DNA from: an uncultured Candidatus Saccharibacteria bacterium
Lineage (GTDB): Bacteria > Patescibacteriota > Minisyncoccia > Sungbacterales > HO2-52-23
Length of the DNA: 64,000 nucleotides
Direction: 5' to 3'
Assembly: GCA_964585475.1 (NCBI GenBank)
Contig: CAZPDF010000001.1
Span: 81,337-145,336 of the forward strand
Both the position numbers and the translations under genes were made by a program. The notes under the pieces were generated by a model, which saw nothing but the letters and a program-made list of their open reading frames with translations, ran no database searches and was not told the DNA's origin. How positions within the stretch are numbered: the first letter of the stretch is position 1; every line of letters begins with the position of its first letter. Below are positions 1 to 64,000 of the stretch, in pieces.

Positions 1-110
1 GGTATTGGAGAAAGAGCCAGGAAACGCAAGCGTTATTTTAACCATAGAGGCGCTAAAAAAAGGAAGCGGTAGGTAGCACAATTGGACTGGTAGTGAGTAA
101 ACCCGCAAAC

Positions 111-241
111 GTCATTCTGAGCGTAGCGAAGAATCTGACGCGAAGCGTCATCCTGAGGCGTTAGCCGAAGGATCTCCTCCATATTTTAGGGGCCCCTTCG
201 CTTCGCTCAGGGCTCGCTCCGCTCGACTTCATTCAGGATGA
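111..241. repeat. Composite of two family-A palindromic elements upstream of the LTD-protein gene
   Basis: Two left arms (GTCATTCTGAGCGTAGCGAAGAATCT, GTCATCCTGAGGCGTTAGCCGAAGGATCT) are followed by matching right arms (CCTTCGCTTCGCTCAG, CATTCAGGATGAC). Confidence 0.55.
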
Positions 242-280
242 CAGCTAGAAACGCGCCATGTTACTCGCTACTAGTTCATT

Positions 281-1765
281 GTGTTTCAGGTTACAAAGAA
301 AGGCGCTTTTAGCGCCTTTCTTGTGTTTTTAGGAGGGTATTGCTACGAATATGGTATGTTTCGCAAGGCCGCTTTAATTTTCATATTAATCTTTGCGCCG
401 GCGCCTGCTTTGGCCTCAGGTGTTTTAATCAATGAAATCGCCTGGATGGGAACGGAAGTATCCACCGCCGACGAATGGATTGAACTGCGAAACGAGGGCA
501 CAGGTGATGTGGATTTGGCCGGGTGGCGGCTTGAATGGAGGGGTGGGGAGTACGGCATTACGTTCAGCATAGGAAACGGAACCGGAAAGTGTTCCACCAC
601 GCTGTTTCCTGCCAGCGGATACTTTTTGCTTGAGCGAACGGATGATACCACCCTCCCCAATGTTTCTGCTGATTGCCTTTATGCGGGGGCCCTTTCAAAT
701 GAGGGCGATATTGTAGTTTTGAAGGATCCATCCGGCACGGTTATAGATAGAATTGACGGTTCCAATGTCTGGAAGATCAACGGAGGAAGCGAGGTAGCAG
801 GAAATAATACTACTAAAGAAACCGCACAACGCAGTGCATCCGGTTGGATTACTGCCTCCCCCACGCCCCGTGCGCCAAATGCGGGAGTGCCTGCGTCATC
901 ATCCCCGTCGCCCCCTTCTTCATCCGGAACTTCAACGCCGGCCGCACCTGCTTCATCTTCTGCGCCGGCAATTGTTTATCCCGCGATTAAGGCCTATGCG
1001 GGGGAAGACCGCACGGCAATAGTGGGGGAGCTGGTTGAATTTGTTGGCCGGGCCGCAGGGATCGATAATAAGCCATTAGAGAACGCTCGATTTTGGTGGA
1101 ATTTCGGGGATGGTGAGGCCATCGAAGGCCGCGTCGTTTCCCATATTTTTAGGATTACCGGAACGTATACTGTGGGTCTTCACGTATCCTCTGCCGAATA
1201 CGCGGCATCGGATTATCTTAGAATAGAGGCCACTCCTAACCAAATTGTGGTAAAAAACGTTCTAATAGGAGAGGGCGGATCGCTCCGTCTTAAAAACGAA
1301 GGAAATACAGAGGTTGAGATCGGCGGATGGATTTTGGAGGATGCCGATGCAAATAGATTCCAAATTCCGCCTAAGACGCGGCTCGCAGAAGGAGCTGAAG
1401 TTTCGTTCGCCAGCTCCGTAACCGGCCTCTTTCGTTCCGGAGGGACGGCGCTTAAACTTTATTATCCGAATTCGAAGCTTGCGCTTGAATGGAAAGGAGA
1501 AAAAGCCAAAACTTCGCAGACGAGTACGTTCGTGGAGGAGAAAAAGTTGCCTGTCATGGCCGTTTCTCCGCCAGCGCCAATGCCATTCCAGAAAAATGTC
1601 GAGAGTGTTATAGTTGAAGAGACGAAGGCCGCGAGAGATAATAAAAATACAGCGCAAGTTTCAAATTTCTCCGCGTTCAATACGTCCGTCTTCTTTATTT
1701 TTGCTATAATTCTTAGCGTTGCAGCGGCGGTTGGATTCCTGGTTATTAAGAAGTTCTATTTCTAG
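281..1765 (+). CDS. Secreted or anchored surface protein with two lamin-tail (LTD) domains flanking a PKD-like domain, a Ser/Pro-rich linker and a C-terminal TM anchor
   Basis: N-terminal signal-like hydrophobic stretch. LTD-like motifs 'VLINEIAWMGT...DEWIELRN...GWRLEW' and 'IVVKNVLIGEGG...GWILED'. PKD-like 'FGDGE...GTYTVGLHVS'. PSS/PAP-rich linker. C-terminal hydrophobic tail. Confidence 0.55.
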   Translation: MFQVTKKGAFSAFLVFLGGYCYEYGMFRKAALIFILIFAPAPALASGVLINEIAWMGTEVSTADEWIELRNEGTGDVDLAGWRLEWRGGEYGITFSIGNGTGKCSTTLFPASGYFLLERTDDTTLPNVSADCLYAGALSNEGDIVVLKDPSGTVIDRIDGSNVWKINGGSEVAGNNTTKETAQRSASGWITASPTPRAPNAGVPASSSPSPPSSSGTSTPAAPASSSAPAIVYPAIKAYAGEDRTAIVGELVEFVGRAAGIDNKPLENARFWWNFGDGEAIEGRVVSHIFRITGTYTVGLHVSSAEYAASDYLRIEATPNQIVVKNVLIGEGGSLRLKNEGNTEVEIGGWILEDADANRFQIPPKTRLAEGAEVSFASSVTGLFRSGGTALKLYYPNSKLALEWKGEKAKTSQTSTFVEEKKLPVMAVSPPAPMPFQKNVESVIVEETKAARDNKNTAQVSNFSAFNTSVFFIFAIILSVAAAVGFLVIKKFYF

Positions 1766-1771
1766 CGGATA

Positions 1772-4252
1772 ATGGAAAAATCTAAAATTATCGTATTTTC
1801 CACCGCCTATCACCCATTTACAGGCGGTGCCGAGATTGCAATTCAGGAAGTATTGAGGCGGCTTCAAGACCGCTTTGACCCGCGCACAGAAAGGCCAAAT
1901 GAGCTAGGCGAGGCCAGCGGCCTTTTGTGCGGGGCTTCGCCCTCCGCACGGACCCCAAAAAGTAGTGGTAATACAAGGGAAAGTTCAAGCCCGTGCTCCG
2001 GGCTCCGTTTTTATATTGTAACTTCCCGTTTCAGGCGGGATTTACCAAAGATCGAAGAGCGACCCGAGGGAACCGTTATTCGGTTAGGGTTAGGGACACG
2101 TTTCGATAAATGGTTTCTCCCTTTTCTTGGTTTTTTTTCCGCCCGCAGAATCATTCGGTCAAATGTCAATGGTCAAACGTCAAATGTTGTCATGTGGGCC
2201 GTAGATATCGGGCAGGGGTCACTGGCAGCTGCGGTTTTCAAACTTTTTCATCCCCGCATCCCTTTAATTTTAACACTCCAATATGGATATGGAGCAGGAA
2301 GAGTTGTAGGGGGGCGACTTGGTCTTATTGGTGTGGCGTTTCGTTTCATGCTACGCCGCGCGGATTATGTCACAGCGATTTCAATATACTTATTAAATCT
2401 CGCGAAGAACCATGGATATAGAGGGTCGGGAAGCATAGTGCATAATGGAGTAGATATAGAAAAGTTCACCCCGTCATTCGACCGGGTGCCCCGTCGAATG
2501 ACGGGGCAAAATCCAAATTCTAAAACAGTAATCACTGTCTCCCGGTTGGTGCCCAAAAATGGCATAGATACGCTGATTAGCGCCATAGTCGAAGTTAAAA
2601 AATCAATCCCACAAATTCGTTGCCACATTCTTGGTGAAGGACCAGAAAAAGAAAGTTTAAAGTCACAAGTTAAAAGTTTAAAGTTGGATGAGAATGTCGA
2701 GTTTTTTGGGAATGTTCCGTATGACGAGATATCGAAATATCTTCACGAAGCCGATGTTTTTGTAAGGGCCTCGCGCTCGGAGGGCATGGGGAATGCATTT
2801 GTTGAAGCGTTGGCGGCAGGTGTCCCGATTATTGGCACGCCGGTTGAGGGAATACTTGATATTATTCAGGATGGCAAGACCGGTTTTTTTGCGCGGGTGG
2901 ACGATCCCAACGATCTTGCGCAAAAAATCGTCTATGTCCTTCAAAATGAAAAGGAGAGCGAGCAGAGCGTTACGGAAGGAAGACGAATGGTTGAAGAAAA
3001 ATTTTCCTGGAATGGGATCGCGCAAAAATACAGGTTTATTTTCGACCGCTACTATAGAGGCGAAACCTCTATAGTATCTATAGAGGTTTCGCCTCTCCGT
3101 ATAGTTATTGCCACCCCTCTTTATCCGCCACAGCTTGGGGGGCCAGCAATTTATGCAAAGAATTTAGGTGAGGAATTTTCTCGCTTAAGGCATCAAGTAT
3201 CCATTGTTTCCTTTGGTAAGTTTTTGCGTCTGCCGTCTTTGGTCAGGCATTTTCTTTATTTTTTTAAGGTTTTTCGTAGTTCCATTGGCGCGGATATTAT
3301 TTTTGCCCTGGATTATTTTAGCGTTGGGGCGCCGGCCGCCCTCGCCGCCCTGCTTTTATGTAAGCCACTCGTCATCCGCGTAGAAGGCGATTTTTTGTGG
3401 GAGAGTTATGTCGAGCGAAGAAGGAGCGATACAACTCTTTCTATGTTTTACCCCGCTAGAAGTCAGCCCCGACGTGACGTCGGGGCTGCCGTTCCGCCGG
3501 TGGCGGAACGGACTTCTAACGGGGCTTACCGGAATCTCCCGAGATTGTCGGCCAAAGAGCGAGTGATCCATTTTATAAGCCGGTGGGTACTTGGACGCTC
3601 GCGCATTCTTGTTTTTTCTTCGGAATGGCGCCGCGAGATGGTTGTCGGCTCACGCGGCCATCTCCGCAAGAAGTCGATAATTATCGGGAATGTATGGCCT
3701 CCGCTTCTCGAAAATCTTTCGGCAGTTTCTCAAGGATCTCGTGTAATTCTTTGGGCCGGCCGCATGCTTTATTTAAAAAATCTATATCGTCTGCTCCGCG
3801 CGTTTTCCCGACTAAAATCTGATTACGAACTGCATTTGGTAGGGGATGGTCCGGAAGCGGAACGGCTAAAAAACTTTGTCACGCAGGAACGGATCAAGAA
3901 AGTTTTCTTTTTTCCCAAACTCCCGCATGAGGCGCTGCTTAAGAAAATGCGTGAGGCGGCATTTTTTGTTCTGCCCTCGCTTTCCGAGGTGGGCCCGAAC
4001 GTGATTGCTGATGCGGCATCTTCAGGAACCCCTTTTATTATGACGAGAGAGTCGGGTTATGCCGAGTATGCCAAGGATTTTGGAATTTTCGTTGATCCGC
4101 TCAATGAAAATGAGCTCACGCAAAAGTTGGGGATGCTAATGGAGGAGACCGCGCGCTATAATATAAGAAAGGGAATTATTAAATTCTACAGCGCCTATAC
4201 ATGGGGCGAGGCTGCTCAAGAATGGATTCAAGTATTCTCAAAGGTTCTATGA
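1772..4252 (+). CDS. Tandem-fused GT4-family (GT-B fold) glycosyltransferase with two complete GT4 units
   Basis: Two N-terminal GT4 motifs ('FSTAYHPFTGGAEI', 'IATPLYPPQLGGPAIY'). Two Glycos_transf_1-type C-domains ('EGMGNAFVEALAAGVPIIGT', 'SEVGPNVIADAASSGTPFIMT'). Confidence 0.7.
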   Translation: MEKSKIIVFSTAYHPFTGGAEIAIQEVLRRLQDRFDPRTERPNELGEASGLLCGASPSARTPKSSGNTRESSSPCSGLRFYIVTSRFRRDLPKIEERPEGTVIRLGLGTRFDKWFLPFLGFFSARRIIRSNVNGQTSNVVMWAVDIGQGSLAAAVFKLFHPRIPLILTLQYGYGAGRVVGGRLGLIGVAFRFMLRRADYVTAISIYLLNLAKNHGYRGSGSIVHNGVDIEKFTPSFDRVPRRMTGQNPNSKTVITVSRLVPKNGIDTLISAIVEVKKSIPQIRCHILGEGPEKESLKSQVKSLKLDENVEFFGNVPYDEISKYLHEADVFVRASRSEGMGNAFVEALAAGVPIIGTPVEGILDIIQDGKTGFFARVDDPNDLAQKIVYVLQNEKESEQSVTEGRRMVEEKFSWNGIAQKYRFIFDRYYRGETSIVSIEVSPLRIVIATPLYPPQLGGPAIYAKNLGEEFSRLRHQVSIVSFGKFLRLPSLVRHFLYFFKVFRSSIGADIIFALDYFSVGAPAALAALLLCKPLVIRVEGDFLWESYVERRRSDTTLSMFYPARSQPRRDVGAAVPPVAERTSNGAYRNLPRLSAKERVIHFISRWVLGRSRILVFSSEWRREMVVGSRGHLRKKSIIIGNVWPPLLENLSAVSQGSRVILWAGRMLYLKNLYRLLRAFSRLKSDYELHLVGDGPEAERLKNFVTQERIKKVFFFPKLPHEALLKKMREAAFFVLPSLSEVGPNVIADAASSGTPFIMTRESGYAEYAKDFGIFVDPLNENELTQKLGMLMEETARYNIRKGIIKFYSAYTWGEAAQEWIQVFSKVL
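3451..3524. repeat. Family-B palindromic element (CCCCGCTAGAAGTC...GACTTCTAACGGGG) inserted in frame in the GT4 fusion gene
   Basis: 14-bp terminal inverted repeats enclose the hairpin GCCCCGACGTGACGTCGGGGC. It is about 75 bp (25 codons) with no stop and encodes PARSQ...ERTSNGA. Confidence 0.7.
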
Positions 4253-4325
4253 ATCCCGCACATAATTTGGACTACTAATTTGTAAGAGATCGGAGCGTTG
4301 TTACATATTTCATCGACCTTCAACC

Positions 4326-4399
4326 GTCATTCTGAACGCAGTGAAGAATCTCTATATATTTACTGGTGATTTGAGATCCTTCGCTTCGCTCAGGATGAC
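4326..4399. repeat. Family-A palindromic element (GTCATTCTGARCG-AGTGAAGAATCT ... GATCCTTCGCTTCGCTCAGGATGAC), intergenic
   Basis: Imperfect inverted repeat about 26 bp per arm. The same family occurs at 111-241, 11826-11939, 46158-46245 and 48679-48755. Confidence 0.7.
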
Positions 4400-4534
4400 G
4401 ATTAAATAAAGAATGTAAACAACACGATTAATTCCCACAACTAATTATCAAATAGCATATTTTATAATCATTGCTTGGCGTTCTGGGTTGTGTATAACTG
4501 CTAAGTCATCCACAGCTGCATAATTGTCTAAGTT

Positions 4535-5704
4535 ATGTGCGGGATGAAAATCCTTGTCATAGGGGGCGATCCGAGTATTTTTAATAAGGATTCGGAGAAT
4601 TTTTCCCGCATCAGCGAATATGCGGGGCTTTTTGACGAACTGCATATTGTCTCTTTTACTGCCCCCGGATTCAAAAAAGCCGAATTTAGCCCGAATCTCT
4701 TTCTTTATCCCACCAATACTTTTTTTGCGCCGTTGAGAGCATGGGATGCATACCGTATAGGGCGGAATATCGCCAAGGCCAGGCAGGTAGATATTATTGA
4801 TGCGCAGGATTCGGGGGAAGCGGGGCTTGTCGCATATCTCATTTCACGAATCACAAAAATTCCGTTTCGTATCCAAATCCACACGGATATTTTTAGCCCG
4901 TATTACCGTCGCGCATCGTGGAAAGAGCGCGTGCGTTTTATGCTGGCCAAATTTCTTATTCCGCGGGCAAATTGTATCCGGGTGGTGAGCGAGAGGATCA
5001 AAAGTTCGATAATTTCCAATTTCCCCGCCTTCGCCGAGGCTACGGCGGGCAGGCAATTTCCAATTTCCAAAATATCGGTACTCCCGATATTTACTGACAT
5101 ATCTAAATTCATTGAAGCAAAACCCGATCCGCGGATTGAGGATCGATTCCGCAATTACGATTTTAAGATGGTTGCGGTGGGGCGCCTGCTGGATAAAGAG
5201 AAAAATTTCAGCATGTTGATTGAAGTGATGCGGGATTTTATAAAGATATGCCCCAAAGCCGTCTTAGCGCTTGTGGGGAGTGGGTCTGATGAGGAAAAGT
5301 ACCGAATTCTTATCAAGCGGTATGGGCTTGAAAATCATGTTATCATAGAGCCATGGCGCGATGATTTGCCTTCGTTTCTCAAATCCTTTGACCTTTTCCT
5401 GCTTCCGTCTAACTACGAAGGGTGGGGCCGAGCGGTCACTGAAGCCATGGCCGCGGGTTTGCCGGTCGTAATGACCGACGTCGGGCTTGCCGGAGAAATA
5501 GTGAAAGAAGGGGTAAACGGTATCGTGGTTCCGGTGGGTGATAAAAAATCTTTTCTCCGCGTTCTCACCGAGCTTTATCAAAATCCGGGAAAAAGAAAAA
5601 ACCTGGCTTTGGCCGGAGAAAACTCGGTGAAGAATTTAAACCCCAAAACAAAAGAAGAGTACCTCGGCGCATATGAGAAAAGTATGCGCTCATGTCTTTT
5701 ATGA
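4535..5704 (+). CDS. GT4-family glycosyltransferase
   Basis: C-terminal motif 'LLPSNYEGWGRAVTEAMAAGLPVVMTDVGLAGEIV'. Confidence 0.75.
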   Translation: MCGMKILVIGGDPSIFNKDSENFSRISEYAGLFDELHIVSFTAPGFKKAEFSPNLFLYPTNTFFAPLRAWDAYRIGRNIAKARQVDIIDAQDSGEAGLVAYLISRITKIPFRIQIHTDIFSPYYRRASWKERVRFMLAKFLIPRANCIRVVSERIKSSIISNFPAFAEATAGRQFPISKISVLPIFTDISKFIEAKPDPRIEDRFRNYDFKMVAVGRLLDKEKNFSMLIEVMRDFIKICPKAVLALVGSGSDEEKYRILIKRYGLENHVIIEPWRDDLPSFLKSFDLFLLPSNYEGWGRAVTEAMAAGLPVVMTDVGLAGEIVKEGVNGIVVPVGDKKSFLRVLTELYQNPGKRKNLALAGENSVKNLNPKTKEEYLGAYEKSMRSCLL

Positions 5705-6768
5705 AACTTTTAATTGTAACTCAAAAAATTGATAGAAATGATGAACTGCTCGGCTCCTTCCACCGCTGGGTGCAAGAATTTGCGAAGCATGCGGAACGCG
5801 TTTCGGTCATCGCCGGTTTTGTCGGCGAGTACAACTTTCCTAAAAAAGTTGAAGTCTTCTCTCTTGGGAAGGAAGCGGGCCGCGGAAAAATAGGAAGGGT
5901 TTGGAGATTCTGGGAGTTATTTTCGAAGCAATATGCTTCTTCCGATGCTGTTTTTTTTCACATGTGTCCGGAATTTGTGCTTGCAGCTTTTCCGTTTCTG
6001 GCGTCTCTCAAGAGAACCACCGGTCTATGGTACGTTCATCGACTTGCTACGCGAAAATTAAAAATGGCTGAGAGGATGACCGATTTTATCTTCAGCGCAT
6101 CCGAGTCCACGTTTCTACTCCCTTCCAAGAAGGCGGTGATAACCGGCCACGCCATAGACACAGAATTTTTCAAGCCGGCCGAGGGCTCGCGGCTGCCAAG
6201 CGGAGGCTTGCAGCTTCTTACTGTCGGCCGGATCTCCCCTGTAAAGAATCTTGAAACCATAATTCATGCCGCCGCCATTCTTAAAAGTAAATTAGAGATT
6301 CCCTGGATCCTATCAATAGTCGGCGCTCCATTTATGCCTAGGGATCACGAATATTTTACTAAGATGCGGTCTCTTGCAAAAGAATATGGGCTTGAGGGCC
6401 GGGTGGTGTTCCAGGGCGCTCGGCCGTATGGCGAGATGCCCTCTCTTTACCGGGAGCACGATTTGCTGATTTCTCTTACCCCCACGGGGTCTTTTGACAA
6501 AGCAGCGCTTGAAGCGATGTCCTGCGGGCTTACGATCGTTACCGCGAGTGCGGGTTTTAAGGATTTCATACCTGCGCGTTACGTTTTAGAACACTCAAGC
6601 CCGGAATTTCTGGCTGAAAGGGTGTTGGCGCTCGCCAAAGAGAATAGGCCGAATGTAGTACTTCGCGAGGCGGTGCTGAAATACCATAGTCTTGAAAAAA
6701 CCGTAAAAAAGATCGTCGAGTCGCTCGCGTTATTTAATGTCCCGTATCCAAATTTGCCCTTGTCATGA
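5692..6768 (+). CDS. GT4-family glycosyltransferase
   Basis: 'GRISPVKNLETII', 'SLTPTGSFDKAALEAMSCGLTIVTA'. Confidence 0.65.
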   Translation: MSFMKLLIVTQKIDRNDELLGSFHRWVQEFAKHAERVSVIAGFVGEYNFPKKVEVFSLGKEAGRGKIGRVWRFWELFSKQYASSDAVFFHMCPEFVLAAFPFLASLKRTTGLWYVHRLATRKLKMAERMTDFIFSASESTFLLPSKKAVITGHAIDTEFFKPAEGSRLPSGGLQLLTVGRISPVKNLETIIHAAAILKSKLEIPWILSIVGAPFMPRDHEYFTKMRSLAKEYGLEGRVVFQGARPYGEMPSLYREHDLLISLTPTGSFDKAALEAMSCGLTIVTASAGFKDFIPARYVLEHSSPEFLAERVLALAKENRPNVVLREAVLKYHSLEKTVKKIVESLALFNVPYPNLPLS

Positions 6769-8138
6769 TCATGCCGCTTGAATTAAAAAGTAATTTCGGA
6801 GGAGACAGGACTATTTTTTATGACGAAAACCGCAGCTCCGATAATTTCGGCGTCTTTTTTAATTCGCATAAAGAAATTAATCAGGACTCAATATTTGATT
6901 TTTTGCTCTTTGGCACGATTTTGCCGCCATCTGCACCCCTAGAAGGGGTAAACGTACTTATGCCGGGTGAGACGAGGATAGGCGGGGAATCCATGTCCGA
7001 GTATGAGAATCTCGGGCTAAAAATCAAAAAACAGGGTATCGAAGGATTTGTAAAAGATTTTGAAGAGTTTTTGGGTGAATATTTCAAGGAGAATTCGGAG
7101 CCCAATCCCGCGGTTCTGCTTTCCGGCGGCATTGACTCGGCAATCCTCCTAAGTTTTTTAGGGGCAGGTGCCACGTGTGTTACCTGGGGCGGCTGGGGCA
7201 GGGAATCGAGCGACGTTATATACTCACGGGACACCGCCGCTAAATTTGGTGTTAAAAACCATCATTTCGTTTATGCAGATTATGACAAGGATTTGGAGAT
7301 TTATCTTGAGGCCGTGGAAGAGATAAAAATTCCCATTCTTTTTCAGAACTCGGTACCGCACCTCCGTATGGCCGAATTCGCTAGGAATTTGGGGATTAGA
7401 AATTGCTTTATGGGGCAGAACGCCGATACGGTTCTTGTATCTTATCCTGCGCCGTTTCTGGTAAATAGACTCGCACGACTTAATAGATTTTTGCCATTTA
7501 ACCCTGCTTGGTTTTTAAGATCAAGAAAGAAATATTTATTTTCCACCCCGAGTATCGTTCGTCTTTTTGCCTATTTTAAGTCGTCGGGCCTTTTCCCTGG
7601 TCCGTGGATTAGGTTACCCGAGGGTTATTTTGAAAGAAAGGAGGCGTTGCTAAATGGTTTGATCTTTCGAGGAACTTCGATGCAAAGAGTTATATTAACC
7701 GAGGAACTTTTGACCGAGGCGCGCCGCAACCAAATATGCCAGAATGAGATGCCCGCTCTTTACGGCATTCGGGTGAGATGCCCTTACTATGAAAAAAAAT
7801 TTGTGGAACTTGCCTTATCCATTCCTGGCCTGCTTCGTAAAAAAGACGGTTACGGCAAGGTGATATTCAAGGAATTGGCAAGGAAGAGGGGGGTGCCGGA
7901 GATCATAATTAATAAAGAGAAAAGGGGATTAACTTACGGCGCGCGCGAATTTATAAGTAGGAAAATGCATATTCCCGTATGGGACAAAATGGGAAAAGAC
8001 GATTTTCTCAACAAGTTTATAAATATAGCATTAGTAAGGAGAGAGAAAGAGAATAACTTTGAAACCTTTGATTGCCTGCGCAGTCTTTATTACTGGGGCG
8101 AGCTTGTTTACAAGAAGCGTAACTTAACTTTGAAATAA
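6765..8138 (+). CDS. Asparagine-synthetase-like ATP-pyrophosphatase domain protein (amidotransferase lacking the N-terminal Cys glutaminase nucleophile)
   Basis: PP-loop motif 'VLLSGGIDSAIL'. AsnB C-domain-like length. No N-terminal Cys2. Confidence 0.55.
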   Translation: MIMPLELKSNFGGDRTIFYDENRSSDNFGVFFNSHKEINQDSIFDFLLFGTILPPSAPLEGVNVLMPGETRIGGESMSEYENLGLKIKKQGIEGFVKDFEEFLGEYFKENSEPNPAVLLSGGIDSAILLSFLGAGATCVTWGGWGRESSDVIYSRDTAAKFGVKNHHFVYADYDKDLEIYLEAVEEIKIPILFQNSVPHLRMAEFARNLGIRNCFMGQNADTVLVSYPAPFLVNRLARLNRFLPFNPAWFLRSRKKYLFSTPSIVRLFAYFKSSGLFPGPWIRLPEGYFERKEALLNGLIFRGTSMQRVILTEELLTEARRNQICQNEMPALYGIRVRCPYYEKKFVELALSIPGLLRKKDGYGKVIFKELARKRGVPEIIINKEKRGLTYGAREFISRKMHIPVWDKMGKDDFLNKFINIALVRREKENNFETFDCLRSLYYWGELVYKKRNLTLK

Positions 8139-8149
8139 TTTTTGTATTT

Positions 8150-9244
8150 ATGGTGCATTCAGAGAATTTTGCCCCGGTGAAACTCTATGCTAACCGCAAG
8201 CTTGTTGGCGGGCGGAAAGATTATTCTCCGCTCCTTTTTCCGTTTTGGGGAGTTTCGGTTAGCCGAAGCGAGCCGTATCTTGAGGCGTTTTTCAAACGAC
8301 ACGGTTTTGATAAAAAATACTATACTCTGGTGCCGTCGCCGGCAGACGCAGACTTTGTATTCGTTCCCATAAATTACTGGCGTCTTAAGCAAAGCGACCC
8401 CGGCCTTCTTGATGCATTTGTGGCTGAATCCTGTCGTTTCAATAAACCCCTGCTCGTCGCCGCCTACGGCGACCCCATGGAAGATATTCTTATTGAGCGC
8501 AGTATTATTTTGCGCCTCGGCCACTATCGCTCGCGGCTTAAGGAAAGCGATGTCATAATGCCAACGTACAGCGAGGACCTTCTTGAGTCATACTGCGGAG
8601 GCGAACTTCGGCTTCTGCAAAAAAAAGAAATTCCCTCGGTTGGGTTTGCGGGCTGGGCGGATCTGCCGTTTTTAAAATATCCCAAAACTCATTTGCGGGA
8701 TTGGGGTATGCGTGCATGGAGTCTTTTAAGTCCAAAATACGAGGTGTTCCGCAAGGGCGTTTTTTGGCGTATAGAAGCGATCAAAGTTCTTGAGGAAACC
8801 TCCGGAATTAAGACAAATTTCATCAAACGAAGTTCGTTTTCCGGTCATCGCCAAACCATGGAAATAGACGCCGAAACCCTGCGCCGGGAATTCGTGCAGA
8901 ACCTGCTTTCTTCCGACTACAATCTTGATGTGCGGGGGGATGCAAATCAATCCACGCGCTTTTGCGAGATGTTGAGTTTAGGCCGCATACCGCTCTATCT
9001 TGATACGGAGCGGGTACAACCGCTGGAGCACCTCATTGACTATAAAAAAATTTGTGTATGGGTTGATTACCGTGAGATTGATCGAATCGGCGAGATTTTG
9101 CTGGATTTTCACAGAAGTGTAAGTCCGGAAGAGTTTGCGACTCGACAGAAACGCGCACGGGAAGTCTTTGAAAAGTATCTTCGCATCGATAGGTTTACCA
9201 AGTATTTGATGTCTACGTTAAAGGAGAAAGTACGCTCGTTATGA
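8150..9244 (+). CDS. Exostosin-like (GT47-like) putative glycosyltransferase
   Basis: C-terminal 'RFCEMLSLGRIPLYLDTERVQPLEHLIDYKKICVWVDYREIDRIGEIL' resembles the GT47 conserved C-terminal motif (RFxEAL..GCIPV..D...LPF...DW..FSV). Confidence 0.4.
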   Translation: MVHSENFAPVKLYANRKLVGGRKDYSPLLFPFWGVSVSRSEPYLEAFFKRHGFDKKYYTLVPSPADADFVFVPINYWRLKQSDPGLLDAFVAESCRFNKPLLVAAYGDPMEDILIERSIILRLGHYRSRLKESDVIMPTYSEDLLESYCGGELRLLQKKEIPSVGFAGWADLPFLKYPKTHLRDWGMRAWSLLSPKYEVFRKGVFWRIEAIKVLEETSGIKTNFIKRSSFSGHRQTMEIDAETLRREFVQNLLSSDYNLDVRGDANQSTRFCEMLSLGRIPLYLDTERVQPLEHLIDYKKICVWVDYREIDRIGEILLDFHRSVSPEEFATRQKRAREVFEKYLRIDRFTKYLMSTLKEKVRSL

Positions 9245-9298
9245 TATAACAGAAGGAGCGGAGTTTGTATAAGTGTAAAAATATGATTAATTTCAAAC

Positions 9299-9856
9299 AT
9301 GAACATACTTGTTTCGAGTTGGCGTAGACGTCAACTTCTTGAGGCCTATACCCTAGGAGGCGTTTTTTCCCCCGGCGTTTTGGTTTTGGACATCGGCTGC
9401 GGAAACGGAGAGATGGGGAGGGCCGTAGCCCAAGCTTTCGGGGTTCGCGTGGAAGGGGCGGACATCGTTAATCTATTGGAAGAGGACTTGTCATTCCATG
9501 CTTTGCCGGAAAGTTGGGAAAAGTGGCCAGTGCAGTATTTTGATGTGACCATGCTCAACGATGCCCTGCATCATATGAGTCCGGATACGCAAATATCTAC
9601 GCTAGGACATGCTTTGCGGGTCGGCAAAAAGGTTTTGATTTTCGAGACCCGCCCTACAATGCTCGCCAAGTTTCTTGACGTGGTCATGGGCCGCTTTGTT
9701 TACGGAGGCAGAGAGACGATAACATTGACCCATCGAGAGCCGGAGGCATGGACGCAGATATTAAAAGAGCTGGGATGGCGGACAAGATTGTATGATTTGC
9801 CAAGGCCCTTCTTTTATCCGTTACGTCATTTCGTTCTTGTGGTTGAACCTCGTTAG
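9299..9856 (+). CDS. Class I SAM-dependent methyltransferase
   Basis: Motif I 'VLDIGCGNGEMG'. Confidence 0.6.
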   Translation: MNILVSSWRRRQLLEAYTLGGVFSPGVLVLDIGCGNGEMGRAVAQAFGVRVEGADIVNLLEEDLSFHALPESWEKWPVQYFDVTMLNDALHHMSPDTQISTLGHALRVGKKVLIFETRPTMLAKFLDVVMGRFVYGGRETITLTHREPEAWTQILKELGWRTRLYDLPRPFFYPLRHFVLVVEPR

Positions 9857-9923
9857 AGAGAAACGCGGGGTGCCACTTTAAGAAACAGAGAAAATAAACA
9901 TCCGATGTTTCTCTCTAACGGGG
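9851..9923. repeat. Family-B-like palindromic element (CGTTAGAGAGAAAC...GTTTCTCTCTAACGGGG)
   Basis: Perfect 14-bp inverted repeat with a 42-bp spacer. It overlaps the stop codon of the methyltransferase gene. Confidence 0.6.
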
Positions 9924-9954
9924 CGAGCGCCAGCCTTAACGTAACTTTCTTTTT

Positions 9955-10674
9955 ATGTGGAAAAACAACAAGGTATCTGTAATTTTGACGAGTTATCGGG
10001 AGAAGAATTCAATCCGGAGTATAATTGAAGAATTTTTCGCAACCGGAGTAGTGGACGAGGTAATGGTTGTGGACAATAATGCAGAGGAGGGGAGCGTTGC
10101 GGAAGTTAAAAAAACAGGCGCCCGACTTATTTTTGAGAAAAAACAAGGGCACGGTTTTGCGCTCCGGCGGGGAATGACAGAGGCCCGGGGGGATTACGTA
10201 ATCCTTTGCGAGGCAGACGGATCTTTTGATCCAAGGGACGTCGAGAAATTCCTGGCCTATGCGCCAAGTTTTCCGGTCGTTCTGGGGACCCGCACTAATA
10301 CCAGCTTGATCCAGCCGGATTCTGCCATGTTCTTTCTACGCCGCCTGGCAGATATTTTTGAAGGCCGCCTTATTGAGCTTTTATTTATGTCCAGCACCAT
10401 TACGGATGTCGGGTGCACTTATAGATTATTTCATAGAGATATTATCCAGATGCTTTCCGGGGTTTGGCTGACCGGTGATTCGCATTTCGTTACGGAAACC
10501 ACTCTGCAAATTGCTGCGAGGAAAATTCCTTTTATTGAAATTCCCGTGGCCTTTCGAAAACGCGTGGGCGAATCCTTTATGACCGGAAATCTATTTAAAA
10601 TCGCCAAATGGGGAGTTAAACTTCTCATTTTCATAATAGTTTTCAGATTAAGATGGATTTTTAAGCGGAGTTAA
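9955..10674 (+). CDS. GT2-family polyprenyl-phosphate glycosyltransferase (DPM1/ArnC/GtrB-like)
   Basis: 'VSVILTSYREKNSI...VMVVDNNAEEGS...EADGSFDPRD'. C-terminal hydrophobic segment. Confidence 0.7.
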   Translation: MWKNNKVSVILTSYREKNSIRSIIEEFFATGVVDEVMVVDNNAEEGSVAEVKKTGARLIFEKKQGHGFALRRGMTEARGDYVILCEADGSFDPRDVEKFLAYAPSFPVVLGTRTNTSLIQPDSAMFFLRRLADIFEGRLIELLFMSSTITDVGCTYRLFHRDIIQMLSGVWLTGDSHFVTETTLQIAARKIPFIEIPVAFRKRVGESFMTGNLFKIAKWGVKLLIFIIVFRLRWIFKRS

Positions 10675-10757
10675 ACCCCGCCTTTGACCGCAGGGCATGC
10701 CAGGGCGGGGTAAGGGCGTAAAGAGTTAGCCGTAGGGTAGCGTTTTAAGAAATAAAT

Positions 10758-12401
10758 ATGCGCGAGAAAACTATTTTTTTTCTCATTATATTTTCCATCT
10801 CGTTTTTTTTCTCCACATATAAACTTACCGAGAGTCCGCCCACGTGGTATGATGAGGGTTTTTTCTTCAACGTCGCCAGAAGCTACGCAGAATTTAACGA
10901 ATATAAATTTCAGGTAGCTCCGGGTGAATTTGTGCCCATGGGAAGGTATCTTACGGTTGGGTATCCGGTTATTTTCCCGGTTAGTATCTCGATGAAATTA
11001 GCCGGAGTGGGCCTCTTTCAGGAGCGAGCAGTAATGGCGGCTTTTATTCTCCTCTTAGTATGCGCGGTCTTCTTCTTTTTCTTGAGGAGACATGCCCCTG
11101 CGGAGGCGTTTCTTTTCACCCTGTTTTTTATAAGTTTTGGGTCTCTTTATGGAAATGGGAAAAATTTACTGGGCGAGATACCGGGAATTTTCTTTCTCAC
11201 AGCATTTTTATTGTTCTTTAACCTGCTTTTGGAAAAGAATCGGGGAAAAATGTATTTTGCCCTGCTCGCCGGTACTGCCTTGGGCCTCGGCATACTCTGC
11301 AAGCCCATTTTTATACTGGTAATCCCCGCATTTATAATCACTTTTTTGATTTTACGAAAAGATATACTGTTGAAAATCACGCGTAAGCACCTGGTTTTAT
11401 TTTTAGCTGCCGTTTTGGTGCCGCTTCTGGCCGCTATTTTTATTCAGTTTAATCGCTCGGACGATTCTTTGCTGACGGCTATTTTATTTTATATGAATCC
11501 TGCCGGCTGGAGTGGTTTTTCTGAAGTGCCGTCTATAATAATGCAAAATCTCCTGCGTCTGGTAACCGGTGCCACACCCTTGCATTTTCTTCTGCTCCTC
11601 GCTATCTGGACTTGGTGGATAGTGAAAAGAGTTCGCTGCAATTCTATACATTCTTTGCCTCCTGGCGAGCTATTCACTTTTTTATTTGTTATTTTAGTGG
11701 GATTTGCTTATTTAAGGACCCTTGGATGGTATAAGTATTTCTTTCCCGCGCATATGATGGTTTTTCTCTATTTCCCCGCCGCTCTTAAGGCACTTATAGA
11801 ACTGATAACGAGCAAATCCGCAAATGTCATTCTGAGCGTAGCGAAGAATCTCCCGCTTTGGGCGCAAAAGATCCTTCACGGAGCCTACCCTGAGATTCTT
11901 CACTTCGTTCAGAATGATGATCGAAGGGTTCAGGATGACAGCGGAAAAAGTGTCTTACTCGCTACCAATTCTGAATCTTCCATACAATATCTAAGAGGAC
12001 GGTTTGGGTTTCCTAATTTATTTCAGTGGGCGTTCATCGTCATAATTGTGATACAATTTTATCACCTGGTGTTTTTATCCTGGGTTTCCGGTTACTATTC
12101 AAGTACGCAGTCCAAAGAATTATCTGATTATTTTTCCGGCATTTCGCACGAAGAGAGTGTTTTTATCCACAGCGCCCCGGAAGCGGTTCTTTTCGTCCCT
12201 TCCAGTAACTATTATTTGTATCTGGATGATGTAATGGTAAGAAATATTGGCGCAGAACAGCTCGAGAAACTCGCCAGTGGAGTTCCCGACGTCGTTATTA
12301 TTCCTACGGAGTTAATAGATAGCCAGAGACAGTACCTCGCGCATTATAGAAAAGAAAAAGAACTCGTGGGTCAGTACACTGTTTTGAGAAAAGCGCCATG
12401 A
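10758..12401 (+). CDS. GT39/ArnT-like (PMT_2-type) integral-membrane glycosyltransferase
   Basis: Multi-TM N-terminal two-thirds typical of ArnT/PMT family GT-C enzymes. Follows a GT2 gene. Carries an in-frame family-A repeat. Confidence 0.5.
   Translation: MREKTIFFLIIFSISFFFSTYKLTESPPTWYDEGFFFNVARSYAEFNEYKFQVAPGEFVPMGRYLTVGYPVIFPVSISMKLAGVGLFQERAVMAAFILLLVCAVFFFFLRRHAPAEAFLFTLFFISFGSLYGNGKNLLGEIPGIFFLTAFLLFFNLLLEKNRGKMYFALLAGTALGLGILCKPIFILVIPAFIITFLILRKDILLKITRKHLVLFLAAVLVPLLAAIFIQFNRSDDSLLTAILFYMNPAGWSGFSEVPSIIMQNLLRLVTGATPLHFLLLLAIWTWWIVKRVRCNSIHSLPPGELFTFLFVILVGFAYLRTLGWYKYFFPAHMMVFLYFPAALKALIELITSKSANVILSVAKNLPLWAQKILHGAYPEILHFVQNDDRRVQDDSGKSVLLATNSESSIQYLRGRFGFPNLFQWAFIVIIVIQFYHLVFLSWVSGYYSSTQSKELSDYFSGISHEESVFIHSAPEAVLFVPSSNYYLYLDDVMVRNIGAEQLEKLASGVPDVVIIPTELIDSQRQYLAHYRKEKELVGQYTVLRKAP
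11826..11939. repeat. Family-A palindromic element inserted in frame in the GT39-like gene
   Basis: GTCATTCTGAGCGTAGCGAAGAATCT...AGATTCTTCACTTCGTTCAGAATGAT plus a trailing GTTCAGGATGACAGC. Translates without stop as ANVILSVAKNLPLWAQKILHGAYPEILHFVQNDDRRVQDDSG. Confidence 0.65.
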
Positions 12402-13414
12402 CGGGATCTAATGCTTCAAAAATCATTTGTCCCATCTGCGGCCGGACAAGCGATATCCAAGAAAGCAGATTTGAGAATTTTCTCGTCTGCTTATTGTGTG
12501 GCGGACATTTTGCAAAAAAGACCGAAGCGCCCGCTTATCTCGAGGATTATTTTGAGGAAGAAGGCACATCCTTTATCCCCCCACCAAAAGACCACGGGTA
12601 CAGGCCCGTGGATGAATGGAATAGTAACCTGAAGGGTAAGGAAGGACACCATGGGCGTAAGCCCATGGTGGGGGGATTTATATACCTGGCAGCAAGACCC
12701 CTCGCTCGGCTTTTTCTCTGGATGCGGCTAAGAAAAATCTTTCGTCTGCCCAAAACCATCCGGATTTTGGATTATGGGGCCGGGGATGGTAAGTTAGTTG
12801 CCTATCTTCGCTCCCACGGGCTTGACGCTGTCGGCTTTGATCCGAGCCCGGCCGCAGTCAAAGTTGCTCGTAATCACGGACGGCCGGTGTACTCGCGGAT
12901 TGATGGCCCTCTTTTTGACTTAATGATGTTCTGGCATAGTTTGGAGCATGCGGAATGGCCACTCGAGGTTATTGCGGGCGCCCGAGAGCATTTGGGGACA
13001 GGAGGCCGGCTTTTGATTGCAGTGCCTAATGCCGCCAGTTGGGAGGCCAGGTTTTTTGGGTCTCTATGGTTCCATTATGATTACCCCTTTCATGTGGTCC
13101 AATTTACACCGGTCTCCCTCTCGTATATGCTGGAAAAAAACGGTTTTAAAATTACTTCATGGGATTTTTTTAGTCCGGAGTATACGTTATCAGGTCTAGT
13201 ACAGTCGTTCCTGAACCTTTTTTTCCCTAAAAACTTTCTTTATAGTTTATTTAGTCAACGCCGATTTGGAATTTCTCGAGCGTATGCGCGCCTGTATCTT
13301 GTTCCAGCCCTGCCTTTAATCGTAATTTTCTTGCCGTTTCTGGTGTTGTTTTTCTTTTTAGAACTGGTATGTAGGAGAAGTGGGGCCATGATTGTGATGG
13401 CGGAGCGCCAATAA
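12398..13414 (+). CDS. Class I SAM-dependent methyltransferase with N-terminal Zn-ribbon
   Basis: 'CPICG...CLLCGG'. Motif I 'ILDYGAGDGKL'. 'MMFWHSLEH'. Contains a family-E repeat in frame. Confidence 0.6.
   Translation: MTGSNASKIICPICGRTSDIQESRFENFLVCLLCGGHFAKKTEAPAYLEDYFEEEGTSFIPPPKDHGYRPVDEWNSNLKGKEGHHGRKPMVGGFIYLAARPLARLFLWMRLRKIFRLPKTIRILDYGAGDGKLVAYLRSHGLDAVGFDPSPAAVKVARNHGRPVYSRIDGPLFDLMMFWHSLEHAEWPLEVIAGAREHLGTGGRLLIAVPNAASWEARFFGSLWFHYDYPFHVVQFTPVSLSYMLEKNGFKITSWDFFSPEYTLSGLVQSFLNLFFPKNFLYSLFSQRRFGISRAYARLYLVPALPLIVIFLPFLVLFFFLELVCRRSGAMIVMAERQ
12575..12678. repeat. Family-E palindromic element (ATCCCCCCACCA...TGGTGGGGGGAT) in frame in the methyltransferase gene
   Basis: 12-bp perfect terminal inverted repeats. 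Encodes FIPPPKDHGYRPVDEWNSNLKGKEGHHGRKPMVGGFIY. Confidence 0.65.
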
Positions 13415-13427
13415 GAGGCTTCTAGGT

Positions 13428-14678
13428 ATGGATCCCGTTATACCTAACATGAAAGTGAATACAAATTGCCGCATGTGTAAAGGCAAATCTTTACGCATGT
13501 TTTTGGATCTCGGAAAAACGCCTCTGGCCAATGCCTTTTTGCGAGAGAAGGATCTTAACTCTCCGGAACAAACTTATCCTTTGCGGGTATTTTTTTGCGA
13601 GTCCTGCCATTTAAGCCAACTGGTTGATGTGGTTTCTCCGGAAGTTTTATTCCGGGATTATGTCTATTTCTCTTCCGGGGTTGCGAACGTGCCGGAGCAC
13701 TTCCGAAGATATGCGGAAAATGTCGTGGAGAGGTTTCTCCCCGGGCGTTCCGGATTCGTGGTTGAGATTGGCAGCAATGACGGGGTCCTGCTGGGCGTTA
13801 TTAAGAATTTGGGCATTAACGTATTAGGGGTGGATCCGGCGGAAAATATTGCCGTGGTTGCAAATTCCCGGGGAATTCCTACCCTTCCTGAATTTTTTAG
13901 CGTCCGTCTTGCCGACTCGATCGCCAGAGAACACGGCAAGGCAGATGCCATAATCGCCAATAATGTTTTTGCGCATATTGACGATCATTATGATCTTATC
14001 CGCGGAGTAAGAGCGCTTCTCAAACCCAAAGGCGCATTTATTTTTGAAGCGCCTTATATCGTTGATATGTTTGAGAACTTGGCCTTTGACACCATTTATC
14101 ACGAACATCTCTCATTTCTCTCGGTCAAGCCCCTCGTACAACTTTTTAATCAGTTTGGAATGGAAGTTTTTGACGTAGAGATTCATCCCGTTCATGGTAA
14201 TTCCATTCGAATCTTTGCGGGACATAAAGGAGCGCATCCCGTATCTTCCCGCGTTCATGATTTTCTTGAGAAAGAGCAAAGCATGGGACTTAGTTCTTTC
14301 TCCACGTATGAAGGGCTGGCCTCAGCTGTTTCTGCCCTTAAAGAAAAGCTTTTGTCGCTTTTGCAGGAACTTCATAGAGATGGGAAAAAAATTGCTGCCT
14401 ACGGCGCTCCAGCTAGAGGCAATACCATATTGAATTATTTAGGGGTTAATCGGGAATTGATATCTTTCGCAACCGAAGAACTGCCTTCCAAGATTGGTTT
14501 CTATACTCCCGGAACTCGCTTGCCGATTATTCCTATAGCAGAAGCCAGAAAGAATCCGCCGGATTATTTTCTGCTTCTGGCCTGGAGTTATAAAGACATG
14601 GTGCTTAAAAAGGAGCAGGCGTTCCGTGAACAAGGCGGCAAGTTTATTCTTCCGGTAGGAGATGTTAGCATTGTTTAA
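13428..14678 (+). CDS. Sugar C-methyltransferase (TylCIII/NovU-like: Zn-ribbon + Methyltransf_13/14-type)
   Basis: N-terminal 'CRMCKGKSL...FCESCHLSQL'. Class I methyltransferase core. C-terminal C-methyltransferase-like domain. Adjacent to rfbB. Confidence 0.55.
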   Translation: MDPVIPNMKVNTNCRMCKGKSLRMFLDLGKTPLANAFLREKDLNSPEQTYPLRVFFCESCHLSQLVDVVSPEVLFRDYVYFSSGVANVPEHFRRYAENVVERFLPGRSGFVVEIGSNDGVLLGVIKNLGINVLGVDPAENIAVVANSRGIPTLPEFFSVRLADSIAREHGKADAIIANNVFAHIDDHYDLIRGVRALLKPKGAFIFEAPYIVDMFENLAFDTIYHEHLSFLSVKPLVQLFNQFGMEVFDVEIHPVHGNSIRIFAGHKGAHPVSSRVHDFLEKEQSMGLSSFSTYEGLASAVSALKEKLLSLLQELHRDGKKIAAYGAPARGNTILNYLGVNRELISFATEELPSKIGFYTPGTRLPIIPIAEARKNPPDYFLLLAWSYKDMVLKKEQAFREQGGKFILPVGDVSIV

Positions 14679-14699
14679 TTACTTTGGGTTACGAAATAC

Positions 14700-14816
14700 A
14701 ACAATCAGCGTATGATTGGCGTGCCTATCGGCGTAAAATCAGCGTTGGCGCCGATAAAACGCCGAATTGTACGCTGAAGATGACGCTGATATACGGCATT
14801 TCGTAATTGAGGGTTA
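14700..14816 (+). promoter_or_regulatory. Leader/operator region upstream of rfbB: TCAGCG/CGCTGA dyads plus a conserved 30-nt 5' leader
   Basis: ATCAGCG x2 then CGCTGA(T) x2. The terminal 'CATTTCGTAATTGAGGGTTAACTATGGC' is near-identical to the rfbD leader. Confidence 0.45.
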
Positions 14817-14819
14817 ACT

Positions 14820-15872
14820 ATGGCATCGTTCAAAAATATTTTGATTTGTGGCGGATCGGGCTTCATGGGTTCGCATTTTGTACGCCATATGTACCAAAAA
14901 TATCCGGAATATCGGATCGTAAATTATGATTTACTGACCTACGCCGGAAATAATTTGAATCTTCAGGATATTGAGGAGGATGCGATGGGTTTTCAGGAAA
15001 GCGAGCGAAGGTATGAATTTATTAAAGGAGATATTTGTGATTATGAGTTTCTTAAAAAAGTTTTTGAGAAAAATAATTTCGCGGCGGTGGTCAATTTTGC
15101 TGCCGAATCGCACGTTGACCGATCCATTGTAGATGCGCATCAATTTGTTCGCACCAATATCCAAGGGGTGCATGTTTTGATTGAATTAGTGCGTTCTTTT
15201 CGTACTCCAAAATTTATCCAAATTTCTACGGATGAGGTCTTCGGCGACGTGCCGCAGGGCAATTCGAACGAGGAGAGTCCTTTTCAGCCATCCAGCCCTT
15301 ACTCTGCTTCCAAAGCGAGTGCCGATCTTCTGGTGCAGGCCTTTATCCGTACCCACAGGGTCCCGGCTATTATTCTCCGTAGTTCCAATAATTTCGGACC
15401 GTATCAATATCCCGAAAAGCTTATGCCTCTGGCTATTTCCTCATTCTTAGATGGCGAGAAACTACCTGTGCACGGAAGCGGGGAGCATGAAAGAAGCTGG
15501 ATTTACGTTAATGATTTTTGCCGGGCTTTGGATCTCGTTATGCACGAGGCCCGCCCCCATACCGTATACAATATTTCCGGGACACCCATGAAAAATCTTG
15601 AGGTGATTCGAGCGATTGCTTCTTTGCTCGGAAAAAATCCGCGTGATCACATTGTGCATACTAGTGATCGTCCGGGCGCGGATTTGCGCTACGCCCCCGA
15701 ATGTTCAAAAATTCAAAGAGAATTGAAATGGGCGCCCGTACACGATTTTGGCAGCGCTTTGATAAAAACCGTTGCTTGGTACGAAAATAACCGGGATTGG
15801 TGGCAGACGATAAAGCAGTCCGAAGTATTTAGAAATCATTTCGAGAAACAGTCGAAAGCGCAATACTATTAA
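14820..15872 (+). CDS. rfbB: dTDP-glucose 4,6-dehydratase
   Basis: 'ILICGGSGFMGSHFV'. 'YSASKASADLLVQAF' (YxxxK). RmlB-like length and C-terminus. Confidence 0.8.
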   Translation: MASFKNILICGGSGFMGSHFVRHMYQKYPEYRIVNYDLLTYAGNNLNLQDIEEDAMGFQESERRYEFIKGDICDYEFLKKVFEKNNFAAVVNFAAESHVDRSIVDAHQFVRTNIQGVHVLIELVRSFRTPKFIQISTDEVFGDVPQGNSNEESPFQPSSPYSASKASADLLVQAFIRTHRVPAIILRSSNNFGPYQYPEKLMPLAISSFLDGEKLPVHGSGEHERSWIYVNDFCRALDLVMHEARPHTVYNISGTPMKNLEVIRAIASLLGKNPRDHIVHTSDRPGADLRYAPECSKIQRELKWAPVHDFGSALIKTVAWYENNRDWWQTIKQSEVFRNHFEKQSKAQYY

Positions 15873-15894
15873 TCTACCTTTGATTATGAAATTA

Positions 15895-15999
15895 AATTTC
15901 AGCGTACCGTTCAGCGAAATATCAGCGGGGAGCCGCTGAAAAGACGCTGATTTAATACGCTGATCTGACGCGGATAACCCATTTCGTAATTGAAGGTAA
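15895..15999 (+). promoter_or_regulatory. Leader/operator region upstream of rfbD: 3x TCAGCG followed by 3x CGCTGA (large imperfect palindrome) plus the conserved leader
   Basis: 'TTCAGCGTACCGTTCAGCGAAATATCAGCGGGGAGCCGCTGAAAAGACGCTGATTTAATACGCTGAT'. 'CATTTCGTAATTGAAGGTAATCCATGGC'. Confidence 0.45.
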
Positions 16000-16002
16000 T
16001 CC

Positions 16003-16974
16003 ATGGCAAAGATAGCGATCATTGGCTCCACGGGACAACTTGGCTATGATCTTTTGCGTTATGCTCCCGAGTCGGACACCGTGGTGGGTTTGGGGCACGG
16101 GGATATTGAAATAACGGACGCCAAAAACGTTACCGCAGTTTTGGAAAAGATCCGACCGGATATCGTAATAAACGCGGCGGCTTTTAATGAAACAGAAGAG
16201 GGAGAAAAAAATCCGATATTGCCTTTCAGCATCAATGCGGTTGGCGCATATCATGTGGCCAAGATCGCCGCAGATATTGGCGCCGCGGTCGTTCTCTTAA
16301 GCACGGATTACGTGTTTGACGGCACTAAGCCCTCCTTTAGCGAGGAAGATATACCGAATCCCCTCAATGTTCACGGCGCGTCAAAATACGCGGGGGAAAT
16401 ATTGACGCGGATTGCCAACCCCCGCAATTTTATTATCCGCACCGGATGGCTATTTGGAAAAAACACCAGCCATAAAGGATACAATTTTGTAACCCTGATG
16501 CTTGAGAAGGCCAAAAGCGAGAAGGAAATTAAGGTAGTGAACGACCAGGCGGGCAAGCCGACTTATACCGTTGATTTGGCGATTAAGATCTATGAACTTC
16601 TTCACCCCGTTACTCCCATGAAGCTCCGGCTTTCGGGGCGGAGCGGAATGGAAGTTGAAGGCCATCTATCAGCTTCCTTGGGAGAATCCTTACCCTTTAG
16701 AGCGGGGAGTAACGGGGTTCATAAAAATCCGCCGCATGGAATTTATCATCTTACCAATGAAGGCCAGGCAAGCTGGTTTGATTTTGCAAGAGAAATTTTT
16801 GAGCTCTCGCATCTTTCGGTGAAAGTAACTCCCATCTCAACGCTTGAGAGCGGATCCAAAATCAGGAGACCTAAATTTTCTATTCTCGAGAACCGCGCCA
16901 TACAAAAAATTGGTTTAGCGCCTCTTAGGTCTTGGCAGGAAGCGCTCGCTCGCTATCTTGAAGAAATAAAATAA
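16003..16974 (+). CDS. rfbD: dTDP-4-dehydrorhamnose reductase (RmlD-like) carrying a roughly 38-aa in-frame repeat insertion
   Basis: 'KIAIIGSTGQLGYDL'. 'VLLSTDYVFDG'. 'YGASKYAGE'. 'IIRTGWLFG'. Confidence 0.75.
   Translation: MAKIAIIGSTGQLGYDLLRYAPESDTVVGLGHGDIEITDAKNVTAVLEKIRPDIVINAAAFNETEEGEKNPILPFSINAVGAYHVAKIAADIGAAVVLLSTDYVFDGTKPSFSEEDIPNPLNVHGASKYAGEILTRIANPRNFIIRTGWLFGKNTSHKGYNFVTLMLEKAKSEKEIKVVNDQAGKPTYTVDLAIKIYELLHPVTPMKLRLSGRSGMEVEGHLSASLGESLPFRAGSNGVHKNPPHGIYHLTNEGQASWFDFAREIFELSHLSVKVTPISTLESGSKIRRPKFSILENRAIQKIGLAPLRSWQEALARYLEEIK
16606..16717. repeat. Family-B-variant palindromic element (CCCCGTTACTCC...GGAGTAACGGGG) in frame in rfbD
   Basis: 12-bp perfect terminal inverted repeats. 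Encodes an extra HPVTPMKLRLSGRSGMEVEGHLSASLGESLPFRAGSNGV loop not expected in RmlD. Confidence 0.6.
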
Positions 16975-16999
16975 CTTTCCTAAAATATAATTCTTTCAT

Positions 17000-17398
17000 A
17001 TGTCATTCCATAACCATCGAATTCACGAAGACAATCGCCGCAAGGGTCATTATGACATAATCCCGGGCCTGGCCGGGGACATGAATTTCAGCGTTCAGAA
17101 TCCGAACATATATCCGGACGAATTACACATGCATAAAATTCATACGGATTATTTTACCGTGGCCAAGGGCAGGGCCGTTTTCCGCATGGTACATGAGGAC
17201 GGGAAGGAAGAGCACGCCGTATTGGAAGAAAAAGACGGGAAAACCCTGATTATTCCACCCGGCATCTGGCATAATTACGTGGCATTGGAGCCCACCATCC
17301 TTGTTTTTTACACTGATCGTAAATTCGACCCTAAGGATGAGTTCCGTAAAAAGATCGACCCCAAAGAATGGCAAAAAATAGTTAAAACAAAACCATAA
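17000..17398 (+). CDS. Cupin-fold sugar epimerase/isomerase-like protein (RmlC/WxcM-like)
   Basis: Small beta-rich protein with His-containing motifs 'HMHKIHTDYF' and 'IPPGIWHNY'. Located in the dTDP-sugar module. Confidence 0.35.
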   Translation: MSFHNHRIHEDNRRKGHYDIIPGLAGDMNFSVQNPNIYPDELHMHKIHTDYFTVAKGRAVFRMVHEDGKEEHAVLEEKDGKTLIIPPGIWHNYVALEPTILVFYTDRKFDPKDEFRKKIDPKEWQKIVKTKP

Positions 17399-17479
17399 CT
17401 TTGGTCAACTCCCGGTGTTGACCAGGGGTGTCAGCTGCCCTTGACTGATGTGGGGGTTTATTATACTCTGTGTTAAGAA

Positions 17480-18166
17480 TTGCTGCGGATAGGGGGAGTA
17501 ATGGGAAGCTCAAGCCCGTTCTTTACGAACTTGGACGATAATTTGGTGTTTATGGCGCGAGTGTTTAAGGATGCCGAGCCAGCCGGATTTATTGCAGACG
17601 TGGTGTATCTTTTCGGGCAGACCTCCGATAATGAGGATTCTCCGATTGAGGTTGGGGCAGAACTCTGGCATACGGGGCGTGCGGCTTTAGTTGGAATCGG
17701 CGATTGCGAAACCGGACATGGCTATCCGGGATTTGCCGTGTGGCACGCTAAGCTTAGGAAGCTTGGTGTTCCACCTACGAATATTGTTCCCGTCAAGATT
17801 TCTTCAGGAGTGAACGTGAATACACTTACCGAATCCATCACGCTTGTACTCGAAGCAAAAAAGCAAGGATGGAGAAAGATATTCATGAGTGCGGCTCCAG
17901 TTCATCAGCTTAGGGCATTTCTTACGGTGGTGAATCAGGCCGTCAACTTGTATCCGGAGGTTCTGATTTACAATAAGGCCGGTAGGGAGCTATGGTGGGA
18001 CGAGTATGTGAGCCATTCCCAGGGCATTACCGAGGGCAAGCGATCAGGGATTTTGTATGGAGAGTTTGACCGTATCAGGGATTATTACGTGAAGGGACAT
18101 CTTAGCTCTTTTCCCGAGACACTTTCATATATTCATAGCCGGGATCACTACGCCAAAATTTTGTAA
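17480..18166 (+). CDS. DUF218 (YdcF/ElyC/SanA-family) protein
   Basis: 'IFMSAAPVHQLRA' matches the DUF218 'vTSayHmpRA' motif. Paralog of 43402..44094. Confidence 0.45.
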   Translation: MLRIGGVMGSSSPFFTNLDDNLVFMARVFKDAEPAGFIADVVYLFGQTSDNEDSPIEVGAELWHTGRAALVGIGDCETGHGYPGFAVWHAKLRKLGVPPTNIVPVKISSGVNVNTLTESITLVLEAKKQGWRKIFMSAAPVHQLRAFLTVVNQAVNLYPEVLIYNKAGRELWWDEYVSHSQGITEGKRSGILYGEFDRIRDYYVKGHLSSFPETLSYIHSRDHYAKIL

Positions 18167-18310
18167 GCGGGCAGCAATGTCCGCTTGTTTGTTACTTGCG
18201 GCAGACCTGTTGACTCAGCTTAGCAAACCATTTATCGTATAAAAGTGGTTACATATGAATAGGAGATGATTGGGCTGTCCGAAATTAACCTTTTTGATTA
18301 TATAAGGACA

Positions 18311-18324
18311 GACTTCTAACGGGG
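18311..18324. repeat. Solo family-B half-site (GACTTCTAACGGGG) abutting the start codon of the next gene
   Basis: Identical to the right arm of family-B elements. No left arm found within 150 bp upstream. Confidence 0.4.
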
Positions 18325-18755
18325 TGGAAATAACTAAAGGCATAAAACCGGAATTTGCGGATATAAGAGGCGCCATTACCAAAATTCTGGACGATGGCAG
18401 GACGAATATAAAAAGCGTCCTTTTGATCACTTCCAAAAAAGGAGCTATCCGCGCGAATCACTATCATAAAAAAGATACGCACTACTGTTATATGCTTTCG
18501 GGAAAAATGGAGTATTTTGAAAAGCCGGTCCCTAGGTCGCTTGATGCGACCGGGATTCCGGCCGAAGGTTTAGGGATTGACGGAGGAAAGATTGAATCGG
18601 CAGTGCTTGAAGTTGGCGATATGGTTTTTACCCCATCGATGCACGTCCACGCCTTTAAATTTCTTGAAGACACCGTGTGGGTTACGCTTGCCACCGAGTC
18701 AAGGTCGCAGGCCGATTACGAGGCGGACACGGTAAGGGTTAAATTCATAGAATAA
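18324..18755 (+). CDS. WxcM/FdtA-like cupin (dTDP-4-keto-6-deoxyhexose 3,4-ketoisomerase-like)
   Basis: 'ADIRGAITKIL...VLLITSKKGAIRANHYHKK...YMLSGKMEY' resembles the FdtA/QdtA core. GTG start. Confidence 0.5.
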   Translation: MEITKGIKPEFADIRGAITKILDDGRTNIKSVLLITSKKGAIRANHYHKKDTHYCYMLSGKMEYFEKPVPRSLDATGIPAEGLGIDGGKIESAVLEVGDMVFTPSMHVHAFKFLEDTVWVTLATESRSQADYEADTVRVKFIE

Positions 18756-18783
18756 GCACAAAATTCAAAGCACAAAATCCAAA

Positions 18784-19857
18784 ATGCACCCCATCATACA
18801 AGAAGATTTAGAGAATATAGTCGTGGCCATTAAAAGCGAGGCCGGGGCTTTGGAGGGAAAAACCCTGCTTATTAGCGGCGGAGCTGGCTTTTTGGGTTCT
18901 TATTTTTTGGGCACTTTGGATTTGCTCAACCGGAGCGTTTTCAAAAAACCCTGCACGGTCGTTTCCCTGGATAATTACATAACCGCTTCAAGAAAAGGTT
19001 TTATTCAGGAAATTCAGGGTCCGAACGTGCGTCTTATTGAAGGCGACGTGACGGCGCCGATTAATATAGACGGCCCGGTGGATTATATTATCCATGCAGC
19101 CGGATTAGCTTCCCCCTTTTATTATAAAAAATATCCGCTGGAGACCATAGAAGCTGCGATTGCTGGAGCCAAGAATCTTCTTCGACTCGCGCTCGAGAAA
19201 CATGCGAAAAGTTTTCTTTTATTCAGCTCCAGTGAAATTTATGGAGACCCTGACCCCAATTTCATCCCGACTCCGGAAAGTTATAAAGGCAGTGTTTCCT
19301 GTATTGGTCCGCGGGCCTGTTACGATGAATCAAAACGTCTGGCCGAAACCATAGGCACGACTTATTTTGAAATCCACGGCGTACCTATTAAAATCGTGAG
19401 GCCCTTTAACGTTTACGGCCCAGGCATGAAGTCCGACGACTATAGGGTTATCCCCGCTTTCATCACGAAGGCCATCCGAGGTGAGTCCTTAAACGTCCAC
19501 GGGAGCGGAAATCAGACCAGGACTTTTTGCTATGTCAGTGATGCGATTACCGGGTTTTTAAAAGTTCTTTTATCTGAAAAGAACGGAGAGGCGTACAACG
19601 TTGGAACGGCGGGCCCCGAGGTAAATATGGTGACGCTGGCCAATATGATTACGGGATTTTTCGAGAATAAAATGAGAATTGAGCTTATAAGCTACCCCGA
19701 ATCTTATCCTGCCGACGAACCAAATCGCCGCTGCCCGGACCTTACCAAGATTCGATCCAGGTTGGGGTATGAACCGAAGATTGATTTGAAAACCGGACTT
19801 GAGCGAACCATCCGGTGGTTTCGCGATACGCTTCCTCCGTCAACCAATTTAGTTTAG
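18784..19857 (+). CDS. NAD-dependent epimerase/dehydratase, UDP-glucuronate decarboxylase (UXS/ArnA C-domain)-like
   Basis: 'LLISGGAGFLGSY'. 'SEIYGDP'. 'YDESKRLAE'. 'RPFNVYGPGM'. Confidence 0.7.
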   Translation: MHPIIQEDLENIVVAIKSEAGALEGKTLLISGGAGFLGSYFLGTLDLLNRSVFKKPCTVVSLDNYITASRKGFIQEIQGPNVRLIEGDVTAPINIDGPVDYIIHAAGLASPFYYKKYPLETIEAAIAGAKNLLRLALEKHAKSFLLFSSSEIYGDPDPNFIPTPESYKGSVSCIGPRACYDESKRLAETIGTTYFEIHGVPIKIVRPFNVYGPGMKSDDYRVIPAFITKAIRGESLNVHGSGNQTRTFCYVSDAITGFLKVLLSEKNGEAYNVGTAGPEVNMVTLANMITGFFENKMRIELISYPESYPADEPNRRCPDLTKIRSRLGYEPKIDLKTGLERTIRWFRDTLPPSTNLV

Positions 19858-19860
19858 CTT

Positions 19861-20856
19861 ATGCAAGCACCTTTGCGTTTTGGAATAGTCGGACTCGGTT
19901 ATTTTGGAAAAAATTACGCGCGGCTCTTGCGTAAAATGCCGGGTGTGACTTTAAAGGCGGTTTCGAGCCGGTCGCAAGCGGCGTTCCGAAAATACGCCGT
20001 TTTTCTTTCTCCTTTAGTTCGAAAGCATACATCCGCCGGTGAAATTTTTCGCGCCAAAGACATTGACTGCGTAATTATTGCTACTCCGCCCTCGACCCAT
20101 TTTGCCATGGCGCGTGAAGCCCTGAAGCACAAAAAGCACGTCCTGGTGGAGAAGCCGTTTGTCCTGCGAGTAAAAGATGCTTTGGCTCTTGGTCGTCTCG
20201 CCAAGGCCGAGAAGCGCACTATAATGATTGGTCATCAGTATTTGTATAATGACCACGTTCGCTACCTAAAGCACGAACTCGCTAAGGGTAAGTTAGGAAG
20301 AATTCGCTATGTCTTGGCCGAGCATTTTTATCCGGGACCTATTCGCTCCGATGTCGGATGTTTTTGGGAGACGGCCACGCATGAACTTGCTATCCTGGAT
20401 TATCTTTTTGGTCCGTTGAAAGTTAGTCGTGTGGCCGGCGGATCTGTCAGCTTGAGTACGAAAAGTAGAGACGATTTTTCCTCTGCGTTTGTCCGATTTA
20501 GGAAGGGGCCCGCGTTGGCGCTCGCCGTATCTTGGTTTTCTCCTGAAAAAATCCGGCGGATGATATTTGCCGGTGAAAAAGGGTGGACCGTGTTTGACGA
20601 TCGGGCGGAAGTTAAGCTTAAATTTTATCTCCATCCTTACCCGCGCATTCCTCGCCAAGCCAAATCCTCTTCATATTTTTTTGATCCAAGAAAAATAAGG
20701 TTTTTTGTTCCGCGAATCCGGGCAGGAGAGCCGCTCCGGAATGAACTGGAGCATTTCGTATCGTGTGTACGCAAAAATAGGGTCCCGCTTACTGACGCTT
20801 CGCACGGAGTCCGTATCACACGAATGCTTGAGAATATTCAGTCAAAGTTGAAGTAA
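19861..20856 (+). CDS. Gfo/Idh/MocA-family NAD(P)-dependent sugar oxidoreductase
   Basis: 'RFGIVGLGYFGKNY'. 'VIIATPPSTHF'. 'HVLVEKP'. Confidence 0.7.
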   Translation: MQAPLRFGIVGLGYFGKNYARLLRKMPGVTLKAVSSRSQAAFRKYAVFLSPLVRKHTSAGEIFRAKDIDCVIIATPPSTHFAMAREALKHKKHVLVEKPFVLRVKDALALGRLAKAEKRTIMIGHQYLYNDHVRYLKHELAKGKLGRIRYVLAEHFYPGPIRSDVGCFWETATHELAILDYLFGPLKVSRVAGGSVSLSTKSRDDFSSAFVRFRKGPALALAVSWFSPEKIRRMIFAGEKGWTVFDDRAEVKLKFYLHPYPRIPRQAKSSSYFFDPRKIRFFVPRIRAGEPLRNELEHFVSCVRKNRVPLTDASHGVRITRMLENIQSKLK

Positions 20857-20898
20857 TTTCGCAACCGTGCACCCTAAAAATACGTTAGATAAGGTAGA

Positions 20899-22083
20899 AT
20901 GGACATAAAAAACAGAAAAATCATATACGTCTCGCATTGGCGTTATCCTTCGGAGAAAGCAAGTCCCCGGATAGCTATGCAGACCTGTGAGGAACTTGGC
21001 AGGCGCGGATTTAGGGTTGAACTCTGGGCTCCGTGGCGTCAAAACCCGCAGTTCCCGAGGGCCGACCCCTTTATTCATCATCGCGTCAAGAAGAATTTTA
21101 CTCTCCGGCGCTTGCCCGCAATTGACCTTATGACGATTTTCACCGGGAAGTTTGGATTTTTTCTGATGCTTACAAGTTTTAATATTTCCGTTGCTGTTTA
21201 TGCTATTCTACGGGGCATTACCCGGAAGGCGATTTTTTACTCTCTGGATATACGGGACATAGTGCTTCTTAATATTTTGGGCCCTATAGTATTCACCGAA
21301 ACCCATGATTTCTACAAAACCCCGTTTCATTGGCTGAATCGCTGGAGTTTTAGGCGCGCGAAGGGGGTTATTCCAACCAATCGCATCAAAATGCAATCTT
21401 TGGAAAAAGAGTTTGGCATCCCGCCCGACAAAATGATACACAAGCCCTGTCCGGTTAATGCATCCGCTTTTCGTATTTCCGCGACGAGGGAGGAGGCACG
21501 GCATACCCTTCGTCTCCCTGAAGACCAGACCATCATTCTTTACTGCGGACAGGTTATACTATGGAAAGGCGTTGATACCTTGCTTGACGCGCATGCGCTT
21601 CTTAGACCAAAAGAGATGATTTATTTTATCGTCGGCGGGGATAATAAGTCTATTGAGGAGTTTAAGGAAAAAAGCCGGACCGTCGATGCAAAAAATGTGA
21701 TAGTAGTCGAAGGACAGGCCCATAAAGATATTCCCTTTTGGCTACGGGCGGCGGATGTTCTTGTCCTTCCGAATACCGCGCGAGACCATACCTCAAAATA
21801 TGACACGTCGCCGTTGAAGCTTTTGGAATATATGGCTTCCGGCAGGCCAATTGTTTCCTCCGATCTTCCTTCCATCCGCAATATTGTGGATGAGAGCATG
21901 GTCTGGTTTTTTGAACCGGATAATCCTGAATCTTTGGTAGAAGCGGTGCATACTGCGCTAAGAGATCCTCGCGCTTCAGAAGAAAAAAGCGCCCGTGCCA
22001 ATTCAGAAGTGGAGAAATACACGTGGGAGAGGAGATTTGACGATATTACCCGGTTTATGGAGGTAAGAATAGGCGGCGTATAG
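20899..22083 (+). CDS. GT4-family glycosyltransferase
   Basis: 'LYCGQVILWKGVDTLL'. 'TSPLKLLEYMASGRPIVSSDLP'. Confidence 0.7.
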   Translation: MDIKNRKIIYVSHWRYPSEKASPRIAMQTCEELGRRGFRVELWAPWRQNPQFPRADPFIHHRVKKNFTLRRLPAIDLMTIFTGKFGFFLMLTSFNISVAVYAILRGITRKAIFYSLDIRDIVLLNILGPIVFTETHDFYKTPFHWLNRWSFRRAKGVIPTNRIKMQSLEKEFGIPPDKMIHKPCPVNASAFRISATREEARHTLRLPEDQTIILYCGQVILWKGVDTLLDAHALLRPKEMIYFIVGGDNKSIEEFKEKSRTVDAKNVIVVEGQAHKDIPFWLRAADVLVLPNTARDHTSKYDTSPLKLLEYMASGRPIVSSDLPSIRNIVDESMVWFFEPDNPESLVEAVHTALRDPRASEEKSARANSEVEKYTWERRFDDITRFMEVRIGGV

Positions 22084-22098
22084 CAGCCCACGAGCAAC

Positions 22099-24648
22099 AT
22101 GCAGACATTTAGTTATTTACTTTTATCTTGGGTTAAACGATGTTGGCCCCTTCTTTTATTGGGCTTGGTGGTTTTTGCGTCTTTCGCGCCCCTCTTTTTT
22201 GGATACATGTTTTCCGATGATGAACAGATTGGGTTTTACTACCCGCAAAGTTTTTTCTATCAAAAATCTCTGCAGGAGGGCGCATCTACCCTCTGGAATA
22301 ATGCCTACTACGGCGGCGTATCCGTCAGTTTGGACCAATTCGTCAGCTCCTATTACCCCCTGCACCAGATTCTTTTCAGGATTTTTAACTTTTTTACCGC
22401 GCACCATTTAAGTATCTTGATTGCGGTGGTTCTCGGCTGTTTTTTTGCCTATTGGTTCGGGAGAGCGAATGGATTCGCGCGATCCTCTTCTTTCGTTCTT
22501 GCGGTATCGTACTTTACGGCGACAACTTTTGACTGGCTCTCCATCGGAACCCTGGCCGCGCACGCATTTATAGTCCTGCCCGCCATGCTTCTCTCGCTAC
22601 TTCGGGTGCATCAGGGGAAAAATTCTTTCGCGTTTGCGATTCTTGGGGGCGCCGCGCTTGGCGTCGGGTTTCTGGCCGGTTTCATGCAGATTATTTTCTA
22701 TATTTGCGCGGCTGTTTTTTTCTACGCCCTGTTTTTGGATTGGCAGAGAAGAAAAGAGCCAACCCTCCAAGGAGTTTCCCGTCTGGGTAAATTTTGCGGG
22801 CGTTTCCGCGTCACCCTTGTCTTAGCCGCCATGGTTCTGGTAGCCCTCCTCATCGGCGGGCGCCAAATTCTGCCTTCGATATTTTTTATTGATCTCACTA
22901 TTCGTTCCTCAACTTATGCTTTGCAGCGCCACGATTTGCCGAGTATCTCGCAAATTTTCACGGTTATCTTCCCGCCTCATGTGCGGATACCTTTTTTGGA
23001 TACTGGCTTGACCGGGGTCTACATCGGGACTTTGCCGCTTCTTGCGACAATATTAGGGATTATTTTTTCGAGGACCATATTTTCGAGGTTTTTCTTGTGT
23101 CTCTACCTGATTTTCTTGGGTCTTGCTTTTCACGCTCCGGTTATTTCTTTATTCAATGACTATATACCGCCTTATTCTCATATGGGGCATCAGGCACGCT
23201 GGCTTCTGCCGGGAGCTCTCTTTTTGGGGTTTCTTGCCGCTCAAGGATTTGAAGGGCTGATTTCCGGGAAAATTGTCTTTAAGCAGGCGCGGTCCATTTT
23301 AAAAGTTTTTGGGTGGGCCGTGCTCTTTATTTTTGCGTTCGTCGTAGCTGCCAATATTTTTTTTCAGATGTTGGATGCGCGGCCCGATACCCAACAGAAA
23401 ATTATTGAATGGCATTTTGGGGAAAGAACTAAAATATATTCTAACGAGCATTATTTAAATGTACTGGGTCTTGCTATAAAAAACGGGGCAGCGGCCATAT
23501 CTTTGCTGAATTGGAGATTTACACTTCCGCTTTTCTTGATTCCTCTTTCTTATTTTCTTATCCGGTACTTTTTGGAAAATAAAATCTCTTTGAAAATATT
23601 CCAGTTTCTTTCGATCGCCATGATTTCCTTAAGCGCATTTATCTCATATGCGGGGAATTTTTATAAATTTGTTCCTCAGGGCGTGGTGGTAAGGGAGCCG
23701 CAGGTCGTCCAGGAAATCAAAAAGCGGGAGCAAAACCCATCTGAGTTTCGGATTATAGGATTTTTGATTGCGGACTCGCTTTTTTGGAAGTTATCAAGTA
23801 AAACTTCGTTAAGCCCGGCGGAATTGGCCCCGATCCTAAAGGAGGTTCTGGCCGGCAACAGCAACGTCTTCTACGGCCTTGAGAGAATTGACGGTTTTGA
23901 GCCTTATCGTACACTCCGTCACAACGGCCTTTTGGATACGGTGCTTCTTCCCGGGCGTCCCCAGATTTTGGATACCAACTCTGTCGCTTTTCGCGAGGGC
24001 ACTTTTGGCAAGTTTCTTAATAAGGATGTCTGGAAAAATGCGACGCTGGAGGAGAAAATCGGCGATTTCACGTCGCGTATCCCTTTGCTCTCCATGCTCA
24101 ATGTAAAGTATATTTACTCTTTGGTTCCTTTGGCGGATCCGCGTCTCGAAGAGATCGGATTGTCGTCCAATGCCTATGTTCCGGTTCCGCTGTATTTATA
24201 CCGAAATAAAGAAGTTATGCAGCGAATTTATTTTTCTCGAGACGTCCGATTTTTTTCCGGGAGGGATTCTGATCTCCTGCGGGAGATTGAAAAAACCAAA
24301 GATTTCAGAGCTAAGACCTGGATCGAGTGTCCCGACTGCATTTTGGCTGGTGCCGCAACCCCAGGCGATTCTGTGGTGATAGAGCATTACGAAAGCGGGC
24401 GGGTTTTGGTGCGCGCGAGGACCGAAAAAGGTCAGTGGCTTGTTTTTAGCGAATCTGCCATGCCCGGTTGGATTGCAGAAATTGACGGGGCCGATACTCC
24501 CATCTATAATGCTAATTATATTTGGCAATCGGTGTATGTCCCGCCGGGGGAGCACAGAATAGAATTTAAATATTATGACATTACTATCCTCAAATGGAAG
24601 GAACTGCAGGAGAAAATAAAAGAAAAAATTTCAACCCCTTTAAATTAA
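22099..24648 (+). CDS. YfhO-like large polytopic membrane protein (glycan/teichoic-acid glycosylation GT-C-like)
   Basis: About 850 aa. More than 12 TM segments. C-terminal soluble domain ending '...MPGWIAEIDGADTPIYNANYIWQSVYVPPGEHRIEFKY', typical of YfhO. Confidence 0.5.
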   Translation: MQTFSYLLLSWVKRCWPLLLLGLVVFASFAPLFFGYMFSDDEQIGFYYPQSFFYQKSLQEGASTLWNNAYYGGVSVSLDQFVSSYYPLHQILFRIFNFFTAHHLSILIAVVLGCFFAYWFGRANGFARSSSFVLAVSYFTATTFDWLSIGTLAAHAFIVLPAMLLSLLRVHQGKNSFAFAILGGAALGVGFLAGFMQIIFYICAAVFFYALFLDWQRRKEPTLQGVSRLGKFCGRFRVTLVLAAMVLVALLIGGRQILPSIFFIDLTIRSSTYALQRHDLPSISQIFTVIFPPHVRIPFLDTGLTGVYIGTLPLLATILGIIFSRTIFSRFFLCLYLIFLGLAFHAPVISLFNDYIPPYSHMGHQARWLLPGALFLGFLAAQGFEGLISGKIVFKQARSILKVFGWAVLFIFAFVVAANIFFQMLDARPDTQQKIIEWHFGERTKIYSNEHYLNVLGLAIKNGAAAISLLNWRFTLPLFLIPLSYFLIRYFLENKISLKIFQFLSIAMISLSAFISYAGNFYKFVPQGVVVREPQVVQEIKKREQNPSEFRIIGFLIADSLFWKLSSKTSLSPAELAPILKEVLAGNSNVFYGLERIDGFEPYRTLRHNGLLDTVLLPGRPQILDTNSVAFREGTFGKFLNKDVWKNATLEEKIGDFTSRIPLLSMLNVKYIYSLVPLADPRLEEIGLSSNAYVPVPLYLYRNKEVMQRIYFSRDVRFFSGRDSDLLREIEKTKDFRAKTWIECPDCILAGAATPGDSVVIEHYESGRVLVRARTEKGQWLVFSESAMPGWIAEIDGADTPIYNANYIWQSVYVPPGEHRIEFKYYDITILKWKELQEKIKEKISTPLN

Positions 24649-25499
24649 AGGAGACGCTGGCTTGTCCTATTTGTCGGGGCGCGCTTAATCAAAAGGGCGA
24701 GGAGATGATTTGTGTGGACGCACAGCACGGCCCATTTTTGATTGACGGGGCGCATAGACTCCACTTGATGGCTGGTGGCGACGAGGATAAGTATTCAAAA
24801 GCGCATCAGGGGGGGATTAATTGGCTGAAGTCGTTTCTCAAGCAATATCCCAAGCTATATTATTTTACCTGGAACTTATTTTGTCCGGTGCTTTTGAGTG
24901 GAAAGGGGCCGCGTGCAGTACTGGCACTCCTTACCGGTCATGCGCCCATAATATTGAATCTCGGCTCGGGCCCCAGGCGCTTGGGAGAGGAATTTATTAA
25001 TATTGATGTATTTCCTTTTCCGGAGGTGGATATAGTTGCCGATGCCGCGCATCTTCCGTTTGTAGATAATTCGGTTGACGCGGTTGTCAGCGAATCCCTG
25101 CTGGAGCATGTCCCGGATCCTCACGCTGTGGTGCGCGAGATGACAAGGGTTCTGAAGCCGGGCGGTATTCTTTATACGAATACTCCGTTTCTTACGCCCT
25201 ATCACGCATCCCCCGATGATTTCAGCCGTTGGACGCAAAGCGGACTGCGTTCTCTTTTCTCCGAATTCGCCGTAATTGAGGAAGGGGTAAGCGCCGGCCC
25301 TTGGAGCGCGTTACTCGTATTTCTTGCTTATTGGCTGGGAGTTCTTTTCTCTTTTGGCTCGCGCCGGCTTGCCCCTGTTTTGGGAGTACTTTTTATGATT
25401 CCGCTCGGCCCGTTAAAATTTCTTGATTTTCTTTTTGCCCGTATTCCCGGAAGCGAAGCGGTGGCGGCGCAACTTTATTTTATCGGTAAAAAAAAATAA
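24594..25499 (+). CDS. Trm112-like Zn-ribbon fused to a class I SAM methyltransferase with a C-terminal membrane segment. The start is uncertain and overlaps the upstream gene by 55 nt.
   Basis: 'LACPICRGAL'. Motif I 'ILNLGSGPRRLG'. 'LLEHVPDP'. 'LKPGGIL'. Hydrophobic C-terminus. Confidence 0.5.
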   Translation: MEGTAGENKRKNFNPFKLKETLACPICRGALNQKGEEMICVDAQHGPFLIDGAHRLHLMAGGDEDKYSKAHQGGINWLKSFLKQYPKLYYFTWNLFCPVLLSGKGPRAVLALLTGHAPIILNLGSGPRRLGEEFINIDVFPFPEVDIVADAAHLPFVDNSVDAVVSESLLEHVPDPHAVVREMTRVLKPGGILYTNTPFLTPYHASPDDFSRWTQSGLRSLFSEFAVIEEGVSAGPWSALLVFLAYWLGVLFSFGSRRLAPVLGVLFMIPLGPLKFLDFLFARIPGSEAVAAQLYFIGKKK

Positions 25500-25502
25500 T
25501 TT

Positions 25503-25575
25503 ATGCTTTTGTCAGTCGTCATCCCGGCATATAACGAGTGGAAAACCATTCGTGCGATTGGAGCTAGTGACCCCG
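25503..25575 (+). pseudogene. Orphan 5' fragment of a GT2 glycosyltransferase gene (MLLSVVIPAYNEWKTIRAIG...) truncated by a palindromic element
   Basis: Near-identical to the N-terminus of the intact GT2 at 26299 ([19 protein letters not shown]). The frame runs into repeat 25571..25764. Confidence 0.5.
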
Positions 25576-25764
25576 TTAGAAATCCAGCCATGGCTATATT
25601 ATTAAGAAGGTAGAAAGGCGAAGCCCCGTTTGAAAGCTCGCATTGCAAGCATCTCGAAGTAAAAAATTGCCTGCGGTTTGACAAACAACTTTCTGACGAG
25701 GCGAAGCCGACTTACGTCTATCCGCTTCTTTAAACGAAGTACCTTTTTAAGATTTCTAACTGGG
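25571..25764. repeat. Family-B palindromic element (CCCCGTTAGAAATC...GATTTCTAACTGGG), 194 bp
   Basis: 14-bp terminal inverted repeats. Lies between the GT2 fragment and the TA cassette. Confidence 0.55.
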
Positions 25765-25771
25765 TTGACGT

Positions 25772-26038
25772 ATGGCCAAGGTAGAGTATGCTGATAACAT
25801 GAATACTTCTGCAATTATTGCAGTTCGTCTTCCAAGGGAAGAAAAGAAGCGGTTGGGCCGTTTGGCTTTGCGCTACGGTCTTTCTCTCCCGGAATTTTCC
25901 CGCCGCGTGCTGACTGAACTTGCGGCAGAGATTCCCGAAGAATCCCTCAAGGATTATGAGAATCCAAGGAAACTTAGCGCCTCGTATCAACGCGCGCTCC
26001 GTGATTGGAAAACTGGCCGTGTGCGCACCCGAATATGA
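25772..26038 (+). CDS. Ribbon-helix-helix (CopG/RHH-like) antitoxin
   Basis: 'IIAVRLPREEKKRLGRLALRYGLSLPEF'. ATGA overlap with the downstream RelE-like gene. Confidence 0.55.
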   Translation: MAKVEYADNMNTSAIIAVRLPREEKKRLGRLALRYGLSLPEFSRRVLTELAAEIPEESLKDYENPRKLSASYQRALRDWKTGRVRTRI

Positions 26039-26292
26039 ATATTGTCTACGCAGAGGAGTTTGTGAAGCGATTGGACAAACTTTCTTCAGAAATTCAGCGG
26101 CTTTACCGCAGACAGGAAGCCCGATTTCGAAATAATTGGCGCGATCCGCGTCTGCATATTAAGAAGTTGAAAGATCATCCGTTTCCCTTCTCATTCCGCA
26201 TCACCCGTAGATACCGGGTGCTTTTTACGTTTGTAGCAGTCGATACTGTTCTTTTTGCAACCATCGGCCATAGACGCGGTAGTTACCGCTAA
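26035..26292 (+). CDS. RelE/ParE-family type II toxin
   Basis: 'FSFRITRRYRVLFTFVAVDTVLFATIGHRRGSY' matches the RelE/ParE C-terminal signature. Confidence 0.7.
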   Translation: MNIVYAEEFVKRLDKLSSEIQRLYRRQEARFRNNWRDPRLHIKKLKDHPFPFSFRITRRYRVLFTFVAVDTVLFATIGHRRGSYR

Positions 26293-26298
26293 CCTCAC

Positions 26299-27027
26299 AT
26301 GTTTATCTCCGTCATAATCCCAACCTACAATGAGGAAAAAACTATTCGCGAGATCGTTGCGCGGGTTAAAAAGGTTTCCATTCCAAAAGAGATTGTTATT
26401 GTGAATGACGGCTCGACAGATGCCACCCCGAAGATTTTGGAAGAATTGAAGGCGACCGCAAAAACGGATCAGAATTTTCTAGGGATTGTCGTTATAAATA
26501 AAAAAAACAACGGCAAGGGTTCGGCACTCAAGAAGGGGATTGAAGCTGCTCGCGGCGACATTATTATTTTTCAGGACGCCGATCTTGAATATGACCCCGA
26601 AGATTACCACAATCTTATCCGTCCGATTCTTGAGGGGCATGCGCGCGTGACAATGGGTTCTCGAATGTTGATCAAGCAAAACATATGGACGGCTGGCAGG
26701 CACTACCTTGTTTATCTTCGAAATCATATAGGGGTTCGCACCATGACGTTTCTGACCAATTTTTTATATCGGCAAAACGCTACCGATTATTGGGGATGCT
26801 ACAAGGCGTTTCGCGCAGATATTTTAAAAAGCATTCCGATCGAAGCCGACGGTTTTGCGTTTGATAATGAACTTGTCTGTAAGATTCTTCGTAGAGGTCA
26901 TACCATCCATGAGGTCTCTATTCGGTATCGACCCCGAAGCTATGAAGAGGGGAAAAAAGTAAAGATGCGGGATGGCCTGAAGAGCTTGTGGACAATTTTA
27001 AAATGGCGCTTTGTGCCATTTAAGTGA
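26299..27027 (+). CDS. GT2-family polyprenyl-phosphate glycosyltransferase (DPM1-like)
   Basis: '[14 protein letters not shown]'. '[10 protein letters not shown]'. '[11 protein letters not shown]'. Confidence 0.8.
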
Positions 27028-27050
27028 AAACTTTATTTCTCTGGCAGAAA

Positions 27051-27085
27051 ACCCCGCCCCTTGGGGCGGGGAAGCGGTTATTTTT
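27051..27085 (+). terminator. Rho-independent terminator-like hairpin (CCCCGCCCC-TTG-GGGCGGGG + T-run)
   Basis: Perfect 9-bp GC stem followed by 'TTATTTTTG'. Confidence 0.5.
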
Positions 27086-27148
27086 GTTAACCGGCGCTCG
27101 CACGTTTTCGCAAAAGTTGGGTAAACCCCGCCCTTTGACCGTGGGGCA

Positions 27149-28774
27149 TTACACCTCGCGGCAAAGTAGCGCCGAAGAAATCTTGCGCCAAGAGCGTAGG
27201 GTATTCCCAAAGAGCGGGGTAAAACCGTAACTGGCGAGGATAAATATGAAGGCGTTTACGGGGTAGCGGAAGCGGCCCTGGTCGCTGAAGCCGGCCACCG
27301 TACTCGTCAGAGCATAAGTGAAGATTATGGCGCTCATGATAAGCGCTATTTTTCTTTCCTGCCCGCCGCGTTTTATGGCGTAAGCCGCGCCCAAGACCCA
27401 TAAGACATTAAAAACGATCCATAGAGCCCGTCCGGCAACTGGAATGGGGGCGAACCATCCGATTCGTTCCCAGACAAGTTTTGCGAGTTTCATCGGCCCT
27501 TCCTGAAATAGGGTCACCGATGGGGAAAAATCAATCTGGAAACGGGGTACTGCGTGAAAATGTTGTAGATAAGTGAGATAGAGGTCTTGGGCAAAGAAAG
27601 TGGACATGCTGATTAAGACGACCTGTGCAGTCTCTTTTGGATAAGTAATGATGGTTTGCAGGCCCTCTTTTGCAAGCGCGGTGCCTATGCTCGGATTTTC
27701 TCCTATATCGCGGATTTCCAGGCCATGTCTTGCGGAAAAATCGCGGTTAAGCTCATTTTTTACTTCTCCGATGGGTCTTCCGGTGTTGAGAGAAAGAATT
27801 GAAGATCCGATGGAGGAGTAGACATTGCGGAGGCCGGTGGTGGCGATATTGAGGGTATTGAATTGATAGTAATTGCGGATGAGCCAGGGAGAAAGCACGA
27901 CGAAGAAAGCAAGGGTAAAAGCCAGCAATATGCGACTTCCTCGGTATTTTGCTTCTCCGGCACGCTCATCCGCTCCAGCGGCGGATTCGCTAAGGGTCGG
28001 TCGAGCCGCCCCGCCTTCGGCGGGTACCGAGCCGGCTCTACCTCCCATTACCGGCGAAGCAAAATACCTCGGCAGTATTTTAGATCGCCGCCACCTTAGG
28101 AGAAGGATGGAGAGAAGAAAGAAGAAGCCGAGTATAAAAAGAAATTGCGCGTGAGGGCGCGTTAGGGTGGAGAGCGCGAGGAAGATTCCGGCGAGAGCCG
28201 CATAGCGCATTCCCCAATCATCAACCCCGTTAGAAGTCTGTTCCGCCGAAGGCGGAACAGCAGATGCCTGTGGCATCTGACTTCTAACGGGGTCAAGGGT
28301 TTTTAAAAAAAAGTATGTCGCAAGAAGTAGAAAAAAAACCGCAACCGTTTCGGTAAGAACAAGAATGCTCCATACAGCACCCATCGGCTCAAACGCCATG
28401 AGTCCTGCGGCCAAAAGCGGTACCCCCCCCGACTTAGCAAGAAATTTAGCGATCGCGTATACCAGAATCGGCATAAGCGAAGAAAGAATTATTTGTAGTA
28501 TAAGTAGGGGCAGCATTGATCCGGAAAGTTTGAGGGAGCCCGCCATGAGCAAGGGAAAGATCGGAGGAAAATGGGCGCTTGGCTGGAAAGGTAGCGCTTC
28601 GCTTCCACTGAATCCGTTTCCGGCGACGATGTTCTTTGCCGTTAGAAGAAATCCGTAGGAATCGGATGTAAAAGTTTTTTCTTCGCCAAGCGTGTGGATA
28701 ATAGTAAAAAGCAGTGCAGCCCTTAAGACAAAAGTTGCGACAACGATAATGAGAAGTGTTCGCGGCAAATTCAT
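27149..28774 (-). CDS. GT39/ArnT-like integral-membrane glycosyltransferase with an in-frame family-B repeat and a C8/G8 homopolymer
   Basis: Multi-TM. 'LTAKNIVAGNGFSGS' ArnT/PMT-like N-region. Convergent with the GT2 at 26299. Confidence 0.5.
   Translation of the reverse strand: MNLPRTLLIIVVATFVLRAALLFTIIHTLGEEKTFTSDSYGFLLTAKNIVAGNGFSGSEALPFQPSAHFPPIFPLLMAGSLKLSGSMLPLLILQIILSSLMPILVYAIAKFLAKSGGVPLLAAGLMAFEPMGAVWSILVLTETVAVFFLLLATYFFLKTLDPVRSQMPQASAVPPSAEQTSNGVDDWGMRYAALAGIFLALSTLTRPHAQFLFILGFFFLLSILLLRWRRSKILPRYFASPVMGGRAGSVPAEGGAARPTLSESAAGADERAGEAKYRGSRILLAFTLAFFVVLSPWLIRNYYQFNTLNIATTGLRNVYSSIGSSILSLNTGRPIGEVKNELNRDFSARHGLEIRDIGENPSIGTALAKEGLQTIITYPKETAQVVLISMSTFFAQDLYLTYLQHFHAVPRFQIDFSPSVTLFQEGPMKLAKLVWERIGWFAPIPVAGRALWIVFNVLWVLGAAYAIKRGGQERKIALIMSAIIFTYALTSTVAGFSDQGRFRYPVNAFIFILASYGFTPLFGNTLRSWRKISSALLCREV
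28225..28292. repeat. Family-B palindromic element in frame in the GT39-like gene
   Basis: CCCCGTTAGAAGTC...GACTTCTAACGGGG. Encodes DPVRSQMPQASAVPPSAEQTSNGVDD on the minus strand. Confidence 0.7.
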
Positions 28775-28914
28775 GATTTAACAGTAGTAAAATTTCTGTT
28801 ATTATTCAAAGGTATGTCCTCGACAGGCTCGGACAATGGCATTTATTCCCTGAGCTTGTCGAAGGGTATACCTTATTGTGCGCCTTCGACAAGCTTAGGC
28901 AATGATGTATACGT

Positions 28915-29646
28915 ATGCTTCGTAAAATTATAACCTTTTTTCTTATACGTCCGTTTCATTTCTTCTTATCCCGGCCGTGGGTGAGATATTCGTTGGTTGG
29001 CGCCCTATATCATAACTCTTTGAGTCCGCGAGACAAGATGCTTTATATTGCCATGCACTACGCTTGGGCATCTAAATTGACGGGAGATTATTTTGAGTTT
29101 GGAGTGTATAAAGGTTCAAACATGATAGCGGCTTTCCACATTTCTAAACGCTACTTGCCAAACCTTAATTTTTACGCTTTTGATTCGTTTGAGGGCTTGC
29201 CGGAGCCGAAGGAAGATAAAGATGGGTTTCGTCCCTTTGAGAAAGGGCAATTTTCCTGCAGCAAGGAGCATTTTCTTGCTAACTTAAAGAGAAAGGAAGT
29301 GGACATGTCGCGCGTGCATACGATCGCCGGGTGGTACAAAGATACCCTGAATGAACAAACTCGCGCTTCGCTTCCTGCAAAGTCGGCCGCGATTGTATAT
29401 ATAGACTGCGATTTATACGAATCGGCGCTAAGTGTCCTTGATTTTATTGTTCCTTACCTTGAGGACGGTTCGCTCATTCTTTTTGACGAGTGGTTCGCGT
29501 ATCGTGGTGATCCTGCTAAAGGGGAGCAGAAAGCGTTTCGCGAATGGCTAGGGGGGGGGCGCAACCCGCAGATTTCGGCAACCGAATACCAAAAATTCGG
29601 CTGGAGCGGAAATTCGTTTATTATTCACGTTAGGAATAAGTCATGA
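28915..29646 (+). CDS. TylF/MycF-family SAM-dependent sugar O-methyltransferase
   Basis: 'EFGVYKGSN'. 'DSFEGLPEP'. 'IDCDLYESALSVLDFIVPYLEDGSLILFDEW'. Confidence 0.6.
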   Translation: MLRKIITFFLIRPFHFFLSRPWVRYSLVGALYHNSLSPRDKMLYIAMHYAWASKLTGDYFEFGVYKGSNMIAAFHISKRYLPNLNFYAFDSFEGLPEPKEDKDGFRPFEKGQFSCSKEHFLANLKRKEVDMSRVHTIAGWYKDTLNEQTRASLPAKSAAIVYIDCDLYESALSVLDFIVPYLEDGSLILFDEWFAYRGDPAKGEQKAFREWLGGGRNPQISATEYQKFGWSGNSFIIHVRNKS

Positions 29647-29647
29647 T

Positions 29648-30433
29648 ATGACTTTAGACTTTTATAGAAAAATTAGACATGTTCCAGCCGGTATTCTTGC
29701 AAAATTCTTTGAAAGACAGGCGGAAATGACGCTCCGAAAAAATCGTCCTTTGTGGGGTTTACTGCAGGATTATCTTAAAAATTCGCCCTCAACCGGATGC
29801 GCCTATTCTGATTATCTTCTTCTCTATAATTACATCAGAAACAGAAAGCCCAAGGAAGTTCTTGAGTGCGGTACGGGGGTTTCCACAGTTGTTATTGCGT
29901 ATGCGCTGAAAGAGAACGAACGGGATTATGGGATTAAGGGCAGGGTTACTTCAATGGAAGAATCGCCTAATTATTACAATGTAGCGCTAAAGCTGTTTCC
30001 AGAGAGAGAGAGCCTTAAAAGCTATGCAGAGATAGTATTGAGTCCGGTGATGGAAGATACTTATCATTTCTTTCGCGGCATACGTTATAAAGATGTTCCT
30101 TTGCGGCCATATGATTTTGTATTTGTGGATGGCCCTGATTATTTGTGCGATCCAAAAGGCGAGATAATTTTATTCAATTTTGATTTTGTGGATATAGTTA
30201 GAAAATCAGAAAAACCCGTAGGGGCCCTGATAGATACCAGAACCACCACCTGTTTTGTGTACTCACTGCTTTTTGGAGATGAGTTTAGATATGACTATGT
30301 GCGAAAAGTGGGAATCGTGGAGCCGGTTACGAAAAACGATCTCGCGCCGGTCCAAAAAATTGTCGCAAGGTCAATGAGGGCGCATTCATTCAAAAGGCCG
30401 CCTTTCCTGAATTTCATACGAGGAACTTATTGA
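29648..30433 (+). CDS. Class I SAM methyltransferase (Methyltransf_24/CmcI-like)
   Basis: 'VLECGTGVSTVVIAYAL'. 'DFVFVDGPD'. Confidence 0.45.
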   Translation: MTLDFYRKIRHVPAGILAKFFERQAEMTLRKNRPLWGLLQDYLKNSPSTGCAYSDYLLLYNYIRNRKPKEVLECGTGVSTVVIAYALKENERDYGIKGRVTSMEESPNYYNVALKLFPERESLKSYAEIVLSPVMEDTYHFFRGIRYKDVPLRPYDFVFVDGPDYLCDPKGEIILFNFDFVDIVRKSEKPVGALIDTRTTTCFVYSLLFGDEFRYDYVRKVGIVEPVTKNDLAPVQKIVARSMRAHSFKRPPFLNFIRGTY

Positions 30434-31905
30434 ATACAGGTATGAAAACAATTTTTATTACTATTGATGATCCGGCGGCACTAAAGAACATTTTCGGCAC
30501 CAAAGCATGGCCCGAGGTTTTGCGATCTTCCGCGGATGCCAAACTCGTGCTTTTGACGAGGCCTAGCAAAAAGGAAGCACACGAGAAGTTCTTTGTTGCG
30601 CCGAACATCGTGGTTGAAGCGCTTGATCCTGCGTTTGATTCTCTTATGTCGGGCGTAATTGCGTCTCTGGCCCGCAGCGGGATTAGAACCCATACCAATC
30701 TTTGGTCTAAAATGCGCTCTTACGAACGGGGTGATTCTGGGTTTTTGGTGACAATGTTCAAGCGGGCATATACTTTTCTTTTGGGCGGATCGTCTCTCAA
30801 TAAGAGGTTTTTGCGTCGTATCTTTCTGGGGCTTGCGCCGGCCAAAGCGACGGCCGCACTCTTTGAAAAATATCAGCCCTCGCTTCTTTTTGCGACCTCG
30901 CTCACCAACATTGATTTTGACGTGCCTATCGCGGTTGAGGCGAAAAGGCGCGGCATACGGATCGTCGGCATGGTGCGAAGCTGGGATAATTTTTCGAGCC
31001 ACGGGCTCACTCGTGTAATCCCGGATCGGTTGATCTTGCAAAATAAGTTTTTAAAAGATATGGCCGAGCGGCACCAGGCTATCACCGAAAAAGACGTGCC
31101 GATCGATATCGTTGGTTTGCCGCACTATGACATGTATGTCGGTTTTGAAAAAATGCTTGAAAGCAGAGAATCATTTTTCCAAAGGATGGGGCTCGACCCT
31201 TCAAAAAAACTGATTCTTTACGGGGCAATGGGGGATTTTCTTTTTCCGAATGAGGGGGGAATGGCCGACGTGCTTGAGGAACTGATTGACCCCGTTAGAA
31301 GTCAGACGCCAAAGGCATCTGCTTATTCCCAAGGGAATCAGACTTCTAACGGGGTTGAATCGCGGGCTATTCAAGAGCCAGCCCAAGTTCTTTTCCGCGC
31401 CCACCCAAAATTCAATAGTCCCCTTGAAAGGATGAAAGGAATGAAACATGTTAAGCCGGACAAAGACGTGTCCAATAGTACGGGCGATTTCATGAAGCAT
31501 CTTATAAATTCCATTTACCATAGTGATATTGTTGTTGCTGGCGCATCTACGATCGTGATTGATTCTATAATGTTGGCAAAACCCGTGATTTGCGTTGGTT
31601 TCGATGGCCTTGAAAAAAAGGTTCCCTATTGGACTTCGGTAAAGCGTTTTTATGACTGCTACACGCATTTTGAAGCGTTAATGGAAACAGGCAATATACC
31701 GCTTGCGAATACCAAAGCAGAATTGGCGCGTTTAATAGATGAGGCCCTCCGGCAGAAATCCTACGACCAAGAGCCGCGCCAAAAAGTGATTGATCTTTTC
31801 GTGGCGCCATTTGATGGACATTCAAGCGAGCGGCTCGCCCAAATCTTAGTCAAAGAATTTACTAGTATACGAGATGGACAGCGGATTCAACCAAAAATTC
31901 ATTGA
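30430..31905 (+). CDS. GT-B-fold polysaccharide biosynthesis protein (CDP-glycerol glycerophosphotransferase TagB/F-like or capsule-synthesis KpsS-like) with an in-frame family-B repeat
   Basis: Two Rossmann-like halves. 'FRAHPKF...IVVAGASTIVIDSIMLAKPVICV'. The family assignment is uncertain. Confidence 0.35.
   Translation: MNTGMKTIFITIDDPAALKNIFGTKAWPEVLRSSADAKLVLLTRPSKKEAHEKFFVAPNIVVEALDPAFDSLMSGVIASLARSGIRTHTNLWSKMRSYERGDSGFLVTMFKRAYTFLLGGSSLNKRFLRRIFLGLAPAKATAALFEKYQPSLLFATSLTNIDFDVPIAVEAKRRGIRIVGMVRSWDNFSSHGLTRVIPDRLILQNKFLKDMAERHQAITEKDVPIDIVGLPHYDMYVGFEKMLESRESFFQRMGLDPSKKLILYGAMGDFLFPNEGGMADVLEELIDPVRSQTPKASAYSQGNQTSNGVESRAIQEPAQVLFRAHPKFNSPLERMKGMKHVKPDKDVSNSTGDFMKHLINSIYHSDIVVAGASTIVIDSIMLAKPVICVGFDGLEKKVPYWTSVKRFYDCYTHFEALMETGNIPLANTKAELARLIDEALRQKSYDQEPRQKVIDLFVAPFDGHSSERLAQILVKEFTSIRDGQRIQPKIH
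31290..31354. repeat. Family-B palindromic element in frame in the TagF-like gene
   Basis: CCCCGTTAGAAGTCAG...GACTTCTAACGGGG. Encodes DPVRSQTPKASAYSQGNQTSNGVE. Confidence 0.7.
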
Positions 31906-33238
31906 AGGCGGCGTATGGCTTACGTTAAGCTCTTTTTTGATACGAGCAGTCGGCTTCTTTTCCGTATTCATTGTGTTGTCCAATACCGAGGTAAAAGATT
32001 ACGGACTCTACAAGCTTGTTCTTGCCGCTTTTGCTTTTCTTACCGGATTTTTTTTCAGCGGATTTGATAATCTTGTCATCAGTGATCTTGCGCGCGAGCG
32101 GGGTGAGGGAAGAATGGATCGGGTAAAGCGGCTGTTCCTCGAATACAGCGGAGTTAAGCTCCTGATCGGCGCGATCCTTTTTCTTGCGGCTTTTTTTGGA
32201 GCTCCACTGCTCGGACGCTTCGTGGATCCGGAGGTCATGCAATTTCTGCCCCTTGTATCAATTCTTTTTATTTTTTATGCCCTGGAGCGGCCGCTCAATT
32301 ATCTCTTTAATACGTATCTTAAATTCAAATACCTTGCGTTATACACTCTTGTCGAAGAGATAGGAAAGTTAGGTCTTATTCTCATATTCGTATTTTTTTT
32401 GGAGATGGGGGCCAAGGGGATTATCATTGCCGACGTATTTTCATCCGGCATTGCTTTTGTGGCGCTTCTTCCGGTGGGCGTGATCTTATTAAAAGACCTC
32501 CTGCGTTATGAAATAAGCGTCGAGAAAATGCTTTTGCCCATTATCCGGCTTCACGGAAAATGGGGAATTGCCACGCGTTATCTCGACGAAATTAAAAAAT
32601 CTATCCGGCCGTGGCTGATTAAATATTTTGTCGGAATAGAGGCCGTCGGCTTATATTCCATGGCCGAGGGCATCTATGGCCAGATAACGAATCTTTTCCC
32701 GCTGTCCAATATTCTCCTGCCCCTTCTCCCGGGCGAGATTGGTAATCATAAGAAAATTCGCGAAATACTGGTATTGGGGCTTAAATTCGGCACCCCGTTT
32801 TTTATTCTGCTGGGGGCGTCCGCGAGCGTAGCCGTAACTATACTCGTGCATCTCTTGTTTCCGAATTATATCCCGGCTTTGACCATTTTTTATATCATGC
32901 TGGGACACCTTCTCATAGCCGCGTTTGCCAATGTTCTTACCGCAATTCTTTATGCGGAGCGGCAACAGCGCGCGCAATTTGCAATAACTGCGGTTACGAT
33001 CGCTTTTATGGCAGCTACCGGAGCGTTGATGCTTTATTCTTTCGGGATTATAGGAATTGCCTTTGAATTCCTTCTGACCGCCTTTTTCTATACAGCTCTT
33101 CGAGCACGGTTTATTTTCCGCATGCGCCCGGAATTCCGCTTCTCATTGGTTGAAACTATTTTTTGGAGAAAGGCGGACCTTGATATTATCCGTCGGAGTG
33201 TTAAAATTGCTTTATACAATTTTACTAAAATCATATAG
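31874..33238 (+). CDS. Wzx-type oligosaccharide flippase (MOP superfamily)
   Basis: About 12 predicted TM helices. 'GVWLTLSSFLIRAVGFFSVFIVLS' N-terminal motif. Confidence 0.65.
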   Translation: MDSGFNQKFIEGGVWLTLSSFLIRAVGFFSVFIVLSNTEVKDYGLYKLVLAAFAFLTGFFFSGFDNLVISDLARERGEGRMDRVKRLFLEYSGVKLLIGAILFLAAFFGAPLLGRFVDPEVMQFLPLVSILFIFYALERPLNYLFNTYLKFKYLALYTLVEEIGKLGLILIFVFFLEMGAKGIIIADVFSSGIAFVALLPVGVILLKDLLRYEISVEKMLLPIIRLHGKWGIATRYLDEIKKSIRPWLIKYFVGIEAVGLYSMAEGIYGQITNLFPLSNILLPLLPGEIGNHKKIREILVLGLKFGTPFFILLGASASVAVTILVHLLFPNYIPALTIFYIMLGHLLIAAFANVLTAILYAERQQRAQFAITAVTIAFMAATGALMLYSFGIIGIAFEFLLTAFFYTALRARFIFRMRPEFRFSLVETIFWRKADLDIIRRSVKIALYNFTKII

Positions 33239-33241
33239 ATT

Positions 33242-33643
33242 ATGTATAAGGTAACAGTTGAGCAAGCGATTGTAGAAGCGTTTCGTTCCGTACCTACCGG
33301 GAATAAAAAATCGGTGATTCTTTCCGGGTCCAAGGAGGGTCCATATTCGGTCATGGCCGTAGTGGTGGACAATGTTTTATCAAAGGCAGAAGTGCATGAT
33401 GAATCCGCGGATATATGGCACGTGGTAAACGGAGAGGCGATTTTTATGATCGGGGGAGAAGTGGAAAATCCAACTCTTCATAAATCCAAAGAATGGGTGG
33501 CCGATTCAATTCGCGGCGGAATTGAATACCCGGTTAAGCCCGGCGATGTGATTGATATTCCTCCTGGCACTCCGCACCAGATTGATGCGCGCGGCAGAAG
33601 GGCAGAATTTATAATTGTTAAAGTCGATAATATTAAGTCATAG
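33242..33643 (+). CDS. Cupin-domain protein
   Basis: 'WHVVNGEAIFMIGGE...VKPGDVIDIPPGTPHQIDARG'. Confidence 0.5.
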   Translation: MYKVTVEQAIVEAFRSVPTGNKKSVILSGSKEGPYSVMAVVVDNVLSKAEVHDESADIWHVVNGEAIFMIGGEVENPTLHKSKEWVADSIRGGIEYPVKPGDVIDIPPGTPHQIDARGRRAEFIIVKVDNIKS

Positions 33644-33645
33644 TC

Positions 33646-34368
33646 ATGATTCAAAACTATAACGTATTCGCATTGATTCTTGCACGGGGTGGATCAAAGC
33701 GCGTACCGCGTAAAAACATAAAAGAGCTTGCGGGTAAGCCCTTGATTGCATATTCTATCGAGCAGGCCAAGGCCTCGCGTTACCCTGATCGTTTCATAGT
33801 ATCAACCGACGATGAGGAGATTGCGAAAGTGGCGCGAGAGTATGGCGCGGAAGTCCCTTTTATGCGGCCGGCAGAACTGGCCGGAGATGCGGTGACGGAT
33901 TTTCCGGTATTTGTGCATGCGCTTGAATGGCTCCGTGATAATGAAGGGTACCGGCCGGATATTGTCGTGCAGCTCCGGCCAACTCATCCCTTGCGAAAGC
34001 CTGAAGACATTGATCGCGCCATTGAACTTCTGGCTTCACATCCCGAAGCGGATTCGGTGCGTACCGTGAAAGAACCGGACCAGACGCCATATAAAATGTA
34101 TAAAATTGATAAACAAGGATTTCTTGAGCCGTTACTTCCAATTAAGGGCATACCGGAATCGTTTAACCTTCCGCGCCAGAAACTTCCTAAAGCGTACGAG
34201 CATGTCGGGGTAGCGGATGTTATGTGGTACAAGACCCTAATGGAGAAAAATCAGATGACCGGATCAAAAATAATCCCACTTGTGCTTGAGAATTATCCCT
34301 ATAGCGGAATCAATACTCTTGAAGATTGGGAACGTTATGAATATTGGCTAGGGAAGCACGCGATATGA
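33646..34368 (+). CDS. CMP-nonulosonic acid cytidylyltransferase (NeuA/PseF/KdsB-like)
   Basis: 'ALILARGGSKRVPRKNIKELAGKPLIAYSI...FIVSTDDEEIA'. Confidence 0.7.
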   Translation: MIQNYNVFALILARGGSKRVPRKNIKELAGKPLIAYSIEQAKASRYPDRFIVSTDDEEIAKVAREYGAEVPFMRPAELAGDAVTDFPVFVHALEWLRDNEGYRPDIVVQLRPTHPLRKPEDIDRAIELLASHPEADSVRTVKEPDQTPYKMYKIDKQGFLEPLLPIKGIPESFNLPRQKLPKAYEHVGVADVMWYKTLMEKNQMTGSKIIPLVLENYPYSGINTLEDWERYEYWLGKHAI

Positions 34369-34979
34369 TAATTTATCTTGTTCGTCACGCCGAATACGTG
34401 CCGGTCCAGGGAGGAAGTCATTTGGATAATGAAAAAGCTCCGCTGTCTTCTTTGGGGAAGAAACAGGCGTTTGCGCTCGGACGGAAGCTTAAGCGGTACA
34501 AAATCGACAAAATTTATTCAAGCGTTCTTGCCCGCGCCAAGGAAACGGCATCTTTTATCGTATCTTCCACCGGCGTGCCGGTTGTTTATGATGAGCGCCT
34601 GAATGAGCAGATAATCTCCCTTCATTCAACCGATCGGTCCGCCATAAAAAAAATGAAGCGAAGGGTGAGGGAGGATCATGCGTTCGCTCCACCCGATGGG
34701 GAATCATTAAATCAGGCGGCAGATCGATTTATCCGTGTTCTTCACGAAGTTGTTCGATCGGGCTTATCGCAGGTGGTTTTTGTGTCTCACTGCAATGTAA
34801 TTCAAAGCGCTCTTATCACGCTTTTTTCGCTAAATGAGATTCCAAAGATTGATGAGGCCTCCGTCACCGCGTTTTCTTACGAGAGCGGGAAATTTTCTAC
34901 TCTCTTCGTCAATAAAAAGACATTTTCCTTACCCGTTATTTTTAGGAAAATAAGGCGGAAATTAGGGCTTCGGGAGTAA
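34365..34979 (+). CDS. Histidine-phosphatase (phosphoglycerate-mutase-like) family protein
   Basis: 'MIIYLVRHAEY' RHA motif. 'VSHCNVI'. ATGA overlap with the upstream gene. Confidence 0.5.
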   Translation: MIIYLVRHAEYVPVQGGSHLDNEKAPLSSLGKKQAFALGRKLKRYKIDKIYSSVLARAKETASFIVSSTGVPVVYDERLNEQIISLHSTDRSAIKKMKRRVREDHAFAPPDGESLNQAADRFIRVLHEVVRSGLSQVVFVSHCNVIQSALITLFSLNEIPKIDEASVTAFSYESGKFSTLFVNKKTFSLPVIFRKIRRKLGLRE

Positions 34980-35017
34980 AACTTTTTTCTCTTCAAACCA
35001 GTTTTAAATAGTGTAAC

Positions 35018-36109
35018 ATGCATATAAAAGAAAAGCTTAAAAGGATTCTTAACGGCTTGCCCTCAAGAGTTAAGATCGGAAAGCGCTTTGTCGGGCCGCA
35101 CGAGCCCATATTTGTGATTGCGGAAGTTGGCATAAACCATAATGGCGATGTTGCCACCGCAAAAAAACTTATTGACGCGGCTAAAGAAGCTGGCGCCGAT
35201 GCGGTTAAGTTCCAGAAGCGGACCACCGAGGAAATTCTTACTAAAGAGGGTCTGGAAAAACCGTATACTTCTCCGCATGCGTTTGCTCCGACTTACGGAG
35301 AGCATAGAAAGAAGCTGGAATTTTCGGAAGATCAGTATCAGGAACTGACAGCTTACGCAGAGTCGCGTAGCATCCAGTTTTTTGCAAGCGTGTGGGACCA
35401 GAAAAGCGCGGATTTTATGGGTGCGCTCAATGTGGATGCATATAAAATTCCGTCCGCGGATGTAATCAATACGCCGCTGCTTGAGTACGTCGCAAAAAAG
35501 CAAAGGCCGGTTCTTCTTTCGACCGGCATGTCCACTTTTGATGAGATTGAGGAAGCGGTGGACGCGGTCCTAAAACATAACGAGCGCCTGATTATTTTCC
35601 ATTGCCTTTCGCTTTATCCTTCGCCGGAGGATAAAATAAATCTTGATTTCATGGACGTGCTTCGCGAAAGATTTAAACCTCTGCCCGTGGGTTACTCTGG
35701 GCATGAGACGGATCTTTTACCCACGATTGCCGCTGTCTCTCGCGGCGCATGTATTGTCGAGAGGCATCTTACTCTTGATAAAAAAATGAAGGGATCGGAC
35801 CATGCGGCATCCCTTGAGCCGCAGGAGCTGAAGGAACTTGTTACCTCTGTAAGGCGGATTGAGAAAATCCGGGGGATGCCGGAGAAGATAATGTATAGCG
35901 AACTGATTCCGCTTCGCGAGAAACTTGCTAAAAGCGTTGTGGCAAAAACCCTGATCCCGGCGGGGATGGTCATAACTTACGAGATGCTTGCTGTAAAAGG
36001 CCCCGGGAGCGGCATTAAGCCGAGTTTGATGCAAAATCTCGTCGGGCGAGCGGCAAAACGCGATATCGCCGCGGATACGCATCTTCCGCAGGATGCCCTC
36101 AATTGGTGA
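35018..36109 (+). CDS. neuB: N-acetylneuraminate (nonulosonic acid) synthase, NeuB/PseI/LegI family with SAF domain
   Basis: 'FVIAEVGINHNGDVATAKKLIDAAKEAGADAVKFQ'. C-terminal SAF 'AKTLIPAGMVITYEMLAVKGPGSGIKP'. Confidence 0.8.
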   Translation: MHIKEKLKRILNGLPSRVKIGKRFVGPHEPIFVIAEVGINHNGDVATAKKLIDAAKEAGADAVKFQKRTTEEILTKEGLEKPYTSPHAFAPTYGEHRKKLEFSEDQYQELTAYAESRSIQFFASVWDQKSADFMGALNVDAYKIPSADVINTPLLEYVAKKQRPVLLSTGMSTFDEIEEAVDAVLKHNERLIIFHCLSLYPSPEDKINLDFMDVLRERFKPLPVGYSGHETDLLPTIAAVSRGACIVERHLTLDKKMKGSDHAASLEPQELKELVTSVRRIEKIRGMPEKIMYSELIPLREKLAKSVVAKTLIPAGMVITYEMLAVKGPGSGIKPSLMQNLVGRAAKRDIAADTHLPQDALNW

Positions 36110-36120
36110 AGTCCCCCAAA

Positions 36121-36290
36121 GACGAAATTTAATAAAAGGGGGCGATGCCCCTTTTGTGATTCGTCTATTTTGACTTGTCCCATTAGAAACGGAGTTTCTA
36201 ATGGGATTGCCAGCGATGCCCCACGCTTTCTTCAAGACGTTTGGTGACGTGTGCGGCGGCTTGATCGCTACCGCCAAATTGTTTGATTTT
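36121..36290. repeat. Left copy of a roughly 100-bp direct duplication (terminator hairpin + 3' end of the radical-SAM gene) flanking the DUF5678/protease cassette
   Basis: Matches 37255..37420 at about 85% (AAAAGGGGC-ATCGCCCCTTTTGTGATTC...ATTGCCAGCG.TG.CCCACGCTTTCTTC.AGACGTTT..TGACGTGT). Carries the frame of pseudo-ORF 36198..36440(-), which ends '...HVTKRLEESVGHRWQSH' versus the intact '...HVRKRLEESTGHRWQSK'. Confidence 0.55.
36124..36145 (+). terminator. Rho-independent terminator hairpin after neuB
   Basis: GGGGGC-GAT-GCCCC followed by TTTT. Confidence 0.55.
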
Positions 36291-36311
36291 GTTTCTTAGT
36301 TCTGGTAATAT
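36283..36311 (+). promoter_or_regulatory. Sigma70-like promoter (TTGATT-17-TAATAT) for the DUF5678-like gene
   Basis: Located 7 nt upstream of the ATG at 36318. Confidence 0.4.
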
Positions 36312-36317
36312 CATAAT

Positions 36318-36515
36318 ATGGCGATTGATTGGACCAAAATTTACGAAAAATATAAGGGTCTCTGGGTTGCGCTTCTTGATGATGAAAAGACGGTCGTAGG
36401 AAGCGGCAGGACGGCCAAAGTAGCATGGGAAGAGGCCCAAAAAAAAGGGTACAAAAAGCCCATCCTTACTCGTATGCCAGAAAGGTTGGTCACGTACGTA
36501 GGTTTTGGATTATGA
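36318..36515 (+). CDS. Small DUF5678-like protein (65 aa)
   Basis: 'MAIDWTKIYEKYKGLWVALLDDEKTVVGSGRTAKVAWEEAQKKGYKKPILTRMPE' resembles DUF5678 family members from memory. ATGA overlap with the downstream protease gene. Confidence 0.4.
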   Translation: MAIDWTKIYEKYKGLWVALLDDEKTVVGSGRTAKVAWEEAQKKGYKKPILTRMPERLVTYVGFGL

Positions 36516-36907
36516 GATTTCAATACAAGAAATACGGCCCGGGCGTTTTACGTCCGGTGATACCTGTTGAAATATCATATAAAGGCCGCTCCGTTCCCTA
36601 CGAGGTGCTTGTAGATTCCGGAGCGGATTTTTGTATTTTTGATGCAGAGATAGGCGAGCTTCTTGGTATCAATATTGCAGACGGTGAACCGCAAACAGTT
36701 GGCGGGATCACCGGGGCCCTAGAAACTTATTATGTACACATGGTTACTTTGAAGGTCGGCGGATGGCCGCATCCTGTAAAAGTTGGTTTTCTTCCAAATA
36801 TTGCCCGTCTCGGTTATGGCGTAGTGGGACAAAGGGGCTTTTTTGATATTTTTGTCGTGAAGTTTGATCTGCTCAAAGAGGAGATTGAGCTTAAAGAGAG
36901 AAAGTAA
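36512..36907 (+). CDS. Retropepsin-like (clan AA) aspartyl protease
   Basis: Active-site motif 'VLVDSGADFCIF' (D-S/T-G-A). About 130 aa single-domain. 'GINIADG...GGITG' flap-like segment. Confidence 0.6.
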   Translation: MRFQYKKYGPGVLRPVIPVEISYKGRSVPYEVLVDSGADFCIFDAEIGELLGINIADGEPQTVGGITGALETYYVHMVTLKVGGWPHPVKVGFLPNIARLGYGVVGQRGFFDIFVVKFDLLKEEIELKERK

Positions 36908-36923
36908 GAATAACCTGAATACC

Positions 36924-37136
36924 ATGAGAGATAAAACAACTCTTCAGCTTGTTAAACAGTTTAAAATTGATATTCAGAAAGGATTTGGAAAAAGGGTTTG
37001 TAAAGAGCTTCACCTTGAATGTGCAAATTGTAAAGCACAGGTTTTGATAGGGCATCTAAACTGGTATATTGATCTTCTGGACTGGAGCATTACTCAAGAG
37101 AAAAAGAAGAGGCAGCCCCAAAAGAAGAGAAGTTAA
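36924..37136 (+). CDS. Hypothetical small basic protein (70 aa) in the cassette
   Basis: ORF with ATG at 36924. Lys-rich C-terminus. No recognised motif. Confidence 0.25.
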   Translation: MRDKTTLQLVKQFKIDIQKGFGKRVCKELHLECANCKAQVLIGHLNWYIDLLDWSITQEKKKRQPQKKRS

Positions 37137-37257
37137 ATAGGTCCCTCTACCAAGGTCTTTCATTATGGACATGGGATGGGCACCTGAAATCTCTTGCTTT
37201 CTTGGCTTTTTACTAACTGATACCCAGGAGACCAACTTCTCGGCTATTGGAGAATTT

Positions 37258-37282
37258 AAAAAAGGGGCATCGCCCCTTTTGT
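37258..37282. terminator. Bidirectional terminator hairpin (GGGGC-ATC-GCCCC flanked by A/T runs)
   Basis: AAAAAAGGGGCATCGCCCCTTTT sits between the cassette and the 3' end of the minus-strand radical-SAM gene. Confidence 0.55.
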
Positions 37283-37297
37283 GATTCTTAATGGAAT

Positions 37298-38842
37298 TTA
37301 TTTGGATTGCCAGCGGTGACCCGTGCTTTCTTCCAGACGTTTCCTGACGTGTTCCGGTGGATTAACCGTCTCCCAAAACCAGTCGCGGATTTCCACAATC
37401 ATTTCTTTCGGCACGGTGGTATTTATCATAACTCCGTTTTTCCAGTTCATGATATCGGGGTCGAAATCAGACGGTAAATGTTTTCCTTTACAATCTGGGC
37501 AATCGAGCGCCATGTCATGTAGCTGACTTCCGGGAAAAGGAATGGGTATGAAAGGTGTGACGTACGCTGCACCCGCATCAATCAGTTTTCGTGCGAGTTC
37601 AACCGACATCATAATTTCCTTGAAGCTTTCATGTGGGAATCCGATCATCATATTGACCGGGCAGATGATGCCGATTTCTTTGGCGATGCGGGTGAGTTTC
37701 AACACGTCATGCTTCTCGAGCGTGAGTTTAGCGGTCGCGTATTTATCAAGAATCCTCTGTGATCCGGATTCTACCGGAAAGACAATCTGTCGAAACTTAG
37801 AATCATAGAAAAGCTGCAAATACTCGCGGTCCGGCTCAAGCGTTCCCGCTTTGGTCTTCTGGAATATGTGGACTAGATTCACGCCATTTACATCCGCAAT
37901 AGTAAAGTCAAAATCTCGCACCAGGGTGAAGATTTCTTTAGTCCGTGGTTTCTTGGCAAGCAAACTGTCGTCTTCGACAAGGACCATTTTTACGCCTAGT
38001 CTGCGAAGTTCTTCGAATTCAGCGATTACTCGGGAAACTGATTTCAAGCGAAGTTCGCCAATATCACCCGAAAGCTCACCCCTGCCGAAACGCTCTTTTG
38101 AAATGTGGCAGTAGGTGCATTGGAAAGGGCATCCGCGCGAGGTCATTATAGGCGCATAGCGGTATTGATTCCCTGTGAGGTTCACGCCGTGCGGGGAGGC
38201 AATGCGTTCGTACTTATCAAAAGGAAGTTTGTCCCAGGCAGGCATCGGCAAATCATCAAGGTTGGTGTAGGTGGTATCCGGTTTGGCCCGCGAGATTAGC
38301 GGTTTACCCGCGCGGAAATAAATGGTTCCGTCGATGTTCTCATAGGATGACCCTTGCATGAAGCGCCTGGCGATTTCTTGCATCGGTTTCTCGCCTTCGG
38401 TAGTGCAGACAAGATCGAAAGACCCGTTCTTCATGAAGCGCGGCCAGAGATTTCTCGCGTTTACTCCGCCGGTCACGACCAAAGTTTCCGGATTCACGCG
38501 CTTGGCGATCTCCGCCACCCTGAATGCCATATTGGTCTGCGGCGTGAAATTGGAGTTGATGCCCACGATATCGTAATTTTTCTTCGCCAGAAATTCTTCA
38601 ATTCGTTCCCACGACATTCCGATTCTCGTAAGACCATTTGGCTGCATAACCGAATTGTAGAATGTATTCTCAAGCGTATCCTCGGGCGTACCAACCGTTG
38701 CGTCCACTATATCCGAGTCAATTCCTATTTGGCGCAAGGCCCCGGCAAGATAGAGCGGCCCGAGCGAGCCGTCAGGGCGAGGCGTCTCAATAGGCATTAA
38801 CTGATTTGGAGGGTAGATGAAAAGAACCTTCGGCTCGCGCAT
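37298..38842 (-). CDS. B12-binding radical SAM enzyme (class B radical-SAM methyltransferase-like)
   Basis: N-terminal B12-binding 'NYDIVGINSNFTPQ...LVVTGGV'. CxxxCxxC 'SRGCPFQCTYCH'. Confidence 0.75.
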   Translation of the reverse strand: MREPKVLFIYPPNQLMPIETPRPDGSLGPLYLAGALRQIGIDSDIVDATVGTPEDTLENTFYNSVMQPNGLTRIGMSWERIEEFLAKKNYDIVGINSNFTPQTNMAFRVAEIAKRVNPETLVVTGGVNARNLWPRFMKNGSFDLVCTTEGEKPMQEIARRFMQGSSYENIDGTIYFRAGKPLISRAKPDTTYTNLDDLPMPAWDKLPFDKYERIASPHGVNLTGNQYRYAPIMTSRGCPFQCTYCHISKERFGRGELSGDIGELRLKSVSRVIAEFEELRRLGVKMVLVEDDSLLAKKPRTKEIFTLVRDFDFTIADVNGVNLVHIFQKTKAGTLEPDREYLQLFYDSKFRQIVFPVESGSQRILDKYATAKLTLEKHDVLKLTRIAKEIGIICPVNMMIGFPHESFKEIMMSVELARKLIDAGAAYVTPFIPIPFPGSQLHDMALDCPDCKGKHLPSDFDPDIMNWKNGVMINTTVPKEMIVEIRDWFWETVNPPEHVRKRLEESTGHRWQSK

Positions 38843-38997
38843 GTGTCACCTCCTATCAAGTCAAGGTACTTGGCAAAAATGTACTATAAATAGAACGTTT
38901 TGTAAAGAAATTAAGTTGCCAAAAATTTTTATGCCCAGTAATACGACTTTCAGCGGTTATTTGTAATTTTCATTCCATTTGTGGTAGTATTGGAGAG

Positions 38998-39216
38998 ATG
39001 AATACCATAACAATTCCTAAAAAAATAGCATCCCGAGATGATCTTATAGTTATTCCACGCAGGGAGTACGAGGCGCTTTTGGAATCGAGAAAGTTTAAAG
39101 AGTTTTCGCCAACTGGGGTACAAAAAAAAGCATTGGCAAGGGCAGAACAGAATTTTCGTAAAGGAAAAACCCTCTCGTATTATGGACTTGTCAAAAAGTT
39201 GGGGTTTGCAGATTGA
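38998..39216 (+). CDS. AbrB/MazE/SpoVT-type antitoxin
   Basis: 'TITIPKKIASRDDLIVIPRREYEALLE' swapped-hairpin-like. Precedes and overlaps the RelE-like gene. Confidence 0.45.
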   Translation: MNTITIPKKIASRDDLIVIPRREYEALLESRKFKEFSPTGVQKKALARAEQNFRKGKTLSYYGLVKKLGFAD

Positions 39217-39451
39217 CCCAGGTGTTTTTAAAACTTTCAAGCGGACACCTCGGCATGACGCCGAGGTTCTTCTTGAAGTAATGCGGCTTCTGCCAGTCAA
39301 TCCTTACTTCGGTGATATTCAGAAGATGAAAGGCGAAGATAACGCGTGGCGCCGCCGCATAGGTTCATATAGGATTTTCTATCGAATCAAAATCACCGAA
39401 AAAGTAATCCTGGTATTTCACCTCGAACGGAGAACTTCAAAAACGTATTGA
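39182..39451 (+). CDS. RelE/ParE-family type II toxin
   Basis: 'NAWRRRIGSYRIFYRIKITEKVILVFHLERRTSKTY' is a classic RelE C-terminus. The true start may be internal. Confidence 0.7.
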   Translation: MDLSKSWGLQIDPGVFKTFKRTPRHDAEVLLEVMRLLPVNPYFGDIQKMKGEDNAWRRRIGSYRIFYRIKITEKVILVFHLERRTSKTY

Positions 39452-39461
39452 GTGAGTTCCT

Positions 39462-40610
39462 ATGGGAAATAAAAAAGGACACATTTTGATTACCGGAGGG
39501 GCTGGGTTTATCGGCTTTTATCTTGCCGAATTATTTCGAGAATCCGGATTTTCAGTAAGAATCCTGGACGTTGCTTCGCGTCCTGATGGTTTAGCGAAAG
39601 ACATTGAATACTTCCAGGGTGATGTAACAAGCAAAGGATCATGGAGCCGCGCACTTCAGGGAATAAGCCACGTGTTCCATCTTGCGGCCTATGGCGATAA
39701 CCGTCCGGACTTTCACAAGTGTTTTACCGTAAATGCCGCGGCGTCCGCGCTTCTTTATGAAGTTATAAGAGATGAAAAGTTGCCGGTTAAGCAGATAATT
39801 GTCGCGTCTTCCCAGTCGGTGTACGGAGAAGGGAAATATCTTTGTAAAACTCACGGGGTATTTTATCCCGTCTCAAGAGTAAAGAAAGATTTAGAATCAG
39901 GACTGTGGGATATTCATTGTCCGGAAGACGGCTTGCTGGCAGAAGTTCTGCCGTCCGCAGAAGAAGATAAGCTCTGTCCAGTTTCCCCTTACGGCATATC
40001 GAAGATGGCGGTTGACCACATTGCGCTTACCCTGGGCAGGGAGTTAAACATTCCTTCTGTGGCCCTGCGTTATTCCATGGCAAGCGGAGCGTATCCTTCC
40101 ATGCGCGCAATTTATCCCAATGCCATTAAATATTTCACGGAGCAGGCATTGAAAAATGAATCGATTTCTCTGCATGAAGACGGAAATCAGTCGCGCGATT
40201 TTATAGATATCCGCGACCTTGGAAAAGCCCACCTTGCGGTTTTGGATAATCCGGCTGTATATTTTCAGGCCTTCAATATAGGAAGCGGCAAGTCAATTAA
40301 AATTCGCGATCTTGCAGAGATGGTGTATAAAATTGTCGGAGTCGAATTTACCCCCCCACCAGAAAGACGCACCCAGAAAGACGAAAGCGATTGGCAAAAA
40401 AAGGCGAAGCGTAGAATAGGGGTGCATAGGTATAAACTTATGGTGGGGGGGTTTAAGCCGGTTTTCCGAAATGAGTTCCGTCCCTTTACTCCGCGTCATA
40501 TGGTAATGTCTATTAAAAAAATTAAAGATGTCCTCGGCTGGCGCCCCGTACATACTTTGGAAGAAAGTATCACAGAATATATAACGGCGGTCAAAAATAA
40601 AAGCGCATAA
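39462..40610 (+). CDS. NAD-dependent nucleotide-sugar epimerase/dehydratase (extended SDR), with an in-frame family-E repeat
   Basis: 'ILITGGAGFIGFYL'. 'YGISKMAVDH' (YxxxK). Paralog of 44969..46090(-). Confidence 0.7.
   Translation: MGNKKGHILITGGAGFIGFYLAELFRESGFSVRILDVASRPDGLAKDIEYFQGDVTSKGSWSRALQGISHVFHLAAYGDNRPDFHKCFTVNAAASALLYEVIRDEKLPVKQIIVASSQSVYGEGKYLCKTHGVFYPVSRVKKDLESGLWDIHCPEDGLLAEVLPSAEEDKLCPVSPYGISKMAVDHIALTLGRELNIPSVALRYSMASGAYPSMRAIYPNAIKYFTEQALKNESISLHEDGNQSRDFIDIRDLGKAHLAVLDNPAVYFQAFNIGSGKSIKIRDLAEMVYKIVGVEFTPPPERRTQKDESDWQKKAKRRIGVHRYKLMVGGFKPVFRNEFRPFTPRHMVMSIKKIKDVLGWRPVHTLEESITEYITAVKNKSA
40350..40452. repeat. Family-E palindromic element (ACCCCCCCACCA...TGGTGGGGGGGT) in frame in the epimerase gene
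   Basis: 12-bp perfect terminal inverted repeats. Encodes FTPPPERRTQKDESDWQKKAKRRIGVHRYKLMVGGFKP, absent from the paralog at 44969. Confidence 0.65.
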
Positions 40611-40632
40611 AAAGCCTGCATAAAGTTTGTTT

Positions 40633-40667
40633 TAACATTATTGATGCGGTCGCATCATCGATGTTAA
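40633..40667. promoter_or_regulatory. Palindromic operator TTAACAT-N3-TGATGCGGTCGCATCA-N3-ATGTTAA upstream of the wHTH regulator gene
   Basis: Nested dyad symmetry. A second copy lies at 41234..41269. Confidence 0.5.
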
Positions 40668-40682
40668 AATAAATTTATCCCC

Positions 40683-41210
40683 ATGGCAAAGTCATTAGTC
40701 CGGGAAATACTGGAACATTTAGCTATCTGTGCCCCCCGCCTGATGGTGGACTCGCTTTTTATTCCTTATGGCCAAAGTTTAGGACGGACTTTGCGGCAGA
40801 TTGAAAAGTTGGCGGCCCTCTGTCCCCACGATTTTTCAGGTCATTCCAGGGGCACCGTCTCGGTCACGCTCCATAGAATGAAAAAGAACAAGTTGGTATC
40901 CATAAGCGGCCCCAAGAAAAAAGCGATATGGCGTATTACGCAGAAAGGAAAAAGCCATTTCAAAAATATAGAAAAGGGAATTAGTCTTCCGCCCGAGGAC
41001 GGAAAGACGCGGGTGATAATGTTCGACATACCCGAAGACAGGCGAGTAGAAAGAAACTGGTTACGCGGGGAATTGTCGGCTTGTGATTATACTCCCCTTC
41101 AAAAGAGTGTTTTTATGGGCACAAGACCGTTGCCGACAAGATTGTTGGAAGAACTCGAGAGTCGGGGGTTGCTTTCTCATATACACGTGGTCGGACTGGA
41201 GAGCGATTAG
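40683..41210 (+). CDS. Winged-HTH transcriptional regulator with a PaaX-middle/Cas2-like C-terminal domain (mini PaaX-like repressor)
   Basis: wHTH 'GTVSVTLHRMKKNKLVSISGPKKKAIWRITQKG'. C-terminal 'RVIMFDIPEDRRVERNWLRGELSACDYTPLQKSVFMG' resembles the PaaX_M/Cas2-like fold. Confidence 0.35.
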   Translation: MAKSLVREILEHLAICAPRLMVDSLFIPYGQSLGRTLRQIEKLAALCPHDFSGHSRGTVSVTLHRMKKNKLVSISGPKKKAIWRITQKGKSHFKNIEKGISLPPEDGKTRVIMFDIPEDRRVERNWLRGELSACDYTPLQKSVFMGTRPLPTRLLEELESRGLLSHIHVVGLESD

Positions 41211-41233
41211 AGTCCAAGATTTTATTTTAAATT

Positions 41234-41269
41234 TTAACATCAAATATGCGGTCGCATGATAGATGTTAA
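41234..41269. promoter_or_regulatory. Second copy of the palindromic operator (TTAACATC-N4-ATGCGGTCGCAT-N4-GATGTTAA) upstream of the PP2C gene
   Basis: Near-identical to 40633..40667. Confidence 0.5.
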
Positions 41270-41343
41270 AATAAAGTGGTTTCTCTCAAAAGCTTGTAGC
41301 CAGGGTATCTTGTTTACATTGACAGAGGCGGTTCTTAGCGTTA

Positions 41344-42198
41344 ATGTCGATAAGGTCCTTAACGGCGAGATTAGACATGCACAATTTCAGATATATCGAA
41401 TCTTTATGCGATCTTACGCCCAAAAAAGAAGATGCCCTGCTTCTGGGCGAAGATTTATTTGGGGTTTTTGATGGAGCCGGAAGTTTGGTAAAGTTCGTTG
41501 ACCCCAAAAGAGGAACGGGCGGAAGAATCGCATCCACCATAGCTCGCGACACTTTCTCTCTCCAAGAAGGACCTCTTCGAGATCTTGCTGCGGCGGCTAA
41601 TCGGGAGATCGGGACGCAGATGGTCGCAGCCGGAATTGATATAAGCAAAAAAGTCAATTTGTGGTGCACCACCGCTGCGGTGATAAGGATGCAGGAGGAT
41701 TCGTTCGAGTGGCTGGAGATCGGCGATTCGGCCGTACTTTTGATCAAGGGTGACAGACAGTTTGAACTGCTGGTTGACTATCAAGATCATGACCAGGAAC
41801 TTCTGGCGATTTGCAAAGAACTTGCAGAGAAAGGGGAGAAAGATCCTCATTCTGTAATTGTTGCCAATGGCCAAGCCCAAGCGCTAAAAGAAGATATTAA
41901 CGTAACATACGGTTGCCTGACAGGTGAGGACGAAGCCATGCGATGGGTTAAGTCCGGCACGAGATCTCTTGAGGGGATTGACCACATTCTAATGTTTACC
42001 GATGGCCTGCTGATTCCCAAGGAAGACCCCAAGGCACCGAACGATTGGGAAACGCTTGTACGGCTTTTTCTGGACGGTGGTCTGCGGAACACTGTAAATT
42101 ATGTGAGGGACTTGCAGAACAAAGACCCCTTCTGTTCTAAATATATCCGGTATCATCCGTATGACGACATTGCCGCGATTGCTCTTTCAAGAAAGTAA
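41344..42198 (+). CDS. PP2C-family (PPM) Ser/Thr protein phosphatase
   Basis: 'LLGEDLFGVFDGAGS' (PP2C motif aVfDGhGG). 'ILMFTDGLL' (DG metal-binding motif). Confidence 0.55.
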   Translation: MSIRSLTARLDMHNFRYIESLCDLTPKKEDALLLGEDLFGVFDGAGSLVKFVDPKRGTGGRIASTIARDTFSLQEGPLRDLAAAANREIGTQMVAAGIDISKKVNLWCTTAAVIRMQEDSFEWLEIGDSAVLLIKGDRQFELLVDYQDHDQELLAICKELAEKGEKDPHSVIVANGQAQALKEDINVTYGCLTGEDEAMRWVKSGTRSLEGIDHILMFTDGLLIPKEDPKAPNDWETLVRLFLDGGLRNTVNYVRDLQNKDPFCSKYIRYHPYDDIAAIALSRK

Positions 42199-42253
42199 TC
42201 GCCATTTTCAGCCAGCGCCGTTTAAAAGCGGCGACTTTTCACAAAGAGACGCT

Positions 42254-42790
42254 ATGCAAGGACGAGGATACTCACTTTGGTTAATACCTAACGATAGGAA
42301 CCGTGATATTTTCTCGGAAATAATAAAAAAGATTGCCGAGAAAGCCCGCACCCCTTCATTTGCTCCACACATAACGCTTCTGGGTGGAGTTTTGGGCTCC
42401 GAAGATGAGTTGAGAAAGAAAACTAGGTTCTTGATCAAAGAACAATCCGAGTTCCAGATTTCTTTTTCAGGAATTGATTACGAAGATTATTACTTCCGAG
42501 CTTTATTTGTGAGAGCAGAATTAAACGAGTCCCTACGTTTGTTAAATATCCGCGCCAAAGAGATTTTCGGTATGAAAGACGCTCCTTCTTTTTATACGCC
42601 GCACCTGAGTTTGCTATATGGGGACTTCCCTTTAAACTTCAAAAAAGAACTTACCCGTTTTGCTGGAGGAATACCTGCCAGTCTTATCGTGCAAAGAGTA
42701 GATTTGTACAGAACAGAAGGGGAAGTAATCGGATGGCAAAAAGTAGAGGAGTTTCCTTTTCACTTTCAAAACACGACCCAAAATTCTTAA
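42254..42790 (+). CDS. 2H phosphoesterase superfamily (LigT/CPDase-like) protein
   Basis: Two H-x-T/S-x motifs 'PHITLLG' and 'PHLSLLYG' about 80 aa apart. ATG at 42254 within the track ORF 42161..42790. Confidence 0.55.
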   Translation: MQGRGYSLWLIPNDRNRDIFSEIIKKIAEKARTPSFAPHITLLGGVLGSEDELRKKTRFLIKEQSEFQISFSGIDYEDYYFRALFVRAELNESLRLLNIRAKEIFGMKDAPSFYTPHLSLLYGDFPLNFKKELTRFAGGIPASLIVQRVDLYRTEGEVIGWQKVEEFPFHFQNTTQNS

Positions 42791-42919
42791 AGGATTAAAC
42801 TTGATCTAATCTAAAGTGTGTAGGATTATAAAATATGTGTGCACATTACCCGGAGCTCTTGACAAGATGATGGTAGGTGATGTAATCTTGGTTCGGTGCG
42901 CAGAAGGAGACATGCGGCG

Positions 42920-43315
42920 ATGAAATTCCGCGATACGAGCAGATTTGAGCTGAGAATGTGGGGACAGTTGGTTGACGCTCTTTGTCCCATGCGGTTTGAA
43001 AGGGATGCGAACGACAAGGGTCTTTATCATTTTTATAATCAGGATGGTTCATTGTTTGTATCGATCAGACTGACCCGGCAGATGTTTGATGGCGATACCG
43101 GTGGCGAGGTATTTACCGACATGATAGTTGAGGTGATCTCGCCCGACGGGACTTCTATACGTGAGTCCTTTGTGGATGTTCGACGATTCCAAGATGATCC
43201 GCAGCATCCCCTCTGTGATCTTTTTGACTTGGTGCTGTGGCCAAACGATGTAGTTACGCCCAAAGCTCTTTCCCTGCATGCGTTTTTGGGATCGCTAAAT
43301 TTGACGGCGCGATAA
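42920..43315 (+). CDS. Hypothetical protein (131 aa)
   Basis: ORF with SD AAGGAGA 9 nt upstream of the ATG at 42920. No recognised motif. Confidence 0.3.
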   Translation: MKFRDTSRFELRMWGQLVDALCPMRFERDANDKGLYHFYNQDGSLFVSIRLTRQMFDGDTGGEVFTDMIVEVISPDGTSIRESFVDVRRFQDDPQHPLCDLFDLVLWPNDVVTPKALSLHAFLGSLNLTAR

Positions 43316-43401
43316 CATCAAGCCGTTTTTATTTTGCCAAAAATTGACAAAGCCGGTACTATTGTGTTACTTTAGTTCAAGGTCATTGGCAGGGGGTTTT
43401 A

Positions 43402-44094
43402 ATGCTAGAATGGCAGCCGACTCCGCTTGAGATGATGTCTGCAATGATGTTTGTTCTTTCCGAAGAACCGGTACCTTCAGACGCTCTATACGTGTTCGGT
43501 TCTATGGCGGATAGAGATCTTGATGCGAGAGAACTTAAAGCCGCGAGCGATCTTTACCAATCGGGGTTCGCTTCAAAGATAGTTGTGCATGGTGCTACCA
43601 TTGCAGAGGTAAGCGAATTATTTGATCTTGAGGGCTACGGATACGAATTCCTGAAAGCTGAACTTGTTAAGCTGGGAGTTCCTGAAGGCGACATTTTGTC
43701 TAATCCTCGTTCTTCTCATACTGCTGGCGAAGCAAGAAACTTCCTGCTTTTGGCTAAAGAGCAGGGATGGGAAAAGGTGACCATTATGGCGTATCCCTTC
43801 CATCAGTTGCGCTGCTTTTTACAGATGATCACGCTTATGGAAGAAACCGGGATACGGCTGAAAGTGTATAACAGAAGTTTTACCCTTCGCGGAGTTGATT
43901 GGCAAAGATCAATTAAGAGAGCCATACGGAAGGGCGCAAATCTTTTGGGTATGATGGACATAAATGAGCCGATGGAAATCCATGCAGCCGCGGATTACGA
44001 GCGCATAGTCAAGTACGCTCAAGATCCGGCCTTAACCGGCGAGCATTATACGCGTCATGCCACGATTCCTGAAATGTTTCGTTACGTTGCATAA
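43402..44094 (+). CDS. DUF218 (YdcF/ElyC/SanA-family) protein
   Basis: 'IMAYPFHQLRCFL' DUF218 motif. Paralog of 17480..18166. Confidence 0.45.
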   Translation: MLEWQPTPLEMMSAMMFVLSEEPVPSDALYVFGSMADRDLDARELKAASDLYQSGFASKIVVHGATIAEVSELFDLEGYGYEFLKAELVKLGVPEGDILSNPRSSHTAGEARNFLLLAKEQGWEKVTIMAYPFHQLRCFLQMITLMEETGIRLKVYNRSFTLRGVDWQRSIKRAIRKGANLLGMMDINEPMEIHAAADYERIVKYAQDPALTGEHYTRHATIPEMFRYVA

Positions 44095-44235
44095 CGCGAC
44101 GCCATCAAGAGTTAGATCAAGACCAAGATACTCCATCTCAGATGGAGTTTTTTTAGTCCCTGGTTAAAATTTAGCCGAGCCGTTTCAAAAATTTAAAAAG
44201 CCGCTCCTTCGGAGCGACCGTGCGTTTTCTGGATC

Positions 44236-44919
44236 CTAGTATCTTCCAGCAAGAAGGCAGTTGATGCCGTTAATCTCGCGGCTGAAGTTTCGCATGAAAG
44301 CATCGGATCTATGCATCGCAACAATTCGCGGTCTATATGCTTTGGGGTCGGCTTTGAGCACGACGTCTTCGCTGGCAAAGAACTGCAGTTCAAGGTGAGA
44401 AAACTCCGGCTTCACGAGGTGGCGCTGTGCCATGAGAAGGGCGCGTGCGTAGTGGACTGCAACCGTTACTACCCCAACTTTGGTAAAACCGCGTTCCACT
44501 GCTAATTCAAGTATATTCTGGAGCTCGCGGTTGGTATTTGATGGACCATCTACCACCCTATCACGAAGCCACACCAGGATTTCCGGTTTATCTTTGCCGA
44601 TGAGCTGGATGGTAAGCCATTCGCTCATCACTTCACTTTCGCTAGGTGCGTTAATAGATTGAAGATACGGGGAGCGCTGGCCGTAGGCGCAAACCACAAC
44701 CTGAAGTTTTTTTCGGTAATCTTTGCAAAGCTCGAGGCCCGCCAGAAGATTAAGTTCTCCGCCGCCGATCAGGCAGCGTGGATTGCTGTCATCAGCAGGT
44801 GCGCGTACCGGAAGGTGTGCTCCTTTCTCGTCGCAAACCTCCAAATTTTCGGTTAAAACCCATGGTCCATTCGGAGTTAATCTTTGAATGCCTCGTCCAA
44901 GAATGCCAAGTAGCTCCAC
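44236..44919 (-). CDS. DUF218 (YdcF-family)-like protein
   Basis: 'CLIGGGELN'. 'VGVVTVAVHYARAL' DUF218 motif. Confidence 0.4.
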   Translation of the reverse strand: MELLGILGRGIQRLTPNGPWVLTENLEVCDEKGAHLPVRAPADDSNPRCLIGGGELNLLAGLELCKDYRKKLQVVVCAYGQRSPYLQSINAPSESEVMSEWLTIQLIGKDKPEILVWLRDRVVDGPSNTNRELQNILELAVERGFTKVGVVTVAVHYARALLMAQRHLVKPEFSHLELQFFASEDVVLKADPKAYRPRIVAMHRSDAFMRNFSREINGINCLLAGRY

Positions 44920-44968
44920 CCACGATCTCCTCTGCCTTTAGAGCTTGAAATACTCTATCATGGCTCTA

Positions 44969-46090
44969 TCAAAAAAGCAACCCCTTCTTTTTCATGTCCT
45001 TATCGGTCTTTTCAAGAAATTTTTTTGCTTCGGGATAGTTTTTAACCCACTCAACGTATTCGCGCACGCTCTCTTCCACGTTTCGCTTTGGCCTCCAGCC
45101 AAGTTTCTTTAATTTGGATATGTCCATGATGGAGTGGCGCGTGGTTGCCCAGCGGAAATGCCCTCCGGCATAGATTTTTTTGCGCGGCACGCCCAATGCC
45201 TTTCCTATGGTACGTGCAAGCTCAATCACCGGTATTGATTTTCCGGAACCCACATTAAACGCCTGATAATTTGCGCGGGAATCGCGAAGGACTGTTAGGT
45301 GCGCATCCACGACGTCGTGTACGTTTACGAAGTCGCGAAGCTGTCCTCCGTCCTCATGTGTTATTATGGCTTGGCCCGAAAGACCCATTACAATATAGGC
45401 GCGAATTGCTCCTGAATAAAAATGTCTGAAGGATTGATGAGCCCCCTGCACAATTGAGTAGCGGAGTGCTACCGACGGGATTTTATATAATTTGCCAAGG
45501 GCAAATAGCGCATGCTCGAGTGCCGCTTTCGATGCTCCATAGGCGTGGATTGGTTTTAAGACGTCGTCTTCCTTTTCCGGTAGGGGAGTTACTCGGTGGT
45601 TATCGTAGGGACAAAGAATTTCCCACTGCTTATTTTTAAGAGTTTTTATGGATCGGAAATCTGGATAGATAACCCCGTGTTTTTTGCAACTGTATTTTCC
45701 TTCGCCGTAAACCGATTGGGACGAGGCGGCCACGATTTTTTTAACCGGAAATTTGCTCTTCATGATCGTTTCGTACATCAAGGCGGTTCCCGCGGCGTTC
45801 GTCTCAAAATAAGTGCTGAAGTCGGAAAAAATATCCGTATAGGCCGCAAGGTGAAAAATATAATCAACGCCCTTTAACGCTTTTTCCCAGTCCTTGCGAT
45901 TGCGGACATCCCCATGCAGGAATTCCGCATGCGCATTAAACCACGGAGGCAATTTGCCGTTATGGGCTGGGGGCAAGAGGTTGTCTAAGACGCGGACGCG
46001 GTAGCCGTCTTTAATTAACCTATCGACAAGATGCGAGCCGATGAATCCCGCTCCTCCGGTAACCAAAATTGTTTCTTTCCTTTTGGCCAT
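44969..46090 (-). CDS. NAD-dependent nucleotide-sugar epimerase/dehydratase (extended SDR)
   Basis: 'ILVTGGAGFIGSHLVDRL'. 'YGASKAALEH'. Confidence 0.75.
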   Translation of the reverse strand: MAKRKETILVTGGAGFIGSHLVDRLIKDGYRVRVLDNLLPPAHNGKLPPWFNAHAEFLHGDVRNRKDWEKALKGVDYIFHLAAYTDIFSDFSTYFETNAAGTALMYETIMKSKFPVKKIVAASSQSVYGEGKYSCKKHGVIYPDFRSIKTLKNKQWEILCPYDNHRVTPLPEKEDDVLKPIHAYGASKAALEHALFALGKLYKIPSVALRYSIVQGAHQSFRHFYSGAIRAYIVMGLSGQAIITHEDGGQLRDFVNVHDVVDAHLTVLRDSRANYQAFNVGSGKSIPVIELARTIGKALGVPRKKIYAGGHFRWATTRHSIMDISKLKKLGWRPKRNVEESVREYVEWVKNYPEAKKFLEKTDKDMKKKGLLF

Positions 46091-46157
46091 TTTTGAACCT
46101 TATCAGGAAATTATTGAAAAGGCAAATAATTTAGGACTTACGCGTTTGGCCAATTTC

Positions 46158-46245
46158 GTCATTCTGAACGAAGTGAAGAATCTCGTTAACCAGACTTTTC
46201 TCGTTATACTGCCATCCGAGATCCTTCGCTAGCGCTCAGGATGAC
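46158..46245. repeat. Family-A palindromic element, intergenic
   Basis: GTCATTCTGAACGAAGTGAAGAATCTC...GAGATCCTTCGCTAGCGCTCAGGATGAC. Confidence 0.65.
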
Positions 46246-46326
46246 TAAACGCGTAAGTTCTATAACTGTTATGGTGGATCGTCTTTTTCGGTTGTTTTTT
46301 AGCCCCAAAATGCTATATTAAATGCT

Positions 46327-47634
46327 ATGTTTAAGGCGCAAAAGATAGCCGTTATTGGATTGTGGCATTTGGGGGAGACGTTTTCCGTGGGTCTTGCTGA
46401 ATTGGGACACAACGTAACGGGTTTCGATCCGAACCGCGAGGTTGTTGAGAATCTGGAGAAAGGTGTATTGCCGCTCGAGGAGCCCGGGCTTTCTGATCTG
46501 CTTAAGAAAAATCTTAAGGCAGGGCGTTTAAAATTCAGTACTGATTTTAGCGAGGTGGACAGTTGCAATGTTGTCTGGATCACTTTTGATACGCCGGTTA
46601 ATGACGAGGACGAGGCAGATATATCTGTGATATTAAAAACGGTTGAGGACATCCTGTCGTTCCTGCCCGACGGCGTCTTGATCATTTTGTCCAGTCAGTT
46701 GTCGGTCGGAACCTCGGGGCATATAAAAGAGATGATTAAAAAAGGCCGACCGTCTCTTAATTTTGACCTGGCTTACGTTCCGGAAAATCTGCAACTGGGT
46801 CGCGCATTGCAAAGTTTCTTTGAGCCGGAGCGAATTGTAATCGGGGCAGAAAATGAAAAAGTATTTTCTAATATTGAAAGCATCCTCGCGCTTCCCAACA
46901 CTATATTTTTGAGAATGAATTTGGCTTCGGCCGAAGTCGCTAAACACGCCCTGAATGCATTTTTAGCTACCTCGCTCACATTTATTTATGACATTGCTGA
47001 TCTTTGCGAGAAAGTGGGGGCAGATGTTGTGGAAGTTGCCCGCGCTCTTCGTTTGGATCCGCGCATCGGGCCCAGCGCTTACTTGGACGCCTCTATCGGC
47101 TTCTCAGGGGGAACGCTCGGCCGGGATCTTCAAGCCCTTTTGAAAAGAGCTAAGGAAGAGAGCGTTGAATTGCCTGTCATTGCGAGCGTTCTTGCCAAAA
47201 ACAAGTCGCGGCGCGATCTGGTTATAAAAGTGTTGGAGAGGGGTCTGGGGGATTTAGAAGGCAAGACCGTGGGGATCCTCGGCCTTACCTATAAAGCAGG
47301 AACCCCAACTTTAAGGAGGTCTTTGGCTCTTGAGATAGCCGGCAAGCTTAAGGAGGCGGGGGTTATCGTCCGCGCCTCCGATCCACAGGCACGGCGTGAG
47401 GAAGTAAGGAATAAAGGCATCGTTTTTTTCGCCGACCCCTACGAGATGGCGCGAGGCTGCGAAGCCCTGATTTTGGTAACCGCCTGGCCGCAGTTTGGGG
47501 AGATAGACCCGGCAAAACTCCGGGAATTATTGGAAGATCCCAAAATATTTTTTGACACCCGTAATTTTTTAAAAGGAAAAGAAAAAGAGTTTAAAGATGC
47601 CGGGATAAAGTATATTGGTATTGGCCGAGGTTAG
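46327..47634 (+). CDS. ugd: UDP-glucose/GDP-mannose 6-dehydrogenase family nucleotide-sugar dehydrogenase
   Basis: 'IAVIGLWHLGE' NAD-binding. 'GFSGGTLGRD' catalytic-region-like. C-terminal UDP-binding domain. Confidence 0.75.
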   Translation: MFKAQKIAVIGLWHLGETFSVGLAELGHNVTGFDPNREVVENLEKGVLPLEEPGLSDLLKKNLKAGRLKFSTDFSEVDSCNVVWITFDTPVNDEDEADISVILKTVEDILSFLPDGVLIILSSQLSVGTSGHIKEMIKKGRPSLNFDLAYVPENLQLGRALQSFFEPERIVIGAENEKVFSNIESILALPNTIFLRMNLASAEVAKHALNAFLATSLTFIYDIADLCEKVGADVVEVARALRLDPRIGPSAYLDASIGFSGGTLGRDLQALLKRAKEESVELPVIASVLAKNKSRRDLVIKVLERGLGDLEGKTVGILGLTYKAGTPTLRRSLALEIAGKLKEAGVIVRASDPQARREEVRNKGIVFFADPYEMARGCEALILVTAWPQFGEIDPAKLRELLEDPKIFFDTRNFLKGKEKEFKDAGIKYIGIGRG

Positions 47635-47642
47635 ATTTAAGG

Positions 47643-47780
47643 GCGTCGTTTACACTTTTTCGACACGTCTCGCGGATTCCAGCGATCCGCTCGCTAAGGG
47701 TCGGCAACGGTTTCGTCCCGACTAGTCGGGACGAACCAAGCAACCGTCGTCTCCCATTGTCGAAAAAGTGTAAGCAACGC
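47643..47780. repeat. Family-C MITE-like element with roughly 22-bp terminal inverted repeats (GCGTCGTTTACACTTTTTCGACA...TGTCGAAAAAGTGTAAGCAACGC)
   Basis: GC-rich interior with the perfect hairpin GTCCCGACTAGTCGGGAC. The terminal inverted repeats are related to the element at 57845..58265. Confidence 0.6.
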
Positions 47781-47793
47781 TCGCTGTTCTTAG

Positions 47794-48645
47794 ATGATGC
47801 TAAAGAATAAAAAAGCGATTATAACCGGAGGAGGTCGGGGAATTGGCAAGGCGGTGGCTGAAGCATTCGCTAAAGAAGGAGCGGATATTTTGTTGATTTC
47901 CCGTACCCGACAGGAGCTGGAGGCGACTAGTCGCGAATTGAGTCGTCAGGACCAGAGCGTAATAGTCGAGTCAGCCGATGTATCTAAAGTGGAGGACGTA
48001 GAAAACATCCGTAGAATTGTGCAAGAATCCTGGGGCCGAGTTGATATTTTAGTGAATGCGGCCGGCATATACGGACCCATAGGTTGCCTGGAGGATCTTG
48101 ATCTAGAGAATTGGATGCAAACTTTTTCGGTAAATATTTTCGGCACCGTACTTATGTGCCGTATGGCGCTGCCATTTATGAAAAAGCAAAAATGGGGGAG
48201 GATTATTAATTTTTCCGGAGGAGGTGAAGGCCCTCTGCCTAGATTCACCGCTTACTCTTCGTCCAAGGGAGCGGTGGTAAGGTTCACGGAGTCCTTGAAT
48301 GAGGAGGTCAAGGGGGACAATATTTGTGTAAACGCCATAACTCCCGGGCCCGTAAATACTGCCTTTTTGGAGGAGGTGCTCAAGGCCGGTTCGGAGCATG
48401 CAGGGGAAGATTTTTATCGCCAGGCCTTGGAGCAAAAAAAAGAGGGCGGGATTCCTCCGGAAAAAGCTGCGCGGCTTTGCTTATTTTTAGCAGGCGAGGA
48501 GGCCCACGGAATTGGCGGCAAAGTTTTGAGTGCCGTCTGGGATAATTGGCAGGATATTCCTAAGCATTTGAAGGAAATCATGGGATCGGATATATATAAT
48601 TTTAGAAGGATTAAACCAAGTGATCGCGGATATACCGGGTGGTGA
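47794..48645 (+). CDS. SDR-family oxidoreductase
   Basis: 'ITGGGRGIGKAVAEAF'. 'YSSSKGAV' YxxxK. Confidence 0.7.
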   Translation: MMLKNKKAIITGGGRGIGKAVAEAFAKEGADILLISRTRQELEATSRELSRQDQSVIVESADVSKVEDVENIRRIVQESWGRVDILVNAAGIYGPIGCLEDLDLENWMQTFSVNIFGTVLMCRMALPFMKKQKWGRIINFSGGGEGPLPRFTAYSSSKGAVVRFTESLNEEVKGDNICVNAITPGPVNTAFLEEVLKAGSEHAGEDFYRQALEQKKEGGIPPEKAARLCLFLAGEEAHGIGGKVLSAVWDNWQDIPKHLKEIMGSDIYNFRRIKPSDRGYTGW

Positions 48646-48646
48646 A

Positions 48647-48825
48647 CCCCGTTAGAAGTCTCAGCCCGTCCGAAAACTGTCATCCTGAGTGCTAACGAAG
48701 GATCTCTACCGTAGAAAATGGCTTAAATATTAGATTCTTCGCTTCGCTCAGAATGACAAAAATGTATTTTTAGGAGTTTTCGGACGGGCTGAGCAGATGC
48801 CTGCGGCATCTGACTTCTAACGGGG
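48647..48825. repeat. Composite nested palindromic element: family-B outer arms, a second inner inverted repeat (TCAGCCCGTCCGAAAAC/GTTTTCGGACGGGCTGA) and a family-A element at the core (48679..48755)
   Basis: Outer arms CCCCGTTAGAAGTC / GACTTCTAACGGGG. Inner family-A arms GTCATCCTGAGTGCTAACGAAGGATCTC / AGATTCTTCGCTTCGCTCAGAATGAC. Confidence 0.65.
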
Positions 48826-48833
48826 TGAAAATT

Positions 48834-49847
48834 ATGGCTGGTCATAAAAATAGAATAAATGTGGTGTTGGTTGGTGCGGGCGGTATGGGCCGGCGGTGGG
48901 CCGGTGTTGTGGCGAATCATAGTGCCGCGCGACTCGGCGCAGTAATTGATATTGATCTCAAAAAAGCGGAGGATCTTGCTAAAAATTTTGGCGCGAAGTC
49001 CTATAGTTCCCTGGAGGATTTAAAAAATATGCCGGATATAGATGCGGCGGTTATCGCTCTTCCCAATAAGTTCCTCGCCGAAGCAAGCAAATTTGCTCTT
49101 CTATCCGGCAAGCATGTTTTGGTGGAAAAGCCCGGGGCGACGTCCGTTCGGGAATTGCAGGAAGTGCTTGATCTTGCCTTGTCTCGAGACCTACGGATAG
49201 CCGTCAGTTACAATCACCGCTTTCATCCAGGGCCCAGGGAGGCAAGAAAATTGCTGGACAGCGGGTTTCTGGGGGAGCTTATGTTTATCCGGGCCCTTTA
49301 CGGTTTTGGCGGGCGCCCGGGATATGAGAAAGAGTGGCGTCACTCCCGGGAAATTTCTGGCGGGGGGGAGCTGATTGATCAGGGTGTGCATTTGATTGAT
49401 TTAGCCCGCTGGTTTCTGGGGGACGTGGCAGACGCCAAGGGTTTTATTGAAAGTGCTTTTTGGAAGTCCGAAGTTGAAGACAACGCTTTCCTGTTACTTA
49501 AAAATAAGGAAGGCAAGATTGCTTCTCTGCATGCTTCTTGGTCGCAGTGGAAGCCGACTCATACCCTCGAGATATACGGAACCGAGGGTTACGCTATAGT
49601 TGAGGGTCTTGGAAAAAAATATGGCGGACAAGAACGGGTTTTTTATGCGAAGCGCAAGGCGGATTTTTCTTTGCCCGAGGAAAACGTCATTGAATGCGAC
49701 AATGATGCGGATAAATCTCTATCGCGAGTCCTTGATGAATTTATCTCCTCTATTCAAGAGAAAAGAGAACCAAGCCCCGGCTCAAAAGACGCGCTTGAGG
49801 TTTTGAAGATCGTAGAAAAAGTTTACAATGACGTAGGGTCGCGCTAA
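48834..49847 (+). CDS. Gfo/Idh/MocA-family oxidoreductase (WbpB-like sugar dehydrogenase)
   Basis: 'INVVLVGAGGMGRRW'. 'HVLVEKP'. ATG at 48834 (the track starts at the GTG at 48825 inside the repeat). Confidence 0.7.
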   Translation: MAGHKNRINVVLVGAGGMGRRWAGVVANHSAARLGAVIDIDLKKAEDLAKNFGAKSYSSLEDLKNMPDIDAAVIALPNKFLAEASKFALLSGKHVLVEKPGATSVRELQEVLDLALSRDLRIAVSYNHRFHPGPREARKLLDSGFLGELMFIRALYGFGGRPGYEKEWRHSREISGGGELIDQGVHLIDLARWFLGDVADAKGFIESAFWKSEVEDNAFLLLKNKEGKIASLHASWSQWKPTHTLEIYGTEGYAIVEGLGKKYGGQERVFYAKRKADFSLPEENVIECDNDADKSLSRVLDEFISSIQEKREPSPGSKDALEVLKIVEKVYNDVGSR

Positions 49848-49874
49848 TAGATTAATTTGTCTGACAACCTTGTT

Positions 49875-50810
49875 ATGATTTCCATTGTATTTCCAGCCTA
49901 TAATGAGGAGGATAACGTTGCGGAACTGCATCGGCAGATTGTGGCGTCCATGCGACTTCAGAAGGACTCCTACGAGATTATAGCCATTGATAACGGTTCA
50001 ACGGACAAGACGTTAGCGCGCCTTAAGGGGCTTTCTCCCATAAAAATTATTGTATTTCCCAGAAACTTCGGGCAGACCTCGGCCTTGGATGCGGGAATTC
50101 ATTCGGCGCGGGGAGACATAATAGTGACTCTGGATGCTGATTTGCAAAATGACCCTGCAGACATTCCCCGCCTTATCGAGAAACTTGACGAGGGGTATGA
50201 CTGCGTGGTCGGTTGGAGAAAGAGTCGGCATGATTCTTTGGGAAGAGTGATACTTTCTCGCGCGGCCAATTGGCTTACCCGGCGGGTGAGCGGGCTCGAC
50301 CTCCACGATTTTGCCTGCGCTCTTAAAGCATTCAAAAAAGAATACATGAAAGATGTTCATTTATACGGCGAGATGCATGTTTTTCTGCCGGCGATTTTAT
50401 TTGCCCGCGGAGCGAAGATTGCCGAGATTCCCGTGCGGCATAGCGAGAGGAAGCATGGCGTCTCAAAGCACTATTTTTTTAAGGCCGTAAAAGACATTGC
50501 CGACCTTTTCACAGTTAAGTTCCTTTTTAGCTACACGGCGCGTCCCCTTATATTTTTTGGCGGGCCGGGGATCTTGAGCGTGTTGCTCGCCTTTGCATTT
50601 GCCGCATTGGCGGTTATATCAACTTTTATGGAAGGAATTCATATTATAGAATCTCCCTATACCTATTTAGCCATGACTTTTTTTCTGGCCGGTTTCATTC
50701 TGCTCATGATGGGATTTATGGTGGAGATGCTGGTACGCGTGTATTATGAGGGGCGCTATATGCTGCCTTATGTGGTAAGCGATATAGTAGAGAATAAACC
50801 CCGCCCTTGA
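49875..50810 (+). CDS. GT2-family polyprenyl-phosphate glycosyltransferase with C-terminal TM helices (GtrB/ArnC-like)
   Basis: 'ISIVFPAYNEEDNV'. 'IIAIDNGSTDKT'. 'LDADLQNDP'. Two C-terminal TMs. Confidence 0.75.
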   Translation: MISIVFPAYNEEDNVAELHRQIVASMRLQKDSYEIIAIDNGSTDKTLARLKGLSPIKIIVFPRNFGQTSALDAGIHSARGDIIVTLDADLQNDPADIPRLIEKLDEGYDCVVGWRKSRHDSLGRVILSRAANWLTRRVSGLDLHDFACALKAFKKEYMKDVHLYGEMHVFLPAILFARGAKIAEIPVRHSERKHGVSKHYFFKAVKDIADLFTVKFLFSYTARPLIFFGGPGILSVLLAFAFAALAVISTFMEGIHIIESPYTYLAMTFFLAGFILLMMGFMVEMLVRVYYEGRYMLPYVVSDIVENKPRP

Positions 50811-50886
50811 TTGTGGAGCATTAAGCCCTGCTGTAAGGACTACTATCAACGCTTCGGTAATCCTGCGTCACGACCGCGAGACATTC

Positions 50887-50913
50887 ACCCCGCCCTTTTC
50901 CGAAAGGGCGGGG
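50887..50913 (+). terminator. Terminator-like hairpin (CCCCGCCCTTTTCCGAAAGGGCGGGG) inside the family-D GC-rich motif
   Basis: Perfect 10-bp stem. There is no strong T-run, so confidence is low. Confidence 0.35.
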
Positions 50914-50964
50914 TTCAAGAGCGGGGTAAAGAAAAAGTTTAAGACAACAATTTTTTACCGGAAA

Positions 50965-51708
50965 ATGGAAGAATATGAATATAGTAATTTGGCGCGTAGA
51001 GAATCTTTCTATTTTTGGAATATAGGCAGGAGAGAGATTCTGCGGGATGCGTTGCGGAGGCACCTTTCCCCTTCTTTGACGCGCGAGATCTTGGACATAG
51101 GATGCGGCCCCGGCGGAAACATTTTGATTTTGCAGGAATTCGGACGGGTGACCGGCCTCGATATATCGGAATCGGCTCTTTCTTTTGCCAAAAACCGGGG
51201 CTTTGCCCGGTTGATTAGCGCTTCGGCCGAGAATATTCCTTTTCCGGATGCATCTTTTGATATGGTGAGCGCCTTAGATATGTTGGAACATGTTGAAGAA
51301 CAAGAAAAAGTTCTGGCGGGTGCGTTCAGGATTTTAAAGACCGGCGGGATCTTTTTGGTAACTGTTCCCGCGCATCCTTGGCTTTGGAGCGCTCATGATG
51401 AGGCCCTGCACCATCTTAGGAGATATGCGCAAAAAGACATAATTCTCAAATTGGAGAAGGCGGGTTTTCGGGTGCTCGAAAAAAGCCATTTTGTAACCGT
51501 GGCTGTTCTGGTGAATTATTTGCGGTTGTTTCGTGATAAGATTTTTTCCGGCGCTCAAAAAAAGGATAAAGCTAAGACCTATGACGTCGAATTTCCGGTT
51601 CTTCTTAATTCCCTGCTTTTATTTATCTTGCGCTGTGAGAAAGTATTTATCAGATTTTTCTCGATCCCACTGGGAAGTTCTCTTATGTTGGTCGTCCAAA
51701 AACCATGA
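50965..51708 (+). CDS. Class I SAM-dependent methyltransferase
   Basis: 'ILDIGCGPGGN'. 'LKTGGIFLVTVP'. Confidence 0.6.
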   Translation: MEEYEYSNLARRESFYFWNIGRREILRDALRRHLSPSLTREILDIGCGPGGNILILQEFGRVTGLDISESALSFAKNRGFARLISASAENIPFPDASFDMVSALDMLEHVEEQEKVLAGAFRILKTGGIFLVTVPAHPWLWSAHDEALHHLRRYAQKDIILKLEKAGFRVLEKSHFVTVAVLVNYLRLFRDKIFSGAQKKDKAKTYDVEFPVLLNSLLLFILRCEKVFIRFFSIPLGSSLMLVVQKP

Positions 51709-51710
51709 GT

Positions 51711-51826
51711 CCCGTTAGAAGCCGCGATCGCATATCAAAAATAACAAATATCTATAATGTACAACACTTTAGTTATAAATAACCCACGTGGATCGGATCA
51801 CTTGATCGCGATCTGCTTCTAACGGG
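51711..51826. repeat. Family-B-variant palindromic element (CCCGTTAGAAGC...GCTTCTAACGGG) with nested inner inverted repeat (CGCGATCG) and an AT-rich core containing TATAAT
   Basis: 12-bp terminal inverted repeats. Fills the intergenic gap exactly between the methyltransferase stop and the GT39 start. Confidence 0.6.
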
Positions 51827-53344
51827 ATGAGATTAGAAAAAAAAGAGGCGTTCCTCATCATTTTTACGATCGTTTCCGTGTCAGCTCTATTTTTGCTGAT
51901 TTATTTTTATTTCGGTCCGGAAAATTATTACTGGGGCGGATTTGACTTCATAGAGTACGACATCCTAGGAAAGAATCTCGCTGAAGGCAACGGTTTTTCT
52001 TTGCGGGAGGCGCCTCCTTATTTGCCGAGCGCCACCCGTCTGCCCGGCTACCCGCTGCTGCTCGCTTTATCCAAAATACTAATTGGCAGCAACGTTTTGG
52101 TTTTGGCGCTGCAGATCATTTTTCTTGGCTTGATTGCTCTCCTAACTTATAGAATTTCGTTTTACCTTTTTTCCAGTGTAACTCTTTCGATGCTAGCGGC
52201 TTTGTTTATGGTTTTTGACCCGGACCATCTTCTTAATACTTTAATGCTTATGAGCGATTTGATTGCCGCTGGATTTTTACTGCTCTCTTTATATTTTTTG
52301 CTTAAATTTGCGGAGCGTAATCCGCCGAGCGAAGGAGAGGCGGGGTTTAAATATTTCTATTTAGCCGTAGCAAGTTTGGTTCTTTCGTCTTTCATAAGAC
52401 CCACGCCGCTATTGCTGATTTTCTTGTACGGCTCTATGTTTTTATGGGTTAGTTTCCGAATCAAAGTTCCAATGCGAAAAATCATTTATGGCGGGTGCTT
52501 AGTGTTTTTGATCGTAGCGCTCCCTTTTGGTTTCTGGCTTGGACGCAATTATAAAGCTTTTGGCATATTGTCTCTGACCTCTTCCGGCGGAATAGCACAG
52601 TTTCTCTCCATCTCCCCTGCGGTAAGAGCCCTTGGAGAGGGCATATCTCAAGGGGAAGCAAGGAAGAGGTCCTTTGCGGAATTTCGCAGAGAAATGAATT
52701 TGGAGCCGTTTCCCGACTTTCCCAATGTTTTTTATAGGCAGGACCTTGACTCGCTGACCTGGTTTATGATCACGGAGAATTTTTCCTACGGTGATTGGGC
52801 CTTGAAACATGCGCGTGCCATTTTCCGCAAATACCCCGGAGAGTATTTAAGGGTTTCTGCCGTATCGGGCCTTGACTTTCTTACCGAGGCCAACTGGTCT
52901 AATTTATTGGAGCAGTACGGCCTGCTTCGTTTTTACGATCGGCCCTCGCAGCCCTTGCGCGAGATTTTAGCCATGGCCAATTGGGGGGAGTTGGGATCGG
53001 CCCTGAAGGAAAGATTTTTTTGCAGTTTTAGATGCGTAACGGCTTTTATTCTGACAACCATAGGCAGAGTTTATTGGATAGCGATGACTATCGGCGCGGT
53101 TTTTGGCTTTTATTATTTTTTCCGCGACCGGAAATTAATTAATAAAAGATTGCCTGCACTGATTATTTTATTCTGCATTCTTTATACGGTGGCAGTACAC
53201 GTTTATTTAATTGGACCGTCTACCCAGCCGCGCTATCGTCTGCCTATAGCGCCCTTCCTCGTCATGTTCGGCTTGTACGGAGTGTGGTTTATGAAGAAGC
53301 GGATTTTTACAAAACGCGCGCTTGACGAATTTCAAATAGTGTGA
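51827..53344 (+). CDS. GT39/ArnT-like integral-membrane glycosyltransferase
   Basis: Multi-TM. 'LGKNLAEGNGFSL' N-region similar to 27149(-) 'LTAKNIVAGNGFSGS'. Confidence 0.5.
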   Translation: MRLEKKEAFLIIFTIVSVSALFLLIYFYFGPENYYWGGFDFIEYDILGKNLAEGNGFSLREAPPYLPSATRLPGYPLLLALSKILIGSNVLVLALQIIFLGLIALLTYRISFYLFSSVTLSMLAALFMVFDPDHLLNTLMLMSDLIAAGFLLLSLYFLLKFAERNPPSEGEAGFKYFYLAVASLVLSSFIRPTPLLLIFLYGSMFLWVSFRIKVPMRKIIYGGCLVFLIVALPFGFWLGRNYKAFGILSLTSSGGIAQFLSISPAVRALGEGISQGEARKRSFAEFRREMNLEPFPDFPNVFYRQDLDSLTWFMITENFSYGDWALKHARAIFRKYPGEYLRVSAVSGLDFLTEANWSNLLEQYGLLRFYDRPSQPLREILAMANWGELGSALKERFFCSFRCVTAFILTTIGRVYWIAMTIGAVFGFYYFFRDRKLINKRLPALIILFCILYTVAVHVYLIGPSTQPRYRLPIAPFLVMFGLYGVWFMKKRIFTKRALDEFQIV

Positions 53345-53377
53345 TAGCGTCACCCCAGTACACTAGAGGATTGATAT

Positions 53378-53782
53378 ATGGATCAGCTTCTAATTGCGGT
53401 AGTTGCATGGGCACTCAGCAATTTCTTTATGAAGCTCTCATTGTTTTATCTCAACGGAATCTCTGCAGTGAGCTGGCAGGTTTTGGGAATTATAGTAATG
53501 ATGAGTTTCATCCTTGGGTGGGAAGGTTTTAGCATCGAGCGAAATGTTCGTGGAGCGTCTTGGGCTTTTGCCTCTGGATTACTCACTATATTTGCTGCAT
53601 ACATTTTCTGGCAAGCTCTTCGATCAATAAAACTATCCGTTGCGATGCCCTTTGTAACATTAAACTACGGATTGACTGCGCTTTTGGGCATCGCTATTCT
53701 TCGCGAAGCCCTCATGCCTATACAGTTGGCTGGGGGTGCACTTATGCTGATTGGCGCAGTACTATTAAGTATGCAAAAATAA
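53378..53782 (+). CDS. Small 4-TM EamA/SMR-like transporter (ArnE/ArnF-like lipid-linked sugar flippase subunit)
   Basis: 134 aa with four hydrophobic helices. Immediately downstream of the ArnT-like gene. Confidence 0.45.
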   Translation: MDQLLIAVVAWALSNFFMKLSLFYLNGISAVSWQVLGIIVMMSFILGWEGFSIERNVRGASWAFASGLLTIFAAYIFWQALRSIKLSVAMPFVTLNYGLTALLGIAILREALMPIQLAGGALMLIGAVLLSMQK

Positions 53783-53870
53783 AAAATACGGGCTCTGCCC
53801 GTTTTTGTTTTTTACCCCGTTTCGTTCTATACTGAAATATACTCAGCAAATTATTTTGATAGAATGCAAA

Positions 53871-53926
53871 CCCCGTTACTTGACCGCAGTCGAGTCAGAC
53901 TCGACCACAGGGCATTCAAGTAACGG
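53871..53926. repeat. Family-B-variant palindromic element (CCCCGTTACTTGA...TCAAGTAACGG) with inner hairpin GTCGAGTCAGACTCGAC
   Basis: Lies in the 5' leader of the IMPase-family gene. Confidence 0.55.
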
Positions 53927-53957
53927 AGTAAATAACTGCATTCTCAATAATTTCTTT

Positions 53958-54743
53958 ATGGACTACAAAAAGTTTATTCTGGGTCTTGCCAAAGAGGCAG
54001 GAACGGTTATTAAAAAAAACTTTACGCGCGGCATGAAAAAAGAATGGAAAGATGGCGTTTCGGTGGTTACCGAGACTGATCGCATCATAAATCAGATGGT
54101 TATTGACAGCGTGAAAAAAACCTTCCCAGGGCATAGTATTCTTGCCGAGGAGAACAGTGATTTATCCGGTGATAATGAATTTATTTGGGTATGCGATCCA
54201 GTAGACGGGACAAAACCATTTGCACATGCCATACCCACTTGTGTATTTTCACTGGCTCTTACGCGACGAGGACAGAGTATCGCGGGAGCCGTCTACGATC
54301 CATTCATGGAAAGAATGTTTTTTGCGGAAAAAAATAAAGGAGCCTCTTTGAACGAAGAAAAGATAAAAGTTTCTTCGCAAAATACAATTAAAAATTCCTT
54401 GTTTGGAGTCTGCTATGGATGGAGAGATGAACCATTTGATTTTTCCGCACTGGGCCAAGCGCTGAAAACCGAATCTGGAGAGATCATAGACGTAGGTTCA
54501 ATAACCTATATGGGCGTTTTGGTGGCAGCGGGTGAATTAGCGGGTACGATGTTTCAAGGCACTAAACCATACGACACCGCAGCGCTAAAAGTGATCGTGG
54601 AAGAAGCTGGCGGGAAAGTTACTGATCTTTTCGGCAATGACCAACGTTATGATAGAGACATTCGCGGGCACCTCATTTCAAACGGATTACTGCACGATCG
54701 ACTACTTGAGATGCTGCGTACAACAGTCAGAGAAATTGAATAA
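53958..54743 (+). CDS. Inositol-monophosphatase/CysQ-family phosphatase
   Basis: 'WVCDPVDGTKPF' (DPxDGT). 'ILAEENSD'. 'VTETDRIINQ'. Confidence 0.6.
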   Translation: MDYKKFILGLAKEAGTVIKKNFTRGMKKEWKDGVSVVTETDRIINQMVIDSVKKTFPGHSILAEENSDLSGDNEFIWVCDPVDGTKPFAHAIPTCVFSLALTRRGQSIAGAVYDPFMERMFFAEKNKGASLNEEKIKVSSQNTIKNSLFGVCYGWRDEPFDFSALGQALKTESGEIIDVGSITYMGVLVAAGELAGTMFQGTKPYDTAALKVIVEEAGGKVTDLFGNDQRYDRDIRGHLISNGLLHDRLLEMLRTTVREIE

Positions 54744-54850
54744 TAATACATATCTAAGTTTATCTGCTCGGGATAAATTCTCTTTACAGTTCTGGATAAC
54801 GAATCCTTGACTTTTTATCATAAAATCAGTACACTGCACACAGTTCTTCA

Positions 54851-55648
54851 TTGGGGCATGCCATGGAGCGAATGACTGCAATCGATAGAGAGATCCATAT
54901 GCTAACTGGCCATGTAAACGCCGGTAAATCTACTTATTTTGGGTTCTTGAGCAAATTGCCAGAATACCAAGGATCAGATGTCTTTAAGACTTCGACAGAC
55001 ACGGTTCGCGTGCGTCACTACGCCAACCGCGTCTCGCCTCCGGCAGAAGACAACACCCTTGGTCATCTTGCTCTTTATAATTTGCTTACCAACTGGGAAA
55101 CGTGCGTTTACAATGACGAGCTTTTGTACGTTGACACGGAACGGGCCGTCCTAGTAGATCAGGTGAACAAAGTATTGCTAGATACAGTGGTACGAAGCAG
55201 GAAACTGCATCAAAGAAAACTGGCAGACATGGTTAAAAGAGTCGAATATGGATTACGCCGGATTGAGAAAGAACTAGCGGCAAAACGCGGAGTATTACCG
55301 CCTGACCCGCCCTCAAAGGTGAATTTGCGCGTAGTGCTGCTCTTCTGTGACTTTGAGACTGCCAGACGTAGAATGCTAGCACGATTCGAGCACGCCGTGG
55401 AGAAGGAGCAGGCACTCGTTGCTCTTGCAGAAAGCATAATACCTTACGAGGTGCCTACTGCTTATCCGTTTCTTGCGATCGACACTTCGGACGAAAGTTC
55501 TTCTGCTTCCGAGAAAAGGAAGCTGGAAATACTGGACTTTTTTGCAGGTCATGCGCCCGACCTATCGCTAATGGCCGCGCGCGCAAAAGAAGCAAAACAA
55601 TGTATCGCTGCCGCTAAAATAACAGCTAGAAAATGGTTTAAGAAATAG
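54851..55648 (+). CDS. P-loop NTPase/kinase-like hypothetical protein
   Basis: Walker A 'GHVNAGKST' near the N-terminus. No further family assignment possible by eye. Confidence 0.3.
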   Translation: MGHAMERMTAIDREIHMLTGHVNAGKSTYFGFLSKLPEYQGSDVFKTSTDTVRVRHYANRVSPPAEDNTLGHLALYNLLTNWETCVYNDELLYVDTERAVLVDQVNKVLLDTVVRSRKLHQRKLADMVKRVEYGLRRIEKELAAKRGVLPPDPPSKVNLRVVLLFCDFETARRRMLARFEHAVEKEQALVALAESIIPYEVPTAYPFLAIDTSDESSSASEKRKLEILDFFAGHAPDLSLMAARAKEAKQCIAAAKITARKWFKK

Positions 55649-55751
55649 ATATCCCTTGAAGGAAAAACCTGCCTGTATTACCGGGCAGGATTTTTGTTAC
55701 TTAAAATATATGTGCTGTGTTGAGATATCTAAACGTATCCAGTAGGTGAGC

Positions 55752-55780
55752 TTGACAAGATGGCCGCTTTTTAGTATTAT
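55752..55780 (+). promoter_or_regulatory. Sigma70-like promoter TTGACA-17-TATTAT upstream of the second IMPase-family gene
   Basis: 'GAGCTTGACAAGATG' resembles the sequence at 42855 upstream of the hypothetical gene 42920. Confidence 0.4.
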
Positions 55781-55810
55781 CCGTAGAGTTCCACGTAGAG
55801 GTAAATATTC

Positions 55811-56752
55811 ATGCAGGTACGGTTGGGTCTTTTTTCTCCTCTTGTGCAGAATGCCGCAAACGCAGTTATACTGGCCGGAATTACGGCTTCTCGCATCGGA
55901 TTTTCCAAAAAGCCGCTCAAGTCAGAAAAAAAATTCGATGCGGGATATGGCCACGTTGCGACAACTACGGCGGCGGATCACATTGCACAAAGAATGATTC
56001 TGCGGTTTCTAAGCCGTAGATCTCATCAAGCCAGGTTTCTTACGGAAGAGAAGGCGGAGAAGATGGATGCCAAGATCGTTCAAGGAGTTATTACTGCAAA
56101 AGATTTTCATACCATCGCCCAAGGTGTTGTCTACGGCATTGATCCTATTGACGGAACGAGCATGTTCAAGAATCGTCTTTGGGAGTGGAGCAGTTCGGTC
56201 GGGGTCATGGTGGATGGGCAGCACATCGGAGGCGCAATATTTGCCCCGATGCTTCGTGGAGGAATTCTCTTGGTGGGTGAGAGAGGAAAAGGAGTTATGA
56301 TGTTTGAAAATAGCGGCAAGGTGAAAAGCAGGCCCGTGGTACCCTTTAATCAAAAGCCAAAGGACAGCGTTGTTTATATCGGGCCGGACATTTTCTTTCT
56401 GAATAAATTTGCCCCGTTTATGTCCGAGATTGGGCCGCAGTTGAGAACCATGAATTGTACTGGTTCCTGCGCCGTTGGCTTGGCGTATGTTGCAGCCGGA
56501 AGGATTGATGCTCTTATCCAACCCGCTCAGAAGGCCTGGGATTGGTTTGCCGGGTATCCCTTGGTTGAAGGAGTAGGGGGCAAGATGCAATGTTACCATT
56601 ATAGAGACGGAGCCATTGTGCCGCTTAATGCCCCGGATATTGCAAGTTACGACCCTAGTTGTCCCAACATGGCTTTTATTGCCGGAGTTCCTTCATTGGT
56701 GGATTTTCTTTTTGAAACTCTTAAGAAGACGTATCAAGTCTCAGCCGCTTAA
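55811..56752 (+). CDS. Inositol-monophosphatase-family phosphatase (paralog)
   Basis: 'GIDPIDGTSMF'. 'FLTEEKAE'. 'ATTTAADHIAQ'. Confidence 0.5.
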   Translation: MQVRLGLFSPLVQNAANAVILAGITASRIGFSKKPLKSEKKFDAGYGHVATTTAADHIAQRMILRFLSRRSHQARFLTEEKAEKMDAKIVQGVITAKDFHTIAQGVVYGIDPIDGTSMFKNRLWEWSSSVGVMVDGQHIGGAIFAPMLRGGILLVGERGKGVMMFENSGKVKSRPVVPFNQKPKDSVVYIGPDIFFLNKFAPFMSEIGPQLRTMNCTGSCAVGLAYVAAGRIDALIQPAQKAWDWFAGYPLVEGVGGKMQCYHYRDGAIVPLNAPDIASYDPSCPNMAFIAGVPSLVDFLFETLKKTYQVSAA

Positions 56753-56812
56753 CCAGCGGCTTTTTTACTGTAAAACAAAATGGTATGGTAGTTTCGTTAT
56801 ATTATAAAATCT

Positions 56813-57820
56813 ATGAGGGCATTTAAAAAATCAATTGCGGTTTCAAAAACTCCGTATAGGATTAATCTTGCCGGCGCGACAGATCTTATTCCGTATGTCA
56901 AGCGGTTTGGAGGAGACGCTCTTTCGGGAGCCATTGATAAATATGTGACGATTGTGGCTCAGCGTAGGGGCGACAGAAAAATTGTATTCCATAATGCTTT
57001 GAAGACGGAGGAGGCGCTGGAGGCGCGCCGGATTAACCAGCCGCACGTGCGCTCTGTCTTGGAGCACGTCGGAATAAATTCGGGAGTGGATATTGCGTCT
57101 TTCACCGATGCGCCTTTGGCTTCCGGTCTCGGATCCTCCGGGTCTTTTGTGGTAGGGCTTCTTAATGCCCTCTGGACGCTTCAGGGGCGGAAAAAAGACC
57201 CGCGCGACCTCGCGGAAGAAGCTGCGCATATCGAGATTAAGAAACTAAATTCTCCCATAGGAAAGCACGATCAGTATCTCGCGGCCTACGGCGGGATTTG
57301 TAAACTCTCGTTCCTTCGGAACGGGAGCGTTGAGGTTAAGAAGGTTGTTTTTAAGAAAAATGAGAAAGAAGTTTTCGAAAAAATGGTTCTCCTTGTATAC
57401 AGCGGAGTATCGAGGCCGGCCAACCAAATGCTAAGTCCGGTCGAGCGTAAGCTCCAAGAACTAAATCCTAAAATTGTCACTGCTATGCATTCTTTCCGTG
57501 AGATTAGCAGTCAAACCGCCGGACTCCTGGTGCAAAGAGATTTTTCGTCATTCGGGGCGAGTTTAAACGATCTTTGGGAGGTTGAGAAAAAAACTTTTTC
57601 CAACAGCAACGAGCGGCTGGACGAGCTTATCAATGCCGGAAAGAAGCAGGGCGCCATAGGCGGGCTTGTGGTGGGTGCCGGAGGAGGCGGCTTTTTGTAT
57701 CTGGTCTGCCCGGACCAGAGGACCAGATTACAGGTTTCGCGGACACTTGAGCGCATGGGTGCGACCGAATATCCTTTTTCTTTTGCGGAAGAGGGAAGCA
57801 AAATAATTTTTTCCCAATAG
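56813..57820 (+). CDS. GHMP-family sugar kinase (D-glycero-D-manno-heptose 7-phosphate kinase HddA-like)
   Basis: 'PLASGLGSSGSFVVGLLNAL' GHMP motif 2. 'GGLVVGAGGGGF' motif 3. Confidence 0.65.
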   Translation: MRAFKKSIAVSKTPYRINLAGATDLIPYVKRFGGDALSGAIDKYVTIVAQRRGDRKIVFHNALKTEEALEARRINQPHVRSVLEHVGINSGVDIASFTDAPLASGLGSSGSFVVGLLNALWTLQGRKKDPRDLAEEAAHIEIKKLNSPIGKHDQYLAAYGGICKLSFLRNGSVEVKKVVFKKNEKEVFEKMVLLVYSGVSRPANQMLSPVERKLQELNPKIVTAMHSFREISSQTAGLLVQRDFSSFGASLNDLWEVEKKTFSNSNERLDELINAGKKQGAIGGLVVGAGGGGFLYLVCPDQRTRLQVSRTLERMGATEYPFSFAEEGSKIIFSQ

Positions 57821-57844
57821 ATTCTTTTATAATAAGAAATAGCT

Positions 57845-58265
57845 GCGTTGTTTACACTTCCTATTTCCACCACCGCGCGGGAATCCCTCGGCGTATACCT
57901 TCTCTCGGTACGGCTATCGCCCCGACCAGCGTCGGGGCTCACCTCCCGTGCGCTTCCTCGCTCTCCCGCTTAGAGCGGGAACCATGCCCGCTCGGTCGCG
58001 CAAGGCCCTCGATAAGGCATACGCCTCGGCCCGCGCGGGAGAGAATGTAGATAGAGGATTTTCTCATCGCGGTCGAGCTCCGCTCTTGAGAAAAAGAATC
58101 AGAAGGGACGCTGAAGTGAGGGGCCGGTGATAAGATATTGTCCTGTTGCGGCCCGGATGCTTAGCGAGGCGGAGATTAAAAAAGTTTAAACTTGCCCAAA
58201 GCCCGCCGAGCGTCTTTTTCTCAAGGGCGGGGCGAGGGGGCCGCGATGAGAAGTGTAAACAACGC
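57845..58265. repeat. Family-C MITE-like GC-rich structured element (421 bp) with 16-bp perfect terminal inverted repeats GCGTTGTTTACACTTC / GAAGTGTAAACAACGC
   Basis: The interior is clearly GC-rich, with hairpins GCCCCGACCAGCGTCGGGGC, CCCGCTTAGAGCGGG and CGCGCGGG/CCCGCGCG. Sits between the kinase and nucleotidyltransferase genes. Confidence 0.55.
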
Positions 58266-58283
58266 AACCATTTTTATAATGAT

Positions 58284-58961
58284 ATGAAAGCAGTTATTCT
58301 TGCGGCAGGGGAGGGAAGAAAAATGCGGCCTCTTACGCTCACGGCCCCAAAACCACTGCTTGAGGTGCAGGGTAAAAAACTGATCGATTATGTATTTGAC
58401 GCCCTGCCCCCAGAAATAGACGAGGTGATTGTCTCGGTTAAATATCTTGCGGATAAAATCAAATCGTATCTTGGCGATTCGCATAAAGGGAGGAAAATTC
58501 ATTACGTTGAAGGTTCGGAGAAGGGGAACGCGGTTGGACTTCTGAATGCGCGGGAATTTTTTAAAGAAGGGGAGAGGTTTTTCATTTTTTATGGAGATGA
58601 GCCCCAGCGGCGGGAAGAAATCGAGGAATGTCTCGCTCATAAGTTTGCGTGGGTATGCTCACGGGTTTCTGATCCCCGTACGAGCGGCGTTGCGATAACC
58701 GATGTCCAAAGAAGGATCCTTGAAGTTATTGAAAAACCGGAGCTTCCGAAGTCAAACTGGTCAGCTATGGGGACGATCCTGGTTAACACGGACATTTTTT
58801 CCTACCAGCCGGAGTTGCATTCAAGCGGCGAGTATCATCTGTCCTCAATGCTCAATCGTTTTATAAAGGACCATTCGGTCTTTATGGTGTTCGGAAAACC
58901 GAGGCCCCCGTTTCGTTCCCCGGGCGATATCAACTGGAACATGGAGGATTTTTTAACATGA
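58284..58961 (+). CDS. Sugar-1-phosphate nucleotidyltransferase (HddC/RmlA-like)
   Basis: 'MKAVILAAGEGRKMRPLTLTAPKPLLEV'. Confidence 0.7.
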   Translation: MKAVILAAGEGRKMRPLTLTAPKPLLEVQGKKLIDYVFDALPPEIDEVIVSVKYLADKIKSYLGDSHKGRKIHYVEGSEKGNAVGLLNAREFFKEGERFFIFYGDEPQRREEIEECLAHKFAWVCSRVSDPRTSGVAITDVQRRILEVIEKPELPKSNWSAMGTILVNTDIFSYQPELHSSGEYHLSSMLNRFIKDHSVFMVFGKPRPPFRSPGDINWNMEDFLT

Positions 58962-59036
58962 AACTTGTGCCTTTCGCCGTTATGTTATAGAAATAGGAAA
59001 GCAACTCGTTCTTTTGAGGGAAAAGTAATGGCGGAA

Positions 59037-59729
59037 ATTCATCCTAAAGTGAGAGCAGTCGCATTTGACCTCGAAGGACCGCTCATTGATCTCGAGCATC
59101 TTCATCATGGAGGCCACGTTCTGGCGTCAGAAGATGTGGGTCTGGATCTTACGATTGAAGAGTGTTTGGTTAGAATCCCGCACTTTATCGGTGGACCCGA
59201 CGAGAAGATTGCCGAAGAGATGGCTAAACTTGTCGGAGCTGACCCTGGATTTATTCTCAAGCGTAGCCGGTTTCATTATCAGCGCCTTTTAGATGGGGCC
59301 GAGATAGTTTTGCGTCCGGGAGCGGATAATTTTATCTTGTGGCTTCTCGAGCGGGGATATAAAATTTCCATAGGTTCTGCAGTCGATCCGGAAAAGGGAA
59401 AGATGCTTGTTTCTCGATCCGGTCTTTCGCGGTTTTTTCCGACGGACTTGATTATTTTCGCCGGTGACGTAGTTAATACGAAGCCCGCTCCGGATGTGTA
59501 TCTGGAGACGGCGCGGCGTATGGGAGTTGACCCGAGCGAACAGCTTGTATTTGAAGATTCTCCTCGCGGAGTCAAAGCTGGCGTTGCGGCCGGATCGCCC
59601 GTTATCGGTATGCCGATCTACTGGAAGCCGCATACCGTTGCCGAGCTCATTGAGGCCGGTGCTCGACGTATTTTCAGAGATTGGCGGGAGATCAATAGGG
59701 AAGAGGTCATATCTGCCAGGAATTTATGA
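59037..59729 (+). CDS. HAD-superfamily hydrolase (beta-phosphoglucomutase/phosphatase-like)
   Basis: Motif I 'VAFDLEGPLID'. Motif III/IV 'VFEDSPRGVKAGVAAGSPVIG'. Confidence 0.55.
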   Translation: MHPKVRAVAFDLEGPLIDLEHLHHGGHVLASEDVGLDLTIEECLVRIPHFIGGPDEKIAEEMAKLVGADPGFILKRSRFHYQRLLDGAEIVLRPGADNFILWLLERGYKISIGSAVDPEKGKMLVSRSGLSRFFPTDLIIFAGDVVNTKPAPDVYLETARRMGVDPSEQLVFEDSPRGVKAGVAAGSPVIGMPIYWKPHTVAELIEAGARRIFRDWREINREEVISARNL

Positions 59730-59835
59730 CAAGAGCGTAGAGCCGCGTGAAAAACGCGGCCCTTTTTTTGATACCTTTACAGAGTGTGGTTAGTTTTATA
59801 TAAGAGAAAACAGCACCTTGATAGCGGAGGGATAA

Positions 59836-60495
59836 ATGTTCAATTCGCAGCGGTATATAGATCAGTATCTAGCATATGCGGAAGGGATTACGCGTTACTT
59901 CAGGTTCAAAAGCGAAGAGAAAAAGATTAATACAGTTGTAGATATATTGTTCACCGCCTGGCTTTCCAATACTCCGGTGTTTCCGTTGGGTAATGGCGGA
60001 TCCGAATCAACAGCCAAGCACTTTGCGGCAGATCTTGCCAAGACAGTAAACGATAAGCCGGGTCACCGGGGTCTGCGGGCCTATACGCCTTGGGATAATG
60101 ACCCCCTCATTAGCGCCATAGTTAACGATCGCCCGAAAGAGGACATTTTTACTGCATGGCTTGATACTTATTACCAGCGCGGCGGCATAGGGATTGGCAT
60201 CAGTGTTCATGGCGGTTCGGGTTCCGATGTCGGAGGAAAATGGTCGCAGAATCTTCTAAAGGGTCTTCAATACATCAAGGATCGCGGCGGAAAGACGATC
60301 GGTTTCTCTGGTTTTGACGGAGGACCCATGAAGGATCTGGTTGACGTCTGCCTTGTTGTTCCGGTTGCGGATCCAGAATTTGGCACGCCGCTGGTAGAGT
60401 CCTTCCACGTGGTATTGCATCATCTTGTTGTTTTCACTCTTAAGGGATTAATCGCGGAAGAGGAAGAAAAGTCCTTCGACAACGGGGTGCACTAA
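59836..60495 (+). CDS. gmhA: SIS-domain sedoheptulose-7-phosphate isomerase
   Basis: 'VFPLGNGGSESTAKHFAADL'. 'GISVHGGSG'. Confidence 0.65.
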   Translation: MFNSQRYIDQYLAYAEGITRYFRFKSEEKKINTVVDILFTAWLSNTPVFPLGNGGSESTAKHFAADLAKTVNDKPGHRGLRAYTPWDNDPLISAIVNDRPKEDIFTAWLDTYYQRGGIGIGISVHGGSGSDVGGKWSQNLLKGLQYIKDRGGKTIGFSGFDGGPMKDLVDVCLVVPVADPEFGTPLVESFHVVLHHLVVFTLKGLIAEEEEKSFDNGVH

Positions 60496-61031
60496 TGAGT
60501 AGGCGGGCGGTTTTTATCGACCGCGACGGCGTCATCGTGCGGCCTGTTTTGCGAGATGGAATTCCCAAGGCCCCTTTCAAGCGTGAAGAATTTGCGTTCT
60601 ACCCCGATGTTGCGCGGGCCCTTGCGATTTTAAGGATTCTGGGATTCTTACGGATTCTGGTTACGAACCAACCCGATGTTGCCCATGGATACCTTGCGGA
60701 GGAAGAGTGGAGATGGATGCAGGCGAGCGTCGAGGAACTTGATTTTGATGACGTTTATATCTGTCGCCATATCCGGGAAGATGGCTGCGAATGCAAAAAG
60801 CCAAAGCCCGGAATGCTTTTTGCCGCGGCAAAGAAATGGGGTATTGATATTCGCGCCTCATACATGATCGGCGATACGGTGAGCGATACCGGTGCGGCAC
60901 AAGCCGCGGGCTGCAAAAGCATTCTTATCCGGGCCTCGTACAATGAAAGCGTCAGGAGCGATTATGTTGCGTCAAGTTTGTATGATGCGGTACTGTTAAT
61001 AAAACGTCTTGAAGGGGGGAGGATACGATGA
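60495..61031 (+). CDS. gmhB: D,D-heptose 1,7-bisphosphate phosphatase (HAD-IIIA)
   Basis: 'RAVFIDRDGVI'. 'CRHIREDGCECKKPKPGML' Zn-binding motif. 'MIGDTVSD'. Confidence 0.7.
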   Translation: MSRRAVFIDRDGVIVRPVLRDGIPKAPFKREEFAFYPDVARALAILRILGFLRILVTNQPDVAHGYLAEEEWRWMQASVEELDFDDVYICRHIREDGCECKKPKPGMLFAAAKKWGIDIRASYMIGDTVSDTGAAQAAGCKSILIRASYNESVRSDYVASSLYDAVLLIKRLEGGRIR

Positions 61032-61771
61032 AGATATTCGTTGACACTGCGAATTTGCAGGATATTGAGGAGGCACTCAAGCGCGGCTTCATTCGGGGCA
61101 TTACTACTAACCCCTCGCTTCTTTCCAAAGAACCCAAGACCGAATTTAAGGCGCACATTGGACGGATCATTGAGCTTATCCGAAGACATAAGGTTTCACT
61201 TATGGGGAAACCGCATCTTTCGGTCGAGGTATTCTCACGAAATCCAGACGAGATCTTACGCCAGGCAATGGATTTCCGCGAAACCTTTCAATACGATGCA
61301 CTTTCAGTGAAGGTACAGATTGGATGGGATGAACTCGAAGTCATCCGTCAATTAAATGAACGCGGCTTTTCTGTAAACTGTACATGTTGCATGAGTGTGA
61401 ATCAGGCGATGCTTGCCGCGGCTGCCGGTGCGCGTTACGTCTCGCTTTTTTGGGGTAGAATCCGTGATGGCGCAAACGACAAGAGTATTAATGATCGTGC
61501 CAAAGCAATAGAGAATGGTGTTCTTGATGAGAGTGACTTCGATCCGGCCCAAGTAGTTAGTAGGACTCGAAAACTCCTGCATGTATCGTATCCCAGGGTG
61601 GAGATTATTGCGGGAAGCATACGCACGGCAACTGATATTCGGGATGCGGCGCTTGCCGGTGCTCATATCGTTACCGTCCCGCCCAAGTTCTTTCCACAGA
61701 TGGTCTCGCATTTCAAAACCGATGAGGTAGTAAATCAGTTCCTCACCGATTTTGAGAGATGGCTAAGTTAA
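61028..61771 (+). CDS. Transaldolase/fructose-6-phosphate aldolase family (type 3B)
   Basis: 'MKIFVDTANLQDIEEALKRGFIRGITTNPSLL'. Confidence 0.7.
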   Translation: MKIFVDTANLQDIEEALKRGFIRGITTNPSLLSKEPKTEFKAHIGRIIELIRRHKVSLMGKPHLSVEVFSRNPDEILRQAMDFRETFQYDALSVKVQIGWDELEVIRQLNERGFSVNCTCCMSVNQAMLAAAAGARYVSLFWGRIRDGANDKSINDRAKAIENGVLDESDFDPAQVVSRTRKLLHVSYPRVEIIAGSIRTATDIRDAALAGAHIVTVPPKFFPQMVSHFKTDEVVNQFLTDFERWLS

Positions 61772-61830
61772 CGGGGCTTCGAAACCTCGTTATTTATTTA
61801 GCAGAAATAATGCTTTTTAGGGGGCAACGG

Positions 61831-62454
61831 TTACCCTCGTTCGAAAATCACAATATTCCAAAAAGTTGAGGTCTTAGCAGTTATTATCCGGCCGTAGCCG
61901 CTAAGAAGCCGGATAAGCTCCGGTTTGGTCCAATGGTTGATGTGCCCGGGAGTATTGCCTAAATTCTTAATATATTTCCCGCGCAGAAAATTCGCTATGC
62001 GAAACCACGGTTCATTGGGAACAGAAATTAGGACTAGGCGTTTGGACAGGCGGCAAAATAGTTCGAGGGCCGAGCGGACATCCGGCAGATGTTCCAAAAG
62101 TTCATTGGCCATTACGCAAGCATACTGGGGACTCGTCGTATTGGGCATGGCAAAAAGATCCTCCATTTGATAGGTGATATTGGGACGCGCGGAGTATTTT
62201 CTGGCATATTCTATGAATTCTTTTTCTATATCTACACCAACGATTTGGGAATCCGACAGGGAGGAGGCAATCTCTCTCGTAGTAAATCCTTCTCCGCACC
62301 CTACGTCCAGAAGGGTTTTGGGGTTCTGGGATTTTAGCAAGTTTACCACATCCCGGTTGAACTTCCGCAATAAAAATTTAAGCAAGGGGTTCTTGCTCAA
62401 ATGTTTTTTTTTATTCCCCTCCCAAATTTCATTGGCGCTCTCCTTTTTAACCAT
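61831..62454 (-). CDS. Class I SAM-dependent methyltransferase
   Basis: 'LLDVGCGEGFTTREIA'. 'LISVPNE'. Confidence 0.6.
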   Translation of the reverse strand: MVKKESANEIWEGNKKKHLSKNPLLKFLLRKFNRDVVNLLKSQNPKTLLDVGCGEGFTTREIASSLSDSQIVGVDIEKEFIEYARKYSARPNITYQMEDLFAMPNTTSPQYACVMANELLEHLPDVRSALELFCRLSKRLVLISVPNEPWFRIANFLRGKYIKNLGNTPGHINHWTKPELIRLLSGYGRIITAKTSTFWNIVIFERG

Positions 62455-63394
62455 GGTGTTCTTCCAGAATTTCGTAAAGTTTTTTCTCGCCGTAGGATAC
62501 GCGGATAATCATCTCGGCAACTATGCCAAGAAGAATCAAGAGAATCCCCACCACAGTAAAAATTGCAATTAAAACCGGAAGAGGAGTCCTAGAAAAATGG
62601 GTGCTATCCACGACTCTTAGATAAATTGCCCAGAGGGAGGAGGCCAGCGCGAGAAAGATGCTGATAAAACCGGTGTATCCAAAAAAATGCATGGGTCTTG
62701 AAGCGTACTTCATGAAGAAGCGGAATGCGATTATGTCCAGTATAACGCCGAAAGTGCGGGAAAACCCGAATTTCGATTTGCCGTATTTGCGGGGCTCGAA
62801 AGAAATGGGAATTTCTGCAATTTTTGCTCCGTGGAGTACGGCAGAAGCCGCAAGAAATCTATGCATATCGCCCAAAAACACTACGGGCCTCAAACTTTCT
62901 TTACGAAAAAGTTTAAACATACATCCGTGGTCGTGTAGAGAAACGCCCGTGATTTTGGAGATAAGGAAATTGGCCGCCGCAGACGGAAGACGGCGGGTTA
63001 GCCATTGATTGGTCCAGCGATTTTTTCGCCAGCCGGAAACTACATCATATCCTTCTCCAAACTTTTTTATAAAAAACGGAATATCCTCCGGCTTATTTTC
63101 CAAATCTCCGTCCATAGTGATTATGACGTCCCCGGAAGAATTTTGAATACCGCAGGCCAGAGCCGCGGTTTTTCCGTAGTTACGCAGGAAACGGTATGCT
63201 TTGACCGAGGGAAGGGAGCGCAAAATATCGAAAGTTCCGTCAGTCGATCCGTCGTCAACAATTATGATTTCATAAGGCACGCGTATCTCGGTGAGCACGC
63301 CTAGCAATCTTCGATGAAGTTCGGGAAGCGATTCTCGTTCATTCAATACCGGTATTACCACCGATAGCTTCTCCACCTTATTTGCTTGAGACAT
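62447..63394 (-). CDS. GT2-family polyprenyl-phosphate glycosyltransferase with C-terminal TMs (GtrB-like)
   Basis: 'LSVVIPVLNERESL'. 'IIIVDDGSTDGT'. 'MDGDLENKPED'. Confidence 0.75.
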   Translation of the reverse strand: MSQANKVEKLSVVIPVLNERESLPELHRRLLGVLTEIRVPYEIIIVDDGSTDGTFDILRSLPSVKAYRFLRNYGKTAALACGIQNSSGDVIITMDGDLENKPEDIPFFIKKFGEGYDVVSGWRKNRWTNQWLTRRLPSAAANFLISKITGVSLHDHGCMFKLFRKESLRPVVFLGDMHRFLAASAVLHGAKIAEIPISFEPRKYGKSKFGFSRTFGVILDIIAFRFFMKYASRPMHFFGYTGFISIFLALASSLWAIYLRVVDSTHFSRTPLPVLIAIFTVVGILLILLGIVAEMIIRVSYGEKKLYEILEEHHG

Positions 63395-63645
63395 AGTTAA
63401 AGTATACGATAAATTCAGCCATAATCCAAATAACGCTCCGCGCTGCAGAGCAGCACGGTATCAAAGGAGACTCCTCGACTCGCTTCGCTCGCTCGGAGAA
63501 TATTGTTCGAGCTTGTCGAGAACCTTCCTAAGGTAACCGCGCAGCAGAGCTGATGCGGAATTAGCCAGTTCACCCTCATCATTAAAACCAGCTTTTTACT
63601 AAAATCGTTACATAGTTTGTATTTGAAGGATACGATATAAGTGTT

Positions 63646-63900
63646 ATGGAGAATCCTCCGCGCAACACGTTTTCGGAAACTGCATCCTGGGCGAAAAAGA
63701 TTCCATTTTTGGGATATTTTTTCGAAAAAAGCTTTTTCCATTATCTTTGGGTGAGCGGCATTTTTTCGGCCGCCAACATTTTTTTGCTCTGGTTTTTTAT
63801 TGATGTTCTGGAAATCCCAACCTTGGTTGCGAGTACCGGGGTTATCGGGGGAACATTTTTGTTGCGTTACGTACTTTTCCGTTTGACAAAGGTTATTTAA
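63646..63900 (+). CDS. GtrA-like small membrane protein (possibly partial), divergent from the GT2 gene
   Basis: Hydrophobic helices. 'IGGTFLLRYVLFR' resembles the GtrA C-terminal motif. Confidence 0.3.
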   Translation: MENPPRNTFSETASWAKKIPFLGYFFEKSFFHYLWVSGIFSAANIFLLWFFIDVLEIPTLVASTGVIGGTFLLRYVLFRLTKVI

Positions 63901-64000
63901 GTCACCTTGCAATTATTGACAGCTTCGCATAGTATAGTTCTTATGCGTCTTTCCGTTGCAGAGAATATAATGCTCTGGATTGTGAAGATTGGGCTCTGGA

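Follow-up and report, generated by a model that had tools for sequence, protein, structure and literature searches.

A palindromic insertion in an rmlD gene is probably an in-frame copy of a MITE-like element family dispersed among Patescibacteria, Omnitrophota, and other lineages

The 64,000-nucleotide stretch of DNA analyzed here (the window) contains, at positions 16003 to 16974 of the plus strand, an rmlD gene encoding a dTDP-4-dehydrorhamnose reductase of 323 amino acids, identified from the open reading frame (ORF) list, PDB and Pfam matches, homologs, and an AlphaFold2 (AF2) model. The protein belongs to the RmlD family according to its fold and its match to RmlD_sub_bind (PF04321; E = 3.2e-79); this match is divided in two by an insert. 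A phmmer search against PDB likewise returned two segments, residues 3 to 202 and 245 to 322 (E = 5e-59 for PDB RmlDs), which lie only 2 to 3 residues apart in the Bacillus anthracis RmlD structure 3sc6. The ORF contains 117 additional bases (39 codons), and the insert columns of a 77-sequence alignment were filled by the RmlD of the window alone (0 of 76 homologs); the homologs in a 14-sequence alignment lacked the insert as well. The first-pass annotation of this DNA had proposed a palindromic insertion of about 38 codons in an otherwise normal RmlD, with a conserved RmlD subfamily carrying the same segment as the observation that would speak against it. No such subfamily was found among the 76 homologs and related copies occur at unrelated sites, so that the insertion was confirmed, while its size had to be corrected to 39 codons (a 113-nt element plus a 4-nt TTCA). 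The length comparison made at that stage, 323 amino acids against a typical value of about 290, agrees with the median homolog length of 287 amino acids in the 77-sequence alignment. The nearest homolog was approximately 63% identical, and no empty-site allele of this rmlD was present among the homologs.

The AF2 model, computed with the 77-sequence alignment, retained the whole RmlD fold with a mean pLDDT of 91 and superimposed on 3sc6 and 1vl0 with target-normalized TM scores of 0.95 to 0.96 (Foldseek). Residues 201 to 245 were modeled as coil, and 10-residue blocks spanning residues 201 to 240 reached average pLDDT values of only 39 to 64. The 39-residue peptide encoded by the insert (HPVTPMKLRLSGRSGMEVEGHLSASLGESLPFRAGSNGV) is placed by the model in a loop at the protein surface, between the helix of residues 189 to 200 and the strand of residues 246 to 249, in keeping with the surface loop that had been anticipated from the sequence. 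The catalytic Tyr-x-x-x-Lys motif of short-chain dehydrogenases is incomplete in this protein. The tyrosine, present in 74 of 77 homologs, is replaced by His124 (His124-G-A-S-Lys128), and the activity of the enzyme is therefore uncertain. Selection on the gene may have relaxed already, in which case its tolerance of the insert would tell us little. We consider it rather unlikely that rmlD is decaying or catalytically dead and that the insertion was tolerated for this reason, a possibility that is compatible with the insertion of a mobile element but alters what the insertion says about tolerance. His124 and a 14% drift of the element from a pristine copy would fit such a decay. However, the 323-codon ORF is intact, T101, D102, Y103, and K128 match the majority residues of the 77-sequence alignment, G8 and G11 occupy invariant columns, the AF2 fold is confident, and the gene lies in an intact sugar-nucleotide cluster next to an RmlB-like gene. 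Moreover, members of the same element family are found in frame within essential genes elsewhere, including those encoding GyrA, UvrA, and HolA.

The inserted DNA was delimited to positions 16605 to 16717 of the plus strand and classified, based on sequence, fold, and clustering, as a putative non-autonomous palindromic mobile element of 113 nt with in-frame read-through (CCCCGTTAC type, TCCC subfamily). The end of the interval 16606 to 16717 given by the first-pass annotation was thus accurate, and its start was one base off. Sequence and family alignment define a left terminal inverted repeat, CCCCGTTACTCCC (16605 to 16617), and a right one, GGGAGTAACGGGG (16705 to 16717), which form a perfect inverted repeat of 13 nt, or 14 nt when A16604 and T16718 are counted. 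The element is flanked by direct TTCA repeats at 16601 to 16604 and 16718 to 16721, assigned as a target-site duplication, and the same arrangement is seen in contig L003 and family-wide. The junctions read CTT C(TTCA)/CCCCGTTACTCCC ... GGGAGTAACGGGG/(TTCA)T AAA. Together, the element and one TTCA account for 117 nt, i.e., 39 codons without a stop. The interior of the plus strand holds three hairpin regions. A first hairpin (16623 to 16644), recognized from the fold and from family covariation, corresponds to helix 2 of the family and is partly decayed in this copy; all 6 pairs of this helix show changes on both sides in the family alignment. A central hairpin (16650 to 16677), seen in the fold, is limited to the rmlD copy and its closest relatives and lies in a region that is variable across the family. 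The third region (16680 to 16704) is a remnant of family helix 3 (GCCCCGNCC-TTTA-GGNCGGGG), degraded in the rmlD copy and identified by comparison with the copy on contig L141 and with the family alignment.

The palindrome in rmlD is far from what chance would produce. Stretches with a perfect 13-nt inverted repeat within 150 nt numbered 35, compared to 0.17 in shuffled sequences, and the terminal motif CCCCGTTA occurred 14 times against an expectation of 2.06, a count reached by 0 of 100 shuffles. The element region is predicted to fold strongly (z = -4.35), and its GC content is 57.5%, compared to 46.5% for the rest of rmlD. Searches against Rfam 15 gave no match at the gathering score across the whole window; a local search at E <= 10 returned a best E value of 2.2 with nothing relevant, and hammerhead-like core motifs were absent upon inspection by eye. 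Since this sequence was assembled from a metagenome and contains a member of a repeat family, a repeat joined into rmlD by a short-read assembler had to be considered. This is highly improbable: the locus is 100% identical over 6.4 kb in the ENA assembly and in the Logan assembly of SRR8863434 (which possibly share reads), a misjoin would not be expected to leave junctions with a clean 4-nt duplication or an insert whose length is exactly in frame, and blastn detected no second copy of this subfamily within the 64-kb window, where only the termini are shared.

These termini recur in about ten palindromes of the window with ends of the form (A)CCCCGTTA.../...TAACGGGG(T), mostly with direct repeats of 3 to 4 nt outside. 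Several of them lie in frame within long ORFs. A family-A element with CCCCGTTAGAAGTC ends and a TCAA repeat (28225 to 28292, no strand assigned) is in frame in the ORF at 27149 to 28774 of the minus strand, and a family-A element with a TTGA repeat (31290 to 31354, no strand assigned) is in frame in the ORF at 30430 to 31905 of the plus strand. The palindrome at 53871 to 53928 (plus strand) had been regarded as a sibling of the rmlD insertion. Sequence comparison revealed a short, intergenic 58-nt element (CCCCGTTACTTGACC...) with the flanks cAAA/tAAA, which is related through a shared 11-nt terminus and belongs to another subfamily (CTTGACC type, TAAA flanks), making it a cousin instead; its full-length relatives reside on contigs L031, L056, L086, and L111. 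A short palindrome at 2469 to 2506 includes the sequence CCCCGTC.

Copies of the element were then sought elsewhere. When a single genome per species was scanned for the exact pattern ACCCCGTTAC-N70-100-GTAACGGGGT, at least 119 stretches were returned, compared to about 28 by chance according to our own rough estimate. Among the matches listed, the hosts were metagenome-assembled genomes (MAGs) labeled Parcubacteria, Saccharibacteria, Sungbacteria, Azambacteria, Uhrbacteria, Omnitrophota, Nitrospirota, Nitrospinota, Stahlbacteria, and others, predominantly of groundwater origin; some of the labels were assigned by automated binning and may be imprecise. Identical 4-nt flanks were present in 96 of 123 elements (again among the matches listed). 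A scan of metagenome contigs for rmlD-type ends, with the flanks left unconstrained, yielded 29 copies, 24 of which had identical 4-nt flanks (TTCA, TTTA, TGAA, CTAA/TTAG, TTAA, TTCG, and others). Altogether, CCCCGTTAC/GTAACGGGG ends were found on over 140 elements, which lie in unrelated contexts in MAGs of Patescibacteria, Omnitrophota, Nitrospirota, and others, and element length in the family ranges from 92 to 120 nt. Clustering by interior similarity placed the rmlD copy in a group of 29 alignable elements, in all of which (29/29) the first 9 nt of the terminal repeat are invariant. The left half of their consensus is CCCCGTTAC-ACCC-nGAAAG-CCCCGGCC-TTCA-GGnCGGGG-AGGAATGG, followed by a variable part and then by AGAAG-CCCCGnCC-TTTA-GGnCGGGG-TGTAACGGGG. 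The family seems to be large, to span several phyla, and to be undescribed so far; literature searches for the terminal motif CCCCGTTA, for MITEs in Patescibacteria/CPR, and for Rickettsia palindromic elements (RPE) in MAGs returned no description, which, given their incomplete coverage, is weak evidence.

The closest copy, on L141, is likewise 113 nt long, identical to the rmlD copy at 97 of 113 positions (86%) and flanked by TTCA, and it occupies an intergenic spacer on a metagenome contig that is otherwise unrelated. The hairpins of this copy are closer to perfect (-70.7 compared to -54.8 kcal/mol), suggesting that the rmlD copy is the older, drifting one. A second RmlD (P0008 on contig L003, approximately 60% identical) carries a 101-nt relative of the element at a different TTCA, representing an independent insertion, and its near-identical homolog P0007 (contig L004) has an uninterrupted site with a single TTCA. 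The two contigs thus form a filled/empty site pair within the RmlD protein family. Given the intergenic copy on L141 and this pair, the insert in rmlD is best read as a mobile non-autonomous element rather than as a feature of an RmlD subfamily. A native loop of a special RmlD subfamily, with a function in, e.g., protein interaction or regulation, could also be in frame, free of stops, and positioned at the surface; however, its absence from all 76 homologs, the perfect DNA palindrome with a flanking duplication, the intergenic location of the 86%-identical copy, and the presence of relatives in other frames of unrelated proteins leave this idea with hardly any probability. An orthologous host gene shared by the 14 loci of the top protein cluster, which would have called the independence of the insertions into question, was ruled out, as their similarity is confined to the peptide encoded by the element.

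Within the family, the hairpins show signs of maintenance. The three family helices are paired in 93.8% of alignment cells, compared to 85.0% in shuffles, with 65 double-change cells compared to 25; none of 500 shuffles reached the observed pairing or double-change values, although these statistics count related copies as independent. The top strand displays 51 G.T pairs compared to 26 A.C pairs, and the two GC hairpins repeat one module in the same sense.

The fate of genic copies was analyzed by excising the element and one flank in silico and searching for a restored long ORF, a procedure that is independent of the content of the element. Verified hosts were RmlD (twice), UvrA, GyrA, a UvrD-like helicase, the DNA polymerase III delta subunit (HolA), a HAD hydrolase, and a pilin-like protein. 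The copies in these hosts had a length that is a multiple of 3 and left the host frame free of stops; the same was true for four more copies (L080 and L113 among them), whose hosts have no Pfam match or were unchecked. Intergenic copies represented all three length residue classes and contained many stops. Survival in genes thus appears to be limited to frame-compatible insertions. The number of open reading frames per element was 1.65 versus 1.24 of 6, a modest excess. Five apparent gene-disrupting copies (L021, L049, L095, L060, and L096) turned out to be located at gene ends or within spurious ORFs. The reading frame varies among the copies, yielding either HPVTP...SNGV or TPL...VTG peptides. 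The SNGV peptide, which had been taken as a shared feature of the insertions, turned out to be AGT AAC GGG GTT, i.e., one frame of the conserved terminus that other copies read as ...VTG. Because the copies are read in different frames, the conserved feature of the family is the DNA and not the peptide.

The in-frame and stop-free state of the genic copies argues for their translation, as is the case for the RPE, and against splicing or bypassing. If the element were removed after transcription (as an intron or an RNase-excised intervening sequence) or skipped in translation by ribosome bypassing, as known from phage T4 gene 60, a normal RmlD would result; for the latter, ribosomes would leave at CAC and land at CAT, two His codons that match and are provided by the TTCA repeats, with the hairpin as the driving force. 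The strong fold, the helices kept by compensatory changes, the excess of G.U pairs on the sense strand, and the sense orientation of most genic copies would suit such a removal. It is also favored by a PaaX-like gene (L005/L093) in which precise excision restores intact PaaX_M and PaaX_C domains, despite 3 stops in an element of in-frame length. In T4 gene 60, a stop codon follows the take-off codon; no stop follows the would-be take-off codon of rmlD. Removal would, moreover, free the element from constraints on length and stops, yet the copies in verified genes, except for PaaX, keep to multiples of 3 without a stop, and no Rfam, ribozyme, or intron match reached the gathering score. Mobile bypass elements have been described among relatives of T4 gene 60, as documented in a preprint (bioRxiv 10.1101/2022.08.31.505936), and they lend the idea a precedent. 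On balance, we consider removal or bypassing very unlikely. Read-through is not valid for every genic copy, since two contain stops: the PaaX-like gene and a candidate host ORF in L006, possibly a TPR gene, whose element has one stop. Both may be fresh pseudogenes.

How a mobile element of this kind recognizes its target can be approached from the flanks. When these were oriented by the interior of the element, TTCA was found 16 times, TTTA 10 times, and a TTCA/TTTA hybrid once, compared to a single TGAA (binomial p = 2e-7, with related copies again counted as independent). Smaller clusters were uniform in their flank (TCAA in 4/4, TAAA in 3/3, and TTTA in 4/5). A C follows the right-hand repeat in 27 of 35 copies, whereas the mirror-image G precedes the left-hand repeat in only 10 of 35 (Fisher p = 1e-4, on the same counting), which suggests that the target is read on one strand as TTYA^C. 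Selection for open frames could contribute to the asymmetry in genic copies. Terminal repeats together with a fixed 4-nt duplication are classically associated with cut-and-paste by a DDE transposase and would suggest such an enzyme. The target asymmetry, the hairpin modules repeated in the same sense, and the compensatory substitutions do not seem to fit a symmetric DDE mechanism, and they would, by analogy, point to a strand-specific mechanism based on single-stranded DNA (HUH/Y1) or on site-specific recombination. The features are reminiscent of HUH/Y1 transposases of the IS200/IS605 and RAYT/TIRYT type, or of recombination between a circle junction of the form ...GGGG-TTYA-CCCC... and a TTYAC target. 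Sequence alone is compatible with both a true duplication and a repeat carried by the element. A rule in the style of IS608, by which the choice between TTCA and TTTA would be guided by the bases preceding hairpin 1 on its 5′ side, showed a loose trend alone and was dropped.

No transposase or recombinase was detected by Pfam among about 40 ORFs of the window, for which the scans recognized sugar and glycan genes only. Within 1.01 Mb of fetched DNA, there were neither long elements nor orphan end pairs with the same ends, and no transposase-like protein recurred when 2312 ORFs of the loci were clustered all against all. A tblastn search with IS608 TnpA and E. coli RAYT queries gave one RAYT-like C-terminal fragment (L096:2-190; E = 0.005), which lies 1.4 kb from a copy and has no CCCCGTTA end beside it.

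Known DDE-derived bacterial MITEs include the Correia elements of Neisseria, and 4-bp duplications are made by the IS families IS5, IS701, and IS1380. Like classical MITEs, the present elements are small and non-coding, with terminal inverted repeats, a fixed-length duplication, and many copies. The rmlD copy is well below the usual limit of about 300 bp (113 nt, with a perfect 13-nt terminal repeat), the target duplication has a constant length and is accompanied by filled/empty sites, and the copies are dispersed at unrelated loci. The family thus fits the description of MITEs in all but a parent element: no insertion sequence with the same ends was found in the window or in the 1.01 Mb of loci. 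In contrast to classical MITEs, the target is asymmetric relative to the interior (TTYA followed by C), which a symmetric DDE mechanism would not predict, and compensatory substitutions preserve the internal hairpins. Regarding single-strand transposition, IS608 inserts 3′ of TTAC, elements of the IS200/IS605 family have neither terminal inverted repeats nor a duplication, and their non-autonomous derivatives are known as PATEs. The present family resembles them in its two similar, same-orientation subterminal hairpins, in its one-strand asymmetry, and in its insertion in one orientation beside a specific tetra- or pentanucleotide (TTYAC, which contains TTAC). It differs in its terminal inverted repeats, in the failure of the guide rule, and in that no TnpA was found.

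RPE are palindromes of approximately 100 to 150 bp, many of which lie within unrelated housekeeping ORFs, where they are in frame, free of stops, and translated as extra surface peptides, with no known transposase (Ogata et al. 2000, as reviewed in PMC10969869 and PMC3733652). The present family shares the in-frame, stop-free insertion into genes for unrelated proteins. The likeness is one of behavior: the termini differ (CCCCGTTAC...) with no sequence relation seen, the family occurs in Patescibacteria, Omnitrophota, and further MAGs instead of Rickettsia, the 4-nt flanking duplication is clear and accompanied by filled/empty pairs, and numerous copies lie between genes or on stop codons. Intragenic REPs have been reported in replication and repair genes, including uvrA and uvrB (Di Nocera et al. 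2013, PMC3733652), and REPs/REPINs are mobilized by RAYT/TIRYT tyrosine (HUH) transposases (PMC3733652). The present elements are similar to these in forming intragenic palindromes and hairpin doublets of comparable overall size, and a strand-specific action would suit their orientation bias. In contrast to REPs/REPINs, their CCCCGTTAC/GTAACGGGG termini lack a GTAG or CGTC tag, they possess long perfect terminal repeats and a flanking 4-nt repeat, and no linked RAYT gene was found, the C-terminal fragment on L096 being the sole trace. The insert is therefore in-frame selfish palindromic DNA of a kind already known, and its family stands outside RPE and REP by its ends or tag, its duplications, and its hosts.

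Taken together, we put the probability at roughly 85% that the rmlD segment is a copy of a mobile element that was inserted in frame and is read through as a tolerated selfish passenger. A MITE-like element of about 100 to 115 nt, with perfect terminal repeats starting with CCCCGTTAC and two or three GC-rich internal hairpins, would have integrated at a TTCA tetranucleotide within rmlD, which then stood on both sides, and the gene would thereby have gained 39 codons in frame and free of stops. The rmlD mRNA is most likely translated straight through, and the product would be an RmlD with a presumably disordered 39-residue loop away from the core fold. The element would contribute nothing to the enzyme, its presence being probably neutral, and the mobilizing enzyme would be supplied in trans.

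Such inserts inflate protein lengths, split domain matches, as seen for RmlD_sub_bind, and give rise to spurious protein families that consist of the element-encoded peptide alone, with consequences for how proteins of candidate phyla are annotated and clustered. In-frame selfish palindromes have so far been known mainly from Rickettsia, where their mobilization and their effects on proteins are unsettled. The same behavior is now seen in Patescibacteria, Omnitrophota, and neighboring lineages, whose small genomes are supposedly poor in mobile DNA. As the copies of the family number in the hundreds and offer clean junctions and filled/empty site pairs, public data should suffice to measure directly how targets are chosen, how one strand is preferred, and how selection filters genic copies for those that are in frame and free of stops. 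More tentatively, and with the odds rather against it, the rmlD insert may belong to a cross-phylum superfamily of strand-specific, TTYA(C)-targeting hairpin transposons that are pre-adapted to coding sequence, rather than to DDE elements; this superfamily would be characterized by CCCCGTTA termini, a length of about 60 to 120 nt, and a 4-nt flanking repeat. If this were true, its members would, for instance, insert at GGN-TTY-ACN, the codons for the prepilin G/FT motif, and regenerate this motif, and they would add harmless loops to GyrA, UvrA, HolA, and RmlD of ultra-small bacteria.

At least seven more palindromes, belonging to several families and including the types TCATTCTGAGCGTAGCGAAGAATC and ACCCCCCCACC, were found in frame within ORFs of the glycan-synthesis cluster of the window (2469-2506, 3451-3524, 11827-11917, 27935-28076, 28225-28292, 31290-31354 and 40351-40451). 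The host ORFs encode glycosyltransferase, PMT-like and epimerase proteins; in the glycosyltransferase and epimerase hosts, the Pfam domains were broken into two stretches. The rmlD gene of the window, which carries a 113-nt element of the MITE-like family in frame, showed a further peculiarity. Codon 124 (16372-16374) reads CAC and puts a histidine in place of the catalytic YxxxK tyrosine. In the RmlD alignment, this position is occupied by Y in 74 of 77 homologues and by W in two. Judged from this substitution, RmlD with His124 may be an impaired enzyme or may use a variant mechanism.

Elements were also located at gene borders. Two of them lie exactly on a TGA stop codon: the copy at 48647-48825 (ORF 47794-48645) and the copy at 51710-51827 (ORF 50965-51708). 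The first hairpin of the 48647 copy holds a nested palindrome of another family. The outermost pair of the 51710 copy is T...A instead of C...G (TCCCGTTA/TAACGGGA). Because the last A of this element also serves as the first base of the ATG start codon of ORF 51827-53344, an original ATGA stop/start overlap seems to have been kept at both sides. A solo right end (GACTTCTAACGGGG; 18302-18324), for which no left partner was recognisable, adjoins the GTG start of ORF 18324-18755.

The scans for element ends revealed, at two loci (L005:3108-3205 and L093:4420-4517), a PaaX-like gene whose PaaX_M domain is interrupted midway by a 98-nt element. The element has an in-frame length yet contains three stop codons, and precise excision left the PaaX_M and PaaX_C domains intact again. 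The gene is either a fresh pseudogene or harbors an untranslated element. A product of the same protein family, a PaaX_M (Cas2-like) protein of 175 aa, is encoded at 40683-41207 of the window and adjoins the epimerase gene with the insertion.

At two other scanned loci (L076:6960-7072 and L115:767-882), the inverted-repeat pair (CCCCGTTACAAGTC.../CCCCGTTACAAATT...) surrounds a complete tRNA-Val(CAC) gene, which replaces the usual hairpins; the flanks in L076 are TTCA. This arrangement may represent an element with a tRNA as cargo. At L142:1161-1272, a short CCCGTTAC...GTAACGGGG element is nested in one hairpin of a larger element, and hairpin loops of the family are often TTCA or TTTA, tetranucleotides that are also used as targets.

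Within the prepilin motif G|FT(L/I)(I/V)E of type IV pilin-like genes, the GGN-TTY-ACN codons were the exact insertion site of 11 of the 121 elements (L018, L029, L041, L063, L064, L067, L072, L080, L102, L114 and L116), with tandem copies in L080. The element end GTAACGGGG followed by TTYAC regenerates V-T-G-F-T, so that the peptidase site is restored and the element-encoded peptide would leave with the leader.

Follow-up and report, generated by a model that had tools for sequence, protein, structure and literature searches.

Type II toxin-antitoxin (TA) systems of the RelBE type, represented by E. coli RelBE and M. jannaschii RelBE3 (PDB 3bpq), encode the antitoxin first, with a 4-nt overlap between the two genes, and their antitoxins join an N-terminal ribbon-helix-helix (RHH)-like DNA-binding part to a C-terminal toxin-binding part. 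The catalytic residues of E. coli RelE are K52, K54, R61, R81, and Y87, and ParE gyrase poisons are without them. For pairs of this family, free toxin is predicted to cleave mRNA on the ribosome, and a dimer of the antitoxin is predicted to repress the promoter and to neutralize the toxin. Bacterial MITEs and Rickettsia palindromic elements (RPEs) are short, noncoding, multicopy hairpins with inverted terminal repeats and target duplications. RPEs insert in frame in protein genes, and most descriptions of proteins that tolerate such in-frame palindromic elements come from Rickettsia. In Patescibacteria, the gene clusters for envelope glycosylation are thought quick to vary; to our knowledge, no genetics exists for these organisms. 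Homology-facilitated illegitimate recombination (HFIR) is established in E. coli (PMC3240628), and the T6SS effector genes of V. cholerae have undergone sequential displacement that leaves gene relics behind (PMC5361080).

The locus described here has likenesses to each of these systems. It occupies positions 25503 to 26298 of the window, by which we mean the whole 64-kb stretch of DNA that was analyzed, and it consists, in this order, of a 20-codon start of a GT2 glycosyltransferase gene (hereafter, the stub), a 195-bp palindromic element of a family that we call family B, an RHH antitoxin gene, and a RelE-family toxin gene. A selfish TA pair and a small transposable element that have entered an operon and left a gene relic are routine genome archaeology. 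The locus may nevertheless offer a clean case of one allele replacing another within a patescibacterial envelope-glycosylation cluster, and it points to palindromic elements as in-frame inserts that proteins can tolerate.

The methyltransferase/GT2 junction

All the genes of the locus lie on the forward strand. Upstream is the gene for a SAM-dependent methyltransferase (24594 to 25499; Trm112-like zinc ribbon plus Methyltransf_11, Pfam PF08241, 8.7e-16), which is the upstream operon partner of GT2; its stop codon occupies 25497 to 25499, and the open reading frame (ORF) of the stub begins 3 nt downstream. On the other side lies an intact GT2 gene (26299 to 27027) for a protein of 242 aa, which matches PF00535 above the Pfam threshold (138.2 bits, 3.2e-40, profile positions 1 to 166 of 168). 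Its ATG at 26299 is 6 nt past the toxin stop, exactly as an earlier first-pass annotation of the sequence had it, and that annotation was equally right to place a TA module within a glycosylation locus: the RHH/RelE-type pair sits inside a glycosylation gene cluster. A convergent gene for a PMT-type glycosyltransferase (27149 to 28774, reverse strand) provides the right-side synteny anchor.

The genome to which the window belongs is of the Patescibacteria type. The best relatives of the proteins of the window carry the labels Sungbacteria, Paceibacterota, or Parcubacteria. The closest that were found share ∼60 to 70% protein identity, and none is nearer. Several of these relatives have the order YfhO-like protein, methyltransferase, GT2, with GT2 orthologs of 60 to 70% identity directly downstream of the methyltransferase. 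At locus L149, GT2 starts 4 nt past the methyltransferase stop; at L150, the stop and the start overlap (TGATG), and a convergent PMT gene (PMT_2) follows as in the window; at L151/L152, the two genes are separated by 1 nt. None of these junctions holds the cassette. Two further relatives carry other sequence at the same junction, namely, a PDDEXK_3 gene remnant in L148 and a second methyltransferase in L153. Comparison with syntenic loci, which had been proposed as a check, thus gives a clear outcome: since the junction is empty in L149, L150, and L151/L152, the block from 25503 to 26298 is DNA inserted between methyltransferase and GT2 in an envelope-glycosylation operon. In the alignment, moreover, the ATG of the stub lines up with the first codons of GT2 in L149, L150, and L151, a position that identifies the stub as the native GT2 5′ end.

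The arrangement has independent support at the level of assembly. An independent assembly from another sequencing run (L001) is 100% identical over 14.4 kb and has the same arrangement, and a contig from a third sample (L002) that spans the TA genes and the beginning of GT2 is 99.6% identical at the TA-GT2 junction. The GC and GC3 contents of the TA genes and of GT2 are typical for the window (z from −0.8 to −0.2), and there is therefore no compositional sign of recent transfer. No tRNA gene that could serve as an integration site was found in the window, and an Rfam scan of the entire window returned no match.

The toxin-antitoxin cassette and its putative promoter

The cassette is self-contained and measures ∼530 bp, made up of a putative sigma-70-like promoter, the 79-aa RHH antitoxin (25799 to 26038), and the 85-aa RelE-family toxin (26035 to 26292). 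As in RelBE systems, the antitoxin gene comes first; its stop overlaps the toxin start in an ATGA (26035 to 26038), which the first-pass annotation had reported and which is seen in the sequence. Across 87 homologous loci examined, most of those in which an antitoxin ORF was found have that ORF ending at position +3 of the toxin start.

Along its entire length, the toxin can be aligned with RelE3 and with E. coli RelE. A profile of the toxin family, built from 24 members, matched RelE3 of M. jannaschii (3bpq_B) in the PDB at 4.2e-8 over residues 1 to 84 and E. coli RelE at 1.8e-3 to 1.4e-2; the single sequence matched RelE3 at 5.9e-4. PHROG 1213, "RelE-like toxin," matched at 6.7e-10. Against Pfam, the toxin stays below the cutoffs both of ParE_toxin (PF05016; 16.7 bits versus 23) and of PF24732 (18.8 bits versus 24.4), and PF05016 is matched by 22 of the 24 family members, the best at just 3.4e-4. 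By these comparisons, the toxin clade is divergent. At 55 to 76% identity, at least 144 cluster representatives are related to the toxin, and public metagenomes contain at least 227 loci; the clade is apparently confined to Patescibacteria-type metagenome contigs. Nearly all of these toxin relatives are without a Pfam assignment, and the pair defines a conserved yet unannotated RelE/RHH family, most of whose members lack one. Neither TA protein matches any defense system in PADLOC.

The first-pass annotation had made its assignment of the toxin depend on the conservation of the RelE catalytic residues, and the alignment bears the assignment out. R80 and Y84 are invariant (24/24 members), R61 is present in at least 90%, and the three align to R81, Y87, and R61 of E. 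coli RelE, respectively. Unlike in RelE itself, the counterparts of K54 and K52 are R55 and S53, respectively, each of them invariant, so that three residues of the catalytic set are identical, one shows a conservative change, and one is replaced. This pattern favors a ribosome-dependent mRNA endonuclease as the predicted activity over a ParE-type gyrase poison. An AlphaFold model of the toxin, of low confidence (pLDDT 66.6), has its elements in the order of the RelE fold (β-α-α-β-β-β), and a Foldseek search with this low-confidence model ranked RelE3 and RelE at the top (E = 0.09 to 0.17; TM, 0.32 to 0.39). We judged the predicted structure too weak for a fold-based assignment of the toxin and set that assignment aside. 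The 3′ end of the toxin gene also resembles the 3′ end of the L150 methyltransferase gene over ∼15 nt; both encode an -IG(H/R)(R/K)- peptide, and the likeness was judged to be chance.

The antitoxin has an N-terminal RHH-like part and a C-terminal toxin-binding region, a division that matches that of RelBE antitoxins. An alignment of ∼55 homologs places its start at the ATG at 25799 (79 aa) rather than at the upstream ATG at 25772 (88 aa). Its Pfam matches are all below the cutoffs (NikA-like, 0.0011; RHH_1, 0.035; DUF6290, 0.046), and within its family, DUF6290 is matched by 10 of 15 members (best, 2e-6) and RHH_1 by 6 of 15 (best, 1.8e-4). The RelB antitoxin model of NCBIfam gave 0.016, below the curated cutoff, and CopG in the PDB gave 0.28. 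A search of the PDB with the antitoxin profile returned designed repeat proteins, a result that was rejected as an artifact of a single short helix motif. Conservation of the C-terminal toxin-binding motif extends to members whose N-terminal domain differs. Besides the replacements at K52 and K54, the pair differs from RelBE in that both proteins fall under the curated cutoffs of Pfam and NCBIfam, in the apparent confinement of the clade to Patescibacteria-type contigs, and in its promoter.

A promoter scan found a promoter-like site at 25765 to 25792 on the forward strand (TTGACG-16 nt-TATGCT). The sequence continues as TTGACG-16-TATGCT-GATAAC-ATG, so that 6 nt separate the −10 box from the antitoxin ATG, and the arrangement TTGAC(A/G)-N16-18-TAnnnT-∼6 nt-ATG recurs upstream of many homologous antitoxins. 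This layout, which is unlike that of RelBE, suggests that the antitoxin mRNA is leaderless. The 11-mer TGACGTATGGC is common to the promoter regions of the window and of L069; it could be an operator, two sequences being too few to carry the assignment further. In the relatives, the methyltransferase gene is the one to which the translation of GT2 is coupled. In the window, to judge from the gene arrangement, the toxin gene has probably taken its place in this coupling, and GT2 is probably expressed via the autoregulated TA promoter, by read-through across the palindromic element, or by both.

The palindromic element

The element was recognized as an inverted-repeat pair (I1; no strand assigned) spanning 25567 to 25769 with its flanks, with a core from 25571 to 25765. 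Its 15-nt inverted terminal repeats lie at 25570 to 25584 and 25751 to 25765, and it is flanked by GTGA (25567 to 25570) and TTGA (25766 to 25769), a 4-bp target duplication. The terminal-repeat consensus, CCCCGTTAGAAGTC, has 11 sites in the window versus 0.63 expected; the family comprises five paired copies of 69 to 199 bp in the 64 kb, counted together with one solo end. The direct 4-bp flanks of the five pairs are TTGA/TTGA, TCAA/TCAA, TGAA/TGAA, TTTA/CTTA, and GTGA/TTGA. The element folds as a long hairpin (−62.8 kcal/mol, z = −2.55), and its terminal repeats show one compensatory change (GAAATC/GATTTC versus GAAGTC/GACTTC). Rfam has no match to it.

Several family-B copies are translated in frame within genes. 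One of them, at 28221 to 28296 in the PMT gene, amounts to a 24-aa insert, and exactly those 24 codons are missing from the PMT ortholog of L150. Family B thus has the properties by which MITEs are recognized, namely, inverted terminal repeats, dispersed copies, noncoding sequence, target duplication, and an empty orthologous site. It shares with MITEs and RPEs the short length and the multicopy hairpins, and with RPEs the habit of inserting in frame in protein genes; unlike them, it has the terminal repeat CCCCGTTAGAAGTC, a 4-bp TTGA-like target, and an interior that is modular and nested. No report of such palindromic elements in Patescibacteria was found in the literature searched, and no gene in the window stood out as a partner transposase.

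The right-hand copy of the target duplication coincides with the −35 box of the TA promoter. Judged from its flanks, the element is a separate insertion, at the TTGA of that box. A family-B-like element also lies ∼100 nt upstream of the TA pair in L116. The idea that element and cassette travel together was dropped, this being one case among ∼55 loci and too few.

Origin of the GT2 stub

The stub occupies 25503 to 25562 on the forward strand and encodes 20 residues, MLLSVVIPAYNEWKTIRAIG, from the native GT2 start position. Its ORF spans 25503 to 25613, reading on into the element as ASDPVRNPAMAILLRR and ending at a stop codon inside it (25611 to 25613). The first-pass annotation had described a 24-codon GT2 N terminus running directly into a family-B element; the GT2 start and the run into the element hold, and the length is corrected to ∼20 codons. 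Compared with the N terminus of the downstream GT2, the stub has a BLOSUM score of 67, versus 24.6 ± 3.4 for shuffled peptides (z = 12.6). It agrees with the ortholog consensus at 17 of 20 residues, differing by E13W, E18A, and V20G, and on its own it matches PF00535 under the threshold (15.7 bits, E = 0.014). Because of the agreement with the consensus, the z score, and the orthologous start position, we read the stub as a relic derived from a real GT2 gene.

The two GT2 5′ ends of the window are identical at 40 of 60 nt and 13 of 20 aa. At the conserved residues other than Met, 5 of 12 codons are identical; random draws from the codon usage of the window, which represent synonymous saturation, give 4.5. 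Among orthologs in different genomes, the first 60 nt of GT2 are identical at 35 to 46 positions in pairwise comparisons, and the intact GT2 shares 0.36 to 0.45 of its codons with such orthologs over the whole gene. The codon identity of the two copies falls in this range, and on the 60 nt that form the base of this argument, they are as distant from each other as are orthologs of different genomes. Positions 2, 3, 6, and 9 have the consensus residue in the stub and a different one in the intact copy, and the intact copy, the one under selection, has accumulated no fewer changes than the stub. The likeness starts precisely at the ATG, the bases upstream being unshared.

These comparisons bear directly on the two origins suggested in the first-pass annotation. 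The likeness of the 5′ ends is no greater than protein conservation gives, and by the criterion of nucleotide-level homology that the annotation itself had set, the duplication of the target 5′ end counts as refuted. A gene-conversion scar fares no better, since the 5′ ends are as divergent as those of orthologs from different genomes. A neutral relic of such an age would be unrecognizable, and the stub is near consensus; we infer that the copies diverged while both were functional and that the inactivation of the stub is recent.

We lean toward a history in which a diverged allele, linked to the TA cassette, took the place of the resident GT2 and the element arrived later. The two GT2 copies would have diverged as working genes in separate lineages, and a segment with the cassette and the diverged GT2 allele would then have replaced the resident GT2, by a crossover that was homologous on the right and by an illegitimate join at about codon 21 on the left, that is, by HFIR or an equivalent event. 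Later, the 195-bp family-B element would have entered the cassette by transposition at the TTGA of the −35 box, and by duplicating this TTGA the element would have left an intact −35 box on its right side. So read, the locus is an ordinary recombination scar, with no new mechanism. It resembles HFIR and the displacement of alleles in V. cholerae in having one homologous and one illegitimate end and a short relic beside a diverged functional allele; it differs in that the history is drawn here from a single locus with 60 nt of relic. The donor arrangement, with a member of the TA family directly upstream of GT2, is absent from 86 other TA loci, and no homolog of GT2, the methyltransferase, PMT, or YfhO adjoins the TA pair at any of these 86. 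With no relative above ∼60 to 70% protein identity, the replacement is undatable and its right-hand end unplaceable.

The main alternative, to which we give a distinctly smaller chance, is that the stub is the remnant of a tandem GT2 paralog, the rest of which was deleted as the TA cassette arrived. It, too, would account for the synonymous saturation, and there are precedents for its ingredients: L148 has two tandem GT2 genes after the methyltransferase, and a paralog type of 230 aa (L057) has an almost identical N terminus. It would, however, require the paralog to have stood between the methyltransferase and the 242-aa type, and that gene order occurs in no relative; the gene after the methyltransferase in L149, L150, L151, and L148 is the 242-aa type, the ortholog of the intact copy, which in L148 comes after the PDDEXK_3 remnant.

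Somewhat less likely again is an in situ origin, in which the cassette inserted at about codon 21 of GT2, the first ∼60 nt of the target were duplicated, and the copies diverged in place. That stub and intact copy are members of one orthologous GT2 family, with the stub at the native start, is what such an insertion would leave, and the power of the statistics against it is limited by the 60 nt available. Against it stand the synonymous saturation and the distance typical of separate genomes; a neutral stub old enough to have reached them should be unrecognizable, yet it retains 17 of 20 consensus residues, and the intact copy has changed at least as much. A likeness that begins exactly at the ATG, with nothing shared upstream, also speaks against a duplicated stretch of DNA. 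Finally, at 15 other loci of the TA family with a codirectional downstream gene, no duplicated 5′ end of that gene was found (z from −1.2 to 1.7), and the duplication was discarded as a general signature of the family (0/15).

The element itself might be held responsible, having disrupted GT2 at codon 21, with the sequence on its right later deleted or rearranged. The stub ORF runs straight into the left terminal repeat of the element, and family B does insert inside genes, but the flanks make this origin very improbable. The GTGA/TTGA direct repeat means that the right flank is the original neighbor of the left flank, and the duplicated sequence on the right belongs to the TTGAC that members of the TA family conserve as their −35 box. 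When the element and one flank are removed, ...ATTGGAGCTAG abuts TTGACGTATGGCC..., an excision that joins the stub to the TA promoter and restores no GT2 sequence. The element therefore did not split GT2, as the first-pass annotation had supposed; it has its own target duplication and sits in the TA −35 box. That the stub is a chance ORF or a functional leader peptide is scarcely credible, despite its shortness and its Pfam E value of just 0.014, given a z score of 12.6 against shuffled peptides, agreement with the consensus at 17 of 20 residues including the start codon, an exactly orthologous position, and no conserved leader peptide of this kind in the other loci.

A broader idea, which we regard as improbable, is that in these small genomes the promoter-bearing cassette drives the turnover of surface-glycan genes by moving through recombination together with the downstream glycosyltransferase allele ("addiction by operon capture"). 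Were this so, an envelope gene would come to rely on the cassette for transcription and translational coupling, and the selfish pair would be hard to delete. At other loci, the toxin gene forms tight or overlapping junctions with downstream housekeeping genes (Dus-like, TsaE), which would then be the same phenomenon.

Palindromic elements translated within glycosylation genes

Three glycosylation genes of the window contain translated, in-frame copies of the family-B element, a palindromic MITE-like sequence with inverted terminal repeats: at 28221-28296 in the PMT-type glycosyltransferase gene (PMT gene; 27149-28774, minus strand), at 31286-31358 in the ORF at 30430-31905, and at 3447-3528 in the ORF at 1772-4252. 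All three copies are read in an identical frame (…PVRSQ…TSNG…). In the orthologue of a relative (locus L150), exactly the 24 residues that the element encodes in the PMT gene are missing. In-frame translation of family-B palindromes within genes resembles that of the Rickettsia palindromic elements; the literature library searched yielded no report of such in-frame elements in Patescibacteria.

The PMT gene carries a second in-frame insertion of ∼42 aa (…GGRAGSVPAEGGAARPTLSESAAGADERAGEAKYRGS…) at 27935-28076, composed of an inverted repeat other than family-B (arms at 27935-27960 and 28051-28076); this insertion is also absent from the L150 orthologue. In the 826-aa ORF at 1772-4252, the family-B copy sits between two GT1-type glycosyltransferase domains, and two once-separate genes may have been fused here through readthrough of the element.

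Nested and solo copies, and a family-B-like element near a TA pair

Family-B elements are modular and nested, since an intergenic copy at 48645-48827 encloses two further palindromes. One of these belongs to a separate repeat family (GTCATTCTGAGCG…CGCTCAGAATGAC) with several copies in the window; the sites recorded alongside the nested copy are 110-137, 4325-4352, 11825-11852, and 46157-46184. An ORF at 18324-18755, which encodes a cupin domain and begins with GTG, is immediately preceded by a solo family-B right end (18309-18329).

Outside the window, a family-B-like element (L116, 145-279) that shares the internal AGGCGAAGCCG motif with the window's family-B copy precedes a further toxin-antitoxin (TA) pair, of the same family as the window's, by ∼100 nt. 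It adjoins a putative tRNA gene, judged by eye from the sequence. The proximity of element and TA pair could be coincidental or could reflect a weak association between the two.

Genomic settings of the TA family

At the methyltransferase/GT2 junction, where the window carries its TA cassette, a relative has a 53-aa remnant of a PDDEXK_3 gene (L148, 5797-5958), and selfish DNA seems to land there recurrently. In other genomes, TA family members adjoin or overlap the starts of housekeeping genes (a Dus-like gene and TsaE) at distances of −14 to +12 nt (loci L062, L064 to L067, L086, L104, L105, and L126). The order MreB-TA-Dus in L062, partially present in L063, together with an ORF of similar size after the toxin at several other TA loci, suggests that the family has been retained vertically over the long term.

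A few toxin homologues (L125, L133, L137, and L146) are preceded by partner antitoxins whose N-terminal part is unrelated, while the C-terminal motif (…IP.E.L.DY..P..IK.SY…) is kept. This combination indicates that the DNA-binding half of the antitoxin is subject to domain swapping.

Follow-up and report, generated by a model that had tools for sequence, protein, structure and literature searches.

How did about 1 kb of DNA come to lie between two copies of the 3′ end of a gene that is itself still intact, and what does this DNA encode? The question is raised by a locus in a 64,000-nt stretch of the genome of an uncultured Candidatus Saccharibacteria bacterium, hereafter the window. The answer that we favour, with a probability of roughly 0.6, is that a module lacking a recombinase was inserted by host processes with a long duplication of its target, and that the gene pair it carries likely persists as an addiction-type module.

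Two direct-repeat copies, at 36134-36278 and 37259-37378, enclose the ∼1 kb of insert. Each consists of a bidirectional terminator hairpin and the last 17-20 codons (∼27 at most) of a B12/radical-SAM gene, and their core blocks are 83-86% identical. The first block is the hairpin (36134-36162 versus 37259-37287; 29 nt, 86%) and the second the radical-SAM 3′ end (36199-36252 versus 37299-37352; 54 nt, 83%, blastn E=6.5e-13). Compared in register, identity was 47/60 over 36199-36258 and faded to 13/30 over 36254-36283 (shuffle p ∼0.02). The earlier note had described flanking direct repeats of about 85% identity, and these are genuine and free of low complexity; chance or low-complexity repeats were ruled out by E-values down to 1e-36 and by two kinds of control. 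The limits given there (36121-36290 and 37255-37420) were too generous, the right one especially, because similarity had ended by ∼36279, but the estimate of about 25 duplicated codons is acceptable, 17-20 being clear and up to ∼27 including degenerate ones.

The duplicated target begins at the left hairpin copy (AAAAGGGGGCGATGCCCCTTTT, 36134-36162), which was found by a terminator scan and as repeat D2 (fold z=-4.2). Next to it, an alignment gap and the sequence itself define a stretch specific to the left copy (36163-36198), 25 nt longer than the corresponding part of the right copy; the extra nucleotides create a perfect hairpin with a 12-bp stem, CCCATTAGAAAC-GGA-GTTTCTAATGGG, at 36172-36198. 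The remainder of the left copy is a decayed pseudo 3′ end of the radical-SAM gene (36199-36278, minus strand; 54 nt, 83% to 37299-37352), whose minus-strand reading terminates in HVTKRLEESVGHRWQSH and a stop codon where the intact gene terminates in HVRKRLEESTGHRWQSK and a stop codon. The right hairpin (37259-37287; fold z=-4.4), detected by both the repeat and the terminator scan, serves the radical-SAM gene as its functional terminator. The identity of only 83-86% between the window repeats is a point against duplication in place.

To the left of the insertion site lies a NeuB-type sialic-acid synthase gene (35018-36109, plus strand; Pfam NeuB E=1.4e-83, NCBIfam NeuB_NnaB E=9e-104), and to the right the intact gene for a 514-aa B12-binding radical-SAM protein (37298-38842, minus strand; Pfam Radical_SAM and B12-binding), whose last 17-27 codons, from 37299 to ∼37378, make up the gene portion of the right target copy. 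Before insertion, the two genes were convergent. Radical-SAM relatives at 85% and 75% identity possess one 3′ end, then the hairpin, and no cassette. The single 3′ end and hairpin of relatives L098 and L099 could be aligned to both window copies, including the left pseudo 3′ end, although the neighbouring gene differs; the closest radical-SAM relatives have a GT1 glycosyltransferase gene where the window has NeuB. A clean empty site was not found: exact look-up of the NeuB protein returned the same genome only, and the Logan contig with the exact NeuB match (L102, same genome) stops within the module. The module thus sits as an insertion in the radical-SAM gene, 17-27 codons before its stop, with ∼100-150 bp of target duplicated. 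Since both the hairpin and the gene 3′ end were duplicated, the radical-SAM gene remained whole, and the left copy degenerated into a pseudo C-terminus.

The insert opens with a promoter (36283-36311, plus strand) made up of a -35 element TTGATT (36283-36288), a 17-nt spacer and an extended -10 element TGGTAATAT (36303-36311). The extended -10 finishes only 6 nt ahead of the ATG of the first gene, and the transcript would therefore be nearly leaderless. The promoter was read from the sequence; a generic promoter scan of the same sequence did not detect it. Conservation supports it nonetheless, since the pattern TGnTAnnnT was present within 40 nt upstream of the corresponding ATG in 47/65 related loci compared with 1/65 for a control window, starting mostly at -15 to -17. 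The module thus has its own promoter, as had been proposed from the window alone, and this promoter travels with it.

The first gene (36318-36515, plus strand) encodes a 65-aa DUF5678 protein matching PF18929 (E=7e-8) with 32.6 bits against a gathering cut-off of 23.2 and covering profile positions 2-43 of 49; the family had been assigned correctly, but under the wrong Pfam number (PF18928). It has 558 homologues, and the literature search found no functional paper on DUF5678. The AlphaFold2 model (pLDDT 79, tail <50) predicts a small alpha/beta core, with no DNA-binding fold of RHH, HTH, AbrB or Phd type, and a conserved C-terminal tail, MPERLVTYVGFGL, that is predicted to be disordered. P54, Y60 and G62 are invariant in spite of the predicted disorder, and a nearly invariant M53-P54 precedes the tail.

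The second gene (36512-36907, plus strand) encodes a 131-aa retropepsin-fold aspartic protease that matches Asp_protease_2 (PF13650, E=7e-9) with 36.6 bits, above the cut-off of 24.3; its scores for PF13975 and RVP are under their cut-offs. The protein has more than 1100 homologues, and the active site, described earlier as an intact DSGA of a clan-AA protease, is indeed preserved, D35-S-G-A-D being invariant in 20 aligned homologues. This motif implies a homodimeric active site for the predicted protease. The AlphaFold2 model (pLDDT 89) gave Foldseek probabilities of 1.0 with the HIV-1, HIV-2 and SIV proteases, Rickettsia APRc (5c9f) and Ddi1. The sole signal from a defence database was a weak PADLOC match of the protease to PDC-M08B (E=2e-5) and PDC-M52B (E=5e-3).

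The two genes share a 4-nt ATGA overlap, confirming the translational coupling previously suggested for the window; the overlap recurs in 71/95 loci. A Gag-Pro-like fusion by -1 frameshifting, with the protease in the -1 frame, was rejected: the stop codon has no slippery heptamer ahead of it, and the ATGA overlap accounts for coupling more simply. A co-occurrence survey of the pair, as the earlier note had advised, found the protease directly downstream of DUF5678 in 89/89 assessable loci. One locus (L046) has a second, divergent pair consisting of DUF5678 and a DTGA protease, and another (L042) a second copy in which DUF5678 is intact and the protease truncated.

The insert also contains a third open reading frame, ORF3 (36924-37136, plus strand), which encodes 70 aa with a Lys-rich tail and an invariant Cx6CxxC, and which has 74 cluster representatives at E<=1e-3. 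No ORF3 homologue adjoins the pair in 92 other loci, so that the three-gene cassette initially proposed must be rejected; one homologue (L101) adjoins a HepT-like gene. ORF3 is a real small gene of a separate Cys-rich family, inside the insert but outside the conserved module. The conserved mobile unit comprises the extended -10 promoter, DUF5678 and the protease, ∼640 bp in all. Between ORF3 and the right repeat lies a 122-nt spacer (37137-37258) with no recognisable gene, family or repeat. ORF3 and the spacer add up to 351 nt from the protease stop to the right repeat, where 0-11 nt are typical elsewhere, and the window event was therefore composite or two-step.

The pair was found in 81 different genomic contexts, nearly all in CPR/Patescibacteria, in agreement with the mobility suspected earlier. 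It is rare and patchy, with 151 matches in 185,579 species-representative genomes scanned, and module identity is 53-89% across many candidate phyla. Proteases 82-85% identical to that of the window adjoin other genes, DpnI or FtsEX. Neighbouring genes (134 genes; 159 Pfam families) were chiefly housekeeping genes and not defence islands, even if some copies are near DpnI, Fic or reverse-transcriptase genes; an rve_3 integrase-core domain was seen in only 2 neighbours, and a reverse-transcriptase domain likewise in 2. INPHARED phages, PLSDB plasmids and IMG/VR gave no match to the module. Module GC content follows that of the host, which suggests long residence.

Flanking direct repeats of 25-143 nt and 75-100% identity were detected in 14/70 contexts, that is in only ∼20%, compared with 7/266 random pseudo-inserts (p=3e-6). 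Inverted flanking repeats were not enriched (3/70 versus 5/266). The direct repeats derive from local flanking genes, differ at every locus and usually abut the module, and in the window and six other loci (L040, L069, L083, L027, L086 and L004) they extend over the stop codon or 3′ end of a flanking gene that is itself intact. A strong hairpin is present in 4-6 of the 14 duplicated targets, too few to weigh against the expectation for gene 3′ ends. Three repeats are perfect or nearly so (L083, 27/27; L091, 34/35; L047, 28/29) and look like young scars resembling fresh duplications. In the population variant L105, both copies of a duplicated 72-aa gene are still intact; in L004, one of them is internally deleted. 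Because the same type of scar recurs at independent sites, the reading of the window repeats as insertion scars is now firmer than could be known from the window alone.

Among the 14 repeat-flanked contexts, 8 have an insert that begins 19-77 nt ahead of the ATG and finishes 0-11 nt past the stop; conserved insert termini or terminal repeats were found in none. An insertion sequence or transposon was rejected on account of these variable ends, the missing conserved termini and the lack of a transposase. Site-specific att sites and the attC sites of an integron cassette were likewise rejected, as each locus has repeats copied from its own neighbouring genes, no recombinase is present, and the neighbours give no integrase signal.

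As a second control we used real genes of 300-900 nt from the same loci (n=171). Any flanking repeat was seen in 14 of them, including a 162-nt repeat around L071:6080-6835, and long duplications also surround other small cassettes, namely a Zn-ribbon ORF in L004/L105 and, in L001, a membrane ORF. Insertion of this kind is thus shared by other cassettes and not peculiar to the module. Such cases, together with the tracking of host GC content, are what would be expected if the pair were an ordinary accessory protease with its helper, not selfish, and the repeats incidental to a general habit of cassette shuffling in CPR. We consider this distinctly unlikely, since the module shows a strong excess of repeats that abut both its ends (8/70 versus 0/171 control genes, p=3.8e-5) and an excess of repeats with E<1e-6 (12/70 versus 2/171, p=9e-6). 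Nor does it agree with a module that is rare and patchy and yet conserved across phyla in so many contexts, or with an invariable pairing and a 4-nt overlap typical of addiction modules. Judged on these sequence features, the pair behaves like a selfish gene pair without a recombinase of its own.

In the mechanism that we propose for insertion by the host, module DNA would pass between naturally transformable CPR cells, and host break repair or replication template-switching would insert it with no involvement of a module-encoded enzyme. One route could be that a long staggered break is filled in, in many cases where a terminator hairpin lies. With no more than 83-86% identity between the window repeats, it could instead be that the left copy came with the insert from a related donor: a fragment or circle carrying the module and its own radical-SAM 3′ end would have entered by Campbell-type or homology-facilitated illegitimate recombination, leaving donor DNA as the left copy. 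CPR bacteria are considered naturally transformable, every repeat is at least ∼25 nt, the minimum for RecA-type pairing, and a repeat-flanked module can loop out as a one-repeat circle and re-enter a related genome. The L004/L105 locus also contains nested duplicates that are hard to obtain in one simple event. A metagenome scan for this abundant type of locus recovered 4 contigs, all occupied, with no empty allele. Entry of donor DNA nevertheless seems unlikely to us. It cannot build the structure at a new, unrelated site, and the duplicated sequences differ per context and match local genes; the perfect or near-perfect short repeats of L083, L091 and L047 look freshly duplicated; and each window copy shares different ancestral bases with L098 and L099, which fits divergence from one local sequence.

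Persistence of the pair as an addiction-type (toxin-antitoxin-like) module is most likely, plausible but unproven. The aspartic protease, acting as a dimer, would do the harm as effector, a putative toxin, and DUF5678, made first and in coupled stoichiometry, would restrain it as a putative inhibitor or antitoxin, probably by laying its conserved disordered C-terminal tail in the substrate cleft of the protease. Gene order, overlap, mobility and a patchy distribution are all compatible with a toxin-antitoxin-like or defence reading, but neither protein falls within a recognised toxin or antitoxin family. The roles could also be reversed, with DUF5678 as a substrate or toxin that the protease neutralises or matures at the Met-Pro of its tail, or the pair could be an abortive-infection sensor in which phage releases the protease. 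Retropepsins prefer hydrophobic-Pro sites, which the nearly invariant M53-P54 ahead of the conserved disordered tail resembles, and small upstream toxins exist in other systems (HigB, HicA). The weak matches to defence-candidate families and the copies near DpnI, Fic or reverse-transcriptase genes point the same way. We nonetheless regard both variants as improbable: neighbours are mostly housekeeping genes, DUF5678 has no PADLOC match, and in the single case of L042 the second copy keeps DUF5678 while its protease is truncated, the order of decay expected if the protease is the harmful partner.

To our knowledge, the 25-year record of insertion with long target duplication consists solely of scattered restriction-modification cases; Nobusato et al. 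reportedly described it, with variable duplication length, in such systems in 2000 (Gene 259:99). Here, one tiny recognisable unit offers more than 12 independent insertion junctions, some apparently fresh, in CPR, a lineage whose gene exchange is poorly understood. That the module has no nuclease of its own argues that the host does the insertion, and the junction sequences, hairpin targets and decay series of duplicates provide a data set on the mechanism. We know of no characterised toxin-antitoxin pair with an aspartic protease, and a literature search linking retropepsins to toxin-antitoxin systems found no paper. Should the pair prove to be an addiction or defence module, it would bring new effector chemistry and a function for a protein family with more than 1000 members in groundwater metagenomes. 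A further-reaching and rather unlikely possibility is that it represents both the first well-replicated case of a general, recombinase-free route of gene acquisition in CPR and a new kind of addiction module, with a protease toxin and a propeptide-like plug in its active site. Small promoter-bearing cassettes would then be taken up as DNA and enter the genome at sites that are broken or stalled, in many cases the terminator hairpins that close genes, with target duplications of 25-340 bp.

Among known systems, the protease resembles Rickettsia APRc, retroviral proteases and Ddi1 in being a single-domain retropepsin fold of ∼130 aa, with a target-normalised TM of ∼0.66 to HIV-1 protease and a TM of 0.65 to APRc (5c9f), and its sequence similarity to solved proteases is insignificant (E ∼0.2). 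Unlike APRc and the retroviral enzymes, it is predicted to be cytoplasmic, without membrane anchor or polyprotein context, and its gene is invariably accompanied by that of a dedicated small partner. The multi-gene defence-island candidates PDC-M08 and PDC-M52 of PADLOC include related small aspartic proteases, but only the B component was matched, partially and weakly, with no match for DUF5678 or ORF3; a literature search on PDC-M08 found no paper. The resemblance to type II toxin-antitoxin systems lies in two small, adjacent, co-oriented and coupled genes, the smaller first, with a 4-nt overlap and their own promoter, in patchy distribution and highly variable contexts, in a small partner with a conserved disordered C-terminal tail, and in one decayed copy that retains the small gene and not the full large one. 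In contrast to those systems, the large partner is a retropepsin-fold protease belonging to no recognised toxin superfamily, and DUF5678 lacks the RHH, HTH, AbrB or Phd-type DNA-binding domain of antitoxins.

The closest precedent for the insertion itself comes from restriction-modification systems, which insert with a long and variable duplication of their target (Furuta, Abe & Kobayashi 2010; PMC2853133); there, repeats span start or stop codons and a bias to naturally competent species is seen (PMC2853133, PMC3874152). Furuta et al. (2010) looked for a complete unit, an insert of <20 kb, a duplication of >30 bp and no other mobility genes (PMC2853133); the window has a complete unit, an insert of ∼1.0 kb and a duplication of ∼95-150 bp, the insert encodes no integrase or transposase, and the neighbours seldom do. 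The window and the recurring scars appear to match this mode of insertion. In both cases a small selfish unit that has neither transposase nor integrase nor terminal repeats lies between direct repeats of ∼30-400 bp, copied from the local target and varying in length by site, which in many instances run across a neighbour's start or stop codon; reports of the phenomenon come mostly from naturally competent organisms. The differences are that the cargo here is something other than a restriction-modification system and supplies no nuclease for the staggered break, that the hosts are CPR/Patescibacteria, and that one ∼640-bp unit gives 14 scars, whereas the restriction-modification systems differ from one another and each was seen once.

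NeuB occupies 35018-36109 on the + strand, and a gene for a B12-binding radical-SAM protein runs towards it on the - strand (37298-38842). The gap of about 1.2 kb between them holds a pair of small genes on the + strand. The product of the first (36318-36515) is 65 aa long and scores above the gathering cut-off for DUF5678 (E=7e-8), confirming the family proposed by the earlier note under accession PF18929 rather than PF18928. That of the second (36512-36907), of 131 aa, likewise passes the gathering cut-off for Asp_protease_2 (PF13650, E=7e-9), as expected of the clan-AA aspartyl protease with an intact DSGA active site recognized from the sequence; its DSGAD motif is invariant across 20 homologues. 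Modelled with AlphaFold2 (pLDDT 89), the protease matched the HIV-1, HIV-2 and SIV proteases, Rickettsia APRc and Ddi1 with a Foldseek probability of 1.0. The DUF5678 model (pLDDT 79) consists of a small alpha-beta-beta-alpha-beta domain followed by a tail (residues 53-65), which is strongly conserved, with P54, Y60 and G62 invariant, yet predicted to be disordered.

The ATGA overlap of the two genes reported for the window was confirmed, and a 4-nt overlap was found in 71/95 loci. The proposed private promoter was also present, with a -35 TTGATT, a 17-nt spacer and an extended -10 TGGTAATAT at 36303-36311; the latter ends 6 nt before the ATG, implying a near-leaderless mRNA. The extended -10 motif TGnTAnnnT occurred in the 40 nt preceding the ATG at 47/65 related loci, starting mostly at -15 to -17, compared to 1/65 for a control window. 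Its retention indicates that the promoter moves with the genes.

More than 1100 protease homologues were recovered, with identities of 70-89% among the best 120 listed, and their source names covered many candidate phyla of the CPR. With each GTDB species represented by a single genome, a scan gave 151 matches, almost all in Patescibacteria. DUF5678 lay directly upstream of the protease in all 89 loci with upstream DNA present. A second, divergent pair (DUF5678 and a DTGA-protease) lies a few kb from the first in locus L046 (6580-7168), showing that the partnership is old, and a second, likewise divergent copy a few kb from the first in locus L042 (7114-7523) retains an intact DUF5678 gene with a protease truncated after 69 aa. 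After removal of near-identical loci, 81 distinct genomic contexts remained. Neighbours differed even around the nearest protease relatives (82-85% identical), being DpnI or FtsEX, and 134 neighbour genes yielded 159 Pfam families, mainly housekeeping, including ribosomal proteins L5 and S8, SecY, aminoacyl-tRNA synthetases, DnaB and glycosyltransferases. An integrase-core domain was found in two of these genes and a reverse-transcriptase domain in two. Among loci L013-L092, the neighbour was L5 in four, S8 in two and SecY in three, showing that the module can reside within a ribosomal-protein operon. Phage, plasmid and IMG/VR collections contained no copy of the module.

The earlier note described a cassette of three genes, of which two proved to be conserved. 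The third, ORF3 (36924-37136), is a real gene; its family comprises 74 cluster representatives (E<=1e-3) of about 55-100 aa, sharing three invariant cysteines (Cx6CxxC) and a LIGYLNWYxDLLEW-like motif. The family, which includes members at loci L100 and L101, is without annotation. Since no ORF3 homologue was found in any of the 92 other pair-carrying loci, we consider ORF3 a passenger or a separate cassette outside the conserved module; one homologue adjoins a HepT-like ribonuclease toxin gene instead. ORF3 and a 122-nt spacer account for the 351 nt separating the protease stop from the right-hand repeat in the window, a gap atypical of the module, so that the insert is either composite or the product of two steps.

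The repeats placed at 36121-36290 and 37255-37420 are real direct repeats, but shorter than was proposed. A bidirectional terminator hairpin is repeated at 36134-36162 and 37259-37287 (29 nt, 86% identity), and the radical-SAM 3' end at 36199-36252 and 37299-37352 (54 nt, 83% identity). In register, the copies agree at 47/60 positions across 36199-36258; identity then drops to 13/30 (p about 0.02), disappearing by about 36279. Duplication of a pseudo C-terminus, put at some 25 codons, is therefore clear over 17-20 codons and only faint up to about 27. In minus-strand orientation, the left copy gives ...HVTKRLEESVGHRWQSH*, and the genuine radical-SAM terminus is ...HVRKRLEESTGHRWQSK*. The left copy also has 25 additional nt, producing a perfect hairpin with a 12-bp stem (36172-36198). 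This palindrome, CCCATTAGAAAC-GGA-GTTTCTAATGGG, is restricted to the left, decayed copy; one arm resembles an inverted copy of the neighbouring pseudo-stop region and, judged from its sequence, looks as if it arose by snap-back templated synthesis.

The nearest radical-SAM relatives, at loci L098 and L099 (85% and 75% amino-acid identity), possess one 3' end; a hairpin and a convergent glycosyltransferase gene come next, and the cassette is absent. When the two window copies and these two relatives were aligned, the bases shared with the relatives differed from one copy to the other, as expected if one local sequence was the ancestor of both copies. The relatives lie in glycosyltransferase clusters of differing makeup, which indicates that the region is variable. 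The insertion is located in a surface-glycan cluster (31874-36109) encoding a polysaccharide flippase, a cupin, a CMP-sugar synthetase (CTP_transf_3), a histidine phosphatase and NeuB. No clean empty site for the module was found among the radical-SAM relatives, a NeuB look-up and metagenome contigs of the L004 type. In L102, an independently assembled Logan contig of this organism, the sequence breaks within the protease gene; repeats or polymorphism at the module may have caused the assembly to fail there.

The view of the flanking repeats as insertion scars was supported by their recurrence. For every context, the 500 nt before the pair were compared with the 500 nt after it. Direct repeats of any kind flanked the module in 14/70 contexts, versus 7/266 random pseudo-inserts (p=3e-6) and 14/171 real genes of 300-900 nt (p=0.014) from the same loci, whereas inverted repeats were not enriched (3/70 versus 5/266). 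The difference from control genes was larger for repeats with E<1e-6 (12/70 versus 2/171, p=9e-6) and for repeats abutting both ends (8/70 versus 0/171, p=3.8e-5). Module-flanking repeats were 25-143 nt long and 75-100% identical (for example, 27/27 in L083, 34/35 in L091, 28/29 in L047, 63/67 in L016 and 70/79 in L040), and each locus had a repeat sequence of its own. L069 and L097 are further repeat-bearing loci. At seven sites or more, namely the window and six other loci, one copy overlaps the stop codon or 3' end of a neighbouring gene that is intact, and the other copy is a truncated duplicate. In 8 of the 14 contexts with flanking repeats, the inserted DNA ran from 19-77 nt before the DUF5678 ATG to 0-11 nt past the protease stop. 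Insert ends were not conserved. A strong terminator hairpin was present in 4-6 of the 14 duplicated targets, and hairpins may have provoked breaks there, a number of cases too small for a test. Alternatively, the left copy in the window may have arrived with donor DNA through homologous integration, in keeping with the 83-86% identity of the two copies; however, this fails to account for the origin of the structure at new, unrelated sites.

Other cassettes suggest that long-duplication insertion extends beyond the protease module. In L105, a metagenome contig from an abundant organism of the L004 type, two intact copies of a 72-aa gene (98% over 234 nt) enclose a Zn-ribbon ORF cassette, a tRNA-synthetase pseudo 3' end and the module. 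In locus L004 the first copy is internally deleted, showing a route by which duplicates decay. The duplications are nested (L004:2866-4640 and L105:2650-4573): the cassette of a 73-75-aa Zn-ribbon ORF has on its flanks duplicates of the whole 72-aa PF02594 gene and of the 3' end of the tRNA-synthetase gene (about 110 nt, 90%), indicating that a second small cassette entered likewise, duplicating about 340 nt. In locus L001 (3093-4471), a promoter-like repeat of 46 nt is present in triplicate around two adjacent cassettes, a 134-aa membrane-protein gene and a shortened 49-aa DUF5678 with the protease, resembling a two-cassette array. Since this locus also encodes a protein of 3031 aa and an acyl-CoA dehydrogenase, its host is perhaps not a CPR bacterium. 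Sizeable direct repeats were also seen at unrelated small control genes in L071 (6080-6835; 162 nt with 78% identity, enclosing a 251-aa gene), L064 and L092.

As to function, the pair would fit an addiction (type II toxin-antitoxin-like) module: the small gene comes first, the genes are coupled by ATGA under a private promoter, pairing is strict, occurrence is rare, patchy and spread over many contexts, and one copy has lost the protease and kept the small gene. The conserved, predictedly disordered tail of DUF5678 makes a natural candidate for filling the protease cleft. Against this reading of the pair, no known toxin or antitoxin family includes either protein, and DUF5678 is without a DNA-binding fold. 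The roles may be reversed, with the protease processing or neutralizing DUF5678 at a conserved Met-Pro. The pair may also act in abortive infection; PADLOC gave weak protease matches to the candidate systems PDC-M08B and PDC-M52B, and pair neighbourhoods are not defence islands. Just past the radical-SAM 5' end (38998-39451), a 72-aa ORF precedes an overlapping 89-aa ParE-family toxin (PF05016, E=1e-6), with no flanking direct repeats found; the radical-SAM gene thus stands between two candidate addiction-type modules. In the literature searched, no paper dealt with the function of DUF5678 or linked a retropepsin to toxin-antitoxin systems.

Since the module encodes no nuclease and other cassettes carry a like scar, we infer that the host performs the insertion. 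This could proceed by fill-in of a long staggered break, with externally acquired DNA as the insert, or by replication template switching acting on such DNA. Such a mode of mobility is already known: the Kobayashi group described 'insertion with long and variable target duplication' for restriction-modification systems, mostly in naturally competent bacteria (PMC2853133; PMC3874152). What is new is the cargo, an uncharacterized DUF5678-protease module, together with the lineage and the unusually many replicate events. Like the restriction-modification insertions, the module is without recombinase or terminal repeats, and is a complete small unit bounded by long, target-derived direct repeats of variable length that often span a stop codon.
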